Assembly: GCA_963665775.2 (NCBI GenBank)
Contig: CAXXTF010000002.1
Span: 800,001 to 864,000 of the forward strand
Length of the DNA: 64,000 bases
From: Dehalococcoidia bacterium
GTDB lineage: Bacteria > Chloroflexota > Dehalococcoidia > SM23-28-2 > RBG-16-64-32
Reading direction: 5' to 3'
Position 1 is the first letter of the stretch. Each line of letters starts with the position of its first letter. The translations under genes and the position numbers were made by a program. This document shows, piece by piece, positions 1 to 64,000 of the stretch. The notes under the pieces were generated by a model. It saw nothing but the letters and a program-made list of their open reading frames with translations, had not been told where the DNA came from and searched no databases.

Positions 1-74
1 GACGATTCCCTCATCGGCCGGATCGCCTCGTACACGCCGTTGCATGGCTCGCAGTAATACTCATATAGCGGCAT
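1..74 (-). CDS. FmdB-family zinc-ribbon protein, 5' part (runs off the window)
   Basis: Manual translation from ATG at 74 gives MPLYEYYCEPCNGVYEAIRPMRES, the MPxYEYxCxxC start of FmdB-like proteins; purine-rich RBS upstream. Confidence 0.8.
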   Translation of the reverse strand, partial: MPLYEYYCEPCNGVYEAIRPMRES

Positions 75-108
75 ACCTATCCCATCCCTTCCCGCTCTTA
101 TTCCGTCT

Positions 109-903
109 CTAGACCTTTGCCGTCTCCGCTAGCCCCTCGCGACGCAGCCGCTCCACGAAAGCGGCGGCATTCACGTCGCGCTCCAGCACACATACGATAT
201 AGCTCCGCAGGTGTCCCTCCACCTCCCCGGCTACGGTCGGCGGCACCCTCACCCGGACTACTTCGTTATACGACGCCCGCTGCAGTAAGCGCAACACCTT
301 GAGCCCGTCCAGGGAGAGCGCTCGCGTCGCCGCCGTTCCCGGCGCGCAGGCAGGACAGACGGCGCCGCCGTCCTGGGGCGCGAAGAAGTTCTGCTGCGGC
401 TGTAACCGCGAGCCGCAGGCCACACAGCGCTCCAACTCCGGCCGAAAACCGCTCTGCTGCATCAGCCCCATCTCGAAGTAGCGCAGAACCGTGTCCTGCC
501 CCAAGCCGCTCTTCTCCACCTGCTCCAGACGGCGCAGCGTCTCAGCCAGAAGCCGATAGATAGCGACACCGGGCACTCGCTCCGGCGCCAGCCGATCCAC
601 CAGCTCAGCGGCGTATAGGGCGCGACTGAGGCGATCCAGGTCATCCCGCAGCGCCTGAAAGCTCTCGATGGTCTCGCAACCGGCCACAACATCGCCAGCG
701 CGGCCCCGCGCCAGCTGCACCAGCGACCGGGTCAGAGGCTGCAGGTGCCCCGCCATACGGCTGGTCGTCTTGCGGACCCCCTTCGCCTTCGCCTCCAGCT
801 TCCCATGGGCCAGAGTGTAAAGCGTAACGATGCGGTCGGCCTCCCCCAGCCGGCGCTGCCGCAGGACGATCGCCTCCGTCTTATAGAGACGCGGCGGCGC
901 CAT
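109..903 (-). CDS. recO: DNA repair protein RecO
   Basis: N-terminal OB fold (EAIVLR..LGEADRIVTLYT...GK), Zn-finger CVACG...CPAC, adjacent to recR. Confidence 0.95.
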   Translation of the reverse strand: MAPPRLYKTEAIVLRQRRLGEADRIVTLYTLAHGKLEAKAKGVRKTTSRMAGHLQPLTRSLVQLARGRAGDVVAGCETIESFQALRDDLDRLSRALYAAELVDRLAPERVPGVAIYRLLAETLRRLEQVEKSGLGQDTVLRYFEMGLMQQSGFRPELERCVACGSRLQPQQNFFAPQDGGAVCPACAPGTAATRALSLDGLKVLRLLQRASYNEVVRVRVPPTVAGEVEGHLRSYIVCVLERDVNAAAFVERLRREGLAETAKV

Positions 904-1521
904 CTACTCCTCCATCTCCTGACGCCCCTCCAGGGCACGCGTAAGCGTCACCTCGTCGGCGTACTCCAGATCGCCGCCCACCGGCAGGCCGCGGGCCAGG
1001 CGAGTCACCCTGGAGACCAGCGGCCGCAACAGACGCCCCAGATACATCGCCGTCGCCTCGCCCTCCAGGTTGGGGTTGGTAGCCAGGATCACCTCTCGCA
1101 CCTCGCCGGAGCGAAGACGACCCAACAGCTCCCCGATCTTCAGCTCCTCGGGCCCGATACCGTCCATCGGCGAGATCGCGCCGTGCAGCACCTGGTACAG
1201 CCCCCGATATGCCCCCGTCCGCTCGATCGCCAGGATGTCCAGCGGCTCCTCCACCACGCAGACGACGCTGCGGTCCCGCTGGTCGCTGGAGCAGATACGG
1301 CAGGGCTCAACCTCCGTCACATTCTGGCACAGGGAGCAGAAGGTGATCTTCTCCTTAACGTCCAGGATAGCGGCAGCCAACGCCTCCGCCTCCGCCGCTG
1401 GCATGCGCAGAAGGTGGTAGGCGAGCCGTTGCGCGCTCTTGGGCCCAATGCCCGGCAGCTTGTAAAACTCCTCCACAAGACGGATCACTGGGGCCGCCGT
1501 CGAAGGCGTGGGTTCGTTCAA
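904..1521 (-). CDS. recR: Recombination mediator RecR
   Basis: [13 protein letters not shown] HhH, C4 Zn finger, Toprim [28 protein letters not shown]. Confidence 0.97.
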
Positions 1522-1588
1522 GACAAGATCACCTCAGCCATGAGGATTAGTCTACCGTTGGTCCCCTCATGTCAGCCCTTAGCCGGAG

Positions 1589-1906
1589 CTAGAGACCGGG
1601 AATGTTAAGGCCCCCCGTCAGCCCCGACAACTGTTGCGCCTGCGTCTCGCTGATCTTCTCCAGCGCCTCGTTCACGGCGGCCGTGACCAGGTCCTGCAGC
1701 ATCTCCACATCCTCCGGATCTACCACCTCCTGACTGATGGAGACCGAAACAAGCTTCGGCCGCGCGTTCATCGCCACGCTCACGGCGCCGCCGCCCACGG
1801 ACGCTTCGATTATCGTCTCCTCCATTTGCTTCTGAGCCTCCAGCATCCGGGCCTGAAGCTGCTGGACCTGCTTCATCATGTCACGATTCGCCCCGCGCTT
1901 CGCCAC
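1589..1906 (-). CDS. ybaB: YbaB/EbfC nucleoid-associated protein
   Basis: GGGAVSV...DPEDVEMLQDLVTAAVNEA; canonical dnaX-ybaB-recR order. Confidence 0.95.
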   Translation of the reverse strand: MAKRGANRDMMKQVQQLQARMLEAQKQMEETIIEASVGGGAVSVAMNARPKLVSVSISQEVVDPEDVEMLQDLVTAAVNEALEKISETQAQQLSGLTGGLNIPGL

Positions 1907-3608
1907 CTTCTGCTCCTTTCCCTCCGATGGGCTTTGCGCCCAGCTCGCGGGCTACCTGCACCAGGTGCCCTACCTTCGCCCGCCCCGACGGGGAGGGCCG
2001 CGGCGAGTGCACATAGGCAACCGTCACCGGCCTGCCCAGCACCGCCCCTAACAGCTCCGCCAGCCGGCCCGCGTAGGGCCCGTTCTCCACCTGCTCCAGA
2101 TGAAACGTATGATAGAACCCCAGCGTCAACACGTCACCCTCCAGCGACTTCACCTCACAGGAGCCGTTAAGGAGGGCCGATAGCTGCCTCTCCGTCTCCT
2201 TGCAGGCCTGCCGCACCTGCTCCAGAAGAGCCTCCCCTGAGCCTGCCGAAGGAGCCTCCCCTGAGCCCACCGAAGGAGCCTCCCCTGAAACCGCCGAAGG
2301 AGCCTCCCCTGAGCCCACCGAAGGAGCCTCCCCTGAGCCCACCGAAGGGTCTAACTGAATGCCGCTCCCTTTGCCCGCCAGCTCCGCCTCCGCCCCAGAT
2401 GGCTCCGACTCCAGTCCCACGCTGGCAGTGGCAGCCGTCGTGGCCACCGCCTCCGCCTCCGCCACCGGAATGCTGAACCGCGGCTCCGTACTCCCTTCCG
2501 ACACCGGCGCCTCCCCTATCGAAACGATCTCCACCAGGGCCAGCTCCAGCGGCAGCGAGGACTGGGGATCATCCCGGAAGTCCGCCCGCCCGAACGTCCG
2601 CAGCGCCCGCACGATATCGGCGTTCTTCACCTCCGCCGCTACCTCCTCCAGCTCCGCGATCGCCTCCCCAGACACGTCCAGCGCTTCCACCGCGCCGGCC
2701 TTGGCCAGCAACAACCCGCGCAGATATCGCACGATCTGCTGCGAGAACTGGCGCATGTCCACACCATCATCCCGCACGGCGGCGATAAGCCTCAGCCCGG
2801 CGACCAGCTCCCCACCGAGGATACAGCGTGCCATCTGCCCGCTGCGGGCGTCCACGCTGAGACCCAACGCCTCCTGCACCTGCTCCAGGCTAGGCGAGCG
2901 TCCGTAGTACGTCACCACCTGCTCCAGACCGTTGATCGCGTCCCGCAGGCTTCCCGTGGCGCTGCGGGCGATCTCCTGCAGGGACCGCTCGTCCAGGGAG
3001 AAGCCCTCCTCCCGGCAGATGTCAGCCAAACGCCCCACCACGGCCGGCATCGGGATGCGCCTCAGGTCGAACCGCTGACAGCGCGAGATGATCGTCGCCT
3101 CCACCTTGTGCGGCTCCGTCGTGGCCAGCACGAAGATGATGTGCGGCGGCGGCTCCTCCAGCGTCTTAAGAAGCGCGTTTTCCGCCCCCTTGCTCAGCAT
3201 GTGCACCTCGTCCAGCAGGTACACCTTGTAGCGGCCGGACATGGGGTTAAGCACCACGTTCTCCCGCAGCTGTCGGATATCGTCGACGCTGTTGTGGCTG
3301 GCCGCGTCCTGCTCGATGAAATCGATAGCCCTCCCCGCCTGGAAAGCCTGGCAGGAGTCACACCGGTTGCAGGGCTCCCCCTCCACCGCCGAGGCGCAGT
3401 TGGCCGCCTTGGCGATAAGCCGCCCCAGGCTGGTCTTCCCCGTCCCGCGAGGGCCGCTCAGAAGGTAGGCGTGCGCCAGCCGCCCTGACTCCACCGAGTT
3501 GCGCAGGGTGCGGGTCAGCGCCTCCTGCCCCACCACCTGAGCGAACGTCTGGGGCCGCCACTTGCGATACAGAACCTGCCCGGGTGAGGGCGCCGCCTCG
3601 TTCGTCAT
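1881..3608 (-). CDS. dnaX: DNA polymerase III subunit gamma/tau
   Basis: LYRKWRPQTF, Walker A GPRGTGKT, DEVHML, SRCQRF. Confidence 0.97.
   Translation of the reverse strand: MTNEAAPSPGQVLYRKWRPQTFAQVVGQEALTRTLRNSVESGRLAHAYLLSGPRGTGKTSLGRLIAKAANCASAVEGEPCNRCDSCQAFQAGRAIDFIEQDAASHNSVDDIRQLRENVVLNPMSGRYKVYLLDEVHMLSKGAENALLKTLEEPPPHIIFVLATTEPHKVEATIISRCQRFDLRRIPMPAVVGRLADICREEGFSLDERSLQEIARSATGSLRDAINGLEQVVTYYGRSPSLEQVQEALGLSVDARSGQMARCILGGELVAGLRLIAAVRDDGVDMRQFSQQIVRYLRGLLLAKAGAVEALDVSGEAIAELEEVAAEVKNADIVRALRTFGRADFRDDPQSSLPLELALVEIVSIGEAPVSEGSTEPRFSIPVAEAEAVATTAATASVGLESEPSGAEAELAGKGSGIQLDPSVGSGEAPSVGSGEAPSAVSGEAPSVGSGEAPSAGSGEALLEQVRQACKETERQLSALLNGSCEVKSLEGDVLTLGFYHTFHLEQVENGPYAGRLAELLGAVLGRPVTVAYVHSPRPSPSGRAKVGHLVQVARELGAKPIGGKGAEGGEARGES
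2228..2347. repeat. 5 x 24-bp tandem repeat inside dnaX (GSGEAPSV-like linker)
   Basis: gagcctcccctgagcc(t/c)(g/a)ccgaag repeated five times. Confidence 0.9.
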
Positions 3609-3617
3609 CTTACCGCT

Positions 3618-3645
3618 ATTATAGACCCGCTCCCGATCGCATCAA
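3618..3645 (-). promoter_or_regulatory. sigma70-type promoter for dnaX, probably near-leaderless
   Basis: TTGATG-N16-TATAAT on the minus strand; ATG only 9 nt after the -10 box. Confidence 0.55.
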
Positions 3646-3760
3646 AGGCGCTAGGCGCGGAACTGGCCCTTGCCCTGCACGGCTCGGCCCGCATGGTAGG
3701 CACCATCATCGTGGCGTAATGCCTCTCAAGAACCGCACCGGCGGAAACGCGGCTCCACTT

Positions 3761-4207
3761 CTAGGCTGAACGGAGCAGCGTTTCCTCTTTCGCCCGCATC
3801 CGCCTCTCCTCCTCCGGCTCCCCGTGATCGTAGCCCAGCAGGTGGAGGATACCGTGGATCAGGAGATGGGCCACCTCCACCGACGTCGGCCGGCCGGCAG
3901 CAGCCGCCTGCCGCTCAGCCGTCGGGTAAGCGATGATCACCTCCCCCAGCCGCATCACACCGTCCGGCGCGGCGACGAAGCCCTCGCCCTCCTGAAGCGA
4001 GAAAGAGAGGACATCAGTGACCTCATCCTCGCCGGCGTACTCCCGGTTGAGCCGCCGCACCGCCTCATCGCTGGTCACCAGCACCCCCAGCTCGGCGGCG
4101 GGGACACCCTCGGCCTCCAGCACCCTCCGGGCGGCCCCCTCGATCCAGTCGGCGGCGACCACCGAGACGTACGGCTCGTCGATCGAGACAAGAACGGCAT
4201 GTGTCAT
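3761..4207 (-). CDS. ybeY: rRNA maturation endoribonuclease YbeY
   Basis: TDVLSF, LGEVII, HGILHLLGYDH. Confidence 0.95.
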   Translation of the reverse strand: MTHAVLVSIDEPYVSVVAADWIEGAARRVLEAEGVPAAELGVLVTSDEAVRRLNREYAGEDEVTDVLSFSLQEGEGFVAAPDGVMRLGEVIIAYPTAERQAAAAGRPTSVEVAHLLIHGILHLLGYDHGEPEEERRMRAKEETLLRSA

Positions 4208-4242
4208 CGAACGCCCCGCTCCCTGTCCCTGGCCACCCCCGT

Positions 4243-4308
4243 GTCATTCTCAGCGCCGCCTCGGTCATTCTGAGCGCACCCTGTCATTCTGAGCGCAGCG
4301 AAGAACCT
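4243..4308. repeat. REP-like cluster, three GTCATTCT(G/C)AGCGC cores, the last a full GTCATTCTGAGCGCAGCGAAGAACC
   Basis: Copies at about 4243, 4264 and 4283; the same motif recurs at 14518-14544. Confidence 0.75.
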
Positions 4309-4341
4309 CAATTCATCCATCGAACGCCGCCCCCGCCGGTC

Positions 4342-5817
4342 CTAGCCGAACACGCTCACCGCCGCCTCGGAGGCCTGCACCAGCGGATTGGGGAACACCC
4401 CCACCACCAGGAGTCCCACCACCGATATGGTCATCGCCACCGCCAGATAGGGTCCGGGCTGGATGCCCTCCTCGCTGGCCGGCTCGCCCGTGTACATGTT
4501 GAGCACCACCCGCAGGTAGTAGTAGGCCGAGACGACGCTGTTCAGCACGCCCACCATCGCCAGCCACACCAGGTCTGCCTGCACGGCAGAGTTGAAGACG
4601 TACAGCTTCGCTATGAAGCCGGCCGTCGGCGGGATTCCCGTAAGGGAGAGCAGGCACAGCGTTAACCCCAGGGCCAGCAGGGGCGAACGGCGAGCCACCC
4701 CCGCGTAGTCGGCGATCTCATCGGACTTGATCTTGTTGGAGATAGCGATGACACCAATGAAGGCGCCCAGGTTCGTGAAAGCATAGGTGGCCAGGAAAAA
4801 GACCACGGAGCTCGTACCCAGCAGCAACCGCGGCTCCACCGCGGCGACAGCGGCGAGGCCGATGAGGAACGTCCCGGCCTGTGCGATGGAGCTATAGGCC
4901 AGCATCCGCTTGATGTTGGTCTGCACCAGGGCCATCAGATTCCCCACGCTCATGGAGATGGCGGCGATGATGGCGAACATGTACGCCCAGTCGCCGGAGA
5001 TGGTACCGTCCCCCAGGCCAACCACGAAAACGCGCATGACCACCGCGAATCCGGCCGCCTTGCTGGCCACCGAGAGGTACGCCGTCACCGGCGTGGGCGC
5101 CCCTTCATACACATCCGGAACCCACATCTGGAAGGGCACCACCGCCATCTTGAACCCCAGCCCAGCGGCCAGGAACACCGCCGCCAGGACCAGCGCCGAT
5201 CGGCTATCGGGGCCGGCCTGCGCCACGAACTCAGCGATCTCGGCCAGGCTCGTCGATCCCGACAGGCCAAACAGGTAGGCCATGCCGTACAGCGTCACCG
5301 CCGTGCTGATCGCCCCCAGCAGCAGGAACTTCAGCCCCGCCTCACTGGAGCGACCATCCTTCAGGAACGCCACCATAACGTACAGGCTGATCGCCTGCAG
5401 CTCCAGCGCCACGAAGATGGCGATCAGATCGATCGTGCTGGCCAGCAGCATCATTCCGGCCGTGGAGGTCAGCACCAGAGCGAAGTACTCCCCCTGAAAC
5501 CGGCTCCGCCGCAGAAGATCCACGGAGGCCAGGATCACGATGGCAGCGATACCGGCGAACAGGAAGTTGAAGAACAGCGCGAACTTGTCCAGCGTCATCA
5601 TGCCGCTGAACGCCTCGCCCTCTTGGTCGAAGACGATCAGCAACGACGACCAGACGATAGACCCGGCGACCCCGGCCAGGGCCAGCACTACCACACCTGC
5701 CCGCCTCCTCCGGCCGGCCCATTCTCCCGCTACCGGCAGGGCGAGGTCGAACAGCACGATGATCCCCGCTGTAGCCAGCAGGATCAGCTCAGGCCCGAAC
5801 CGATTGACGCTTTCCAC
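4342..5817 (-). CDS. nuoN: NADH-quinone oxidoreductase subunit N
   Basis: EAGLKFLLLG, FKMAVVPFQMWVPDVYEGAPTP, KRMLAYSSIAQ. Confidence 0.95.
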   Translation of the reverse strand: MESVNRFGPELILLATAGIIVLFDLALPVAGEWAGRRRRAGVVVLALAGVAGSIVWSSLLIVFDQEGEAFSGMMTLDKFALFFNFLFAGIAAIVILASVDLLRRSRFQGEYFALVLTSTAGMMLLASTIDLIAIFVALELQAISLYVMVAFLKDGRSSEAGLKFLLLGAISTAVTLYGMAYLFGLSGSTSLAEIAEFVAQAGPDSRSALVLAAVFLAAGLGFKMAVVPFQMWVPDVYEGAPTPVTAYLSVASKAAGFAVVMRVFVVGLGDGTISGDWAYMFAIIAAISMSVGNLMALVQTNIKRMLAYSSIAQAGTFLIGLAAVAAVEPRLLLGTSSVVFFLATYAFTNLGAFIGVIAISNKIKSDEIADYAGVARRSPLLALGLTLCLLSLTGIPPTAGFIAKLYVFNSAVQADLVWLAMVGVLNSVVSAYYYLRVVLNMYTGEPASEEGIQPGPYLAVAMTISVVGLLVVGVFPNPLVQASEAAVSVFG

Positions 5818-5884
5818 CTATCGCTTACCCCCGGCCATATGTCTCATGCCCTGGCCCTCAGGCTCGGTTAGATAGCTTTCCATC

Positions 5885-7351
5885 TCAGGCCAGCCTCTCA
5901 GCGATGGGGGCCACGCCCGACTCGAACAGATCGATCATCACCGCCGGATATATCCCTACCAGGAGCACAACCAGCCCCATCGCCAGCAGCGGCCCGCGCT
6001 CCCACCAGGCCGTGGCGTCCGTCAGACCCTCCCAGCGCGGGTCCAGCTCGCCCCAGAACACCCGTTGGATCATCCACAGAATATAGCCGGCCGACAGCAC
6101 GATCCCGATGACGCCCAGGATCGTCAGGAACTCGTGATGTTCAAACGTACCGAGGAACACCATCACCTCCGACACGAATCCGGCCAGGCTCGGCAGCCCC
6201 AGGGACGCCAGCCCGGCCAGCACCATCATCGTGGTGATGAACGGCATACGCTGGGCCAGGCCGGAGAGAGCCCCGATCTCACGGGTGTGCGCCCGGTCGT
6301 ACACCATCCCCACCAGCACGAACAGCATGCCGGTGATGAGACCGTGCGTGAACATCTGCATCGAGGCCCCCGTCAGCCCAACGGTGCCCAGCGCCGAGGC
6401 GCCCAGCAGAACGTAACCCATATGGCTCACGCTGGAGTAGGCGATCAGCCGCTTGAGATCGGTCTGCATCAGCGTCACCAGCGCCCCGTAGAGAATACTC
6501 ACCACCGCGAAGGCCGCCAGCCAGACGGAGACATCGCGAGCCACGTCGGGCATTATCGAGAAGCTAAGGCGGAGGATGCCGTAGCCACCCATCTTCAGGA
6601 GAACCCCCGCCAGGATCACACTCACCGCCGTCGGCGCGTCCGTATGGGCATCCGGAAGCCATGTGTGGAACGGCACCACCGGCAGCTTGATCGCGAACGC
6701 TATCAGGATCAGGAAGAAGATCGCCTGGACCGGAATGATGGCGTCTTTGATCTCGTCGATCTGACCCAGCTCGCGGATATCGAAGGTGCCCGCCGTAAAG
6801 CCCAGCACCAGCAACCCGACCAGCATGAAGCTGGAGCCGAACAGCGTGTACAGCACGTACTTCCAGGCCGAGTACACCCGTCGACCGCTGCCCCAGATAG
6901 AGATCAGGAAGTACATCGGGATCAGCTCGATCTCCCAGAACAGGAAGAAAAGCACGAAATCGAGGGCGCTAAACACCCCCAGCAGGCTCGTCTCCAGCAC
7001 CAGCAGCCAGGCAAAGTACTCCTTCGGCCGCATCTCCACCCGCCATGAGATGAGGATGGCCACCCCGCTCAAGAAAGCCGTTAGCAGCACCAGCGGCAGC
7101 GACAGACCGTCCACCCCCACGATGTACTGCAACTTGAACTGCGAGACGCCCGACTCCAGCCAGCCGTGCTGGTCGATGAACTGGTACCCGCCCGGATCGC
7201 GGTCGTAGGCGGCGAACAGGATCAGGACGCCGGCCAGCACGGCCGCCGCCACGCCCGCCGCGATCCACTTCGCCCAGCCCTCTCGCTCCCGCGGCAGCAG
7301 GGCGATGGCGGCCACTCCGGCTAGCGGCAAGAATATAACGAACGAAAGCAT
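5885..7351 (-). CDS. nuoM: NADH-quinone oxidoreductase subunit M
   Basis: GVDGLS, FWEIELIPMY, PFHTWLPDAH, LKRLIAYSSVSHMG. Confidence 0.95.
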   Translation of the reverse strand: MLSFVIFLPLAGVAAIALLPREREGWAKWIAAGVAAAVLAGVLILFAAYDRDPGGYQFIDQHGWLESGVSQFKLQYIVGVDGLSLPLVLLTAFLSGVAILISWRVEMRPKEYFAWLLVLETSLLGVFSALDFVLFFLFWEIELIPMYFLISIWGSGRRVYSAWKYVLYTLFGSSFMLVGLLVLGFTAGTFDIRELGQIDEIKDAIIPVQAIFFLILIAFAIKLPVVPFHTWLPDAHTDAPTAVSVILAGVLLKMGGYGILRLSFSIMPDVARDVSVWLAAFAVVSILYGALVTLMQTDLKRLIAYSSVSHMGYVLLGASALGTVGLTGASMQMFTHGLITGMLFVLVGMVYDRAHTREIGALSGLAQRMPFITTMMVLAGLASLGLPSLAGFVSEVMVFLGTFEHHEFLTILGVIGIVLSAGYILWMIQRVFWGELDPRWEGLTDATAWWERGPLLAMGLVVLLVGIYPAVMIDLFESGVAPIAERLA

Positions 7352-7362
7352 CTACATCAGCC

Positions 7363-9300
7363 TCACGGTGGGTTGATTATCAGGATGCCGGCTACCGCCA
7401 CCACCACCCCCACGAATATCGCCGCCCCGTACACCTGCGCCTGACCGGCCTGCACGACCCTCAGCTGATCCGCACCCCAGCGGGTGGCCACGGCCACCCC
7501 GTTCACCACGCCGTCTACGACGTAGCGATCCCACCAATCCAGGAGATAAGCGCCGCCGCCGAGAATCACCCGCTTCACGATCACGTCCTCGTACAGGGCG
7601 TCCAGGTAGTACTTCTTCTCCAGTAGCTCCGCCAGGGGATACGCCGCCTCTCTGACCTGCTCCGACCGCACGACCCGCGCTCCGTACACCAGCCAGGCCA
7701 CGAATAGCCCCGCTAGCCCCAGCGCCACTGAACCGACCGCTATCCACCACTTGAAATCACCAGCTGTCCTTAGCTCCTCCGTCTCCACCGGCAGCCAGCC
7801 CTCCAGCAGGTGGCCGAACCCATCACCCACGTTCACGAACCCGGCCCCGGCCGCCAGAGCGGCCAGAATCACCAGCGGCGCCAGCATGATCCAGGGCGAC
7901 TCGTGCGGCCGACCCCCGTTCTCCCGGTGCGCCGAGACCTCTCCACCCCTGTACTCGCCTCCGAAAGTCATCAGCAGCATCCGGCCCACGTAGACGGCCG
8001 TGAGAAAAACCCCTGCCAGCGCCACCCAGAACACCCAGGGCCGGTCGGCCCAGGCGTCGGCCAGGATCTCGTCCTTGCTCCAGAAACCGGCCAAGGGGAA
8101 TACCCCCACCAGCGCCATGCTCGCGATCAGCATCGTCGTGAAGGTGATCGGCATAAACCGGGCCAGGCCACCCATCTTCCGCATATCGAACGTGCCCGTG
8201 GCGTGGTTCACGGAGCCTGCGCCCAGGAAGAGAAGCGCCTTGAAAAAGGCGTGCGTGAACAGGTGGAATATCGCCGCCGCCAGGCCACCCACCCCCAGCG
8301 CCATCATCATGTAGCCCAGCTGACTGATCGTCGAGTAGGCCATCACCCGCTTGATGTCCGTGGCCACGATGGCCAGCAGGGCGGCGCTGATGGCAGTGAT
8401 AGCGCCGATCGTCGCCACCGTCGAGATCGCCTCCTCGGAGACGATGAACACGGGGAAGAAGCGCGCCACCAGATACACGCCGGCCACCACCATCGTGGCG
8501 GCGTGGATCAGGGCCGAGACCGGCGTTGGGCCCTCCATAGCATCGGGCAGCCACACGTGCAGAGGAAACTGGGCCGACTTCCCGGCCGCCCCCGCGAACA
8601 CACCCCCCGCGAAGTAGGCGATAACCGCCGACCCGATCGCCCCCGCGGCCGCCAGCTCCTGGATGTTGACGATATCCAGCTCGCCCGTCTGCGTCCAGAT
8701 GAGGATGATCGCCGAGAGAAGGCCCAGATCGCCCACCCGGGTGACCAGAAACGCCTTCGTGGCCGCCCGCCGCGCCGCGTCGCGCTGGAACCAGAAACCG
8801 ATTAGCAGGTAAGAGCAGAGCCCCACCAGCTCCCAGAACACGAACAGCTGCAGCATGTTCGAGGCCAGGACCAGCCCCAGCATGGAGCCCGTGAACAGCG
8901 ACATGAAAGCGTAGTAGCGGCTGTAGCCCTGGTCGCCCCGCATGTACTCCTGCGAGTAAAACTGCACCAGCGTCGACACCGACGTCACCACCACCAGCAT
9001 TACCGCCGTCAGCCCGTCCACCGTCAGCCCGATCTCCACCCGCAGCGGCCCCACCACCACCCACTCGTGCCCACCGAACCCCAGACGAGCGCCGTCCGCC
9101 TGGATAGCGCTGTCCAGCACCCACAGCGACAGCAGGGTAGCGGCCGCTACGCTGGCTACCGTCAGGTAGCCGCTCAGGCGCCCGTGCCAGCGGCCGCTGC
9201 CGGTCACACCCAGGAGCGAGGCCAAGGAGATGACGGCGAAGGAACCCAGGGGCAGGAGCATGATCGCCCATACGACTCCCTCCGGCACCTGGTTCAGCAT
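7363..9300 (-). CDS. nuoL: NADH-quinone oxidoreductase subunit L
   Basis: WELVGLCSYLLIGFW, GKSAQFPLHVWLPDAMEGPTPVSALIHAATMV, HAFFKALLFL. Confidence 0.96.
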   Translation of the reverse strand: MLNQVPEGVVWAIMLLPLGSFAVISLASLLGVTGSGRWHGRLSGYLTVASVAAATLLSLWVLDSAIQADGARLGFGGHEWVVVGPLRVEIGLTVDGLTAVMLVVVTSVSTLVQFYSQEYMRGDQGYSRYYAFMSLFTGSMLGLVLASNMLQLFVFWELVGLCSYLLIGFWFQRDAARRAATKAFLVTRVGDLGLLSAIILIWTQTGELDIVNIQELAAAGAIGSAVIAYFAGGVFAGAAGKSAQFPLHVWLPDAMEGPTPVSALIHAATMVVAGVYLVARFFPVFIVSEEAISTVATIGAITAISAALLAIVATDIKRVMAYSTISQLGYMMMALGVGGLAAAIFHLFTHAFFKALLFLGAGSVNHATGTFDMRKMGGLARFMPITFTTMLIASMALVGVFPLAGFWSKDEILADAWADRPWVFWVALAGVFLTAVYVGRMLLMTFGGEYRGGEVSAHRENGGRPHESPWIMLAPLVILAALAAGAGFVNVGDGFGHLLEGWLPVETEELRTAGDFKWWIAVGSVALGLAGLFVAWLVYGARVVRSEQVREAAYPLAELLEKKYYLDALYEDVIVKRVILGGGAYLLDWWDRYVVDGVVNGVAVATRWGADQLRVVQAGQAQVYGAAIFVGVVVAVAGILIINPP

Positions 9301-9495
9301 CTATATCTTCCTCATGATCTCCTGGGCTATATGTAGCTTGCCCCACGGCACGTATATCTCGTGCCGCACCAGCTCGGCCGCATCGGGACCGCCCAGCGTT
9401 GGCGCCACCCGCACCACCAGCGCCTCCGCGTTGAACAGCTCCTTCCACATCTCCGCTGTATAGGCGTTCTTCGTCTCCATCAGCTTCATCCACAT
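9301..9495 (-). CDS. Small soluble protein (DUF2007-like) inside the nuo operon
   Basis: 64 aa, W..L......AEMWKELF...G/A....EIYVP pattern; tightly packed between nuoK and nuoL with GAGG RBS. Confidence 0.7.
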   Translation of the reverse strand: MWMKLMETKNAYTAEMWKELFNAEALVVRVAPTLGGPDAAELVRHEIYVPWGKLHIAQEIMRKI

Positions 9496-9502
9496 AGCGG
9501 CC

Positions 9503-9817
9503 TCACCACTTCAGCAAGTTGATCCGGTCGACATCGATGGTCCCATGCGTTCGGTAGACGAGGACGGCCAGGGCCAGCGCGATCGCCGCCTCCGCGGCCG
9601 CCACTGTGATCACGAACACCACGAACACGTGCCCGCTCAAGGGCGCCGCCGACTCCACGAAGCGGGAGAACGAGACGAACGTCAGGTTCGCCGCGTTGAA
9701 CATCAGCTCGATCCCCATTAGCACGCCCACGAAGTTGCGCTTCGCCAGCGTCAGGTACAGCCCGGTGGCGAACAGCACGGCGCCCACCACCAGATAGTGC
9801 TCCAGACCTACGGACAC
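9503..9817 (-). CDS. nuoK: NADH-quinone oxidoreductase subunit K
   Basis: LMGIELMFNAANL, VAAAEAAIALAL, LLKW terminus. Confidence 0.95.
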   Translation of the reverse strand: MSVGLEHYLVVGAVLFATGLYLTLAKRNFVGVLMGIELMFNAANLTFVSFSRFVESAAPLSGHVFVVFVITVAAAEAAIALALAVLVYRTHGTIDVDRINLLKW

Positions 9818-9818
9818 C

Positions 9819-10328
9819 TCACTCCTCTTCCGAGAACCCTTCGCTCCGTACCAGAACGATCGCCCCGATCATCGACACCAGCAGCAGCACCGATGCCATC
9901 TCGAAGGGGAGGACGTACTTGCTCAGGAGCGCCTCGCCGATCGCTGAAGCCGTCTCCTCGAAGCCGCCGCGGTCGGCGATGGACCAATCCGTCTCCAGGC
10001 TCACCAACCCAATCGTGAAGCCCACCACCACCGCCAGCAGCAGCATCGGCAGCCGCAGTAACGTCTCCGCGTTGTCCCGCCCAGCCTGGGGCGTCAGCAT
10101 GATGGCGAACAGGATCAGAACGGAGATCGCGCCAGCGTAGATCAGCACCTGTGCCACCGCCACGAAGTCCGCCGATAGGGTGACGTACAGCCCCGCCACC
10201 CCCAGAAAGCTGAGGATCAGCAAGACAACCGCGTGGATCAGATTACGCACCACCACCACCATCAGAGCGGAGCCCACCGTGAGCGAGGCCAGAATCCAGA
10301 AGGCAGCGATGGCGCCCGCGTCGTCCAT
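9819..10328 (-). CDS. nuoJ: NADH-quinone oxidoreductase subunit J
   Basis: QVLIYAGAISVLILFAIML, YVLPFEMASVLLL; start set at ATG 10328, which overlaps the nuoH stop (TAATG). Confidence 0.93.
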   Translation of the reverse strand: MDDAGAIAAFWILASLTVGSALMVVVVRNLIHAVVLLILSFLGVAGLYVTLSADFVAVAQVLIYAGAISVLILFAIMLTPQAGRDNAETLLRLPMLLLAVVVGFTIGLVSLETDWSIADRGGFEETASAIGEALLSKYVLPFEMASVLLLVSMIGAIVLVRSEGFSEEE

Positions 10329-11605
10329 TAGGCCCCTGGCGCTGCCTTCCCATAGAAGTTCGCCCCCACCTCCGTCGTGAGCAGCGCTCGCTGTGCCCGG
10401 CGCTCCGGTCGCCCATGCCCCAACATCCGCCCCCACCCCACCACCAGCGCCACCGCCATCGCCGCATTCACGGCCCCGATCACTGGCAGCGCCACCCCCG
10501 CCGACAGATCCATCTCCCGCCAGATCAGTACCTCCCCCCCAACGACGACCACGTTTAACAGCGACATCGGCAGCAGGAACTTCCAGGCGAACGCCATGAG
10601 CTGATCGATGCGCAGACGGGGCAGCGTCCCTCGCGTCCAGATGAAGATGGAGAAGACCAGATATAGCTTAGCTAAAAACAGCAGCCAGCCCGGCACCCAC
10701 TGCTCCAGCCCCCAGGCCGTCCAGCCACCCAGATACAGGCTGACGGCCACAGCCGAAATGGCGAAGCCGGCGAAGTACTCCGCCGCGTAGAAGAAACCGA
10801 ACTTGATGCCCGAATACTCCGTGTGATAGCCCGCCACGATCTCCGACTCCGCCTCGGCGATATCCATCGGCGATCGGTTAATCTCAACCGCGCCCGCGAT
10901 GAGGTACGCCAGCGCCGGCAGCGGCTGAAGGAAGATCAACCAGGTATTGAACCCACTCTGCCATCCCACCACATCACTCAGCCTCATGCTGCCCGCGAAC
11001 AGCACCACCCCCAGCAGGGCCAGCACCTGGATCAGCTCATAGCTAATCAGCATAGCCACCGTCCGCATCGCCCCCAGAAGCGCATACTTGTTGTTGGACG
11101 ACCAGCCCGCCATGAACACGGCCATCGTATTCAGCGCTGCGACGGCGATAAGAAATAGCACCCCTACATTCAGATCGGCCAGCACCATCCCCTCCGAAAA
11201 GGGAACCACCGCGAACACCACCATGGCCGGCGTGAATATCGCCACCGGCGCTACCCAGAAAAGCAGCCGGTCCGAATCCCGCGTCGTGATCGCCTCCTTC
11301 AGGAAAAGCTTCAAGGAGTCGGCAATCGGCTGAAGCAGCCCCATCGGCCCCACCCGGTTCGGCCCCAGCCGGTTCTGCATCAGCGCGATAGCCCGCCGCT
11401 CGATCCAGATGAAGACGATCTGGCTCGCCAGCAGCCAGAGCAGGATACCCAGGATACCGATCAGCCCAGACACCACGTAGGGAACCCAGTCCGGCGCCCC
11501 CCACTCCTCGATCCGCTGGAGAAAACCCCCCACGGCGTTGCCGATATCCCGCAGATCCCACCACTCGGCCAGCAGCGGGCCTCCCCTGAGCCTCTCCAGG
11601 AGCAT
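10328..11605 (-). CDS. nuoH: NADH-quinone oxidoreductase subunit H
   Basis: ERR...MQNRLGPNRVGP.GLLQPIAD..KL..KE, EAESEIVAGYHTEYSG, LPRLRIDQL. Confidence 0.96.
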   Translation of the reverse strand: MLLERLRGGPLLAEWWDLRDIGNAVGGFLQRIEEWGAPDWVPYVVSGLIGILGILLWLLASQIVFIWIERRAIALMQNRLGPNRVGPMGLLQPIADSLKLFLKEAITTRDSDRLLFWVAPVAIFTPAMVVFAVVPFSEGMVLADLNVGVLFLIAVAALNTMAVFMAGWSSNNKYALLGAMRTVAMLISYELIQVLALLGVVLFAGSMRLSDVVGWQSGFNTWLIFLQPLPALAYLIAGAVEINRSPMDIAEAESEIVAGYHTEYSGIKFGFFYAAEYFAGFAISAVAVSLYLGGWTAWGLEQWVPGWLLFLAKLYLVFSIFIWTRGTLPRLRIDQLMAFAWKFLLPMSLLNVVVVGGEVLIWREMDLSAGVALPVIGAVNAAMAVALVVGWGRMLGHGRPERRAQRALLTTEVGANFYGKAAPGA

Positions 11606-12708
11606 CAGCGATCCACCTCGCCGACAACGATATCGACACTCCCCAGGATCACGATGGCGTCGGACACCGTAACGCCTTTGGCCAGCTCCGGTAGGGGCGT
11701 CAGGTTGATGAACGAGGGAGAGCGTATGTGAAACCGGAACGGCGCCGGGCCACCGTCACTCACAAGGTAGAAGCCCAGCTCGCCCCGCGGCGACTCGATC
11801 CGCCCATACGCCTCGCCCACCGGTGGTCGCACGGCCAGCGGCACCGGAACGGACACCGGCCCATCCGGCATCATCTCCAGCGCCTGCTCCAGAATATGGA
11901 TGCTCTGTCGCATCTCCGCCATCCGCACCAGGAACCGATCGTACACATCGCCGTTAGTCCCCACCGCTATCTCGAACTCCACCTGCGGGTAGGCCGCGTA
12001 AGGGTCCGCCTTTCGTATGTCCCAGGCCACCCCACTTCCCCTCAGCATCGGCCCGCTGACAGAGCAGGCCAGCGCCCGCTCCGGCAACAACACGCCCACC
12101 CCCCTGGATCGGGCCACGATGATCTCGTTCCCCAGAAGAAGCGCCTCGTACTCGTCCATCCGCTTCGGCAGCTCCTTCACCAGCCTGTCGGCAGCCGGCA
12201 TGAACTCCGGCGGTATATCACTGGACACCCCGCCGATGCGCATGTAGTTAGTGGTTAGCCTGGCCCCGCCCGCCATCTCGAACAGGTCCAGTATCTTCTC
12301 CCTCTCCCGAAACATGTGCATGATCGGCGTCTGCCAGGTGCCGCAGTCGTTGGCGAAGACCCCCACCGCCATAGAGTGGCTGGCGAACCGCTGCAGTTCG
12401 CACATGATCACCCGCAGCCACTGCGCCCGTTCCGGCGCCTCGACACCGCACAGCTTCTCCACGGCCAGCACGTAGGCCAGGTTCCCGGTCATCGCCGCCA
12501 CATAGTCGGTCCGATCCGTGAAGGGAATATTCTGAGTGTAGGTCCGCTCCTCCGCCAGCTTCTCCATCGACCGGTGCAGGTAGCCCATAATCATGTCGGC
12601 ATCGATGATCCGCTCCCCATCCAGGGTCAGGCGCATGCGGAACACACCGTGCGTGCTGGGGTGCTGCGGCCCCACGTTCACCACAAACGGCTCGGTGTTC
12701 ATCGTCAT
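11605..12708 (-). CDS. nuoD: NADH-quinone oxidoreductase subunit D
   Basis: GPQHPSTHGVFR, GYLHR..EK, DRTDY, ESPRGELG, DIVVGEVDR; start set at ATG 12708. Confidence 0.96.
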   Translation of the reverse strand: MTMNTEPFVVNVGPQHPSTHGVFRMRLTLDGERIIDADMIMGYLHRSMEKLAEERTYTQNIPFTDRTDYVAAMTGNLAYVLAVEKLCGVEAPERAQWLRVIMCELQRFASHSMAVGVFANDCGTWQTPIMHMFREREKILDLFEMAGGARLTTNYMRIGGVSSDIPPEFMPAADRLVKELPKRMDEYEALLLGNEIIVARSRGVGVLLPERALACSVSGPMLRGSGVAWDIRKADPYAAYPQVEFEIAVGTNGDVYDRFLVRMAEMRQSIHILEQALEMMPDGPVSVPVPLAVRPPVGEAYGRIESPRGELGFYLVSDGGPAPFRFHIRSPSFINLTPLPELAKGVTVSDAIVILGSVDIVVGEVDR

Positions 12709-12710
12709 CC

Positions 12711-13226
12711 CTAACCCCGCCCCTCCAGCTCGCCGCCGGGATCGCCGGGAAAGCGCTCCAGCCCCGGCATCAGCCCACCCGGCATCCCCAGCCAATCCTT
12801 ACGCAGCGGGTGGCCGGCGAACCCCTCCCACAGAAACACCCGCCTCAGGTCCGGGTGGCCCTTGAAGCGAACGCCCATCAGATCGTACGCCTCACGCTCC
12901 TGCAGCAGAGCCCCCCACCACACGGAGGTCAGGGAGGGCACCTCCGGCTCTTCCCGATCGTGCGCCCTCACCTTCAGCACGGCCAGCCGGTTAGCCTGAA
13001 TGGACTGCAAGTGATAGACGATCTCGAAATAGTCCAGACAGTCGACCGCCGTCAGGGACACCAGGTAGTGGAACCCCAGCTCCGGGTCGTCCCGCAGGTA
13101 CGTGCAGACCTCCACCAAGACGTCCGCTTTCACGATGGCGCCCTCAGGCGATGCCTCCACCACCGATCCGGGAAACCGCTGCTCCACCCTATGGGCGATC
13201 TCCAGCCCCGAGAGCACCTCCGTCAT
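12711..13226 (-). CDS. nuoC: NADH-quinone oxidoreductase subunit C
   Basis: LTAVD, EREAYDLMGVRFKGHPDLRR, GHPLRKD. Confidence 0.95.
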   Translation of the reverse strand: MTEVLSGLEIAHRVEQRFPGSVVEASPEGAIVKADVLVEVCTYLRDDPELGFHYLVSLTAVDCLDYFEIVYHLQSIQANRLAVLKVRAHDREEPEVPSLTSVWWGALLQEREAYDLMGVRFKGHPDLRRVFLWEGFAGHPLRKDWLGMPGGLMPGLERFPGDPGGELEGRG

Positions 13227-13241
13227 CCTGTTAGCACCCCC

Positions 13242-13302
13242 GGCAGCCTGAAGGCCGCGGCACCAAGCCGCAGATCATCATTCCGCATCCTTTAGGGTGC
13301 GG
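13242..13302. repeat. Two REP-like hairpins in the nuoA-nuoC gap
   Basis: GGCAGCCTGAAGGCCGC and CCGCATCC-TTTA-GGGTGCGG. Confidence 0.55.
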
Positions 13303-13309
13303 TCTCACC

Positions 13310-13681
13310 TCACGTCCATTCCAGGGCTTTCTTTCGCCAGGCGTAGGCTAAGCCGATCAGCAGAATGACGACGAACGTCAGGACCGCGATGAAGCCGGCG
13401 AGGGCCACCTTCTCGAAGGAGACGGCCCAGGGGTAGAGAAACACCGCCTCAACATCGAAGATCACAAACAGAAGGGCGAAATAGTAGTAGCGAAAGTTGA
13501 ACTGAACCCAGGCCGTCCCCTCCGTCTCCACACCGCACTCGTAGGTGCTCTCCTTGATCGGGTCCGGCGCGTCGGGACGCATCCCAGCCCGACCCAGCAG
13601 CCACGACGTCACGATACCGCCAGTCGGGAACACAACCGCCAGCAGGAGAAGGAACCCAACGTGGCCCCATTCTGGAAGCAT
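13310..13681 (-). CDS. nuoA: NADH-quinone oxidoreductase subunit A
   Basis: KESTYECG, FRYYYFALLFVIFDVEAVFLYPWA, YAWRKKALEW; start at ATG 13681 after AAAGGTAAGG. Confidence 0.95.
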   Translation of the reverse strand: MLPEWGHVGFLLLLAVVFPTGGIVTSWLLGRAGMRPDAPDPIKESTYECGVETEGTAWVQFNFRYYYFALLFVIFDVEAVFLYPWAVSFEKVALAGFIAVLTFVVILLIGLAYAWRKKALEWT

Positions 13682-13831
13682 CGCCTTACCTTTGTGAAAT
13701 TTATCCTTTTCGTATCTCCGGCAGTATAGCATAGGGCCTACTTGCGGACAAGCAAAAGCGGGCCATCGCGACGCCATCAACTCCACCCCGCATTCAAACT
13801 GACCCACTACCTGAAAGAGAGGCGTTCCACC

Positions 13832-13993
13832 ATGGATGCTAGGCACAGCCTCGTGTGGCTCTACGTTATGCCGCAGCTAGACCTGGAGGCAGAGTTGCTC
13901 GCCCGAGCGGCTGATGCCGCAGGCCGCCCCCACGGCGTACGGGCCGGCCTTGCCGCCGCCCTCCCCGCCAAGCGAACGAAAGGCTTGCGCTAG
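13832..13993 (+). CDS. Possible 53-aa hypothetical protein
   Basis: ATG after GAAAGAGAGG; no recognisable motif. Confidence 0.3.
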   Translation: MDARHSLVWLYVMPQLDLEAELLARAADAAGRPHGVRAGLAAALPAKRTKGLR

Positions 13994-14023
13994 ACGCCAT
14001 CTCCCTCCCATAATTCGACCGTG

Positions 14024-14440
14024 ATGGAGTTCTTGCGACTGATCCAGTTGCCACGCCGGCTCTCACCCCGCGTCTGGCTCGTCTCTCTCCCCTCCGCTCT
14101 CATCTCCTTCGAGCGCAGACAGGGGCTGCCCAAGCTGCCCATCGGCCGCTGGCGATTCCTCGGTCTCCCCCTCATCGCCGCCGGGCTCGCCCTCTGGGCC
14201 TCTGTCTGGAGCCGCTCTGCGGTGCCGCCCCTGGTCCACCGCCGCACCCGCTGGACCAGAGACCCCAAGCCCAGCGTCACAGCCGGCTTGATGGTGCTGG
14301 GAGGCGTCGCCATCCTCCTCCGCTCCCTCCTCCTCGCCCTCTACTCGCTGGCCCTGGCCGTCGCCGCCGGCAGCCGCTCCATCACCGTCCAGGAGCCCCG
14401 CCCCGACGTACCGTTCAGCAACAGCGACCGCCCCCATTAG
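14024..14440 (+). CDS. Hypothetical membrane protein
   Basis: Several hydrophobic segments; codon use fits the genome. Confidence 0.55.
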   Translation: MEFLRLIQLPRRLSPRVWLVSLPSALISFERRQGLPKLPIGRWRFLGLPLIAAGLALWASVWSRSAVPPLVHRRTRWTRDPKPSVTAGLMVLGGVAILLRSLLLALYSLALAVAAGSRSITVQEPRPDVPFSNSDRPH

Positions 14441-14517
14441 GCTAGGCGCGGACCCACGGCTCAGGCCGGGACCTGCCCCCGCCCTTCGCGCCGTGCGATC
14501 CTGAGCCCTTCGCGCTC

Positions 14518-14544
14518 TGTCATTCTGAGCGCCGCGAAGAACCC
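14518..14544. repeat. REP-like element TGTCATTCTGAGCGCCGCGAAGAACCC
   Basis: Same family as 4243-4308; lies between convergent genes. Confidence 0.7.
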
Positions 14545-14603
14545 CAGTTCCCCTTAGCGCAGCGAGGAGGCTGACTCGATGCCCGAATTACCGCGGCTAA
14601 GCA

Positions 14604-15170
14604 CTAGGCCGGGACCTGCCCTAGTACCCCGACCCCCTTCACCCACTCCCGCCGCAATTCCATCACCAGAAACGTGTGCCCATCCCGCCAGGAGGTGCCA
14701 CAGATAGCGAAGCCGGCCTTCCGGAAGGAACGCTGCGCCCGCTCGTTCCAGTCCAACGTGTGCAGATAGAGGCGTCTCATCCCGCCCTGCCCCAACAACA
14801 TCCGCACCATCGCCGTCAGCGCATCGGAGCCATACCCATGGGACCAGCAGCGCCGTTCTCCAATGCTGATGCCGATCTCCGCTTCGCCGCGGACCCGATC
14901 AATGTTGTAGTACATGATGTTGCCGATGTGCTGCCCGGCCCCATCCTCGATGGCGAAGGAACGCCCCGCCATATCGGTGAAGCGGTAATCAAACGACCAG
15001 TTGCGCTGGTAATCCTCGAAGGAGCTCCGCACCGGCCGCGAAGCATCGTACTCCGCCAGCTCCGGGTCCCGGCGCCAGCGATGCTCGTCCACCGCATCCT
15101 CCAACCGCTTTCGACGGATAACCGTCAGGCGGCCCCGCGCCACTACCTCATCGCCCGGAGAGAGCGTCAC
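14604..15170 (-). CDS. GNAT (RimJ/RimL-like) N-acetyltransferase
   Basis: AEIGISIG...WSHGYGSDAL, NERAQRSFRKAGF. Confidence 0.88.
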   Translation of the reverse strand: MTLSPGDEVVARGRLTVIRRKRLEDAVDEHRWRRDPELAEYDASRPVRSSFEDYQRNWSFDYRFTDMAGRSFAIEDGAGQHIGNIMYYNIDRVRGEAEIGISIGERRCWSHGYGSDALTAMVRMLLGQGGMRRLYLHTLDWNERAQRSFRKAGFAICGTSWRDGHTFLVMELRREWVKGVGVLGQVPA

Positions 15171-15616
15171 TCCTCACCCCCCAGCATGGCGCGCGCCTTC
15201 ACCACCATATCAATTTCGTTCTTGTAGCTCAGCGCTTTCAATGCCGCATCCACCGGGAACCACTCTACCCGATCGTATTCCGCATCGTGGTCCGCCGTAT
15301 CGCCCCCTATCGCCTCCATAAGGTAGTGGTGCACGTACTTGTGATAGCGCACCCCATCGAATGCGAACCAGTACTCCACTACACCCACCTTCCCCACGAT
15401 CGCCACTTCCAGACCCGTCTCCTCCACCACCTCACGCACCGCCGTCTCCTCCAGCGACTCTCCGTCGTCTGGCGTGCCCTTGGGCAACCCCCACACTCCG
15501 TCCGAATCCCGACCGCAGACCGCCACCTCCAGCCCCGCCTCGCCCCACCGATACACCACACCCCCAGCGGAGACGGCCTCCAGCGCCGGCCCCTGATCGC
15601 CACCTGTAGTTGCCAC
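15167..15616 (-). CDS. NUDIX hydrolase
   Basis: Nudix box G-x5-E-x5-AVREVVEETG. Confidence 0.92.
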   Translation of the reverse strand: MATTGGDQGPALEAVSAGGVVYRWGEAGLEVAVCGRDSDGVWGLPKGTPDDGESLEETAVREVVEETGLEVAIVGKVGVVEYWFAFDGVRYHKYVHHYLMEAIGGDTADHDAEYDRVEWFPVDAALKALSYKNEIDMVVKARAMLGGEE

Positions 15617-15618
15617 CC

Positions 15619-16539
15619 TTATTCCCCATGACCGATCGAGAGAGGCTCATCCGCAAAACCGATCTCCCTCAAGCCATCCGCTGCCGCCTCGCGCACGCCG
15701 GCCGCAGGGTCGTCAGCGAGCCCCAGAAGAAGCTCCTTCGCCGCTCCACCGCCGATCTCCGCCAGCGCTGTGATCGCGGCCTCCTTCACCTCCTCGTCCG
15801 GATCCGCCAACAGGGAAGCGAGCGCGCCAACAGCCTTCTCCTCCCCCAGCGAACCGCAGGCCACGGCCGCCTCATAACGAACCTCCGGCTCCTCATTGGA
15901 GAGTCCCTGCAGGATGAGAGGCAGCCAACGACCCTGGCAACTGCGCCCCATGGCGTGCACGGCGCTCACCGTTAGCCCTCGCACCCCGCTTTCGTACGCC
16001 TCACTTATCGCCTGCCGAACCCACGCCCTGTCGTGAGTTGATATCGCCTCCAGGGCCCGGCCCCGCACCTCCGCCACCTCACTCGCATCCTCCACAGTTC
16101 GACGCAGCCCCGCCTCGACCCGCTCGAAGTATCGATCGGGCAGACGACCGTACTCCGCCAGCAGCACAAAGCGCCCCAGCGCCAGGCTGGCCTCCGCCCG
16201 CACCCTCGCCTCCTCATCCCCCTCCATCATCTCCAGCAGCAGCCCGATGAGGTTCGGCTCCTCGCACTCCCACAGCCCTCGCACCGCCTCCAGCCGCATC
16301 TCCGCGTCCTCATCCTCACGAGCCAGGAAGAACACGGCATCAAAGTTCAGCTCCACGTTCTCCTCCGCCAGCCCCACCAGCTCCCGCACTACCCAGCGCC
16401 GGCGCTCCACCTCCAACCCCGGCCACACCCTGCCCAGCGCTTGCCCCTCCTCCGAGGCCAGCTCGGACAGCCAGACCAGTCCCGAAATCTTTGGCCTGGC
16501 CGCCTCCATCAGCTCCTGAAGACACTTCTCGAAACTCAT
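15619..16539 (-). CDS. HEAT-repeat protein
   Basis: Repeated D.D.EVR..A..ALG units. Confidence 0.88.
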   Translation of the reverse strand: MSFEKCLQELMEAARPKISGLVWLSELASEEGQALGRVWPGLEVERRRWVVRELVGLAEENVELNFDAVFFLAREDEDAEMRLEAVRGLWECEEPNLIGLLLEMMEGDEEARVRAEASLALGRFVLLAEYGRLPDRYFERVEAGLRRTVEDASEVAEVRGRALEAISTHDRAWVRQAISEAYESGVRGLTVSAVHAMGRSCQGRWLPLILQGLSNEEPEVRYEAAVACGSLGEEKAVGALASLLADPDEEVKEAAITALAEIGGGAAKELLLGLADDPAAGVREAAADGLREIGFADEPLSIGHGE

Positions 16540-17864
16540 CACTGCCCTCCGGAGGACACGCTCAGCCGGTCGAACCAGAAGGGCGGCGTATATAGCGTCC
16601 CCCCCACCCAGCGACCCTCCCAGCCGACCGCCATCAGCCGCCCAAACGCCTCGTGCACGTTACCCGCCACGATGGTGTCCTTCACCCGTCCCACGATCTC
16701 CCCGTTCTCTATCTTATACCCCAGGAGCACGTTGCCGGAGAAATCGCCGCCCATCACGTTCCCCTGCCCCGCCCCCATCAACTCCTCCACCACCAGCCCC
16801 TCCTTCACGCTACCCACCATCTCCTCGAACGCCGCCTCGCCGGCCCGCACCAGCAGACAGCTCGTGCCGATCGTCGGCTGGCTGGCCAGCGACCGATCCG
16901 CGCTGCCCGTCGACTTCGCCCCGGCCAGGCCCGCCGTCTGCAGGTCGTACAGGAAGTTCCGCACCACACCTTCCTCGATCAGCGGGAACGGTCGACTCGC
17001 CACCCCCTCATCGTCGAACGGCCGCGAGCCCGGCTGATAGTCGCGGGTGGCGTAATCCCATAGCGTGAATCGCTTGTCGTACAGCTCCTTCCCCAGGCAA
17101 CCCACCAGCGGCGACTGCCCCAGGTGCACCATCCGGCCGGAGAAGGCGACGGTCAGCGGCATGAGCAGCGCCCCGGCGATTCCCAGCGGCGTGAAGATGA
17201 CCGGCATCTCCCCCGTCCGCACAATGGCCGTCCGGCGCGAGTTCTCCAACTGCCGCGTCACGCTTGCCTCAACGGCCTTGGCGTCCACGTTAGGCCGGCA
17301 GGAGACATCCGAGTCGCCCACGAACAGCATATCTGTGCCGCGGATCAGCGTCCCGTGGAGCCCCACCGAGAGACTGCTGCGGCGGTAGCTGAACTGGCCG
17401 CCGTTGCTGTTCGCCACACTGATCGTCTGGACGTTACGACGCACCCCGGCATCACACAGCAGCTCCGGCTCGACCCCCCGCACGGCATCGATGAGCGACT
17501 GCCCCGTCTCGATCATGTCGTCCAGCGGCAGCGCCTCCGTCGCCGGGTCGAACACCTCCACCGCCGGCTGCTCCCCGTCCGTGGGGAAGTCGAACCTTGC
17601 CTCCGGCCCGAAAGGCGCCGTCTCCAGCGCCGCCTCCACCAGCTCCTGGACGTCATCGGGCCGGGTGCTGGAGGCGAAACCGATGCGCCCCCCGGCAATG
17701 ACCCGCAGGGCCACGCCGCTGCTGTGCCGCGAGTGGATCTCCTTCAGCCGGTTCGCCTCGAACCGCACCGGCGTCTCCTCCGACTCCACGGCGAACACCT
17801 CCGCCCGCTCCGCGCCACGCTGGCGGGCGAGGTCAAGGAGTTGGTCCCTTGCGATCCCTCTCAT
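16539..17864 (-). CDS. pmbA: TldE/PmbA family protein
   Basis: PFDDEGV, LIEEG, GDFSG...GY.IENGEI; no HExxxH; start at ATG 17864. Confidence 0.88.
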   Translation of the reverse strand: MRGIARDQLLDLARQRGAERAEVFAVESEETPVRFEANRLKEIHSRHSSGVALRVIAGGRIGFASSTRPDDVQELVEAALETAPFGPEARFDFPTDGEQPAVEVFDPATEALPLDDMIETGQSLIDAVRGVEPELLCDAGVRRNVQTISVANSNGGQFSYRRSSLSVGLHGTLIRGTDMLFVGDSDVSCRPNVDAKAVEASVTRQLENSRRTAIVRTGEMPVIFTPLGIAGALLMPLTVAFSGRMVHLGQSPLVGCLGKELYDKRFTLWDYATRDYQPGSRPFDDEGVASRPFPLIEEGVVRNFLYDLQTAGLAGAKSTGSADRSLASQPTIGTSCLLVRAGEAAFEEMVGSVKEGLVVEELMGAGQGNVMGGDFSGNVLLGYKIENGEIVGRVKDTIVAGNVHEAFGRLMAVGWEGRWVGGTLYTPPFWFDRLSVSSGGQ

Positions 17865-18400
17865 TCGAAAGCGTCCTGGGAACATCCCTTCAGAAGGTCA
17901 AGTAATTGCTGTCTTGTCGCGTTCCCGCACTCGATAGCCTCATAAGGATTCCTGTCCATCCTCTTCACCGTATCGATTGCCTCGCCAACCGATCGTCCCC
18001 TGCCGGCAACCAGCCAAGTGGCGAGAACATGTCCGGTCCGCCCGCTTCCACCGGAGCAGTGAACCACCACCGGCTGATTGGTGTCCACAGATTCCCTCAA
18101 GAACGGAAGAATGGTTTCACGGAGAACCTCAGGTTCGCAGAGATGATAGTCCTCCACTTCCGCCGGACATAGATTGTCATCGCCAAACTTGCGACGGTAT
18201 GTCTCGAAGAGTCCGTCATAGTAGGCGAGTTGAATCGGAGGGAGAAGGCAGCAAACCCTTCTTATTCCCTGTCCCTTCATGAAATCGATCCACTCTGTCA
18301 GTTCTTCCTGGCTCACGTGATGGCGGCCTAAACCTGGCCTCTGAGCGCCAAATACGATGGTCTCGTCCTCCGATGCCGGGCCAAAACCAAAACGATTCAC
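17861..18400 (-). CDS. Dual-specificity/protein-tyrosine phosphatase
   Basis: CX5R loop VHCSGGSGRTG; visibly lower GC than its neighbours. Confidence 0.88.
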   Translation of the reverse strand: MNRFGFGPASEDETIVFGAQRPGLGRHHVSQEELTEWIDFMKGQGIRRVCCLLPPIQLAYYDGLFETYRRKFGDDNLCPAEVEDYHLCEPEVLRETILPFLRESVDTNQPVVVHCSGGSGRTGHVLATWLVAGRGRSVGEAIDTVKRMDRNPYEAIECGNATRQQLLDLLKGCSQDAFE

Positions 18401-18441
18401 TGCGGCTCCTCCTGACGTTTGACGCTACTTTCCACTAGCCC

Positions 18442-19815
18442 CTACCGCTCCCCCACCACGCAGTCCTGTATCCGGATATGCGGGCTCCCGTTGGACACCG
18501 GCAGCGGCATCTGCCCCCCCTTGCCGCAGCCGCCCCCCTGATTGAACCCCATGTCGTCCCCCAGCCCGTCGATGTTCATCAGCGTCGTGAACAGATTCCC
18601 CGTCAGCTTCACCGGCCGCACCGCCTCCGCCACTTTCCCGTCCCGGATCATGTACGCCTCGCCCGCCGAGAACGTGAACATCTCCATGCTCGTCGTCCCC
18701 CCAAACCAGTTCTTCGCGTACACCCCCTCCTTGATATCGCCGATCAGCTCCTCGAAGCTTAGGCTCCCCCGCTCGATATACGTATTCGTCATCCGCACGA
18801 TCGGCGGGAACCGGTAGTCAATCGCGCGAGCGTTGCCCGTCGTCCCCTCCCCCATCTTCCCCGCCGTCTCCCGCGAGTGCAGCCGACCCACCAGCACGCC
18901 ATCCCGGATCAGGTCCGTGTGCTGGGCCGGCACCCCCTCGTCATCGTACTTGAAGCTACCCCGCAGGCCCGGCACCGCCGCCCCGTCCATGATGTTCAGA
19001 TGCGGCTGCCCGAACGTCCGCCCCAGCACCATGATCTCCTTCATCCGGTCGTTCTCGTACACGAAGTCGGACTCCGACAGGTGACCGAACGCCTCATGGC
19101 AGAACACCCCCGCCAGCACCGGGTCCAGCACCACCGGGTACGTCCCCGCCTTCACGTACGGCGCCTCCAGCAGCTCCACCGCTCGCCTCGCCAGGCGGCG
19201 CGCCTCCTCCTCCAGCCTCTCCACGTACGAAAAGTCATTCAGAGCGCCCAGGCTCAGGCTCGCCTGCTGCATATCGCCGTCGCGCCGCGCCGTCGCCGCC
19301 AGCCGCGACACGACGTCGATCCGCTCCTGCTCGATGTACGACCCCTCAGAGCTGGCGAACGTCACCCGCTTGTGGCCGTCCCAATAGGTGATGTTGGTGC
19401 TGGTCACCCCCGGCACCGACCACATCGCCTCGTTGTAGCCGTCCAGCAGATCCCTCTTCCTCGATAAGGGGATAGGCCGCGGGTCCGTCTTCACCTCCAG
19501 GGGAACGATATCCACCACCGGCGCCGTCTCCGCCAGCAGGCTTCGCTCGCTCCCCACGTGGCGCGCCTGGCTCACCGCCTCCGCCACCCGCTCCCGCAGG
19601 CCCGTCGGATCGTTGAAGCTGACGAAGCCCCAGCCACCCTTCACCAGCGCCCTCACGTTGCCGCCGAAGCTACGCGTGCGGCCGATCTCCTCCAGATCAT
19701 GGCCCCGATACGTGATCCGGTTCATCAACGTATCGTCGAACCGGACCTCGACGTAATCGGCGTTATGGCCCCTTAGAGCGCCCTCAACCTCGTCCCGGCC
19801 AACGATATCGCTCAT
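18442..19815 (-). CDS. tldD: TldD metalloprotease
   Basis: HEAFGHLSE, YDDEG, RMTNT, GCGKGGQ; start at ATG 19815. Confidence 0.93.
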   Translation of the reverse strand: MSDIVGRDEVEGALRGHNADYVEVRFDDTLMNRITYRGHDLEEIGRTRSFGGNVRALVKGGWGFVSFNDPTGLRERVAEAVSQARHVGSERSLLAETAPVVDIVPLEVKTDPRPIPLSRKRDLLDGYNEAMWSVPGVTSTNITYWDGHKRVTFASSEGSYIEQERIDVVSRLAATARRDGDMQQASLSLGALNDFSYVERLEEEARRLARRAVELLEAPYVKAGTYPVVLDPVLAGVFCHEAFGHLSESDFVYENDRMKEIMVLGRTFGQPHLNIMDGAAVPGLRGSFKYDDEGVPAQHTDLIRDGVLVGRLHSRETAGKMGEGTTGNARAIDYRFPPIVRMTNTYIERGSLSFEELIGDIKEGVYAKNWFGGTTSMEMFTFSAGEAYMIRDGKVAEAVRPVKLTGNLFTTLMNIDGLGDDMGFNQGGGCGKGGQMPLPVSNGSPHIRIQDCVVGER

Positions 19816-19816
19816 G

Positions 19817-20476
19817 CTACGTGGTACGCGCCGCGCGACGGGACCCACCCTCGCCCATCTTCGGCTCCGTCCCCCGGATCAGGCGGCGTATGTTGCTGTG
19901 ATGGCGCGCCAGCACGAAAACGGTGGCGAACAGCCCGAACATCGCCTGACTATACGTGTACTGCTCCACCCCCGCCACGTTCTCCACCTTAAAGACGGCC
20001 AGCAGAAGGAAGGCCAGCCCTCCCAACGGCACCGTTACTATCGACATCAGGGACATGTAGCGGAAGGCCAGCATTATGAAGGCACCCACCGCCACCACGC
20101 CCAGCCCCACATGCAGCCCCAGCGCCGCGTACACCCCGAACGATGTCGCCACGCCGCGGCCGCCACGAAAACGGATAAACACCGGGAAATCGTGCCCCAC
20201 CAGAGCCGCCAGCCCAGCCGCCACCTGCAAATCATGGCTCTCGAACAGATACCAGGTGACCAGAACCGGGACATACCCTTTGAGCGCATCAGCCAGCAAC
20301 ACCGCCAGAAACGGCCCCTGCCCTAGCGTCCGCAGTATGTTGCTCGCCCCCGTCGCCCCGCTCCCGTAGTTCCGCACGTCGATCCGCTTCAGGAGCTTCC
20401 CGGCGAAGTACCCGCTGGGAATCGACCCAATCAGGTACGAGGCAAGGATTACGACAGCGAACTCCCACACGGTCAT
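19817..20476 (-). CDS. plsY: Glycerol-3-phosphate acyltransferase PlsY
   Basis: YLIGSIP, D.R.YGSG..GA.N, DALKG, GHDFP...F.GG.GVAT, RH..NI.RL..G.E. Confidence 0.94.
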   Translation of the reverse strand: MTVWEFAVVILASYLIGSIPSGYFAGKLLKRIDVRNYGSGATGASNILRTLGQGPFLAVLLADALKGYVPVLVTWYLFESHDLQVAAGLAALVGHDFPVFIRFRGGRGVATSFGVYAALGLHVGLGVVAVGAFIMLAFRYMSLMSIVTVPLGGLAFLLLAVFKVENVAGVEQYTYSQAMFGLFATVFVLARHHSNIRRLIRGTEPKMGEGGSRRAARTT

Positions 20477-21828
20477 TCCCCTCTGCTCCGGAACACCAGC
20501 CGAATCGCCGTCCCCTCGAACCCGAACCGCTCGCGAATGGCCTTCTCCAGATAGCGTCGATAAGAGAAGTGTAGCAGACTGGCATCGTTCGCGAACAGAA
20601 CGAAGGTCGGTGGCCGCACCTCCGCCTGCGTGGCGTACCTGATGTGCAGGGGGCGCCCTCCCTTCGACGGCGGCGGGTGGGCTGCCACCGCCGCACGAAT
20701 GGCCGTGTTCACCGCCGCCGTCGGCACCCGGACGGTACGCGTCTCGCCCACCTCCAGTGCCAGATCCAGCAGCCCCTCGACGTTCAGACCCGTCTTGGCG
20801 GACACGAAGGCCAGCGGCGCCCAGGGGGCAAACCGCAACCGACGCAAGGTCCGGTCGGCGAACCCCTGCCGGCTCTCGTCCGTATCCGCCGCCAGGTCCC
20901 ACTTATTGACCGCCACGATGAGCCCCTTGTAAGCGTCCGCGACGGCGCCGGCGATGTGCAGATCCTGGGCCGCCACACCCTGCGTCGCATCGAGCAACAG
21001 AACGCCCACGTCGCAGCGCTCGATCGCCTCCTTGGCGCGCATCACACTGTACCTCTCCAGACCCCGACCAACTCGCCCAGGCCGCCGGATCCCGGCCGTA
21101 TCGATAAGCAACAAACGCTCATCCCTATACACGAATGGGGAGTCAACGGCGTCCCGGGTGGTGCCCGGCTCAGCGCTCACTATAGCCCGCTCCTCACCCA
21201 GTATCGCGTTCACCAGCATCGACTTGCCAACGTTCGGCCGTCCCACCACAGCCAGCCGCAGCTCGTCCGACGGCGCCTCAGGCGTGGACGGCGGCAACAG
21301 CCCCTCCAACCGATCGCCCACCTCTCCCAGACCGACGCCGTGGTAGGCGCTCACCGGAATCGGGTCGCCCAGGCCCAGCTCGTAGAACTCCACCGCCGCC
21401 GCCCGACGCGTCTCGTTGTCCGCCTTGTTCGCCAGCAGAAGTACCGGCTTATCCCCCCGCCGCAGATCCGCCGCTATAGCCGCATCCACAGCCGTCACCC
21501 CCTCCGGAACCCCCACCAGGAACAGCACCACGTCCGCCTCCGCCAACGCCGCCTCCACCTGACGCCGGATCAGCGGGGAGTAGCCCTCCTCCACCGTCGG
21601 CTCCAGCCCCCCCGTATCGATGAGCACGAAGGCCTTACGACCCCATTCGACCTCGCCGTACAGCCGGTCACGCGTAGTCCCCGGGACCTCTTCCACTATC
21701 GCCTTGCGGCTGCCGACAAGCCGGTTGAACAGCGTGGACTTCCCCACGTTCGGCCGGCCAATGATGGCTACGACCGCTTTGCTTGAACCCACAAGACCAC
21801 GTGCGGAGCGAGTCATAGTATCGGACAC
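20473..21828 (-). CDS. der: Ribosome biogenesis GTPase Der (EngA)
   Basis: Two GRPNVGKS / DTxG / NKxD GTPase domains plus KH-like C-terminus. Confidence 0.97.
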   Translation of the reverse strand: MSDTMTRSARGLVGSSKAVVAIIGRPNVGKSTLFNRLVGSRKAIVEEVPGTTRDRLYGEVEWGRKAFVLIDTGGLEPTVEEGYSPLIRRQVEAALAEADVVLFLVGVPEGVTAVDAAIAADLRRGDKPVLLLANKADNETRRAAAVEFYELGLGDPIPVSAYHGVGLGEVGDRLEGLLPPSTPEAPSDELRLAVVGRPNVGKSMLVNAILGEERAIVSAEPGTTRDAVDSPFVYRDERLLLIDTAGIRRPGRVGRGLERYSVMRAKEAIERCDVGVLLLDATQGVAAQDLHIAGAVADAYKGLIVAVNKWDLAADTDESRQGFADRTLRRLRFAPWAPLAFVSAKTGLNVEGLLDLALEVGETRTVRVPTAAVNTAIRAAVAAHPPPSKGGRPLHIRYATQAEVRPPTFVLFANDASLLHFSYRRYLEKAIRERFGFEGTAIRLVFRSRGE

Positions 21829-21830
21829 AG

Positions 21831-23120
21831 CTACGGCCCCTGCTGGGGCGCCTCAGGCTCCTCCAGTTGCACCTGGAGCTCCTCCCGCGATACCGAATCT
21901 ACCGCCAGCCCCGCGGGCGCCGTCACCATCACCTCAACGGTATGCTCGCCCGCCGCCAGACCCGAAAGCTCCAAGATCACCACTATGTCACCAGGACTCA
22001 CAACGAATAGCGTCGGCAACGGACCGGACAGAGTCACCTCCACAGAGGGCAACTCCCCCACCAAGCTCAGCCCCTCTCCCAACCCCGCAGCCATCAGCGG
22101 CACCAGGAACACCAACTGCCCCGAGGCCGCCTCCACCCGAACCGTCACGATAACGCTCACCTCCTCACTGACGTTGGCGCCCGCCGGCAATTCCAGAGAA
22201 ACGGCCCGCACTAAGCTGCTGCTCACCCCACTTATATCGACTGCTTCAGTCTGGACCCCAGCCTTCTCCTGGATCAGGCTCGGCAGACCGAAGATCGTCA
22301 CCGTCGACGGGCTCACCGTCACCGACACCAGATTGTAGCCATCGAGGGGTGCGCCCTGCACCTCCGCAACTATGACCACCGTCCGGCTGAACAGCGTCGG
22401 CTCGATGTTTATCGTTACCGCTATGACGCTCGGCTCCACCGTCACCCCCTGAACCAAAAACCCCCGCTGGTCCCGCGGCTCCAGCCGCACCGCCTGCTCC
22501 AGCGGCGCGCTTCGGCCGCTAACGTCCAGCGACGCCACTACCCGGCTCACCGTGTCCACCCTCTCCTGAGCACCGATCACCAGCACCGTCTCCTCCTCCA
22601 GCTCCGGCAAACCCATAGTGAAACCGGACAACGGCTGGCCCTCCACCTCCACAACAACGGGTACAGACTCGCTAAACAGCGGCTCCAGCCTCACCTCGAT
22701 CTCAAGCGGCTCCGCGTCGATAACCCGTAGCCCGCCCCGGCTGGTGAGCGCCTCCACCTTCACCGGCAGGTCATGAACACCCACCCTCAACCCCTCCAGG
22801 TCCACTGTCGCCTCGAAGTCCACCACCGTCAGCTTCTCCCACTCATCCCGGTCCACTCTGATCCGCGGCCGCACCGTTGCCAGCTTATCCGCCAGAGCCA
22901 CATCCGGTGGCACCGCTACCGGCTCCACCTCCAGATCCAACGGCAATACACCCTCGCGGGTCTCGCTCTCCGTGTCCGCCACGAAGATCCAGAGGCCGAC
23001 GGCCAGCACCCCCGAGAGGGCTACTAACCCACCGTTCTGCCGCACCGACCTCGCCACCGCCATCACGACCACCAGTAGGAACGACAACCCTTCCCGAAAT
23101 AGCCTCCACGGATGCCCCAT
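21831..23120 (-). CDS. cdaR: CdaR/YbbR-domain regulator
   Basis: N-terminal TM followed by repeated YbbR-like beta domains; downstream of cdaA. Confidence 0.85.
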   Translation of the reverse strand: MGHPWRLFREGLSFLLVVVMAVARSVRQNGGLVALSGVLAVGLWIFVADTESETREGVLPLDLEVEPVAVPPDVALADKLATVRPRIRVDRDEWEKLTVVDFEATVDLEGLRVGVHDLPVKVEALTSRGGLRVIDAEPLEIEVRLEPLFSESVPVVVEVEGQPLSGFTMGLPELEEETVLVIGAQERVDTVSRVVASLDVSGRSAPLEQAVRLEPRDQRGFLVQGVTVEPSVIAVTINIEPTLFSRTVVIVAEVQGAPLDGYNLVSVTVSPSTVTIFGLPSLIQEKAGVQTEAVDISGVSSSLVRAVSLELPAGANVSEEVSVIVTVRVEAASGQLVFLVPLMAAGLGEGLSLVGELPSVEVTLSGPLPTLFVVSPGDIVVILELSGLAAGEHTVEVMVTAPAGLAVDSVSREELQVQLEEPEAPQQGP

Positions 23121-23134
23121 CTCTCAGCCCTGAA

Positions 23135-23953
23135 TCAACCGCTCACCCGCGGCAGCTGCCGGCTCGGACGATCCATCTCCGTAGCCGGCAGAAGCAGGCT
23201 ACGCAGCACCGCCCGCAGCCGTGGCCCGTCTAGCCGCGAAAGCACCCGCCCGCTCACCGCTACCGAGACGCTCCCCGTCTCCTCCGATACGACCACCGCC
23301 ACCGCGTCCGTTCGCTCGCTGATCCCCAGGCCCGCCCGGTGCCGCAACCCCTGGAACTCCCGGTCGGCCCGGTCCGACACCGGTAGCGTGCACCCCGCCG
23401 CCATCACCCGGTCCTCACGCAGGATCACCGCTCCGTCATGGAGGGCGGAATTCGGGTAGAAGACGCTCTCCAGCAGCTGAGCTGAGCACGTCGCGTCCAG
23501 CTTCACCCCCGTATCGATATAGTCCTCCAGACCCGTCTCTCGCTCCATCACGACGATCGCCCCGTGCCGCCTCTCAGCCAGACTCAGACAGGCGTCGGCC
23601 ACAACGTCGACAACCCCCTCATACAGGCCGCGTACCGGCCAGGGCCAGCGACCGGTGCGGCCCACCCGCTCCAGGAACCGCCGGATCTCCTGCTGAAAGA
23701 TGATTGGGATCGTGATCAGCAGGGCCGGAAACGAGTTCTCCAGCAGCCAGCGAAGGACCGTGAGGTCCAGCACTCCGGCCAGAATCACCACCCCCACAAG
23801 CACGATGACGATACCCCTAAGCAGAGACATCGCCGTCGTCCCCTTGACCAGGAGAAGGGCCAGATAGATCAGGACGGCGATGCTCAAGATATCGATGACG
23901 CTCGCCGCCTGGAAGCGGTCCAGGGCGTCACGGATCGAATCCCAGGCGCCCAC
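23135..23953 (-). CDS. cdaA: Diadenylate cyclase CdaA
   Basis: Three TM helices, FQQEIRR, LHDGAV, GLRHRA, VSEETG. Confidence 0.95.
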   Translation of the reverse strand: MGAWDSIRDALDRFQAASVIDILSIAVLIYLALLLVKGTTAMSLLRGIVIVLVGVVILAGVLDLTVLRWLLENSFPALLITIPIIFQQEIRRFLERVGRTGRWPWPVRGLYEGVVDVVADACLSLAERRHGAIVVMERETGLEDYIDTGVKLDATCSAQLLESVFYPNSALHDGAVILREDRVMAAGCTLPVSDRADREFQGLRHRAGLGISERTDAVAVVVSEETGSVSVAVSGRVLSRLDGPRLRAVLRSLLLPATEMDRPSRQLPRVSG

Positions 23954-24876
23954 TACCCAACCCCCTCGCCCAGCACGAGGGCCAGCAGCGCCTTCACGGC
24001 GTGCATCTTGTTCTCCGCCTGCTCGAACACCACCGAACGTGCCCCCTCGATAACCCCGTCCGTCACCTCTTCGCCCCGATGCGCAGGCAGATCGTGCATG
24101 AACACCGCCTCCGGCGCCGCCTTCGCCATCAGCTCCTCATCCACCGTGTAGCCCGCGAACGCCTCCTTACGCGACGACGCCTCTCCCTCCTGCCCCATGC
24201 TCGCCCACACGTCCGTGTACACCACGTCCGCTCCGGCCACCGCCTCCCCCGGCGCTCGCGCCAGCGTCACGCTCCCGCCGGACGCCCTCGCCGCCACCCG
24301 CGCCTGTTCGACCAGACCGGCCGGCAGCTCGTACCCCTCCGGCAAGGCGATCCGGAAGTGCATCCCCGACATCGCCGCCCCTAGGCACAGCGACCGCGCC
24401 ACGTTGTTCCCGTCGCCCACGAACGCCAGCGTCACGCCCCGCAGCCCGCCCTTCCTCTCCCGCACGGTCAGCAGGTCGGCCAGCGCCTGGCAGGGATGCT
24501 CGCCATCGGACAGGGCGTTGATCACCGGCACCTCGGCGTGGCGGGCCAGCTCCTCCACCGTCGAGTGGGCGAAGGTGCGCGCCGCAATGCAGTCCACGTA
24601 GCGACTCAGCACCCGCGCCACGTCCGACACCGGTTCCCGCTCGCCCAGACCCACCTCCGGCGGCGACAGGTAGATACACTCGCCGCCCAACTGTCGCATC
24701 GCTACCTCAAAGGAAACGCGAGTGCGCAGCGATGGTTTCTCAAACACCAGCGCCAGCGTCTTCCCCGCCAGCATCCGTTCGCCCTGAGCCTGTCGAAGGG
24801 CCAGCGCCGTCTCCAGGACATGCTCCAGCTCCTGCGACGACAGATCGGATATAGAGATCAGGTCACGACCGCGCAC
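23953..24876 (-). CDS. argF: Ornithine carbamoyltransferase
   Basis: FEKPSLRTR, HPCQALAD, GDGNNV, TDVWASMG, H.LPAHRG.E. Confidence 0.95.
   Translation of the reverse strand: MRGRDLISISDLSSQELEHVLETALALRQAQGERMLAGKTLALVFEKPSLRTRVSFEVAMRQLGGECIYLSPPEVGLGEREPVSDVARVLSRYVDCIAARTFAHSTVEELARHAEVPVINALSDGEHPCQALADLLTVRERKGGLRGVTLAFVGDGNNVARSLCLGAAMSGMHFRIALPEGYELPAGLVEQARVAARASGGSVTLARAPGEAVAGADVVYTDVWASMGQEGEASSRKEAFAGYTVDEELMAKAAPEAVFMHDLPAHRGEEVTDGVIEGARSVVFEQAENKMHAVKALLALVLGEGVG
24775..24800 (-). repeat. REP-like element CCCTTCGACAGGCTCAGGGCGAACGG in-frame inside argF
   Basis: Encodes LRQAQGER; related copies in dnaX and at 24981-25003. Confidence 0.7.
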
Positions 24877-25030
24877 AGCTATACCTCCGAAACCGGCACC
24901 CCAAGTATAGCATCCGCCTTGGGGGAACAGGTCCCCGCCCTTAACTCCCTAGCCCCCTCCCGCTACACTTCCGGCCAGAGCCTGTCCTGAGCCCGTCCAA
25001 GGATCCCCTCCTCAGCAGGAGGCCCCTCCC

Positions 25031-25585
25031 TTGACCGATCCGCTCGAGCGCTACCGCTGGCTCGTCGCCGCCATCTTCGCCCTCCCCCTCCTCATCGGCA
25101 TCGGCTTCCTCCTCAACGACCGCCTCAGCGGGCCCGAACCCCTGGAGATCAACATGGGCGACGTCCCCTTGGGCGAGATCCGGGTCTACGTCACCGGCGC
25201 CGTCCAGCAGCCCGGCGTATACCCCCTCTAGGAAGGCGACCGCTGGATCGACGCCGTGGAGGCCGCCGGCGGCCCTACCGCCGACGCCAACCTCACCGCC
25301 ATCAACCTCGCCCTCCGCGCCCGCGACGAGGACCAGATCGTCGTGCCCCGGCAGGGCGAGACCGCATTCGCCGGCATCGGTCAGCCCCCTCTGATCGACA
25401 TCAACACGGCCAGCGAGACCGCGCTCGAGACCCTGCCCGGCATCGGCCAGGTGCGGGCCGGCAACATCGCTACCTCCCGCACCAGCGATGGCCCCTTCGC
25501 CGACATCGACGAGCTCCTGACTAGAGAACTCATTCCCCGGTCCGTATTCGATGACATCCGAGAGCTGATAACCGCGGGCCCATGA
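25031..25585 (+). pseudogene. comEA: ComEA DNA-binding protein interrupted by an in-frame TAG
   Basis: VYVTGAVQQPGVYPL*EGDRWIDAVEAAGG continues in frame to the IDINTAS...LPGIG HhH; stop at 25229-25231. Confidence 0.88.
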
Positions 25586-27857
25586 CCCTAGCCGTCCTCG
25601 CCCTGGCCTGGCTCCTGGGCATCGCCGCCGCCGCCTTCACCGGCGCCAACCCCGCGGCCACCCTGGCCGCCGCCGCGCTGCTCGCCATCACCTCCTTCGT
25701 CCTCCGGCCGCGCCCGGCCACCCTGCTCCTCGTAGCAGCCGGGGCGGGCGTGATCTTCCTGGCGGCCTGGCGATACGAGTCCACCCTTCCCCCAGATCCC
25801 CCCACCGGCATCGCCCGCTACAACGACGGCCCTGCCGTCCGCTTCCGCGCCATCATCGACAGCGAACCCGACGACCGTGGCACCTCCCGCCTCTACCACC
25901 TCCAGGTGCGGGAAACCTTCATCGACAGCCGCTGGCAACCGGACTCCGGCGGCATCCTGATGAGGGCCTCTGCCTTTCCCCAGTACGAGTACGGCGACCT
26001 CCTGGAGATCGAGGGGAAGCTGGAGACGCCGCCCCGCTTCCAGGACTTCGACTACCGCGAATACCTGCTGCGACGTGGCATCGGCTCCCTCGCCGCCTAT
26101 CCCGAAGTGGAACTGCTGGACACAGGCCAGGGAAACCCCCTGCGTGCCGCCCTCATCGGCGCCCGAGAGCGCCTGTCCGCCAGTCTGGCCGACGCCCTGC
26201 CGGAGCCCGAGGCCTCCCTGGCCACCGGCATTCTCCTGGGTGCCCGCTCGGACATCCCGCAGAAGCTCAAGGAGAACATGAACTCGACCGGCACCTCCCA
26301 CCTGGTGGCCGTCTCCGGTCAGAACGTCACCCTGGTAGCCGGTCTCCTCATGGCGAGCGTGGCCTGGGCCATCGGCAGGCGCCCGGCGGCCTGGCTAGCC
26401 CTTGCCGCCGTCATCGGCTACACCCTCCTCGTCGGCGGCCAACCGTCAGTCATCCGTGCCGCGATAATGGGCAGCCTGTATATCGTCACCGTGGCGCTCG
26501 GCCGCCAGAGCAGCGCGCCCGCTGCCTTGGCCCTGGCCGCCGCCGGCATGACAGCCTTCGACCCCCAGTTGGCCCACGACATCTCCTTTCAGCTCAGCTT
26601 CGCCGCCACCCTCGGCCTCATGACCCTGGCGCCGCTCCTGCGAAGCCGTACTGAGACCGCCCTGAGCCGCTGGCCGGCCTCGGAGTTCCCCCTGACCCAC
26701 CCAGCCATCGACTTGGCGACAGTAACCCTGGCCGCCATCGCCTTCACCCCGCCCATCACCGCCGTCAACTTCCACCGGATATCGCTGGTAGCGCCCGTGG
26801 CCAACCTCTTCGCCGTCCCCGCCTTCATCCTCGTCGCCATCACCTCGGCGGTCACGGCCATCACTGTGACCGTGCTCCCCCCGGCTAGCGACTACCTCGG
26901 CTGGATCGCCTGGCCGCCGGCGTGTGGCTCCTTTCCCAACGCCCTGCTCCCCAGTCATCGCCAACCCCGGCCACCGTCGGCCCGAAAACCCAACCCCTCC
27001 TGCCCGCGACCGCCCTCGCCCTCATACTCGCCCTCTCCTCGCTCCTCCTCTGGCTCGCCATCACCGCTCCCGCCTCCGGCCGCCTCACGGTCACCTTCCT
27101 GGACGTCGGCCAGGGCGACGCCATCCTCATCGAAGGTCCCGCCGGCCACCGCATTCTTGTGGATGGTGGCCCCAGCGGGGAAGCTATCGCCTCCGCCCTG
27201 GGCCGACGCTTACCCTTCTACGACCAGCGCATCGACCTGATCGTCCTGACTCACCCGCAGAGCGACCACATGGCCGGCCTGCCCACCGTCCTCGACCGCT
27301 ACGATGTCGGCAGCGTACTGGCCAGCCCTATTGAGGCCGACACCGACGCTTACCGCGCCTGGACAAAGGCGGTAGCGGCCGCCGGCGTCCCTTACCGGGA
27401 GGCCGAGCGCGGGCAGTGGATCGACCTGGGAGGCGGCGCTCGCCTGACAGTTCTGGGCCCTCTCCCCAGCCTCCTGCCAGCCGATCAGGACGACCCCAAT
27501 GAGGCTTCTATCGTCATGAAGCTGAGCATGGGTCAAGTCGCCGTCCTCCTTACCGGCGACATGGGTGAGGAGGAGGAAGTGGGGCTGATCCGCAGCGGCA
27601 CAGACCTGCAGGCCGCCGTTCTCAAGCTAGGCCACCACGGTTCGGATACATCCTCCTCATCCCAGTTCGTCCGCCGTGTGCTGCCCATCGTTAACGTCAT
27701 CTCGGTCGGGGCGAACAACCGCTACGGCCACCCCTCCGCGGACGTCCTCGAACGGCTGAGCGAGGACCTGATCCTACGCACCGATCGCCACGGCGACATC
27801 ACCGTCTCCACTGACGGCCTCCACCTCTGGATCGAGACCCAATACGGCGGCTACTAG
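25582..27857 (+). pseudogene. comEC: ComEC/Rec2 competence channel, frameshifted near 26920
   Basis: Competence domain (SHLVAVSGQNV, SFQLSF) in frame 1; MBL domain (LDVGQGDA, THPQSDH, HHGS) in another frame. Confidence 0.88.
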
Positions 27858-27927
27858 TCAATCTGAGGGACTGCCCTGTTGCCCCGAATGGAATGGCCCG
27901 CTCACCAATGCTATACTCGCACCCGTC

Positions 27928-28671
<744 letters not shown>

Positions 28672-28887
28672 GGCATCGCCGCTCGAACCAGCGATACCAG
28701 CGCCCTTCGGGCCATAACCCCTTCGTGAGACCGCACTTGGCTCCACTCGAAAGGCCTCGCGAAGGCTAATGACCCAACAATATCTCCGCAGATTAAGAAA
28801 TTCTAATCTTTCTCCAATGTGCACTTTAATGATGGCACCCTACACTGAGGATACTCAGTCACACGAGAATTTTCGCAGGAGGTGGAG

Positions 28888-29541
28888 ATGAGGAAATTAC
28901 TGATCGTAGCGGCCGCACTGCTGGCCCTCGGTCTCGGCGCCATAGCAGTCGGCGGAGCGGTGACTTCAGCCGATGACGGAGATGGCCCCTTCGGCAACTT
29001 GCTGGCCAGGGTCGCCCAGAAGCTCGGCATCACTGAGGCCGAGTTGAAGACGGCGATCCAGGATGCCCAACTGGAGACGATAGACGAGGCGGTGGCGGAA
29101 GGTCTCCTTACGGACGAGCGGGCGACCCGGCTCAGGGAGCGTGTGGAGGCAGGTGGCCATCTGTTCGCGCGTCGGCCGCACCACCACCCCGGTCACCGAC
29201 TCATAATCTCATCAGCAGGACAGGTGCTGGTGGACATAGAGACGACCGACCTGGTCGCAGAATTCAAGGCCGGCAAGAGCCTGGCCGAGGTGGCCGAAGC
29301 GCAGGGGATGAGCGTGGAGGACTTCACGCCGGCGCTGCTCACCGAAATCCAGACGCAGCTCGATGCGCTCGTGGCGGAGGGCAAGCTGACAGCGGAACGG
29401 GCCGCCGAGAAGTTCCAGCACATCGAAGAGAACATCGACCGCATTGTGAACGCCCATCACGAGCCTGGACGCCACTGCGGCTCGCGACACGCCAACGATG
29501 ATGGGGCGCCCACGACGACAGAGACATCGATTACCCTTTAG
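28888..29541 (+). CDS. Secreted helical hypothetical protein
   Basis: Signal peptide; repeated VA.G.LT.E.A and GKSLAEVAEAQG motifs; GGAGG RBS. Confidence 0.75.
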   Translation: MRKLLIVAAALLALGLGAIAVGGAVTSADDGDGPFGNLLARVAQKLGITEAELKTAIQDAQLETIDEAVAEGLLTDERATRLRERVEAGGHLFARRPHHHPGHRLIISSAGQVLVDIETTDLVAEFKAGKSLAEVAEAQGMSVEDFTPALLTEIQTQLDALVAEGKLTAERAAEKFQHIEENIDRIVNAHHEPGRHCGSRHANDDGAPTTTETSITL

Positions 29542-29560
29542 TTAGCGGCGGAGGGGCGGA

Positions 29561-29595
29561 ACTGGGGGGCCGGACGTAACGTCCGGCCCCCCAGT
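29561..29595 (+). terminator. 16-bp perfect hairpin, probable terminator
   Basis: actggggggccggacg-taa-cgtccggccccccagt, 20 nt after the stop; weak U-tract. Confidence 0.65.
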
Positions 29596-29691
29596 GTTGT
29601 CCTCAGGGCCCATTCCGCAGCGAAGGCGATCTTATCTTGACGAGCCTAACCTAGGCATAGGACAACCCGCTCGGCACCCCACTACAAGCCC

Positions 29692-29750
29692 TTGACACGC
29701 TAGAACAGCCGTGCTATCCTCGGATGCAGAACATGTATTCTGCATCCGAG
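29692..29750 (+). promoter_or_regulatory. sigma70 promoter with two LexA/SOS-type boxes
   Basis: TTGACA-N17-(TG-n-)TATCCT; AGAAC-AGCC-GTGCT at 29702-29715 and AGAAC-ATGT-ATTCT at 29728-29741. Confidence 0.7.
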
Positions 29751-29762
29751 GGTTGGTGCGCC

Positions 29763-29900
29763 ATGGCTCGACTTCTACAAATCCTTCTTCATGGATATGA
29801 ATGGCTGGTACCGCCACCAGAGCCGATCTGTTGTCACGGCCTGGGCATCATGCTCTGCGAAGCGTGTGCCGAAGTCTGCACAAGGTGCCAGCCCCGCTAG
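29763..29900 (+). CDS. 45-aa Cys-rich small protein (not in the ORF track)
   Basis: MARLLQILLHGYEWLVPPPEPICCHGLGIMLCEACAEVCTRCQPR*, directly downstream of the promoter. Confidence 0.55.
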   Translation: MARLLQILLHGYEWLVPPPEPICCHGLGIMLCEACAEVCTRCQPR

Positions 29901-30165
29901 CTCCGCACTCATCCCAGCAGACGAACCCGACCGGCCGTACCGTCTACGTCTACTCGCTGGCCGTCCCGATTCTCCCGTGTCGCCACGCTGGTGCCTACTA
30001 CCGCCGGCAGCCGGTACTCACGGGCGACGATAGCGTGATGGCAGAGCACACCGTATCTCCTTTCGGATCGCGAGCCCCTGCCCGAAGGGCGACCCGCAGC
30101 GCGTCCAAGATGAACGATGGGTCAACCCGCACCCGCTTTGACTAGCGCCAAGGATCCGAGGCCAC

Positions 30166-30462
30166 CTACCCTTCCGGATCTGCCTCGCTGGAATCTTCCT
30201 CAGAGTTGGGCTTCGTTGGCGCGAACTCGCCGTCAGCCATGGCGAGCCCTCCCGGATTGTCGTTATCCAGCGTCACGACCGGCCGGTAGCTGATCCGCAC
30301 CTCATTCTCGACACCCGTAAAAGCCCGGATGCGCTCCGGCTCGAAGCCAGCCTCTAGTAACGTCTCGATATGGTGCTCAGCATTGGTCGGGTCCGCCAAG
30401 ACCGTGATCTCGCCGTGCTTCGGGTCATCGTGGTCAGTGACCACAACTACTACCTTAGACAT
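30166..30462 (-). CDS. Hypothetical 98-aa protein
   Basis: Clear ORF with RBS; shares a domain pattern with 30616-32082. Confidence 0.75.
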   Translation of the reverse strand: MSKVVVVVTDHDDPKHGEITVLADPTNAEHHIETLLEAGFEPERIRAFTGVENEVRISYRPVVTLDNDNPGGLAMADGEFAPTKPNSEEDSSEADPEG

Positions 30463-30615
30463 CGTCGTCCTATAGTCCCCCTTCTCCTCAACCTGCTAAG
30501 AAGATAGACGACCTTCTCGGAGACAACGTTTCATCGGGAACAGTATCCGCCTCCGAACTGTGGCATGGCCGCGGCCCGGTAGCAGAACCGGACGAGACTA
30601 GATACCTGCCCAAGC

Positions 30616-32082
30616 CTAGAACTTTCCCGGAGGTGACTCGAATCCGCCAAATAGGTTCGAGGATTTATCCCACCGTTTAACCTCAAGCACCCGCCTCACC
30701 TCGTCGACAACTTCGTCTATCCCCGGCCCTTCCCGATCGCCGATTTCCTCCTCGCCATCATCCTCCGCCTGCACCAGCGCTGCCCCTGCCTCCTCCTCTT
30801 GCACCAGCGCTGCCGCTGCCTCCTCCTGGACCAGCGCTGCCGCTGCCTCCTCCTGGACCAGCGCTGCCGCTGCCTCCTCCCGCACCAGCGCTGCCGCTGC
30901 CTCCTCCCGCACCAACGCTGCCGCTGCCTCCTCCCGCACCAACGCTACCGCTGCCTCTTCCTCCGCCTCCTGCACCGCCGCTGCCTCCTCCTCCCGCACC
31001 AACGCTGCCGCTGCCTCCTCCCGCACCAGCGCTGCCGCTGCCTCCTCCCGCACCAACGCTGCCGCTGCCCCCTCCCGCACCAACGCTGCCGCTGCCTCCT
31101 CCTCGTGCACCAGCGCTGCCGCTGCCTCCTCCCGCACCAACGCTGCCGCTGCCCCCTCCCGCACCAGCGCTGCCGCTGCCTCCTCCTGCGCCAACGCTGC
31201 CGCTGCCTCCTCCTTCGCCAGCACTGCCGCTGCCTCCTCCCGCGCCAGCACTGCCGCTGCCTCCTCCCGCGCCAGCACTGCCGCTGCCTCCTCCCGCGCC
31301 AGCACTGCCGCTGCCTCCTCCCGCACCAACGCTGCCGCTGCCTCCTCCCGCACCAACGCTGCCGCTGCCTCCTCCCGCACCAACGCTGCCGCTGCCTCCT
31401 CCTGCGCCAGCACTGCCGCTGCCTCCTCCTCCCGCACCAACGCTGCCGCTGCCTCCTCCTCCCGCACCAACGCTACCGCTGCCTCCTCCTGCGCCAGCGC
31501 TGCCGCTGCCTCCTCCTGCGCCAGCGCTGCCGCTGCCTCTTCCTCTTGCACCGAGATGTCGACGGCGGTGCTTGGTGGCATGGACGGACTCAACCGAACC
31601 GATCCCGCGCCATCGGCCTCGACAGAGACCAGGGCCGCCCAGTAGACCAGAACCTGTTGGAGGTCAAGCCCCTTCCGGACCTCCAGGCGAACGAATGACT
31701 CTGCCGACTCCATATCGACGAACGAGGTCAAATGAACATGGTCCTCCCTCTCCGGATCACGAACCAGTACCACAACCTCCACAGATGTCGACGCTTCCGC
31801 ATTCGGGTCCGGCGGAGACTGAAGCACCCAAAAGGCAACGAGCCCCTCCCTCAACTCAGGTGGAGAAAGAGACTCGACAAAGTCTGACGCCGGCTCGACG
31901 GTGGCAAACGTATGTACCCGGAAAGACAGGAGACCGCCCACCGTAGGAACGAGCAGCACCATGAGTGCTCCAGTCTCGTCAGGCGACTCTGGAGTCTCGT
32001 CCTGAACCTGATGCTCGGCGGGCGGCGATTCCCCTCCGCCGGATCGGCTACCTGGTAATATCCTACGACGCAACCCTAGCAT
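30616..32082 (-). CDS. Hypothetical protein with a duplicated N-terminal domain and an Ala/Glu repeat rod
   Basis: Unique N- and C-terminal sequence in frame with the repeat. Confidence 0.75.
   Translation of the reverse strand: MLGLRRRILPGSRSGGGESPPAEHQVQDETPESPDETGALMVLLVPTVGGLLSFRVHTFATVEPASDFVESLSPPELREGLVAFWVLQSPPDPNAEASTSVEVVVLVRDPEREDHVHLTSFVDMESAESFVRLEVRKGLDLQQVLVYWAALVSVEADGAGSVRLSPSMPPSTAVDISVQEEEAAAALAQEEAAAALAQEEAAVALVREEEAAAALVREEEAAAVLAQEEAAAALVREEAAAALVREEAAAALVREEAAAVLAREEAAAVLAREEAAAVLAREEAAAVLAKEEAAAALAQEEAAAALVREGAAAALVREEAAAALVHEEEAAAALVREGAAAALVREEAAAALVREEAAAALVREEEAAAVQEAEEEAAVALVREEAAAALVREEAAAALVREEAAAALVQEEAAAALVQEEAAAALVQEEEAGAALVQAEDDGEEEIGDREGPGIDEVVDEVRRVLEVKRWDKSSNLFGGFESPPGKF
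30770..31550. repeat. About 28 tandem 27/30-bp units encoding EE(E)AAAALVR
   Basis: cgctgccgctgcctcctcccgcaccaa-type units. Confidence 0.95.
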
Positions 32083-32374
32083 TAGCGATTCACTGTCCGA
32101 ACTCCTTAACCTGTTCGAGACTAGTCCTGATCCATCCTTAACCTCTGGCCCCAGTTTGCCTCATCAATCTCGCCGAAGTCTCGCCAAGCGAATACTCAGG
32201 CCGCTGATCCGGCCCTGTGTGTACAGACGCATTCTTGGCACTCTCCGTAACACTAGACAAGATTGGCGGCGACCGAACCACACCCCTTCAACCGCCCAGA
32301 GGTGCGAACGACCGCGGAGGTGAAGACCTGGCTCCGAAAGGGGCATCACCTGGTCCGGCAAGTGACCTGAGTGC

Positions 32375-33262
32375 TTACCTTCTTGCATCCCTCCGAACGA
32401 ACGGCGGGCCGACCTCATCCGAGGTTAGCAAACCGTAGGAGCGCGGCTTCCTGTAGGCGTTCCCCCAGGACTCCCGCTCGCGATACGCCCGTATCCTGTC
32501 CATATCGAACTCCGCTATGTAAACACCCTCGTCTTCTCCGGCCTCGATAATGCGCGTGTCCCTCGCCTTTCCATCTGGCTTCTCGAACGACACGGCATCG
32601 AAGGCACAGGAGTGCCCGTTGTTCTTGGGGGCCGCGTAGTTGGACAGAGCGACGCCGATCATGTTCTCCCAGACACGCGCCCTGAACTGACCGATACGCC
32701 CCTCCTCCAGATCGCACGCGTTCGGCGTCAAGATCAGCTCCGCCCCTTTGAGCATGAGGATTCGGGCGCTCTCCGGGAACTCGCGGTCGAAGCAGATCAT
32801 TGCGCCAACCCTCACATCTCCCTTTGCCGTATCGAGATCGCATACGAAGAACTCCTCGCCAGGGGTACACGCGGCCTCCATCGAGAAGTCGCAGGTGTGC
32901 ACCTTGGCGTAGGTCATCGCGATCTCTCCGTGCCGGTCGATGAGAGTTACGGAGTTCCTGGGAGCATCGTCCCAACGCTCCAGGTAAGTCAACGCTATCG
33001 CCATATCCAGCTCCCGAGCGAGCTCCTTGAAGTGGGTACCGAAGGTGTCATCCAGGCTGACCGCCTGCGCCTGCCACTCCTTTCGGCCGGCCTCATCCCG
33101 TGGACAGGGTACATAGCCTATATTCCACATCTCCGGGAACAGCGCCATGTCAGCTCCCAATGCGGCGGCGCGACGGCAGAAGACGTCTCCCTTGACTTGG
33201 TTGGCCTCCTGGTCGAGGCCACGGCCAGCCATCTGAAGTAAGGCTATTCGTACGACGCTCAT
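32375..33262 (-). CDS. Carbon-nitrogen hydrolase (nitrilase superfamily)
   Basis: E-K-C triad: FPEMW, YAKVH, MICFDREFPE. Confidence 0.92.
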   Translation of the reverse strand: MSVVRIALLQMAGRGLDQEANQVKGDVFCRRAAALGADMALFPEMWNIGYVPCPRDEAGRKEWQAQAVSLDDTFGTHFKELARELDMAIALTYLERWDDAPRNSVTLIDRHGEIAMTYAKVHTCDFSMEAACTPGEEFFVCDLDTAKGDVRVGAMICFDREFPESARILMLKGAELILTPNACDLEEGRIGQFRARVWENMIGVALSNYAAPKNNGHSCAFDAVSFEKPDGKARDTRIIEAGEDEGVYIAEFDMDRIRAYRERESWGNAYRKPRSYGLLTSDEVGPPFVRRDARR

Positions 33263-33487
33263 ATGAGGCAGCTCCTACCGCTCAGATGCCCTATCGGCCA
33301 GTATAGCATCGGGGCCCCAAAGTGGGCTCCGCCCCCGACAGCCGATCGCCAGCATTTCAACCCAAGGCGCCTCATACTCCCAACGATCACTTACTGCCAT
33401 CACCACACACCTGGCCAGGAACACGCCTCCCCCTGACACCGCACCCGTTCAGTGTTGGCTACACCCCCTTCACCTCATCGTCCGGTA

Positions 33488-33534
33488 TTGATCCCCATCC
33501 GCCTGCCGCTTATGATTACGGAAACATTAGTTCT
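33488..33534 (+). promoter_or_regulatory. sigma70 promoter plus LexA-type box for the nurA operon
   Basis: TTGATC-N17-TATGAT, then GAAAC-ATTA-GTTCT at 33521-33534. Confidence 0.6.
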
Positions 33535-33590
33535 CTCCATGCACCGGAAGCTGAATCCCTATCTCTGGAACCGACCGTAGGCGGCGACAA

Positions 33591-34664
33591 TTGGAGCCGA
33601 GCGTTGTTACGACTCTGAGCCCCTTGGGAGCGCTGGCCCGGACTTACCGCATCCGCGCGATCGACGACGCGCCCTACACCCCCCTGCCGCTTGCGGAGCA
33701 GACTATCGACGAGGACGAGGCCGCTCTCAAGATAAAGCTCCGCCAGCTCTCCTACGAGCTCCCGGCGGGCAAGTGGCAGCCCATCGTGTGTGAAGGCGAA
33801 CCCTCCTATCCACCACATCGCTTCATTGATGGGAGCGTCTTCTCCCGCACGATAGCCGTGCTCATCGTGGCGGGCCAGCGGCGCCCGGCGGTCCTGGCCT
33901 GTATCGGCGCCCTATCCCTCCAGCTTGAGGGCCGCCGGCTGGTGCGGTCGCCCGGCAGCCTCCGCATGGAAACCGTCCTCTGCCTCCTGAGTAACGGCAT
34001 GCCACGGGAGGACATGCAGACACTAAGCGAAGGCCTGGCGAAGCTCGGCGTTCGGCTCGTGGCCTCAGAGACGACGGACTTGACAGCGGACTTCGACGTG
34101 CTACGCAGGCGTTGCTGGGACCTCGCGAAGCAGCAGATGGAGGATGCTGAGCGCGCTGTCCTCCTCGACTCCCCTGAGTTGCCGGCCCTAGTGGACGGAC
34201 TCCTGGAGCGGAGGCTGGTCACCGTTGCCTCACAGGGGATGCCGGTCGTCGGCATGGTCAAGAGGCAGATGCGGCGGTACCTGCCGGAGTCGCACCTCAA
34301 TCTCCTGTACGACCTCCACCCCGGCCAGCGGACACCGGCCTTCCTGCTCGACACCGAGCACGCATCTATCGTGAGCTGGTACCTGCGCCTGTCGGCACCG
34401 GAATCACTGGCGCCCGGCTACGGCATCGTCCGCCTTACAGCGCCACAACAGTATCTTGAAGAGCGCTTCCCACATCCCGCAGAGCGTTGGGCAGAGATAT
34501 CCGCTGTCTCCGGTTGGCTGCGGAGCCTGCGCCACCGGGAGAGCAGCTACGAGCGCGCCGGTATCTCCATCGAACCCATCGTGCGCGTCGAGGACGAGTT
34601 GCATGCGCTCCTGCCCACAGTCGGACAGGAAGCCTCAAAACTGCATCGAGCCCTAGGTGTGTAG
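33591..34664 (+). CDS. nurA: NurA-like RNase H-fold nuclease
   Basis: FIDGS, LVDGLL, VGMVK and a C-terminal R....PI..VE..L motif; precedes herA. Confidence 0.75.
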   Translation: MEPSVVTTLSPLGALARTYRIRAIDDAPYTPLPLAEQTIDEDEAALKIKLRQLSYELPAGKWQPIVCEGEPSYPPHRFIDGSVFSRTIAVLIVAGQRRPAVLACIGALSLQLEGRRLVRSPGSLRMETVLCLLSNGMPREDMQTLSEGLAKLGVRLVASETTDLTADFDVLRRRCWDLAKQQMEDAERAVLLDSPELPALVDGLLERRLVTVASQGMPVVGMVKRQMRRYLPESHLNLLYDLHPGQRTPAFLLDTEHASIVSWYLRLSAPESLAPGYGIVRLTAPQQYLEERFPHPAERWAEISAVSGWLRSLRHRESSYERAGISIEPIVRVEDELHALLPTVGQEASKLHRALGV

Positions 34665-34673
34665 GAGGACGCG

Positions 34674-36518
34674 ATGACCGGACCGACGGAAGGCCTAGAA
34701 CGACACGACGGTGCCTCGCCCAGCAGCCTCATCCCCATCGGCCGCGTCGGCGCTCCGCGGGGCGCTGAGGCGACGACGGAGCAGTTCTACTTCTGGGTAC
34801 CGGAGGACCGGCTGGTCGAAAAGACGCAACTCGTGTACGTGGAGAGCCCGGCCGGCCCGGCAACCGTGAAGTTCTACGGCCTGGTGACAGAGGTGTTCCG
34901 TCGCTCCCGCCGCTCCGACATGCTGGAGGAGGCAGACCGCTTCGACGGACGTGCCGAGGAGGAGCTGCCCATCGAGAGCCGGGGCGTGACCTACGCCCTG
35001 GTGCGAGTGCTGGCCGCCCAGCCCAACGTCCTCTCGCCGCCCAGAGAGGAGAGCATCGTCTACCCCGCTGACGAGGCGGAGGCCCGTATCGCCTACGGCG
35101 TGGAGGAGATGGGGAACCCCCTGGTCGTCGGCCTGGTGCGCAACGGCGGCGACGCCGTCGCCGGCCCCGCCTACATCGATCAGGACTACCTCCTGGGCGC
35201 GCTGGGCGCGCACATGAACGTCACCGGCATCGCCGGGGCGGGCACCAAGTCCAGCTTCCTGACGATCGTCCTCCAGCAAGTATTGCAGTCTTGCCGTCGC
35301 CACGCCGAGGAACACCCCGAGGACCCTGAGAAACCGCAGGTGCGACCGGTGATCCTCAATGTGAAGGGCTTCGACCTCTTCTGGCTGGACCGTTGGTCGA
35401 ACAGCTTCAGCGAGGAAGACCGCGAAACCTGGCGGCGGATGGGCTGGGAGCAGCCGGCCCCGTTCGATGTAAGCTTCTTCGCCCCCCAGCAACCCGGGAG
35501 CGATCATCTCGCGATGTCGGTCGGTCGTAGCGACGTCCAGCCCTACAGCTGGTCCCTGGAGGACATCGTCAGGGACAACCTCTTCACCTACCTGTTCAGC
35601 GACAGCGACCGGGAGGACGACAACTTCGCCCTGCTGGTGGCGGACGTCGAACGCATCCTGGTGCGGGAATGGCGGCACAACGACGGCACCCCTATGCGGG
35701 AACTGAAGAAGGATGCCCCAGCAACGACCTTTCAAGACCTGTTCGACTGGTTCGAGCGCGGCCTTGGCGACGAGCCGGAGGCAAGTTTCCTGAAGCTGCA
35801 ATCGGGCCAGCACCATCCCGGCACCCTGCGCCGCTTCTACCGCCGACTTCGTCGCATCGTATATGAGAGCGCCGGCATCTTCCGCCTGGGCGGCTTCGGC
35901 AACCACCCCCTGGACATCACCCAAATGGAGACCGGCAGGCCCATCGTCGTGGATATCGAGAGCCTCCCGGACCGCCACCTCCAGCGCTTCGTCGTGGCCG
36001 CGCTGCTCAAGCAGGCCGTCGACCAGCAGACCGGAACGAGCATGCTCCCGGGCATGCACTACATCTTCCTGCTGGACGAGCTAAACCGTTTTGCGCCGCG
36101 CGGCCACAGCGATCCCATCACCCAGCTCATCGAAACCGTCGCCTCGGAGCTCCGGTCCCGCGGCGTGATCCTCCTCGGCGCTCAGCAGCAAGCGTCCCTC
36201 GTGTCGCACCGGGTAGTGGAGAACGCCGCTATCCGGGTCCTCGGTCGCACCGGCGGCCACGAGCTGCGACAGGACGTATTCAGCTTCCTACCAGAGAGCC
36301 TGCGCAACTACGTTGAGCAGCTCGGCAGTGCCGACAAGATCGTCCATCAGCCCAGCTTCCGACAGCCCATGCAGGTGCGCGTGCCGCGGCCGCCCTGGGC
36401 CATGCGCAAGCAGGAAGCGACCACGGAGCCGCCGGCGTTCCTGGCCGCGGAAGGGGCCCAGCCCGCGGCCGCGGGCCCCCGCCGCTTGCCGCCCAGGGCC
36501 TACGACGAGCTGCCCTGA
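34674..36518 (+). CDS. herA: HerA/FtsK-superfamily ATPase with N-terminal HAS-barrel-like region
   Basis: AHMNVTGIAGAGTKSS Walker A, FLLDELNRFAP Walker B, RSRGVILLGAQQ arginine finger and Q motif. Confidence 0.88.
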   Translation: MTGPTEGLERHDGASPSSLIPIGRVGAPRGAEATTEQFYFWVPEDRLVEKTQLVYVESPAGPATVKFYGLVTEVFRRSRRSDMLEEADRFDGRAEEELPIESRGVTYALVRVLAAQPNVLSPPREESIVYPADEAEARIAYGVEEMGNPLVVGLVRNGGDAVAGPAYIDQDYLLGALGAHMNVTGIAGAGTKSSFLTIVLQQVLQSCRRHAEEHPEDPEKPQVRPVILNVKGFDLFWLDRWSNSFSEEDRETWRRMGWEQPAPFDVSFFAPQQPGSDHLAMSVGRSDVQPYSWSLEDIVRDNLFTYLFSDSDREDDNFALLVADVERILVREWRHNDGTPMRELKKDAPATTFQDLFDWFERGLGDEPEASFLKLQSGQHHPGTLRRFYRRLRRIVYESAGIFRLGGFGNHPLDITQMETGRPIVVDIESLPDRHLQRFVVAALLKQAVDQQTGTSMLPGMHYIFLLDELNRFAPRGHSDPITQLIETVASELRSRGVILLGAQQQASLVSHRVVENAAIRVLGRTGGHELRQDVFSFLPESLRNYVEQLGSADKIVHQPSFRQPMQVRVPRPPWAMRKQEATTEPPAFLAAEGAQPAAAGPRRLPPRAYDELP

Positions 36519-37702
36519 TGCGCATCATCCACACGAGCGACTGGCATCTCGGGGCCCGTCTGGGCAGCCAGAACCGGCTGGACGACCAGTTCGCCCGCCT
36601 CCGAGAGCTGTGCGACTACATCGACCGGGAGGAGGCTGACCTCCTCCTGGTCGCCGGCGACGTCTTCGACGAGCACCGGGCGGACGCCCTCGCTCGCATT
36701 ATCGGTCGCCTGGCGCGCCTTCTCACGCCCCGCATCGAGGCGGGCCTCTCCTGCGTGTTCATCGCCGGCAACCACGATCGGGAGCACGTGTTTCCCCTGC
36801 TGCGGGGGCTACAGGAGCTAGTCGCCGCGGAGGACCGGTCGCGCGTGATCTTCGCCGAAAGGCCGTCTCTCGTGCCGATAGTGAGCCGCAGCGGCGAAGC
36901 CGTCCAACTGGTGCTGGTACCCTACCCCACGGCCGTCCGCTACAACCTGACAGACCAGCGTTGGCCCAGCCCGGATACCAAGCGATTCGCCCTGGCCGAC
37001 GCCGTGCGCACATCTATCCAGGAGTTGGGGAGGGAGGCTCGCAGCGCCGGGCGCGGCCTGCCCACGGTGTTGTGCGGCCACTTCCTGGTGCGCGGCGTCA
37101 AGGAGGGCTTTTACCACCTCACGGAGCAAGCGGACATCCCGTTAGAGCCCGGGGACCTTCCCGCCTACGCCTATATAGCCCTGGGACACATCCACAAGCC
37201 CCAACAGGTAGGCGCACCCTACATTCGCTATTGCGGCAGCCTGGAGCGGATGGATCGGGGCGAGGCCCAGGATCGGAAGCAGGCCTTGCTCGTCGAGCTA
37301 GGTCGCGACGGTCTCCGCGACGTGCGCGAGCTCCCCCTCAACGCCACCCCCTTCGCCCAGGTGGAAGCGTCCACAGAGGCCGACCTGGAGGCCGCCGCCG
37401 CCAACCTCAGGGAGCCGGAGCGCACCCTGGTATCCCTCACCGTCACCCTGCAACAGGACCAGAGCCTTGGCGCCCTGCAAGCCCGCGCCCGCCACCTATT
37501 CCCTCGCCTGTACGGGGCGCCGGAGGTACGCCGGGCGGACGCACCGAAAGCCGCCCACCCTGCCGTAGACGTGGACCGCAGCGACGTGCCAGGCACCGTA
37601 GACGCCTATCTGCGAGAGGCGCTCCGGGACGACCCTGACGCCGAAGCCCTGATTGCCCTCGCCACCCAGCTCCTGACGGAGGTGACCGGACCCCAACCAT
37701 GA
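36518..37702 (+). CDS. sbcD: Mre11/SbcD metallophosphoesterase nuclease
   Basis: HTSDWHLG, AGDVFD, GNHD, GH, LGHIH, YCGSL. Confidence 0.93.
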   Translation: MRIIHTSDWHLGARLGSQNRLDDQFARLRELCDYIDREEADLLLVAGDVFDEHRADALARIIGRLARLLTPRIEAGLSCVFIAGNHDREHVFPLLRGLQELVAAEDRSRVIFAERPSLVPIVSRSGEAVQLVLVPYPTAVRYNLTDQRWPSPDTKRFALADAVRTSIQELGREARSAGRGLPTVLCGHFLVRGVKEGFYHLTEQADIPLEPGDLPAYAYIALGHIHKPQQVGAPYIRYCGSLERMDRGEAQDRKQALLVELGRDGLRDVRELPLNATPFAQVEASTEADLEAAAANLREPERTLVSLTVTLQQDQSLGALQARARHLFPRLYGAPEVRRADAPKAAHPAVDVDRSDVPGTVDAYLREALRDDPDAEALIALATQLLTEVTGPQP

Positions 37703-40470
37703 TCCCAGTCCGCGTCCTGGTACGAAACTTCCTCTGTTACAGCGAGATGGAAGACGGCACCCCTATCGAATTCGACTTCGAGGGGTCGCGGTTGTGGAGC
37801 ATCACCGGCGACAACGGTGCCGGCAAAAGCGCCATCTTCGATGCCATCACCTACGCCCTGTTCGGACAGCACCGGGGCGGGGCGCAGGATGACGCCCGGC
37901 TCATCCACAAGGGCGCTCTCGAGTGCGAAGCCACCTTCGAGTTCCGCCTCGACGAGCGCCTCTACCGCGTGCGCCGGACGGTAAGTCGGCGCCGAGGAAA
38001 GGCAGCCCAGGACCCGAAAACGTGGCAGGCTGCCTGGTTCGACCCAGACGCCGGAGACTGGAGGCCCATCCAGGAAACGGAGCGAGAGCGCGGCCTCCAG
38101 CGGTGGGTGCAGAACCAACTGGGCTTCGGCTATGAAACGTTCGTGGCGTCCATACTGCTTCTCCAGGGACAGAGCGATCAGCTTATCACCGCCCGGCCCA
38201 AGGCACGGTTCGAGATTCTGAGCGGGCTGCTGGACTTGCAGCCCTACGAGCGGCTGGAAACGGCAGCTCTTGCGCATATGAGATCGGCCCGGACCCAGGT
38301 TCAGAACCTCGATGCCCAACTGGCCGGCCTCCCAGCAGCCGTGGCAGAAGAGATGGAGGAGGCGCGCTCAGCCCTGCGGGCAGGGGAGGAAGCCCTTCAG
38401 AAAGCTCAGGCGAGTATGGCCCAGGCGGAGGTGCTGGTCAACGAGGCCACACGCTACGCTCAGTTGCAAACGGACTTGGCCGAGGCAAGCGACGCCCTGG
38501 CACAGACAGAGGCGCTGCTCCAGGACGCCGACCGCATCCGCCAGGAGTATCAGGAATGGCATCGGCTTTCAGAGGCGCTGCCGAAGCTAGGCGCTGCCCT
38601 GACGGATCTCCAGGAGAAGGATATCCAAGCGGCCCAAGCAGAGGAAGCAGGCGCCGCAGCCGCTGCCATCGATATGGAAGCGCTGGAACGCGCAAAGGCG
38701 GCGGCGGAGAAAGAGGAGCATCAGACGGAGCAGCGAGCCAGCGACCTACGCGTACAACACGACGAGCTGGCCCTGGCCCTGCCGCCGTTGCGCGAGATCC
38801 TTCAGCAGCGCAGTGAGCTCTCGGAGCGCGCGCAAGCCGCAGCCGAGGTAGGCGCAGCACACGAATGGGAGGCTCGCATCGCCCAGTTGGAGGACGATCT
38901 CCGAGGGCGGCAAGAAGAGCAGCGAAAGGCCGACGAGGAGCTGCGACAGGCGCTGGAGGCTGTAGCTCAAGCCGAGGCTGCCGTTGGGCAAGCGGAGCAG
39001 CAGCTGGTTGCCCGGCGAGAGGCGCAGGACGAGGCAGTCTGCTCGCGCTGCGGCCAACCGGTTGACCCTGAGCACATCCGGCGCGAGCTAGAGGACGCGG
39101 AACGGACCGTCGCTTTGGCCCAGGCACCGATGGAGGGCGCCAAACAGGACCGGCTCATAGCTGGCAGCGATGTGACGGCCGCGGCCGAGCGCGTGGAAAC
39201 GACGAGTCGGGAGATAGAGACTGCCCGTCACGGACTCGCCGCGTCTCGCCGGGCGGACGAAGAGCGGCAGCGGGCGCAGGCAAGACTGGACGCCGTCATC
39301 GGCGCCGCAGCGCAGGCACCGGCGGACCGGCGCGCCGCTGTTGCGGAGCGCCCGCTGGCTGGGGCCACCGCAGCTGTCGACGAACTTGATGAGCGAACCA
39401 GCGTACTGCGGGCCCGAATCCAGACGGCAGGCGAAATGGAGAGGAAGGCTCGCAAGGGTTATCGCGACGCCCAGCAGGCCTATCAGGATGCGCTTCGCAA
39501 CCGAGAACAGCTACAAGCCGATGCTCAGCGTCTGGAGGAGAAAGCCCAGGGATTTAGCAGACAGGCGGTGGTCCGGCTTAGCGGCCTGAATCCTGAGTGG
39601 TGCCGACGGGCTCTCGCACAAGACGAGCCGTTTGTTCGAGAACTCTCCACCCGGCGTTCTGCCCTGGAAGGCGTCGACAAACAGCATCGAGCCCTGGAAG
39701 GCGCCCTCGCCGAGCGGGGCCAGTTGGAGCCTCGTGTCCAGGAACTCCATCGCAGCGTCGAGGCGGTGAGACCGGGGCACCGCCTGCCATTAGGAGAGGC
39801 GGACAGCCGGCAAAGGGAGGCCCAGAGCCATCTGAGTGTCAGCCAGAGCCGTCGTGACGAGGCCAGGGAGACCTTTCGCCGCCTGGAAGAGACTCTCGAG
39901 CGCCGGCAGCAGATCGAGACCGAACAAACCGCTGCCAATCGCCGGCGCGCCCTTAACGCTCGCCTGGCCGACCTGTTTGGACGAAGGGGGCTTCAGGGCT
40001 ACCTGATGAACGCAGCGATCCAGGGAATCTCAGACCTGGCCAACGAAACCCTTGCCCGCATCTCCGCCGGTCAGCTCCAGCTCCAGATCGTACGACAGGC
40101 ATCGGCCGGCGGTGAGGAAGAGATCGTCATCCAGACCACGGACCTCGCTTCTAGCGACGACCCGCTCGACGTGCAGTTTATCTCAGGGAGCCAGAAGTTC
40201 CGCACCTCGGTGGCGCTGGCAGCGGGTATCGGCCAGTACGCTGGTCGAGGCGTAGGCAGCGTGCGTTCCCTCATCATCGATGAAGGATTCGGCAGCCTGG
40301 ACACTCAGGGCCGCCAGGAGATGATCGACGAGCTACGCAACCTGTCTGATCTCATGGACCGCGTCATTGTCGTCAGCCACCAGGAGGACTTCCAGGATCG
40401 CACGCTGTTCCCAACAGGGTACGTCCTGCGCAAGATCGGGCAGCGGACAGAGGTAGAGCGCTTTGTGTGA
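37699..40470 (+). CDS. sbcC: Rad50/SbcC SMC-like ATPase
   Basis: GDNGAGKS, Q-loop LLQG, central CSRC zinc hook, ISGSQK signature, IIDEGFGSLD, VSH. Confidence 0.93.
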   Translation: MIPVRVLVRNFLCYSEMEDGTPIEFDFEGSRLWSITGDNGAGKSAIFDAITYALFGQHRGGAQDDARLIHKGALECEATFEFRLDERLYRVRRTVSRRRGKAAQDPKTWQAAWFDPDAGDWRPIQETERERGLQRWVQNQLGFGYETFVASILLLQGQSDQLITARPKARFEILSGLLDLQPYERLETAALAHMRSARTQVQNLDAQLAGLPAAVAEEMEEARSALRAGEEALQKAQASMAQAEVLVNEATRYAQLQTDLAEASDALAQTEALLQDADRIRQEYQEWHRLSEALPKLGAALTDLQEKDIQAAQAEEAGAAAAAIDMEALERAKAAAEKEEHQTEQRASDLRVQHDELALALPPLREILQQRSELSERAQAAAEVGAAHEWEARIAQLEDDLRGRQEEQRKADEELRQALEAVAQAEAAVGQAEQQLVARREAQDEAVCSRCGQPVDPEHIRRELEDAERTVALAQAPMEGAKQDRLIAGSDVTAAAERVETTSREIETARHGLAASRRADEERQRAQARLDAVIGAAAQAPADRRAAVAERPLAGATAAVDELDERTSVLRARIQTAGEMERKARKGYRDAQQAYQDALRNREQLQADAQRLEEKAQGFSRQAVVRLSGLNPEWCRRALAQDEPFVRELSTRRSALEGVDKQHRALEGALAERGQLEPRVQELHRSVEAVRPGHRLPLGEADSRQREAQSHLSVSQSRRDEARETFRRLEETLERRQQIETEQTAANRRRALNARLADLFGRRGLQGYLMNAAIQGISDLANETLARISAGQLQLQIVRQASAGGEEEIVIQTTDLASSDDPLDVQFISGSQKFRTSVALAAGIGQYAGRGVGSVRSLIIDEGFGSLDTQGRQEMIDELRNLSDLMDRVIVVSHQEDFQDRTLFPTGYVLRKIGQRTEVERFV

Positions 40471-40589
40471 GATGAATGTAATGGCCAGGGCTTGACGATC
40501 TTCCGAGAGGAGTTTGTGAGAGTAGAATCGGCTTCTTTATCCATCGCAAGCTCGGAGCGGCCTAGAGCAGGGACCTCCGCCTAGGATGC

Positions 40590-41246
40590 TCAGTCTGTAG
40601 CATACTTAGAGGCCCACACCGCGAACATCGGATCGCCACCGAAAACTGCGGGCCGCGGAGAGCAGTTGGCAGCCGTGATATCTATCCAGCCGCCCGCCTC
40701 CTCAAAGTACCCGCGGACAATCTCGATATGCTGACCATCGTTGGCGGCCCGCCATAAGGCCACCGCCTTCTCGGGAAAACAGCGATTCGAGAACGTCAAC
40801 ACGAATACCCCTTCGGGCCGCAATACTCGATTGACCTCGCGAAAGGTGCGCACCGGGTGGACCATATACTGCACCGAGACTGCGCACATGACGCAATCGA
40901 AATCGTTGTCCGAGAAAGGAAGGCTCTCGTCACGGTTCAGGTCGTGCACCACATGCTCATCTAGTTGCGGGTTATCTTCCATCTCCTCAGCGTTCAGGCC
41001 CAGCCCTATAACCCGATCGGGGCGCAAAACCGCTGGCAGATGACTTCGCCAACTACTCATCAGATCCAACAACCGTCCACCCGCCGGAAGAACCCTCTCA
41101 TACAACCGGCCGATAGCGGCAATCGCCTCGTCGTCCACATGCACCAGCTTACGGGGGAAGGCATAAAACTCGCCGTCGACCGCTTCGTCGATCCGAGCGA
41201 AATAGTGTGGAGGAAAAGGATCGTCAGTCAGAGACTCTACATCCAC
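40590..41246 (-). CDS. Class I SAM-dependent methyltransferase-like protein
   Basis: LDLMSSWRSHLP, GLGLN..E...NPQL, VSVQY, FSNRCFP.KAV. Confidence 0.88.
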   Translation of the reverse strand: MDVESLTDDPFPPHYFARIDEAVDGEFYAFPRKLVHVDDEAIAAIGRLYERVLPAGGRLLDLMSSWRSHLPAVLRPDRVIGLGLNAEEMEDNPQLDEHVVHDLNRDESLPFSDNDFDCVMCAVSVQYMVHPVRTFREVNRVLRPEGVFVLTFSNRCFPEKAVALWRAANDGQHIEIVRGYFEEAGGWIDITAANCSPRPAVFGGDPMFAVWASKYATD

Positions 41247-41348
41247 CTTCCTCCGGCCAGCCCCTTGCGAACAGAGACGAACCAGATTAAGGAAGAGCGT
41301 TACCGCCGCCCGGCGGCAAGCAGGCGTTAACAAGCGAGTTGCAGATAC

Positions 41349-41606
41349 TCAGTAGCTCTCCTGACCCTGCTCCAACGCGGCCTGAATCACCCTCACCAGC
41401 TGTCGCGCCGATTCGGGAGTGAGCTCGACCGCCGTCCTTGCGCCGGGGCCCTGAGCCTCGTTCAAAAAGTCGATGTTCAGAGCATGTTCCAGCGGCAGAT
41501 GGAACGGGTGATCGTACGACACAGCTACATGGGACAGCGTAAACCAGCCGTCCGGCCCCTTACCACTTCCGGATATCTCCGCCTTCTCGACGATCATAGT
41601 ACACAT
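41349..41606 (-). CDS. DUF6295-like small protein
   Basis: MCTMI...GSGKG..GWF...YDHP.H...EHAL.IDF; sits behind a dienelactone hydrolase. Confidence 0.75.
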   Translation of the reverse strand: MCTMIVEKAEISGSGKGPDGWFTLSHVAVSYDHPFHLPLEHALNIDFLNEAQGPGARTAVELTPESARQLVRVIQAALEQGQESY

Positions 41607-41644
41607 CTCGTATCTCCTGTCTGTCTAAGCGAGGGAGCCAGACG

Positions 41645-42409
41645 TCAAGCCGGCCCGCCGAGGTACTTCTCGAAAAAGGCAAATAGCTTCTCCCAGCCAT
41701 CGACGGCTTGCTCCTGCCGGTATGAGGACCGGTTATAGTAAAAGAAGCCGTGGCCGGCTCCGGGATAGATGTGGAATTCATAGGTCTTGCCGTGCTTCTT
41801 GAGCTCCTGCTCATGCTGCGCCACCTGATCCGCCGTGGGGCCCCGGTCATCCTCACCGAACAGGCCCAACAGCGGGCACGCGAGGTCTGCCGTGTAGTCG
41901 ATCGGGGCGACCGGCAGTTTCTCGGTCAGATCCTCTTGTGACATGACGACACGCCCCCCCCAGCAGTCTACGGCGGCGTCAAACCCCTTCACCCGGCAGG
42001 CTACGAGGACGGTGTGTCGACCGCCCGAGCAGGTCCCGATCACGCCAACCTTGCCGGCGCTATAGGGCAGCGAACGCAAGTACCTCATCCCACCCTCCAC
42101 ATCACCCACCACCTGCTCGTCGGACACGCCCCCAGCCGCACGGACCCTGGCAGCGACGTCTTCTGGCGTCCCATGCCCATCGCGATAGTAGAGGTTGGGG
42201 CATATGGCGGCGTAGCCGTTGTGGGCAAACCTGCGTGTGGTCTCCTTATACCATTCATCCCATCCGGGGATATGGTGAATCAGCACGACACCGGGGAACG
42301 GCCCGGCGCCCAGAGGGCGGGCGACATACGCGTTTATGAGATCGCCGTTATGTCCTGGAATCGTGACCGTTTCCGCCAGCATACCTTCGTACATGTCTGT
42401 TTGGTACAT
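41645..42409 (-). CDS. Dienelactone hydrolase family protein
   Basis: G-T-C-S-G-G nucleophile, FGEDD, YPGAGHGF. Confidence 0.92.
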   Translation of the reverse strand: MYQTDMYEGMLAETVTIPGHNGDLINAYVARPLGAGPFPGVVLIHHIPGWDEWYKETTRRFAHNGYAAICPNLYYRDGHGTPEDVAARVRAAGGVSDEQVVGDVEGGMRYLRSLPYSAGKVGVIGTCSGGRHTVLVACRVKGFDAAVDCWGGRVVMSQEDLTEKLPVAPIDYTADLACPLLGLFGEDDRGPTADQVAQHEQELKKHGKTYEFHIYPGAGHGFFYYNRSSYRQEQAVDGWEKLFAFFEKYLGGPA

Positions 42410-42690
42410 TTGTCCCTTCCTTCCCTACGATGCGAGCAGAGAGCCTCAATCTGGTCGCGAGCGAGGTAAGACGGCCCTCAACCGTCTAACGACCGTATAA
42501 CGCCTATCAACCTCCGCGCCGTTCGATGGTTCCGCGATTCAGCTTCCTCTGCTTCGGTCATGACTCGCTCGGCTCCGCTTCGGAGTCTTTACCAGGATAC
42601 TACCTATCCGTCGCTTTCGCATACGCTCGATGATCCGCAGTGCCAGATGGTTCAGGCCTGGCGGCCGCTGACCTGCTAGTATGGTAGGGA

Positions 42691-43665
42691 TTGGAGAGCA
42701 CCGATCCGATGGAGAGTGACGAGCTCACGGAGATTGAGCGGCAGACGGTAGAGGTCGTCTGGGAAGCCGGACGTATCCTCCTCTCGCGCTTCCGCCAGCC
42801 GCTCAAAGTGGAGTGGAAGGGCAGCCGAGAAGGTACTGATCCCGTGACAGAGGTCGACCACGAGGTGGAGGCGTTCGTCCGTGAGGAGCTGGCGCGCCGA
42901 TTCCCTTCGCACGCCCTGGTGGGCGAGGAGGGCGCGGGCGCTGAAGGTAAGCCAGAGCCCTGGACCTGGGTCGTAGACCCTCTGGACGGCACTACGAACT
43001 TCATCAACGGCCTCCCAGCCTTCGCCTGTTCGATAGGACTGCTGGAGCGCGGCATTCCGGTCGTCGGGGCGATTTTCGTCCCCTGGCCGACTACCGAGGG
43101 TGCAATCGTCCTGCACGCCCGCTCCGGCGGAGGCACCTACGTAGGCGACCAGGCCCTCACGCTCTCCGCTGACCCCGCCCTACCTGGCCGACTGGTTGTC
43201 CTACCACGAGGGCCATTCCGGCTCCGCGCTCCACCAAACCATGGCTCAGACCAGCGGCGCAGCGTTGGCAGCATCGCATACGAGCTGGCCGCTACCGCCC
43301 TGGGCACCTACCGCTTTGTGCTGTTCGGCTCTCCGAAGGTCTGGGACGTAGCCGCTGGGGTGCTGCTTGTTAAGGAGGCCGGGGGAGCAGTCATGACACT
43401 CCCCAAGGGCAGCAAATCCTGGGAACCATTTGACGCGTTCGCTCTCGATGAGCAGCCAGGAGCTGACGAACCTGAGTCTCAGATGCCTCGGCAGGAGCAG
43501 CTGAGAAACTGGGCGCGCCCCATACTTGCGGGCACGGTCTCGGCCGTGGAGGAGACCGCAGCTCGTATCGTCCCCTACCGCCCGCTGCTGCCGCGCGCAA
43601 TGGGCATGGTGCGCCGTGCCATTCGTCCCAGGGCCAAGCGACAGAAAACGACGGGGCAGGCCTAA
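42691..43665 (+). CDS. Inositol monophosphatase family protein
   Basis: VTEVD, GEE, WVVDPLDGTTNF, WDVAAG. Confidence 0.92.
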   Translation: MESTDPMESDELTEIERQTVEVVWEAGRILLSRFRQPLKVEWKGSREGTDPVTEVDHEVEAFVREELARRFPSHALVGEEGAGAEGKPEPWTWVVDPLDGTTNFINGLPAFACSIGLLERGIPVVGAIFVPWPTTEGAIVLHARSGGGTYVGDQALTLSADPALPGRLVVLPRGPFRLRAPPNHGSDQRRSVGSIAYELAATALGTYRFVLFGSPKVWDVAAGVLLVKEAGGAVMTLPKGSKSWEPFDAFALDEQPGADEPESQMPRQEQLRNWARPILAGTVSAVEETAARIVPYRPLLPRAMGMVRRAIRPRAKRQKTTGQA

Positions 43666-44387
43666 ATCCACGGCCAGGGAACACCACCCTCGTAGGGCTC
43701 CAAGAAGTGTTGCCGGGCCAGAATGGCCGCCAGCCGTCCTGTCAGGGCTTCTATCTCGGGCGACGTCAGCAGGTCTGACAATTCGGCCAGCGGGCCCTCT
43801 AATCGCTCCAACAGGAGGCCTAATCGCTCCAAATCCATCAGGAATTGCTCCGGGATAGGAAGACCCGCGAAGTCCCAGATGACCGTCCGTAGCTTTGGCA
43901 CGGCGTGAAACGTCAGCCCATGGTCGATGCCCCAGATGGTACCTTCCGGAGATAGCAAGCAGTGACCAGCCTTGCGGTCAGCGTTGTTGGCCAGCCAATC
44001 AAAGAGGAACATGCGCTGAAAGTCCAGAGGATACTTGTCCCTGAGCGTGAAGTAGTGGCGGCTCGGGTCGTGGTCAACGTAGAGCTGCACAGAGCCAGCC
44101 CCATAGGGGCCATCGCGGACAATTGTCGGCGGCACGAAGTGCCACCCGAGCGCTTCGGCTAAGAGGAAAGAGGCCCGCTCACGATTGGAAAGGCTGCCGT
44201 AAGGAAAGTCCCGCAGAGGATTCTCGCCCTGTCCGGGCTTGTAGATGGCGTCGCAACTGGCGCCGTCGTCACCCTCCATCGACACTAAATACGTGTAGTT
44301 GGAGCTGCGCGGGACGAGCGCGCAGGACGTAATGCTTCCGCGCTGCAATAGACCAAGCAGGCTCCCCTGCTGACCGTAATCGTTCAC
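43662..44387 (-). CDS. SCO1664-family PI3/4-kinase-like protein
   Basis: SSNYT, IYKP..GE.PL.DFP, NNADRKAGH, IDHGLTFH..PKLRTVIW. Confidence 0.85.
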   Translation of the reverse strand: MNDYGQQGSLLGLLQRGSITSCALVPRSSNYTYLVSMEGDDGASCDAIYKPGQGENPLRDFPYGSLSNRERASFLLAEALGWHFVPPTIVRDGPYGAGSVQLYVDHDPSRHYFTLRDKYPLDFQRMFLFDWLANNADRKAGHCLLSPEGTIWGIDHGLTFHAVPKLRTVIWDFAGLPIPEQFLMDLERLGLLLERLEGPLAELSDLLTSPEIEALTGRLAAILARQHFLEPYEGGVPWPWI

Positions 44388-44591
44388 TCTTTACCGGTGC
44401 TTCTAGAGCGCCTCGTATCTACATTTGTCACTCAAGCATTATAGGCCATCTCCCCGCGCCCGCAGAAGCCGGGCCAGTTCCTCGCTCCGAGCCTCCAGGT
44501 AGCGCTCCATCGTTAACGACGGTTTATCAGCCAAACGGGCGGCGATTTTATAGACATTGAGGCATAATACGAGAGACCAGTATCCTATACT

Positions 44592-44614
44592 AATGATAGG
44601 CCCACCCTATCATT
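44592..44614. promoter_or_regulatory. LysR-type operator (T-N11-A)
   Basis: aatgatagg-cccac-cctatcatt inverted repeat (ATAG-N7-CTAT) upstream of the LysR gene. Confidence 0.6.
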
Positions 44615-44693
44615 GGCTAGAGAGAAGCTGACCTCTGCTTGCCCTAAGGTCACTAAAACATCCTGGCAGGTGCGAAAGGGGATGTGAAGAAAA

Positions 44694-45596
44694 ATGGAAC
44701 TGACACAGTTAGAGGCGCTCCTAGAGGCGGCCCACTGGGGAAGCTTTCGCCGCGCCGCCGAGGCCCTCCTCCTGGCTCAGCCGTCGCTCAGCGAGCGGAT
44801 CAAGAAGCTAGAGAAAGAGATGGGCCAGCCCCTCTTCAACCGCATGGGCCGAGGCGTGACCCTCACGGAATCCGGCAAGACCTTCTTGCCGTTCGTGGAG
44901 CAGGCGTTAGCAACCCTGCGCCAGGGGCGGGAAGCCCTTCAAGCCCTGCAACCTGGCTCGGAGGACTTGCTGCAGGTCGGCACCGCCCGCGCCATCGGGA
45001 CATACGTGCTGCCAGACGTGATCGCCAAGTTCCGCGAGCGCTACTCCGTAGACGTCCACATGCGGTCCGGGCGCTCTACGGAGGTCCTTCAGATGGTCTT
45101 AGACGAGGAGGTCCACGTAGGCGTGGCCCGCGCTCTGACCCACCCGGCGATCGAGGCCTTTCACCTCTACGATGAAGAGATTGTGCTGGTAACCTATCCC
45201 CGCCATCCCTTTGCAGAGGCAGGAGAGGCCAGCATCTACGACGTGGCCAGAGAACCCCTCATCCTATACGACCGAGATTCCTTCTACTTCGTCATGATCG
45301 AGCGCGTATGCCATGAAGCGGGCATCGTCCCCAGAGTGTTGATGATGCTCGATAGCATCGAGGCTACCAAGCAGATGGTGCAACGAGGCCTGGGAATCTC
45401 TTTCCTGCCCCTCAACTCCATCCGCCGAGAGACTGAATGGGGCTCACTGGCTCACGTGCCTTTGGCGGAACGCCATCGGGTTACCCTGGGCAGCGAGGCG
45501 ATGGTGCTCCGCAAGCGGCCCCGCAGCCAGCTGGTCCAAGCGTTCCTCATGACCCTTCGAGAGGAGCTGGGCGGCGGTTCCGTAATAGCCCCATGA
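44694..45596 (+). CDS. LysR-family transcriptional regulator
   Basis: GSFRRAAEAL...QPSLS..IK.LE..MG..LF.R wHTH plus substrate-binding domain. Confidence 0.95.
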   Translation: MELTQLEALLEAAHWGSFRRAAEALLLAQPSLSERIKKLEKEMGQPLFNRMGRGVTLTESGKTFLPFVEQALATLRQGREALQALQPGSEDLLQVGTARAIGTYVLPDVIAKFRERYSVDVHMRSGRSTEVLQMVLDEEVHVGVARALTHPAIEAFHLYDEEIVLVTYPRHPFAEAGEASIYDVAREPLILYDRDSFYFVMIERVCHEAGIVPRVLMMLDSIEATKQMVQRGLGISFLPLNSIRRETEWGSLAHVPLAERHRVTLGSEAMVLRKRPRSQLVQAFLMTLREELGGGSVIAP

Positions 45597-45762
45597 TCCG
45601 GGGGCGGCCGAAACCGACCTGGGCTGGCCCTAAATCGGGCAGCCGCTTGAACGGATGACCGCTCGACTGATTACATCGCGGACCGTACCGGCCTAGGAGA
45701 TTCGAGTGGGTTCGCGCAGAAACACTCACGGGAAAGAGGCGGCAGGGACAGATGTGCCCTGC

Positions 45763-46633
45763 TCAGCCATCGTCACGTTGCCTACGCAAGAACTCTTCTA
45801 GATCAGTGATGATCTCGCTAGATCGCGGCAGCTCAGGCTGGTTTATCCCAGCATCGAGGCGCCGCTCGAGCTCGGCAATATACGACTTCACTTCATCGTT
45901 GTTCGCCAGGGCCTGATCTACCCCCCGGAGGAACGTGTCGCTGGCCTCGGCTAGGCGGGCCAGGTCGGGCCCGAACGCCAGGAGCCGATCCAGCGCCTGC
46001 AGCAGCACCAGCGCCCCCTGCGGGTTCACACTGTTGCCCAGGTAGGCTGGGAGAGTGGCCCACAGCCCCGCCGACGACAGCTCGCGCCGGTGCCAGGCGT
46101 CATGGGAGGGTACCCACGATGCCGGTCGGCCCCTCATAGTCGGAGAACGAAGCGCCAAATGCCGCGAATTCGCGTTGCAGGGGAGCCTCCGTAGCAAAAC
46201 CGCTGATCCGCGGCGGGCGAGTATGGGGAGCGGCCCCGGCAATCGCACTAAGAGTGATAAGTCGGGAGCCATTCACCCGATCAAACAGATCGAGAACAGA
46301 TTCCGTGAAGCCTCGCCACTTGAGATGGGGCTCTCTTCCCAGGAGCAAGACAACGTCGCTATCGGCATCGTCACGTCGATAATAGAAGAAGCGGTTCAGG
46401 GGCCACCGGAGGTCGCGTAGGCCCTCCTCCGAGCCGCGAACGATCGGCCGCACAACGGTGAAGTCGAAGAAGTCCTCCGCGTCTATGTTAGCGAACGCTT
46501 CGGCTGACCAGGTCTCAACCAGATGACGCACCGCCAACGACCCAGCCTCGCCCGAATCGTTCCACCCACGGAACGCGGCGATGAATGTGGGCGCCCGCAG
46601 CGACGGAAGTCGATCTATCTGTAGAGGATTCAC
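45763..46633 (-). pseudogene. PAC2-family protein, +1 frameshift at about 46105
   Basis: F.GWNDSGEA...PHTRP...YEGPTGIVGTL continues as HDAW...LWATLPAYL...NPQGAL in another frame. Confidence 0.82.
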
Positions 46634-46692
46634 AGTTCGCCAGCCCCAGCCGGTATAGTCAGGCTGATTATAGCCCAACCGCCACACCTACT

Positions 46693-47397
46693 CTAGCGGG
46701 CCAGTTTTGCCGCCAACCGCCTAAATTTCAGGTTCGCCTGCCCTACCAATACACGCCCGTGCCCGAAGCAGGCGACGTCGAACTCCAGCTCCGCCAGCTT
46801 TCGGATGCTCTCCTTGGCCCGCGCCTGATCCAGCGTCATCATGGCATTGGGCATGCCCAGGCGAAGCGTGTTGGCCGCGGCGTCCCCCACGAACAGCACA
46901 CCCCTTGACGGCATGAGAAACGAAACGTGGCCCGGCGTGTGGCCGGGGGTATGTACCACCCTGACGCCGCCGCCGATCGGCAACTCATCCCCGTCCCCAA
47001 TCTCCACGTCCACCGCTGCGGCTGGCGGCTGGCCTAGGAAGCGAGCCAGCCACGGCCCGGCCAGCTTCCCCATGAGGCTCGATGGGTTCGGTCCCGGCTG
47101 CGGTTCAGTACCCCGCACGATCGGGCTGTCAGCGGGGTGCACGTACGATTTGGCGCCGGTTACGTTCTTCAGGTCAGCCAGATTGCCCACGTGATCGACG
47201 TGATGGTGGGTAATCAGGATGTGTCGGATATCCGATGGCTGTAGGCCCGCCGCCGCAGCTGCGGCCAAGATAGCACCCTTCCGCTTCGGTAGGCCAGCGT
47301 CCACCAGCACCAGGCCGTCATCGCTCACCACCAGGAAAGCGTTGACGAAGCTCATGGCGATGCCATAAACGCCGGGCACCACCTCCTCTGCCGCCAT
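46693..47397 (-). CDS. MBL-fold metallo-hydrolase
   Basis: THHHVDH, HTPGHTPGH, FVGD, FGHG. Confidence 0.92.
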   Translation of the reverse strand: MAAEEVVPGVYGIAMSFVNAFLVVSDDGLVLVDAGLPKRKGAILAAAAAAGLQPSDIRHILITHHHVDHVGNLADLKNVTGAKSYVHPADSPIVRGTEPQPGPNPSSLMGKLAGPWLARFLGQPPAAAVDVEIGDGDELPIGGGVRVVHTPGHTPGHVSFLMPSRGVLFVGDAAANTLRLGMPNAMMTLDQARAKESIRKLAELEFDVACFGHGRVLVGQANLKFRRLAAKLAR

Positions 47398-47510
47398 GGC
47401 CGTCCCCTAACTGATCCCGTCCGACACGGTTCTACTCCTCCTCCACCAGACCGACAGCGTACTTCTCTGGATTCGAGACCTGACCTGCTCCCAAGCCGGC
47501 ATGAGCGACC

Positions 47511-48047
47511 TCACAGGCCGAGATGATAAGCCATCACTACTCGCCCCGGGATCGGCTCTATGTCAAACTGCGGCGCACGCTTGAACCCCATCCGCTCGTA
47601 CATACCGCGGGCTACGGCCATGACCTCCGTGGTGTGCAAGCCGACGTAACGAACGCCACGCTCGCGAGACCGCCGCAGGCACTCGGACATGAGTGCTCGG
47701 GCTACGCCTCGGCCTCTCGCCTCCGGCCGAACTGCCAGCAGCCGAATACCCGAATACCCTGGCGGCCAGCCCTCCACGGCAGACAGCGAAGCGTCAGGAT
47801 AGAAGGTTACGGCACCAATAATGGTGCCATTCCGCTCGGCAACTATGAGCTCAGACTCACCGAGCCGCTCGCGAACGTTAGCGACATTGCTGGCGTACGC
47901 CTCCCACACCTCCCGGGAAAAGGAGGCGGCGTACTCACTATACGCGGCGATGTTTACCGCTGAAACCTCGTCCAGCTCCCCCAAAGAAGCATCCCGTACG
48001 TGCAGCGGGTTGCTCTCGGACGCCGCCTCCAAGGACTCTCCACCCAT
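47511..48047 (-). CDS. GNAT N-acetyltransferase
   Basis: LAVRPEARGRGVARAL, MYERMGF. Confidence 0.9.
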   Translation of the reverse strand: MGGESLEAASESNPLHVRDASLGELDEVSAVNIAAYSEYAASFSREVWEAYASNVANVRERLGESELIVAERNGTIIGAVTFYPDASLSAVEGWPPGYSGIRLLAVRPEARGRGVARALMSECLRRSRERGVRYVGLHTTEVMAVARGMYERMGFKRAPQFDIEPIPGRVVMAYHLGL

Positions 48048-48219
48048 CCTAACTACGCTCTCCTACAACTATCCGGTACGTCTCGTCCCGCCCGATGGGC
48101 CGGAATCCGGCCCAACCTCCGCCGCGCCTGACCGTGTCGGCTCAGCCCCTCTATCCGCGACGAGGGGAGCATCGGCACTGGCCTAGCTGGGCGCCTCCGT
48201 GGCGATTCTGTCGGCGAAA

Positions 48220-48705
48220 CTACCTCTCGATCATGCCCTTGAGGAGCTTGAGGGAGCGCACCATCTTTTGGCCGTAGAACAAGCCGGGTTCATTTTGGTT
48301 CATGACATCCATCGGGCCGGGCAGGCCGGTTACGAATACTGGTACCCAGCCCGCCCAGGCCGGGATGGCCAGCGGGCCCTTGATACTGAGGCGAAGGGTG
48401 GCGCGGGTGCCGCCAAAGTCGCGCTCGGCCACGTGTTCCAAGACGACGCGGACACCGGGTGGGAAGGACGAGCTCAAGGTGACGGAGCGGCCGGCGCTGA
48501 TCTCGGTAACCTTCCAGGCGGTGCCTATCGGGCTCCCTTTCACGGCGGTACTCACCCGTGAGCCGAGAGCGAGAGGGCCATCCGTATGGGGTTTCACGTT
48601 TCGCACGTGGGGGTTCCACTCCAGCCATCGGCTCAAGTCTAGATACGCCTCATAGACCCGATCAGGCGGAGCATCTATGAAGACAGAGCGTTCTGCGGGT
48701 CGCAT
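48220..48705 (-). CDS. SRPBCC/polyketide cyclase family protein
   Basis: SVFIDAPPDRVY...DLSRW.EWNP. Confidence 0.75.
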   Translation of the reverse strand: MRPAERSVFIDAPPDRVYEAYLDLSRWLEWNPHVRNVKPHTDGPLALGSRVSTAVKGSPIGTAWKVTEISAGRSVTLSSSFPPGVRVVLEHVAERDFGGTRATLRLSIKGPLAIPAWAGWVPVFVTGLPGPMDVMNQNEPGLFYGQKMVRSLKLLKGMIER

Positions 48706-49360
48706 GTAGAATTTTTCCTTCCTAGAGGCTAGCTAAGGCGGCGGCGAGTGCGGGCACCGCGCACTCATCGTGAAACCGACGGGCTTCCCGATTTTCCCGA
48801 TCCCGTGTGCGAGCGTCGCTGCCTTTCCGGTCCCCTTATCGATGCCGAAAGGGTATGGCAGCCATGGTTACCTGTCAACCTTTAACCTCCATGCGGTGTC
48901 ATCTGAAGCGTAGCGCCGGCGGGGAGCACGAGCCGCTGTGACCGCTACGGAACGGGGCGCCGGGCTGCGCATTGCTACCAGGGCAAACCGCAGCACCCTC
49001 TTCACCGTCCCGCCCAGAAGCTAGAGGCTCTCGCTTTTACAACGTGAAAATGAACTCTTACCTACCGTGTCAATAAATAATATCATAGGTCTCACCGCTT
49101 TTGGATGCGGCTTCAGCTACCTGACTAGGGTCGGACTGATTCGAATCCAGTGTGCCTGGCTCGACCGGCCCGAAGCGATAGGTTCGGATGTTATCAGCCT
49201 CATTGTCATCGATAGCGGGTAATCACGACACTGAGCTCGTATTCGGGTTAGCTGAGGAGACTCGATTGCCTTTCTCTCGTACCACCATATAGAATGGCCG
49301 ACGTGAAGCCGTATATCTATATGTTCCCACGGGTCATTCCATAGGGACTACGACGCAGCG

Positions 49361-50704
49361 ATGAAACTCCCGTTTATCCACAGAGAGCAGGCGCTCCCTG
49401 GAACAGCGGCGGGTACTGACAGGCGCGGCCGGGGCATCTTCTACGGCTGGTGGATCGTTGCCGCCGGGGCCGTGATCTGGGTCTTCAACGGCATGACCTA
49501 CTCCTACGGCCTCAGCGTGTTCTACACCAGCATCATTCACGACGTTGGCTGGACGAGGACCCAGCTGGCCGGCGCAATCTCCCTCTCCAGGCTCGAGAGC
49601 GGTCTGCTGGGCGGGCTCGGCGGCTTCCTCGTCGACAAGTTCGGGCCCAGACCGGTGATGCTCTTCGGCATTACTATGATGTCCCTGGGCTTCATCGCCC
49701 TGTCGATGGTCCACACCCTTCTCCAGTTCTATCTCGTCTTCATCCTCATGGTAGCCGTCGGCAGCAGCCTCAGCCACGCCGTCCCCATAGACACCACGGC
49801 GGCCAACTGGTTCGTGAGGAAACGGGGCAGGGTCTTCGGCATCCTGAGGGGGGCTATCGCCGTGGGCGCCCTTGGCGTGACCCTCCTCGCCCTGTTCATC
49901 GAAGCGTATGGCTGGCGAACGGCATTCGTGGGGGTAGGCATCGGGACCTTCGCGTTGGGAATTCCCGCCGCTCTGATAATGCGGCGCCGGCCCGAGCACT
50001 ACGGCCTGCTACCCGACGGCGACCCGCGCCCGGAACTGAGCGCCGTCGATACGGTCGCCACGGACGCGGAGGCCGAACCCTCCTCCGCTGCAGCGACGGT
50101 AGACGAGGCCGCTGAGGAAGCGATAGGGCTGACCGGCCGCCAGGCCCTGAGGACCAGGGCCTTCTGGACGATCTCATTCGGGTTCGCCCTCCGCCTGATG
50201 GTCACCGGAGCCGTCACCCTGCACGCCATCCCCATCGTGGAGGACCTGGGCTACTCCCGTGCCGTGGCCGCCAGCGTCCTCGGCACCATCGGCATCACCA
50301 GCCTCACCGGCCGGCTGGGTGGCGGCTGGATCTGCGACCTCCTCGGCACCAAACGTGTGGTGGTCTTCAGTGTTTTTACCCTGGCCATCTCGGCCCTGGT
50401 CCTCGCCTTCGCCCAGAACCTCTGGATGGTGATGCTGTTCGTGGCCATCTACGCGCCGTCCTACGGAGCCCAAGCCGCGGCGATGCCTACCATGCGAGCG
50501 GACCACTTCGGCCGCCGCTCATACGGCGTCATCTCCGGCCTCTCCGGCATGGTCCAGACCACCGGATCGATGATCGGCCCCTTCTTCGCGGCCTACGTCT
50601 ACGACACGACGGGCAGCTACCAGATAGCGTTCCTCATCTTCGCAGTGCTTCTACTCATCTCCGCCGCTCTGTTCCTAACCTTGGAGCGTCCCCGCTATCG
50701 CTGA
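49361..50704 (+). CDS. MFS transporter (OFA/MCT-like)
   Basis: FYGWWIV, G.LVDKFGPR, WFVRKRG, DHFGRR; 12 TM segments. Confidence 0.93.
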   Translation: MKLPFIHREQALPGTAAGTDRRGRGIFYGWWIVAAGAVIWVFNGMTYSYGLSVFYTSIIHDVGWTRTQLAGAISLSRLESGLLGGLGGFLVDKFGPRPVMLFGITMMSLGFIALSMVHTLLQFYLVFILMVAVGSSLSHAVPIDTTAANWFVRKRGRVFGILRGAIAVGALGVTLLALFIEAYGWRTAFVGVGIGTFALGIPAALIMRRRPEHYGLLPDGDPRPELSAVDTVATDAEAEPSSAAATVDEAAEEAIGLTGRQALRTRAFWTISFGFALRLMVTGAVTLHAIPIVEDLGYSRAVAASVLGTIGITSLTGRLGGGWICDLLGTKRVVVFSVFTLAISALVLAFAQNLWMVMLFVAIYAPSYGAQAAAMPTMRADHFGRRSYGVISGLSGMVQTTGSMIGPFFAAYVYDTTGSYQIAFLIFAVLLLISAALFLTLERPRYR

Positions 50705-50848
50705 GACCGGGCAGCGAGCCCTACCAGCGGTATTACACCCGGAGTCCACAGGGCAGCACCGTTGCCGCTAGCGCCCCCCACGGATTACGATGCAGGCTAG
50801 ATGCAGAGCCGACTGGACATCTTATCCGCCGTAGGAGAGTGATCACCA

Positions 50849-51544
50849 GTGGAACCTGATAGGGCGATGGTCATTGTGGCCCACCCCGACGACGTCGAAT
50901 TCCTGGCCGCCGGCACCGTGGCCCTGTGGACTAAGGGAGGGACGGCGGTCACATTCGTAATCGTCACGAACGGTGACAAGGGTTCGGACGATCCAGATAT
51001 GACCAGCGAGCGACTCGTCGTCGTTCGTCGAGGCGAGCAGGAGCGGGCGGCGGAAAGCCTCGAGGTCAAGAGGGTTCTATTCCTGGACTACGAGGATGGC
51101 ATGCTCGAACCGACCCTCGAACTCCGCCGTGACCTTGCCCGTGTCATACGCATGCACCAGCCACACACCGTCGTCACCTTCGACCCGACCTCCCGCTTCA
51201 TTAGCGAGAACTATCCCAACCACCCGGACCATCGCGCTACTGGGGACGCAACCATTGATGCGGTCTTCCCCAGCGCCCGCGACCGCCTGACGTTCCCGGA
51301 ACTGCTGGCCGACGGTCTGGAGCCCCACAAGGTCAAAGAGCTGTGGCTGGGACCCAGCATCTGCACAAACCACTGGACCGATATCGAGTCCGTCATCGGG
51401 CAGAAGATCGCGGCCCTCCGCCATCACGAGAGCCAGCTAGCCGAGCTGCCGTTGGAGGAGTTCATTCCCGAGATGGCACGCGCTCAGGCCGAGAAGAGCC
51501 CCTACACCCTCGCTGAGGGCTTCCGTCGCGTCGAATTGGGATAG
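50849..51544 (+). CDS. PIG-L/LmbE family deacetylase
   Basis: AHPDD, RRGEQ, HPDH, HESQ. Confidence 0.92.
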   Translation: MEPDRAMVIVAHPDDVEFLAAGTVALWTKGGTAVTFVIVTNGDKGSDDPDMTSERLVVVRRGEQERAAESLEVKRVLFLDYEDGMLEPTLELRRDLARVIRMHQPHTVVTFDPTSRFISENYPNHPDHRATGDATIDAVFPSARDRLTFPELLADGLEPHKVKELWLGPSICTNHWTDIESVIGQKIAALRHHESQLAELPLEEFIPEMARAQAEKSPYTLAEGFRRVELG

Positions 51545-51743
51545 CGCTCGGCCGGTGGTCCGGCGGCGGGTCACTTGCGCTCATGGAACGTCGATCCAGA
51601 AGCCTACGAGGCTGCCCTACGGGACTCTCTAGCGTTGGCGACTCGGCCGCGCTAGGGCAGGGAGGTCGTCATCCGGCACGGTGCCGCTACTTTAGACTCA
51701 CGGGGACGACGCATCAGGTAAGGATCGGCAGCTCTCACTGCTT

Positions 51744-51762
51744 CGGCTCGGTCCCCGAGCCG
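51744..51762 (-). promoter_or_regulatory. Candidate bacterial SECIS hairpin
   Basis: CGGCUCGG-GGA-CCGAGCCG begins 11 nt after the UGA at 51776-51774; no U-tract follows. Confidence 0.4.
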
Positions 51763-51773
51763 TCATCCAGCTC

Positions 51774-51917
51774 TCAACATCCCGGCTCGCCACGATGTCC
51801 GCAACAGCTCGACCGCATGCGGATCTTGGTCAGATTATTGGCGATCAGCCGGCCTATCTTGCGTCCCAGCGGCATAGCTGCTCTCAAGTTCGCGAACGCA
51901 GATTTAAGGTTTGGCAT
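51774..51917 (-). CDS. 47-aa basic small protein ending CCGHRGEPGC (possible selenoprotein)
   Basis: MPNLKSAFANLRAAMPLGRKIGRLIANNLTKIRMRSSCCGHRGEPGC*; GAGGAG/AAGGA RBS. Confidence 0.7.
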   Translation of the reverse strand: MPNLKSAFANLRAAMPLGRKIGRLIANNLTKIRMRSSCCGHRGEPGC

Positions 51918-51964
51918 TCCTTCGCTCCTCTGACTGCACGTGGGGGCCCTGCCCTTATGACCAG

Positions 51965-52290
51965 CTACTCTTCCAGCTCGATCTGCACAACCTGCCCCGC
52001 GGCCGAAGACTCCCGTACGGCATCCAGCACCTGCTGGCACCGAAAGCCATCGTGGAAGTTAGGACTGGCGGGCCGGCCACGCTGACCGCGTCCAAGCCAT
52101 CCATCTGGAGCATCTCTCGGTAGTCCGTGAACGCCTGTGGGATGCCAAACCGTTCCGCCGCCTCCCGGGCGCGCTCGGACCGGCGAGCGCATACCGCAAC
52201 GACCTCCAGCCCTTCAGACTGGAAGGCCGGGATGTGGACCCGTGCCCCAAAGCCAACGCCGATAACGCCAACTCGGGCTCCATCCGGCAT
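51965..52290 (-). pseudogene. Gfo/Idh/MocA oxidoreductase with a large internal deletion
   Basis: N-terminal GVIGVGFG...DAVSVAGPP joined out of frame to C-terminal PNFHDGFRCQQVLDAVRES. Confidence 0.85.
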
Positions 52291-52398
52291 TCGCCACCTC
52301 CATGACGCCTAGTAATGCCACCGCCGCAGCTTCGTGATAAGAACGCCGGGCCGGCGCCATCGGTGCCGCCAGAGGGGCGAGGCACATAGATCCGAATA

Positions 52399-52686
52399 TC
52401 ACAGCTCCAGGAACGGAAGAAAGGCCGGCTCTCCCTTCTTCGTTTCGGTGATGGTGACACGAGCTCTCTCGATGGCGGCATCCATCCGTTCCTTCTCGTC
52501 GCCAGCCTCCACTACGTTCTCTAACACCGCAAGAAGCTTTGGCGCAGATTCGTGGAGCACGCAATAGGATATGCCATGGACTTGTCCCTCTTCCGCCTCC
52601 CGGATAACGAAGCACCCACACGGCAGCTCAGCCTCTATGAGCCAGCTATGGTCCCTGTCCGTGAAGACCTCTCCTTCGTGACTCAT
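52399..52686 (-). CDS. Hypothetical 95-aa protein with a CGC...C..H motif
   Basis: AGGAGG RBS; LPCGC...ISYCVLHESAPKLL. Confidence 0.65.
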   Translation of the reverse strand: MSHEGEVFTDRDHSWLIEAELPCGCFVIREAEEGQVHGISYCVLHESAPKLLAVLENVVEAGDEKERMDAAIERARVTITETKKGEPAFLPFLEL

Positions 52687-52956
52687 TTCCATTCCTCCTT
52701 CCCGATCTCTTTCGATTGGCGCCGCAATTCTGGTCTCGCTGGAGAAATCCGGCAAACGCTCCCGCGGCCTCGTCAGCCGCCGGTAGACCGCTGGCACCAG
52801 TTGGCCGTTACAGATCCTCCCTCTCGGGTGGCGGATCGGCACTCCACGGCTACCATCCACACCCTATCGGGAGGTAATCCGGGGCTCAGGCGTGATGACG
52901 ATCAATATGGAGCAGGTCATCCTTGCGTCGCGGAGAGCGACGACGGCGGTCCGCCG

Positions 52957-53223
52957 CTACCCGCCGCCCATAGCAGGAATGAAGTGAATCTCGGAGTCCT
53001 CCTGGATCGGCTGCAACAAGCCCAGATGGGCCGTCTCTCCATCGATGGCCACAGCGATACCAGGTTGAATTTGTCCCGCCTCGTCTATCAGCTTTTCCTT
53101 CATGCCGGGGCAAATTTGGTCAAGTTGATTGATTACCTGGCGCAGCGTCAGGCCAGGCACCGTGATCTTCTCCGCGCCCCCGGCTAAGCCCTGGAGCTGG
53201 GGAGGGACCCAAACAACTGCCAT
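52957..53223 (-). CDS. MoaD/ThiS sulfur-carrier protein
   Basis: Ubiquitin-like size; C-terminal PAMGGG. Confidence 0.88.
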   Translation of the reverse strand: MAVVWVPPQLQGLAGGAEKITVPGLTLRQVINQLDQICPGMKEKLIDEAGQIQPGIAVAIDGETAHLGLLQPIQEDSEIHFIPAMGGG

Positions 53224-53260
53224 AGCGATCCGGCCGCGTCACCGAGAAGGCTGGTGAGGT

Positions 53261-53746
53261 TCATGAGGCCTTGCTCCTGATCATTTCGCCCGCCTGAAGG
53301 ACGGCCCTTACTATCTTGTCGTAACCCGTGCAGCGGCATAGGTTTCCGGCCAGCCATTCGCGGATCCGTTGCTCGTCCGCGTCAGGCTCCCTATCCAGGA
53401 GCACCTTTGCCGCGATGATGAACCCGGGGGTGCATATTCCGCACTGGAGGGCAGCCTGTTCCAGGAAGGCCTGCTGCACCGGGTGCAGCTCCTCCGGCGA
53501 TGCCACGCCTTCGATCGTGGTGACGCTTTTCCCCTCCAGTTCGGCAGCCAGAACGAGGCAGGAGTCGACCAGTCTTCCGTCCAGGATAACGCTGCAGGCG
53601 CCGCAATTGCCGTCGTTGCAGCCCTCCTTGGTGCCGGTCAGCCCCAGCACATCGCGCAAGACGTCCAGCAGGCTCTGGCGACTGTCGCACAGGAACTCTG
53701 CTTCGTTGCCATTAATACTGGTTCGGATATGTACCGTTTGAGTCAT
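53261..53746 (-). CDS. Mo-hydroxylase small (2x[2Fe-2S]) subunit, CoxS/XdhC-like
   Basis: GCNDGNCGAC, QCGICTPG, GNLCRCTGY. Confidence 0.95.
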   Translation of the reverse strand: MTQTVHIRTSINGNEAEFLCDSRQSLLDVLRDVLGLTGTKEGCNDGNCGACSVILDGRLVDSCLVLAAELEGKSVTTIEGVASPEELHPVQQAFLEQAALQCGICTPGFIIAAKVLLDREPDADEQRIREWLAGNLCRCTGYDKIVRAVLQAGEMIRSKAS

Positions 53747-54639
53747 CGTTCCCGCACCTCGTTCGCTCTCCGGATGGCGGTCCTAAGCGCCCTTTTCGTA
53801 AGGACGCCCACCAGATGGACCCGTTGGTGGGCGGTGCCCCGCATGTCGCTTATGGGACGAGCGGCGCCCTTGGCCGCCTCCGCCGCCTCCTCGATGGCGC
53901 CCTCGTTGGCCTCCTTGCCGACCAGCAACGCGCTCGCCTCGGTAGCGAAAATCGGGGTCGGGCCGACGGCCGCCAGGGCGATCCTAGCCGACCGAATATG
54001 GCCGTCGTCCAGGACCACGGAAGCCCCGACCCCCACCACCGCGATGTCCATCTCGTTCCGCGGAATGAATCGAAGATAATGGGCGCCGGAGTTCGGCCGG
54101 GGCGACGGGAACTTCACGGCGACCAGCAATTCGCCCTCCTCAAGCAACGTCCTCCCGGGGCCGGTGCAGAATTCTTCCACGGGCACACTCCGGCGACCCT
54201 TAGTCCCAGCGACCAGGCATGTCCCTTCCAGAGCGATGAGCGCGGGGATGGCGTCAGCGCTGGGAGATCCGTTACAGAGGTTTCCGCCCACGCTGGCCCG
54301 GTCCTGAATCTGCACGCTGCCGATCAGCGAAGCCGAATCGACGAGCGCCGGATATAGCCTGGCGATCGTTTCGTCCTCATAGATACGGTAGCAGGGCACG
54401 GCGGCACCCAGCGTGAGCCCGTCTCCTTCTGAATAAGACAGCTCGTTGAGTTCAGGAACGTTCTTCACATCCACCAAGCGTTCAACTTGATGGCGGCCGG
54501 CACGCATCTGGACAAGGATATCCGTCCCACCGGCCAAAATACGGGCCTTGGCGCCCTTCTCCGCCATCATGCTGACAGCTTCGTCCAAGCTCTTTGGCGC
54601 TACGTACTCTAATGGCTGCAGAAAACCCCTCCTTCTCAC
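53743..54639 (-). CDS. Mo-hydroxylase FAD subunit, CoxM/XdhB-like
   Basis: AGGTD, ASVGGNLCNGSPSAD, PISDMRGT. Confidence 0.94.
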   Translation of the reverse strand: MRRRGFLQPLEYVAPKSLDEAVSMMAEKGAKARILAGGTDILVQMRAGRHQVERLVDVKNVPELNELSYSEGDGLTLGAAVPCYRIYEDETIARLYPALVDSASLIGSVQIQDRASVGGNLCNGSPSADAIPALIALEGTCLVAGTKGRRSVPVEEFCTGPGRTLLEEGELLVAVKFPSPRPNSGAHYLRFIPRNEMDIAVVGVGASVVLDDGHIRSARIALAAVGPTPIFATEASALLVGKEANEGAIEEAAEAAKGAARPISDMRGTAHQRVHLVGVLTKRALRTAIRRANEVRER

Positions 54640-54710
54640 CTCGCACGGCTGACCGGCTCCCTTCCGGGCCAGCGGTCAGACGCCGCTACGATCCAGCGTG
54701 ATAGTGCCTA

Positions 54711-57062
54711 TCATCCATGCCCGGCCCCTGACCCTGCCGACCGCGAACCAGCCCCGACCAGCCCGCTCTCCGCCTCCAGAGCTTCTAGGATCGCGCCGGG
54801 CGACATGGGTAGCTTGGCCATACGCTTCCCGGTAGCATGATAGATGGCATTCGCTATCGCAGCCATAGGCACTACGATAGGTATCTCCCCTACACCCCGG
54901 ACGCCAAGCGGGTGGCGCGGGTGCGGTACCTCTATCAGCACGGTATCGATCATTGGTACGTCCAGGCTGGTCGGCATCCGGTAATCGAGGAAGCTGGAGT
55001 TCAGCATCGTACCGTCATCGGAGTAGAAATACTCCTCGTTCAGCGCCCAGCCGATGCCCTGTACGCAGCCGCCCTGCAGCTGACCTTCCACATAGCTGGG
55101 ATGCACGGCCCGACCGGCGTCCATGAAGGCCGTGTAGCGAAGGATCTGCACCTTGCCGGTCTCAAGGTCTACTTCCAGGTCCACGATGTTGCCGCCGAAG
55201 GTAGGCCCGACACCGATGTTCTTGTTTGTCGCTGAGCAGGAGATCGGGCCGCCGGTGCTCATTAGCTTGCCCGCCAGCGCCTTGAAATCGATCTTCATCT
55301 CCGGGTTATTAGTGCAGATAAAGACGCCGTCCTCGAACTCGACCTCGTCTTCTGGCACTTCCCATAAGAGAGCGGCGCGGGCGATCATCCGCCGCTTGAC
55401 CTCTTCCGCGGCATCCATCGCCGCCAGTGTCGTGTCGAAGGCGACCCGACTGCCACCGGTGGCGCCGGACCAGCCTACCGCGTCGGTGTCTACCACCTGA
55501 GGTGTGACTTCTTCCGCAGTCAGCCCCAACACCTCAGCGGCCGCCATCGCCGTCGCGACTCGCGTACCACCAATGTCCACCGCCCCGCTCACCAGGCTCA
55601 TCGTGCCGTCGCTGTTTACATTCAGCGTAACGGAGGACGATCCTCCCGCGTTCCAGCGAAAACCTACAGCCACGCCCCGGCCGCGGCCAGGGCCATCGAG
55701 CGGCGCGCTGTAGTGGGGATGCGCTTTCATCGCCTCCGCCAGCTCCTTGTAGCCGATGCGGGGGAACGGCACCCCGCTGGCCATCCGGTCCCCCTCCTCG
55801 ACGGCGTTCTTCAAGCGGAACTCCACAGGGTCCATGCCTAGCTTCTCCGCCAGCTCGTCAATCACAGGCTCGACGGCAAAACAGGCCTGGGGATAGCCGG
55901 GCGCCCGGTAGGCCTGCACCCGCTGCTTGTTGGAAACGACATCGTACCCGTCCACCAGCAGGTTATCCATCTTGTATGGGCCCAGGCCGCCAGTGGCGCC
56001 ACCGCCCGCGGCCACGCCGGGAAACGCCCCCGCCTCGTACGCCAGGTAGAGCTGCGCCGCCGTAATGACGCCGTCTCGCGAGGCTCCAATCTTGCATCTC
56101 ATATGGCTGCCGGGGGCCGGGCCTGTACCCTCGAATATCTCGGTGCGGGTCATGATAATTCTGACGGGACGGCCGCTCTTTCGCGAAAGGATGGCCACGA
56201 CGGGGTCCAGGTAACTGACAAGCTTTCCACCGAAGCCGCCGCCGATCTCTTGCGGGATCACTCGAACCACCGATTCCGGTATGCCGAGTATGGCCGCGGT
56301 GGATTCACGGACGCCGAACTGGTTCTGAGTGCTAGTCCAGATGGTCAAGCGGCCATCGAGCGCCCAGTGCGCGGTTGAGGCATGGGGCTCGATATAGCCC
56401 TGGTGAACGGTCTCGGTCGTAAACTCACGCTCGACGATGATGTCGGCCTGTTTGAACCCCACCTCAACATCGCCGCGCTTGAACTGGAGGTGGCCGGCGA
56501 TATTACTCGTTTTTCCGGTGTCGCTCCCTCGCTCGAACCGCTGAACGCGGAACATTGTGGTCAGGTTCTCATGAAGTATGGGCGCGTCCTCTCGCATCGC
56601 CGCCCGGACATCGAAGACAGCCGGCAGCACTTCGTACTCCACCTCGATGAGGTTGAGCGCCTCCTCAGCGATGTGCGTAGTAGTGGCCGCCACTGCCGCC
56701 ACGGCCTGACCTTTGTACAGCACCTTTTCGCTCGCGAGGATGTTCTCCGCTAGCACTCTGGCGCTGCCCATGGTCTCCGAAAAGTCCATGAGCTTCTCCT
56801 CCACGATGGGAAAGTCCCGAGACGTGGCTATAGCCGTCACGCCGGCCAGCGCCTCTGCTTTACCCGTATTAATGGACTTTATGCGGGCGTGGGCGTGAGG
56901 ACTGCGGAGGATCTTTCCGTGCAGTAAACCAGCCATCTGAACATCGGGGGCAAACTTGGCTCGCCCTGTGACCTTGTCCAGGCCATCATGTCTGATCGGT
57001 CTGGTCCCAATAACCTTGAACCCGTTGGCACGTTGGCCGTTCGCGTCTCCCTTTTTGGCCAC
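54711..57062 (-). CDS. Xanthine dehydrogenase-family molybdopterin subunit
   Basis: GGGFGGK, AYRAPG active-site loop, EGQLQGG..QG.G, GVGE. Confidence 0.94.
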   Translation of the reverse strand: MAKKGDANGQRANGFKVIGTRPIRHDGLDKVTGRAKFAPDVQMAGLLHGKILRSPHAHARIKSINTGKAEALAGVTAIATSRDFPIVEEKLMDFSETMGSARVLAENILASEKVLYKGQAVAAVAATTTHIAEEALNLIEVEYEVLPAVFDVRAAMREDAPILHENLTTMFRVQRFERGSDTGKTSNIAGHLQFKRGDVEVGFKQADIIVEREFTTETVHQGYIEPHASTAHWALDGRLTIWTSTQNQFGVRESTAAILGIPESVVRVIPQEIGGGFGGKLVSYLDPVVAILSRKSGRPVRIIMTRTEIFEGTGPAPGSHMRCKIGASRDGVITAAQLYLAYEAGAFPGVAAGGGATGGLGPYKMDNLLVDGYDVVSNKQRVQAYRAPGYPQACFAVEPVIDELAEKLGMDPVEFRLKNAVEEGDRMASGVPFPRIGYKELAEAMKAHPHYSAPLDGPGRGRGVAVGFRWNAGGSSSVTLNVNSDGTMSLVSGAVDIGGTRVATAMAAAEVLGLTAEEVTPQVVDTDAVGWSGATGGSRVAFDTTLAAMDAAEEVKRRMIARAALLWEVPEDEVEFEDGVFICTNNPEMKIDFKALAGKLMSTGGPISCSATNKNIGVGPTFGGNIVDLEVDLETGKVQILRYTAFMDAGRAVHPSYVEGQLQGGCVQGIGWALNEEYFYSDDGTMLNSSFLDYRMPTSLDVPMIDTVLIEVPHPRHPLGVRGVGEIPIVVPMAAIANAIYHATGKRMAKLPMSPGAILEALEAESGLVGAGSRSAGSGAGHG

Positions 57063-57090
57063 AGTTCTACCTCCTCAGGCAAGCTTTAAA

Positions 57091-57122
57091 CGTCCGAGCG
57101 TCCGAGCGCCCGAGCGCCCGAG
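57091..57122. repeat. 4 x 8-bp tandem repeat cg(t/c)ccgag upstream of the Mo-hydroxylase operon
   Basis: cgtccgag cgtccgag cgcccgag cgcccgag. Confidence 0.7.
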
Positions 57123-57496
57123 ATTCACAGCGGATAGAGCAATGGCCACCGGCCGTCAACCTTGCGGTTCGACTCACCCCACTGCAACGCGCTGCGTTCA
57201 TGTTAAGGGGAACTTATGACACATGCAACAGTCTAAACCACCCCTCAGCTATCCGGGTCCGCCCCGGCACCCACCTATTTTGTGTATATTGCCAACCCAC
57301 ACGCTGCTCGGCGGGAGATCGACCCGCATACGGCGGCGAGGCGGCTCATCGGCGGCCCAGACCTGTCGCTACCCGTCCCAGGGGGCGCAACGCTGCTTGA
57401 CAGGGCAGAGAGCGCGAAGTACATTTCATTTCGATCTTGGGTGTGCCCGATTAGGGCCTCCCTCCGTTGGCATAAGGTCAAGCTAAGGAGAATAGC

Positions 57497-57964
57497 ATGG
57501 CGCTTTCCTTGAGAAGCAATAGCTTCGGCAGCGGAGAAGCGATTCCCCCTCAGTATACCGGGGATGGTGAGAACGTTTCCCCCCAACTCTCCTGGAGCGA
57601 GGTCCCTGAGAACACAGCAGCCTTCACCCTCATCATGGACGACCCGGATGCGCCTGCTCCCTGGGAGTTCTTTACCCACTGGGTACTAATCAACCTCCCG
57701 GCGGACGTTCGGGAGCTGCCACAAGGGCTGCCCAAGAGCGAGACGCTGGAAGACGGCTCCGTTCAGGGCGCGACGGGCACCGGCCAAATCGGATACTTTG
57801 GGCCCTCTCCTCCGCCGGGGACGCCCCACCGGTACCGCTTCATCGTATATGCGCTCGACGCTGCCCTGGCCTTGGGTCCCGGCGTAACTAAGGAAGCGGC
57901 CGTGGAGGCGATGGCGGGCCACATCCTCGCAGAAGCGGAGCTTGTGGGCACCTACGGCCGGTAA
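57497..57964 (+). CDS. YbhB/YbcL (PEBP/Raf kinase inhibitor-like) protein
   Basis: DDPDAP, FTHW, Y.GP.PP.G..HRY.F..YALD. Confidence 0.93.
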   Translation: MALSLRSNSFGSGEAIPPQYTGDGENVSPQLSWSEVPENTAAFTLIMDDPDAPAPWEFFTHWVLINLPADVRELPQGLPKSETLEDGSVQGATGTGQIGYFGPSPPPGTPHRYRFIVYALDAALALGPGVTKEAAVEAMAGHILAEAELVGTYGR

Positions 57965-58083
57965 ACGTTGTTCCGCACTCACCACTTACCGACATCCCAT
58001 CCGTCCCGCCGGCGCTCAGCACAGCTCAACGTGTCAACCCGAGAAGGGCAAGACCCGATTCTAGAAACGACTGGGGTGAACTT

Positions 58084-58986
58084 ATGACTGATCTGCCAAG
58101 ACGGAAACTGGGACGCACGGGCTTGCTGGTTACGGCATTGGGTTACGGCGCCATGGAACTGCGAGGCGGCCGGCGCGGCCCTGATCTCGGTCCCCAACAC
58201 GCGGAGGCGTTGCTCAATGGGTTGCTGGACGCCGGCATAAATTACGTTGACACCTCGATCGACTACGGTCGGAGCGAGGAGTTGATCGGAAAGCACATCG
58301 CACACCGCCGCTCGGAGTACTACCTGGCCACCAAGTGCGGCTGCCTGGTCGGCGGTCCGCAGCCGGCCCAGGGGCAACGACCGACCCATGTCTTCACGCG
58401 CGACAACATCTTGGCCGGCGTGAGCCAGAGCCTCTCCCGCATGAAAACCGACTATATTGACGTGCTCCAGTTCCACGCCGGGCCATCCCGAGAAGAGCTG
58501 GAGGATAACGACGCGCTCCAGACGCTCCTCGACCTGAAACGCGACGGAAAGATCCGGTTTATCGGCATGTCGTCTACCCTTCCCAACCTGGCAGACCACA
58601 TTCGTATGGGCGTCTTCGACGTCTTTCAACTACCCTACTCTGCACTCCAGCGGGAGCACGAGGACGTCTTCACCCAGGCCGCTCAGGCAGGCGCAGGGAC
58701 AGTCATCAGGGGCGGCGCTGCCCGCGGCGCCCCATCCGATGGGAAACAGGCGGGGGGAGCGTGGGAATTATGGCAGAAGGCCCAAATGGACGAACTCCTT
58801 GACGGCATGACTCGCATGGAGTTCACGCTGCGCTTCACGATCACGCACCCGGACGTTCACACCACAATCGTCGGCACGAGCAATCCCGACCACCTGAGCG
58901 ACAACGTACGCGCTGTCCAGAAGGGGCCGCTTTCCCCTGATCTCTATGCTGAGGCCAAGCGCCGGCTTGCCGCAGCTGGCACGTAG
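58084..58986 (+). CDS. Aldo/keto reductase
   Basis: LGRTGL.V..LGYG, DTSIDYG.SEE.IG, ATK, DVLQFH, GKIRFIGMS. Confidence 0.93.
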   Translation: MTDLPRRKLGRTGLLVTALGYGAMELRGGRRGPDLGPQHAEALLNGLLDAGINYVDTSIDYGRSEELIGKHIAHRRSEYYLATKCGCLVGGPQPAQGQRPTHVFTRDNILAGVSQSLSRMKTDYIDVLQFHAGPSREELEDNDALQTLLDLKRDGKIRFIGMSSTLPNLADHIRMGVFDVFQLPYSALQREHEDVFTQAAQAGAGTVIRGGAARGAPSDGKQAGGAWELWQKAQMDELLDGMTRMEFTLRFTITHPDVHTTIVGTSNPDHLSDNVRAVQKGPLSPDLYAEAKRRLAAAGT

Positions 58987-59167
58987 TCGAACACGAGATA
59001 GCTCCGGCAACCACCCTATACCTTCATCTATAAACGTTTCCGAGCGGAGGCGGCTGGTCCCACTCTTAGGAGGATGCGTTCTTGCAGCCTTCGGCAGGCG
59101 ACAGCCGCTGAGCTGCCGGCCCTCGCAAGCGCCGGAGCCGACACACCGGCCGGGGGTCTCTCGCTAC

Positions 59168-59716
59168 CTAAACGCCGATCACCGGACACCCCGCCTCCTG
59201 GCTGACCGACAGTCCGGCTACGAAGCGAAGTAGCTTGAGGGAATCGACGGCATCGACATCGTCGTCACAGTCCACGTCGCCGAATAGAGAGGCGACCTCG
59301 CTCCCGATATCCGGGCAGCCTGGCTGCTGGCTCACTGGCAGGCCGGCCACAAAGCGCAGCTCCTTCAAGGAATCCACCGCGTCCACATCGTCATCGCAGT
59401 CCACGTCGCCAAAGACGAACGCCTCCGGCGTAGGTGCGGGCGGCTCGACCGGCTCGGACCCGGAGGCCGCGGCGCCCGGCCAGAAGCCAGCATCGAGCTG
59501 GAAGCCGTCGCTCGCCGAGGTGCCAGGCGCGTTCTGTCCCACCGTCGATCCCAGGGCAAAACTGTCCGATGCGCCACTATCGCTCCCACCGCCAAGCACG
59601 TTCCAGCTGAGGTCGAAATTGGTGGAGGTCTGGGCGATGACCACCCCTATGGCTATGAGACCGATCAGGAGAGCTACCCCTGCGACCAGGAAACCTGAGA
59701 CATGTCTATTCATCAC
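59168..59716 (-). CDS. Secreted protein with dockerin-like duplicated EF-hand repeats
   Basis: Signal peptide, FDLSWNVLGGG domain, two FGDVDCDDDVDAVDSLK.LRFVAGL repeats. Confidence 0.82.
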   Translation of the reverse strand: MMNRHVSGFLVAGVALLIGLIAIGVVIAQTSTNFDLSWNVLGGGSDSGASDSFALGSTVGQNAPGTSASDGFQLDAGFWPGAAASGSEPVEPPAPTPEAFVFGDVDCDDDVDAVDSLKELRFVAGLPVSQQPGCPDIGSEVASLFGDVDCDDDVDAVDSLKLLRFVAGLSVSQEAGCPVIGV

Positions 59717-59740
59717 AATGCTCCATGGCGTAGCGGACGC

Positions 59741-59928
59741 CTACCTGATCTCCCAGATGCGCGCGCGGATCTTGTCGCAAAATGGATCGTCGGCCCACCG
59801 AAAGATGTCGATCGTGTCTGATAGTAGATCGTCCCAGGTGGCGCCCCTCAAGGTGCCGCCGTCCGCGTCACTGCCCACATTCCAGTTATGGGCGAGGCCG
59901 TCTCCATCCCACATGCAATGCATCTCCA
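59741..59928 (-). pseudogene. Probable C-terminal remnant of a gene truncated by the IS1595
   Basis: Reading frame with genome-like codons starts exactly at the IS end and stops just upstream of the dockerin gene. Confidence 0.45.
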
Positions 59929-60669
59929 CGTAATTATCCCCTTAACGTAGGTACTTGTTCATGGTACGATATCCCCGAAAGGTAGGTAGAAACCATGAAC
60001 AAGTACACAATCCGAGACCTCGATAGTCAGTTCCCCACGGACGATGCTTGCCTGGACTGGCTGAAGGATTACCTCTACCCCGATGGCATCTTTTGCAAGG
60101 TCTGCCAAGCCGTCACTAAGCATCATCGGATTAAGAGCCGCACTTCCTACTCATGTGACCGCTGCGGGCACCATGAGCACCCGATGGCCGAAACGATTTT
60201 CGAGAACTCACGCACCCCGCTCCGACTGTGGTTCCATGCTGTATTTCTCATGGCCTCCACACGCTGCGGCATTTCGGCTAAGCAGCTTGAGCGTCAATTG
60301 GGCGTCACCTATAAGACGGCTTGGCGCATGTTCAAGCAGATTCGTACCCTTCTGGCTGAGCCGCCTAGCCTCCTCTCCGGCCAAGTGGAGGTTGATGAGA
60401 CCTACATCGGCGGCAGGCCGCGTCAGAGCACCGACAGGCGAACCGCCGCCCGAACCCGCATGAGTAACAAGTCTGCGGTTGTTGGCCATGTCCAGCGCGG
60501 TGGTAGGCTTCACGCCATCCACCTACCAGATGGTACAGCCAAGGTGCTGGTGCCCCTAGTTGAACAGTACATCATCCCTGGCTCCACGGTTTACAGCGAC
60601 GAACTCCCCGCCTACAAGGCGCTTGCCCGTAAGGGCTACCAGCACAAGCGGGTCCACCACGCTGCTAAG
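59929..60669 (+). mobile_element. IS1595-family element, left part only
   Basis: CGTAATTATCCC putative left end, then the transposase; cut at 60669 by the IS1380. Confidence 0.8.
59995..60669 (+). pseudogene. IS1595-family transposase, truncated
   Basis: Zn ribbon CKVC/CDRC, HTH, VEVDETY, VYSDE; the C-terminal N..E catalytic segment is missing. Confidence 0.85.
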
Positions 60670-62373
60670 CCCGAATCCACCGAAGGACGGCCTTGGGGAC
60701 AGTCCTTGAAGAAGCCATCGGGTGCTCCTCTGAATCTGGGATAATGGTTTTGGAACAGAAACCAGCCCGGAAACAAGGAGCACCCAATAGATGCTGCCAC
60801 AGAACAAACCCGACCGTATCCGCATCCTCTTTGACGACCATCGCCTGGTGGCCAATGCCGGCCTGCTCCTGCCAGCCACCCTAGCCCGGCACCTGGGCCT
60901 GCGGGAACTCGTCGACCATCACCTTGACCTCGGCGGAGCGCCGGGACGGGCGAACACTGGGGACAAGATGCTGACGCTGGTCGCTTCCGCGCTGGCAGGC
61001 GGCGACTGCATCGACGACGCCGATGCGCTGCGCGCTGGTGGGACGGTCGGTGTTCTAGGCTGCGTGGTCAAGGCGCCATCCACCCTGGGGACCTTCCTGC
61101 GCAGCTTCCGGTGGGGGCATGTCCGTCAACTCGACCGCGTGAGCCGCCAGTTGTTGGCCCGGGCCTGGGCCGCTGGGGCCGGACCCGGCGACTCGCCCCT
61201 GACCATCGACCTGAACTCGACCATCTGCGAGACCTATGGACTGGCCAAGGAGGGAGCGCGCCACCACGGCTATACCGGCGCCCGCGGCTATCACCCGCTG
61301 CTGGCCATTGCCGCCGGCACCGGCGAGGTGCTGATGTCCCGGCTGCGCGAGGGCCGGGCCAACACCGCCCGTGGCGCCGCCCACTTCCTGCGTGAGACGG
61401 TGGGGCGGGTGCGCTACGGCGGGGCCAGGGGACAACTCACGGTGCGGGCCGACAGCGGCTTCTACGCCCACACTGTCGTTGCCGCCTGCCGGGAAATGGA
61501 TGTCCGCTTCTCTATCACCATCCGCCAGCGCGCCAGCCTGCGGGACCTGATCGAGGCGATACCAGAGGAGGACTGGACTCCCATTCCCTACTGGATGGAC
61601 GGCGCCGCCGATGTCGCCGAGACGACTTACACCCCGTTCCAGACCAAGCCGGACGCCGCGCCGGTGCGGCTCATTGTCCGGCGGGTGAAGCCGACGCCCG
61701 GTTCCCAGCTCGCCCTCTTCGCCAGATACAGCTATCACGCCTTCATCACCGACCGCGATGGGGAGACGCTGGAACTGGAGGCCGATCATCGCCGCCACGC
61801 CGAGGTCGAGAACGCCATACGCGACCTCAAGTACGGCGTCGGGCTGAACCACATGCCGTCGAGGCGCTTCGCCGCCAACGGCGCCTGGCTGGCGGTCCAG
61901 GTGATGGCGCATAACCTGGCCCGCTGGACAGCCCGCATCGGCCTGGGTCAGCAGATCGTGACCACCAAGACCCTCAGGCGGCGGGTCTTCGCTCTCGTGG
62001 GACGGATCACCCGCTCGGCGCGCCGCCTCACTTTGCATCTCCCCCGGCGCTGGCCTTGGGAAACCCAGTTCAGTCGCGCCTTGGCCCGGCTGCAAGCCAT
62101 TCCATTCCCGGCCTGACGGCCAGCCTGCAACTGACCCAACGTCCCCGCAATCTCGCGCCACCCCGGTCGCGAGAGTCCCCTGCTGCGTATCCTCTCGCCA
62201 TCCCGCGCATCGCAACTCCCGCATAGGGCCTTAGGGGCCCTGTGCGGCGACTGAAGACCGTCCGCCGGCCTCCCATCTACCCCAAGACCCCAGGCCATCT
62301 CCCCTGTAGCTCCCTCACCCACCCCCTTCCGCTGTCCTCACACCGTCCATCCGTGTCCTTCGGTGGATTCGGG
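60670..62373 (+). mobile_element. IS1380-family insertion sequence (about 1.7 kb)
   Basis: Perfect 19-bp terminal IRs cccgaatccaccgaaggac / gtccttcggtggattcggg (the IR could extend 4 bp further). Confidence 0.9.
60791..62116 (+). CDS. IS1380-family DDE transposase (first catalytic Asp appears to be Asn)
   Basis: APSTLGTFLR, GYHPL, LREG.A, VRADSGFY, HR.HA.VENAIRDLK. Confidence 0.92.
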   Translation: MLPQNKPDRIRILFDDHRLVANAGLLLPATLARHLGLRELVDHHLDLGGAPGRANTGDKMLTLVASALAGGDCIDDADALRAGGTVGVLGCVVKAPSTLGTFLRSFRWGHVRQLDRVSRQLLARAWAAGAGPGDSPLTIDLNSTICETYGLAKEGARHHGYTGARGYHPLLAIAAGTGEVLMSRLREGRANTARGAAHFLRETVGRVRYGGARGQLTVRADSGFYAHTVVAACREMDVRFSITIRQRASLRDLIEAIPEEDWTPIPYWMDGAADVAETTYTPFQTKPDAAPVRLIVRRVKPTPGSQLALFARYSYHAFITDRDGETLELEADHRRHAEVENAIRDLKYGVGLNHMPSRRFAANGAWLAVQVMAHNLARWTARIGLGQQIVTTKTLRRRVFALVGRITRSARRLTLHLPRRWPWETQFSRALARLQAIPFPA

Positions 62374-63421
62374 CTTAACGTTAGTCCTGCTCTCGGTTCT
62401 ACTCGTGGCCGCTACATGCGGGGTCAACGATACGGCGGACCTAGCCCCATCGCCGGGAGGTAACACACTAGCGTCACCTGATGGGGGCATCGAGACGGTG
62501 ACCCCCAGTCCCACCCCTGAAGCGCCGTCACCCACGTCAGTGCCGTCAGCAAGCCCTATGCCGCAACCCACACCGACGGCAAGCCCTACGCCGCAACCCA
62601 CACCGGCCGCCACCCTTCCTCCCACCCCCGGCCGGATCGCTTTCTCATCAAACCGCGATGGAGACTCCGACATTTTTATCATGGACGCCGACGGATCCAA
62701 CGTGACCAATCTCACCAACCACATAACCTGGGACGACATTCCGTCATGGTCACCCGACGGCTCCCGTATCGCCTTCGAGACGAACCGCGATGGCAATTTT
62801 GAAATCTACGTGATGAACGCCGACGGCTCCAGCCTGACCAACCTCACCAATAGCTCCGACCTGGACGGCGACGCCGCCTGGTCCCCGGACGGCTCAAGGC
62901 TAGCATTCCACTCCCGTCGAGATGGCAACCTCGAGGTCTACGTGATGAACGCCGACGGTACGGAGCAGACACGGCTTACGAACAACCCTGATGATGATTG
63001 GGACCCCGCCTGGTCGCCCGACGGCACGAAGATACTCTTCCGTTCCCAGGGGGACGGCAACGCCGAGATTTACGTCATGAGCGCCGATGGTACGAACCTC
63101 GGCAACCTCTCCAAAGATCCGGGTAACGACGTCGATCCAGTCTGGTCTCCTAATGGCACCAGCATCGCCTTCGCTTCCGACCGCGCGGGCGCCCGCAACA
63201 TCCATGTGATGAACGCGGACGGTTCCAACGTGAGGCGGCTCACGGACGGCGTCGACGATTCCTGCCCCGCCTGGTCAGTCGACGGTTCCCACATCGTATT
63301 TGAGGCGGTCCACGAAGGCGCAATGGAGATCTTCGTCATGACCGCCGACAGCTCTGAGGTAACGAACCTCACAAACAGCCCATCGACCGACCGCTACCCC
63401 TCCTGGACGCGGCTGCCGTAG
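62363..63421 (+). CDS. TolB-like PD40-repeat beta-propeller protein, 5' end replaced by the IS
   Basis: Repeated P.WSPDG.RIAF.S.RDG..EIYVMNADG; Pro/Thr linker; hydrophobic stretch ending in Cys. Confidence 0.85.
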   Translation: MDSGLTLVLLSVLLVAATCGVNDTADLAPSPGGNTLASPDGGIETVTPSPTPEAPSPTSVPSASPMPQPTPTASPTPQPTPAATLPPTPGRIAFSSNRDGDSDIFIMDADGSNVTNLTNHITWDDIPSWSPDGSRIAFETNRDGNFEIYVMNADGSSLTNLTNSSDLDGDAAWSPDGSRLAFHSRRDGNLEVYVMNADGTEQTRLTNNPDDDWDPAWSPDGTKILFRSQGDGNAEIYVMSADGTNLGNLSKDPGNDVDPVWSPNGTSIAFASDRAGARNIHVMNADGSNVRRLTDGVDDSCPAWSVDGSHIVFEAVHEGAMEIFVMTADSSEVTNLTNSPSTDRYPSWTRLP

Positions 63422-63618
63422 CAGGGGAGCCAGCCACTTTTGGGCCACGCCTGTCCGTCCACCAGGGCCAGTTACCTGAACGTCAGGGCAATCAGTGTAT
63501 TGGTGTATTATGGGGCCGTGGGAGCAGCGCCCGCTCGGGCTCTGGACTCATAATTTGGGCGAAAACCCACGTGGATACCTGAATACGCAGCGCCCGGTGT
63601 CCAATCAGGAACGCCTCC

Positions 63619-64000
63619 ATGAAATATACGGCTGTTGTTTTCGATCTCTTCCATACGCTGGTTGACTCTCCGCCCCATGACGATTCCCACCGAAACTTAC
63701 TGGAAATGGCCTCAGCCGTCGGCGCGCCAGGCGACGAATTTGCACGGCTATGGGCGAACACGTATACCGAGCGGAGTGAAGGAGTCTTCGCAACGACCGA
63801 GGCGGCGATTTCGCACGTCTGTGCAGCGCTAGATGTGCAGCCGAAGGCGCGGGATATCAACGCCGCATCCGCCATTCGCGTCGGCCTTCTGCGGCACGCT
63901 CTAGTGCCACGGCCGGGTGCCGCAGAGACATTGGCAGAACTGAGAAAATCGGGCCGTAGGATAGGCCTCCTGTCCAACTGCACCACGGAAATACCACTGG
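63619..64000 (+). CDS. HAD-family hydrolase, 5' part (runs off the window)
   Basis: MKYTAVVFDLFHTLVD motif I; later PGAAETLAELRKSG..IGLLSN motif II. Confidence 0.85.
   Translation, partial: MKYTAVVFDLFHTLVDSPPHDDSHRNLLEMASAVGAPGDEFARLWANTYTERSEGVFATTEAAISHVCAALDVQPKARDINAASAIRVGLLRHALVPRPGAAETLAELRKSGRRIGLLSNCTTEIPL

Follow-up and report, generated by a model that had tools for sequence, protein, structure and literature searches.

Archaea carry herA, mre11, rad50 and nurA as one unit, which has the same four activities as the operon described here and a NurA of similar fold but a different gene order (PMC13748450, in the accessible part of this 2026 review). In the available text of two sources, bacterial NurA-HerA is said to be confined to few bacteria and unclustered with SbcCD, and what it does in vivo is described as controversial (PMC9960219, PMC13748450); the review further describes bacterial nurA as lacking the four-gene clustering and claims that the bacterial NurA-HerA pair acts against viruses. 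In Deinococcus radiodurans, according to the accessible portion of PMC9960219, deletion of nurA-herA gave about tenfold more UV and mitomycin resistance, the complex is able to cut a 3′ tail, and the authors doubt that it resects efficiently. The four-gene linkage is already in print once, for Oceanithermus profundus, in which herA (hepA)-sbcD-sbcC shows the same bacterial linkage and was interpreted as a break-repair unit resembling that of archaea (Blesa et al. 2017, PMC5448004); in the part of that report available, this is a single-sentence remark on one genus, with no analysis of regulation, range or clade.

The window analysed here (a 64-kb stretch of DNA from a Dehalococcoidia bacterium) contains a nurA-herA-sbcD-sbcC operon that, on balance, is probably a laterally acquired, SOS-induced unit for the processing of DNA ends. 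Bacterial herA-nurA neighbourhoods are reportedly discussed by Iyer et al. in 2004 in their treatment of the FtsK-HerA superfamily, and the four-gene linkage may be there.

Identity and setting of the four genes

All four genes lie on the + strand: nurA at 33,591–34,664 (357 aa from a TTG start, the start codon being uncertain by about 10 codons), herA at 34,674–36,518 (614 aa, a predicted bacterial-type hexameric ATPase/translocase), sbcD at 36,518–37,702 (394 aa, a Mre11 family nuclease) and sbcC at 37,699–40,470 (923 aa, a Rad50 family SMC ATPase). The tight coupling described in the first-pass annotation was reproduced in full: the reading frames, a 9-nt gap between nurA and herA with GGAGGA inside it, a TGATG junction between herA and sbcD, and an ATGA junction between sbcD and sbcC. 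A 9.1-kb stretch with the operon recurs, within a single near-identical contig, in two DNA runs from two studies, either of which is possibly the source of this DNA.

Direct scans with Pfam, NCBIfam and PADLOC models named neither NurA nor HerA, which were recognised by profile and fold. A NurA profile built from 80 homologues matches D. radiodurans NurA (7F6D) at E 6.5e-40 and Thermotoga maritima TM1739 at E 1e-15, and the predicted NurA model (pLDDT 93.9) has 7F6D, 1ZUP and 2YGK as its best Foldseek matches, with 7F6D and 1ZUP ranked above 2YGK (the archaeal NurA, E 1e-6), 3TAI and 9X1N. The residues D53, K201 and R309, essential in D. radiodurans NurA according to the accessible text of PMC9960219, align with D80, K224 and R322 here in an alignment that begins past the N-terminal pin-like motif; D202 and both DG motifs are also present. 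By profile and modelled fold, then, the first gene is a NurA, a predicted bacterial-type 5′-3′ nuclease with an RNase H fold and intact catalytic residues, as had been proposed. The Atlas placed NurA-bearing clusters at 0.96, though the recognition value was below its threshold, which makes this a lead only.

The HerA and SbcD assignments also held, as probably does that of SbcC. HerA is full-length, and its sole PDB match is D. radiodurans HerA (E 3.1e-46, residues 25–583); by profile the Deinococcus protein matches at E 7.7e-71 versus E 0.56 for Thermococcus 9X1L. Its odd, degenerate Walker A (GIAGAGTKSS at HerA residue 185) is of the Deinococcus type, and its Walker B is LDE. SbcD has phosphoesterase motifs and scores 122.9 bits with TIGR00619 (cut-off 77.65) versus 36–41 bits with Mre11 models. 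The best model for SbcC is TIGR00618 at 161.5 bits, below the cut-off of 478.5, and its best PDB match is E. coli SbcC; for both proteins the SbcD/SbcC models score higher than the archaeal Mre11/Rad50 models. SbcC has a split ABC head (Walker A at 37, Q-loop at 155, ISGSQK at 828, Walker B at 859, H-loop at 892) and a coiled coil with an intact CxxC zinc hook, as had been claimed (CSRC at 448); its SGSQ signature is clade-wide. SbcD gives one match in the genome and is thus single-copy, sbcC is likewise the sole copy, and the other AAA_23 match is a 1244-aa frame of SMC length.

The operon had been placed in an accessory region, of which we see no sign. Regional GC is 0.64–0.68 versus 0.63 for the genome, GC3 falls between the 24th and 85th percentiles among 768 long reading frames, the 64-kb window has no tRNA, no integrase adjoins the operon, and its neighbours are metabolic or housekeeping genes, the one upstream of nurA being a divergent nitrilase gene; a recent island was rejected on the GC, GC3, tRNA and integrase evidence. 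A comEC gene lies about 6 kb upstream. A PAC2-family gene is found near the operon in both genomes G000 and G012, which suggests a settled position.

Clade, transfer and defence context

The nurA-herA-sbcD-sbcC order occurs in 45 of the 57 HerA loci of the class and, across 10 phyla, in 50 of the 55 loci with full flanks. The arrangement, taken at first for a rarity, is thus common in the lineage though not well characterised, this locus is one of many such operons, and the review's statement on clustering (PMC13748450, accessible text) is contradicted. The archaeal-style origin first suggested does not hold: the four-gene set is that met in the archaeal HerA-Mre11-Rad50-NurA system, but by their sequences the proteins are not of archaeal clades, NurA and HerA grouping with Deinococcus and Thermotoga. 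The trees (FastTree or LG+G4) were built from non-archaeal sequences. The proposal of a distinct SGSQ clade was borne out, HerA sharing only ~32% identity with the HerA usual in the lineage.

Within this clade, the subclade of our operon spans classes and phyla at 71–82% HerA identity. On RpoB a single clade of its six Chloroflexota hosts is rejected (AU p 3e-5); each of the six has one herA, and none shows AddAB, PF12705 or a copy of the usual HerA. G000 falls among AddA-bearing relatives on RpoB, and PF12705 is present in 55 of the 61 near relatives. The best reading is that this operon copy arrived by lateral transfer and takes the place of the lineage's usual nurA-herA-sbcDC and, here, of AddAB.

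The nearest relatives (HerA 41–51%) form a sister branch with the same gene order and SGSQ signature, in which the operon is part of a seven-gene cassette, sigma / unknown / IrrE - nurA-herA-sbcD-sbcC, for which our search of the open-access literature found no paper. An IrrE/ImmA protease is encoded in 49 of 64 sister-branch loci, and this family switches CBASS on (bioRxiv 2022.04.27.489752, in its accessible part). The sigma/partner/IrrE trio is absent from our locus, and the IrrE and partner profiles match nothing in the genome. Derivation of the subclade from the cassette by loss of this switch was not established (AU p 0.48; L165, which lacks the trio, was kept in the sigma/IrrE group since it is nested there), and a fuller tree gave no firm placement of three branches, one of them another LexA-box branch of the class.

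Could the operon instead be a damage-induced defence system, in which SbcCD would sense free or protein-capped phage or plasmid ends, NurA-HerA would degrade them and LexA would play a CapH/CapP-like role? We consider this unlikely, yet the strongest of the alternatives. The mobility of the subclade, the IrrE protease of the sister branch, the antiviral role asserted in the review, and close HerA relatives on two plasmids (48% and 42%; phages gave only two distant HerA proteins, at 24–26%) all speak for it, as do defence genes in the nearest flanking reading frames (PADLOC matches at E<=1e-10) of 18 of 34 sigma/IrrE-branch loci (Wadjet, Cas1/3/4/10, Ssp, PglX, pAgo, RM; a few generic) and of all five of L137–L140 and L147, versus 1 of 14 loci of the usual clade. 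At our locus, however, the defence-island context that had been suggested is not seen (0/8 flanking proteins at this threshold), and the same is true of L131–L136 (0/6 loci). NurA and HerA match no PADLOC model, defence HerA structures give no match to ours (best other HerA E 0.39), the operon holds the genome's only sbcCD, and its apparently settled PAC2 neighbourhood with no integrase or tRNA beside it likewise argues against defence.

Host repair repertoire and a probable LexA operator

The check for AddAB, RecBCD and a second sbcCD proposed at the outset found none in this genome. It is 91% complete, and the genomes of the other five hosts are either incomplete or without a rating, so that AddAB may have been missed. 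PF12705 has no match here, PcrA is the single UvrD-family gene, neither Ku nor RecQ was found, and RecJ, RecO and RecR are present. From these sequences, the operon is the genome's only recognisable double-strand-end machine. Replacement of AddAB across the class, as distinct from this host, was rejected: by hand count, 26 of 201 class genomes have both HerA and AddA (26 of 41 carriers), 15 HerA only, 47 AddA only and 113 neither, and the four independent host lineages lacking AddA are not significant against the class rate of 128/201.

The 113 genomes with neither and the 26 with both indicate that the operon is dispensable and is not redundant with AddAB, which fits a second alternative: a unit that would be SOS-induced, degrade ends or clean up forks, and limit recombination instead of feeding it by removing dead-end ends, hairpins and excess linear DNA, or would process DNA taken up in transformation, with RecJ-RecFOR doing the resection. 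The resistant Deinococcus knock-out, the 3′-tail cutting and the nearby comEC (all above) favour it too, and RecJ here stops at the OB fold, leaving no room for the C-terminal domain by which Deinococcus RecJ binds HerA (PMC4663267, accessible text). We nevertheless think this account quite improbable: the work on Deinococcus nurA-herA lacked a linked SbcCD, and SbcCD may determine strand bias; there is no RecQ here as a partner for RecJ, and the six Chloroflexota hosts of the subclade are all without AddA.

The sigma-70-type promoter TTGATC-N17-TATGAT was confirmed at 33,488–33,516 (+ strand), the sole + strand promoter-like match upstream of the operon (5 such matches in 7.5 kb versus 0.8 in shuffles). 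Just downstream a probable LexA operator, GGAAACATTAGTTCTC (33,520–33,535), covers the predicted start site; the box was found where it had been described, but its core (AAAC-ATTA-GTTC at 33,522–33,533) is one mismatch from GAAC-N4-GTTC. The genome has 28 AAAC sites with this one mismatch and 20 perfect sites. An identical -35/17/-10/box arrangement is found in L023 and L136. De novo motif discovery in 30 lexA leaders yielded the palindrome CGAAC-N4-GTTCG as the LexA motif; against it the operon box scores 12.75 bits, ranking 9th among 1231 leaders. The host lexA carries an operator of the GAAC-N4-GTTC type, perfect boxes precede lexA and imuB-dnaE2, the AAAC variant also precedes uvrA, and the recA leader has no such box.

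A constitutive repair unit with a chance or relic box is very unlikely: the mismatch falls on a G that hardly varies, 42 positions across the genome equal or exceed the box's score (30 lie in coding DNA) and most f1 relatives with the usual clade lack a box, but the box sits over the start site, is the sole invariant block across six related leaders, is missing from the two non-Chloroflexota hosts of the subclade (L132, 2.5 bits; L134, 3.7 bits), and 15 of the class's 56 operon leaders carry a box of >=11 bits versus 1.8% of 2726 control windows (~15-fold enrichment). Where the gene order is herA-sbcD-sbcC-nurA, the box moves with the first gene (L040, 14.5 bits; L228, 11.4 bits; L233, none). 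Leaders of the named loci are not enriched (3/69 at >=10 bits versus 7.4% in controls). Restriction of the box to hosts lacking AddAB is weak: 6 of 34 AddA-bearing hosts have it (11–17 bits) versus 9 of 22 others, kin here not being independent, and most AddA-less cases are one family. LexA control, as first proposed, is likely given the matrix rank, leader footprint and class enrichment. From one RNA run (share 0.07) a single 243-nt piece was recovered, in herA and at depth 2.2, which is uninformative on expression. No paper describing nurA-herA as LexA-controlled emerged from our search of the open-access literature; LexA control of sbcCD in Staphylococcus aureus is a precedent (PMC11442139, accessible text).

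Proposed function and comparison with known systems

In the SOS-induced unit that we favour, LexA would repress the operon until, upon DNA damage, RecA-ssDNA triggers LexA cleavage and turns it on. SbcCD would then bind and clip blocked or hairpin ends, and HerA would pump the duplex end through a NurA dimer, which would degrade it and leave ssDNA to be passed by RecJ and RecFOR to RecA. A broader view, which we rate as rather doubtful, is that this is a fourth bacterial double-strand-end resection route: a four-gene module, portable and fitted with interchangeable damage switches, that would shuttle between immunity and chromosome repair by promoter change. It would carry its own sigma/IrrE switch, often amid defence genes, in Planctomycetota, Cyanobacteriota, Armatimonadota and others, and in several unrelated Dehalococcoidia it would have come under host LexA control and replaced AddAB and the native nurA-herA-sbcDC. 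Calothrix, Thermogemmatispora and Zavarzinella are sister-branch carriers available in culture.

How does the operon compare with the systems already described? Sir2-HerA, DUF4297-HerA, TdpAB and the Lamassu/Wadjet SMC systems are defence systems that likewise join a nuclease with a HerA motor or a Rad50-like ATPase, and the LmuB model matches SbcC at E 1e-30; our operon differs from these in its HerA clade, in having SbcD, in a NurA and a HerA that match no PADLOC model, and in its lack of defence neighbours. Compared with the sigma/IrrE cassette, it has a host LexA-type box in place of the trio. The S. aureus sbcDC genes lie, as here, under a GAAC-N4-GTTC box; that species has AddAB (RexAB) and no NurA-HerA (PMC11442139, in the part available). 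The archaeal operon differs in that the proteins here are bacterial-type. For both NurA and HerA the best sequence and fold match is the D. radiodurans pair (7F6D, 7WRW, 7WRX; PMC9960219, accessible text), whose HerA Walker A, GISGVATKTS, is also that of the lineage's usual clade and is of the same degenerate type as GIAG[AV]GTKSS here; our locus differs from D. radiodurans in its linked sbcD-sbcC, its LexA-type box, a RecJ without the C-terminal extension and the lack of RecQ. Against the published few-bacteria view, the four-gene unit is present in at least 10 phyla, and a genome in which it is the sole recognisable double-strand-end machine, likely under LexA, makes its in-vivo role testable.

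Gene identities and linkage

The four plus-strand ORFs nurA (33591-34664), herA (34674-36518), sbcD (36518-37702) and sbcC (37699-40470), their 9-nt gap, their TGATG and ATGA overlaps and the upstream TTGATC-N17-TATGAT are all as the first-pass annotation described them. The 9.1-kb operon stretch lies inside a single near-identical contig in each of two DNA runs, either of which may be where this DNA comes from, and the host genome (G000) comprises 2.35 Mb in 2 contigs, is rated 91% complete and has one lexA and one recA. The host is probably a Dehalococcoidia bacterium, judging by the label of the nearest named loci and by the place of their genomes among others of that class on RpoB. Pfam, NCBIfam and PADLOC scans of the first gene gave no match; a profile made from 80 of the 242 homologues found matches D. 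radiodurans NurA (E 6.5e-40) and T. maritima TM1739 (E 1e-15), and 20 of those 80 members match Pfam NurA. The predicted model (pLDDT 93.9) matches the folds of 7F6D and 1ZUP and then Sulfolobus NurA, and D80, K224 and R322 align opposite D53, K201 and R309, which are essential in Deinococcus NurA (PMC9960219). The profile matches, fold and retained essential residues thus bear out the identification as NurA. The third and fourth genes encode SbcD and SbcC, with complete catalytic motifs and a CxxC hook. The sole PDB match of the second gene product is Deinococcus HerA (E 3.1e-46), and a HerA profile of 43 relatives gives E 7.7e-71 with Deinococcus HerA versus 0.56 with Thermococcus HerA, so the odd Walker A is of bacterial type and the archaeal-style origin proposed earlier finds no support. 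As far as these comparisons show, with trees made from bacterial sequences only, these are bacterial-type proteins in an archaeal-like linkage and not an archaeal import.

Nor is the linkage rare. Of 61 near relatives, 27 carry a HerA of this family, and so do 41 of the 201 genomes examined from the class Dehalococcoidia. The four genes are together in 19 of the first 20 loci fetched (the remaining one ends at a contig edge), in 45 of 57 loci class-wide (several misses are contig ends and several are a separate two-gene paralogue) and, among the best 80 of 141 named loci, in 50 of the 55 with full flanks, across 10 phyla. In this lineage the arrangement is nothing unusual, and little has been published on it: the linkage in Oceanithermus is noted by Blesa et al. 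(PMC5448004), whereas a 2026 review states that it is absent for bacterial nurA (PMC13748450). Three class loci (L040 in G050, L228 in G078 and L233 in G137) have the Sulfolobales order herA-sbcD-sbcC-nurA, and in G050 and G137 herA occurs at a second locus as well. L232, L237, L238, L239 and L242 in the same class carry a distinct nurA-herA paralogue that lacks sbcDC and has Walker A GISGLA[TA]KTS.

The LexA-type box

We take the Gram-positive-type LexA box to be the one used in Chloroflexota, for which the evidence within this analysis is the lexA-leader motif: a randomly seeded palindrome search of 30 lexA leaders of relatives recovered CGAAC-N4-GTTCG. Perfect box cores are found at lexA and imuB-dnaE2 of G000, its uvrA box is an AAAC variant identical to that of the operon, and its recA has no LexA-type box. 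The operon site, GGAAACATTAGTTCTC (33520-33535), is present as previously described; it scores 12.75 bits, ranking 9 among 1231 leaders, and 42 of 2.35 million G000 positions score equally well or better. It is the sole invariant block across six subclade leaders (below), and is missing in the subclade's two non-Chloroflexota hosts. A score of at least 11 bits is reached by 15 of 56 operon leaders of the class (G000 left out and one cut leader dropped) versus 1.8% of control windows; 69 named leaders, pooled, show no enrichment. The motif itself is of Gram-positive type (PMC3323433). From its rank, its invariance in the six leaders and the class enrichment, we judge that the operon is probably controlled by LexA through this predicted site, much as the first-pass annotation proposed.

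Like the lack of enrichment in the 69 named leaders, the absence of the box from most f1 relatives that carry the usual operon speaks against this; L025, L027-L031, L042, L230, L245 and L247 have a conserved TTGCCAACAA ... TTCCGTTGAC about 40-80 nt ahead of nurA, which could be either another regulator's site or a promoter. Perfect LexA-type boxes also adjoin a terminase-like gene (L043; G000 C1, 564254 and 565299) and precede an unknown 298-aa ORF (L047; C2, 108298), possibly as SOS-controlled mobile remnants. The uvrA gene is apparently split (L054:824-2999; G000 C2, ~1414300-1416500) into a 556-aa ORF and a second one, overlapping it in a different frame, that carries the protein sequence on; either a frameshift or an assembly error would account for this.

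A distinct subclade that moves sideways

In the lineage's usual operon the Walker A is G[IV]SGVATKTS, the signature is LSGGE and the hook is CPVC, whereas the present subclade has GIAG[AV]GTKSS, mostly SGSQ or SGGQ, and CS[RH]C. HerA identity between the two is about 32% and every tree made separates them clearly, so the earlier suggestion of a distinct clade holds. Close copies (73-83%) are found in six Chloroflexota genomes (G000, G012 and G061-G064), with one herA in each and no copy of the usual operon seen, and in Binatota and Myxococcota records. The six hosts are non-monophyletic on RpoB (AU p 3e-5; G064 is a long, half-filled row in that tree) and represent at least four lineages. This scatter and the copies in other phyla indicate that the unit has moved sideways, and it is this mobile variant, with its altered switch, that deserves further study.

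The nearest wider relatives (L142-L210; e.g. L143:3173-5300, L148:3349-5305 and L164:3323-5311) have three coupled genes ahead of nurA, encoding a sigma-70-family factor, an unknown ~200-aa protein and an IrrE/ImmA protease; where there is room (64 loci), the full trio is present in 46 and IrrE in 49. Neither IrrE nor its partner protein is found in G000; the trio may have been lost in this subclade or gained by its relatives. Different switches are seen within the present subclade: L138:4283-5395 is an HTH-IrrE fusion ahead of nurA and L147:4853-5251 a divergent CapH-like HTH.

End processing, defence and the rest of the repair complement

A search for addAB/recBCD and a second sbcCD, as suggested earlier, found none in G000 at 91% completeness: there is one sbcD and one sbcC, no PF12705 nuclease, no match to AddB-like queries and only PcrA with AddA-like queries. 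Ku and RecQ were likewise not found there; RecJ, RecO and RecR were. AddAB is likewise not seen in the subclade's five remaining Chloroflexota hosts, whose genomes are incomplete or unrated. RpoB places G000 among AddA-bearing relatives, so AddAB was either lost or missed by the assembly. A member of the 90% cluster to which this HerA belongs is recorded on a 4.6-Mb contig, so the host genome may be larger. The class holds 26 genomes with HerA and AddA, 15 with HerA only, 47 with AddA only and 113 with neither (counted by hand, AddA being scored on the three best candidates per genome); the 26 rule out that the operon excludes AddAB across the class. The six hosts also lack a ~260-aa stand-alone PD-(D/E)XK protein common to most relatives.

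We favor, with moderate confidence, a role in damage-induced end processing, in which we infer every step past the gene calls: LexA derepression would let SbcCD open and clip DNA ends, HerA-NurA would translocate along and degrade them, and RecJ-RecFOR-RecA would finish repair. A defence system is an unlikely alternative, for which the mobility of the unit and the neighbours of its relatives speak: PADLOC (nearest flanking ORFs, E<=1e-10) gives matches at all five of L137-L140 and L147, at 18 of 34 loci scanned in the sigma/IrrE branch and at 1 of 14 in the usual clade, and Wadjet, Cas, WYL or pAgo genes often follow the sigma/IrrE-branch operons. The accessory, defence-island setting once suggested is not seen here, where none of 8 flanking proteins matches; nor does any of six loci (L131-L136), and L175 has one short RM fragment. 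Defence genes accompany the wider clade, not this copy. The only mobile genes among scanned window ORFs of at least 200 aa are IS1595 and IS1380 transposases (59995-62116), ~20 kb downstream. A minus-strand ORF (30616-32082) encodes a 488-aa protein with no Pfam match and contains 28 copies of a 27-nt tandem repeat (30762-31543) encoding Ala/Glu-rich repeats. An end-clearing role that limits recombination, for which the Deinococcus knock-out (PMC9960219) and the 113 genomes with neither machine speak, seems quite improbable.

Returning to the end-processing reading, the operon works on paper like the archaeal system, yet it belongs to the bacterial NurA-HerA family, here joined to SbcCD.
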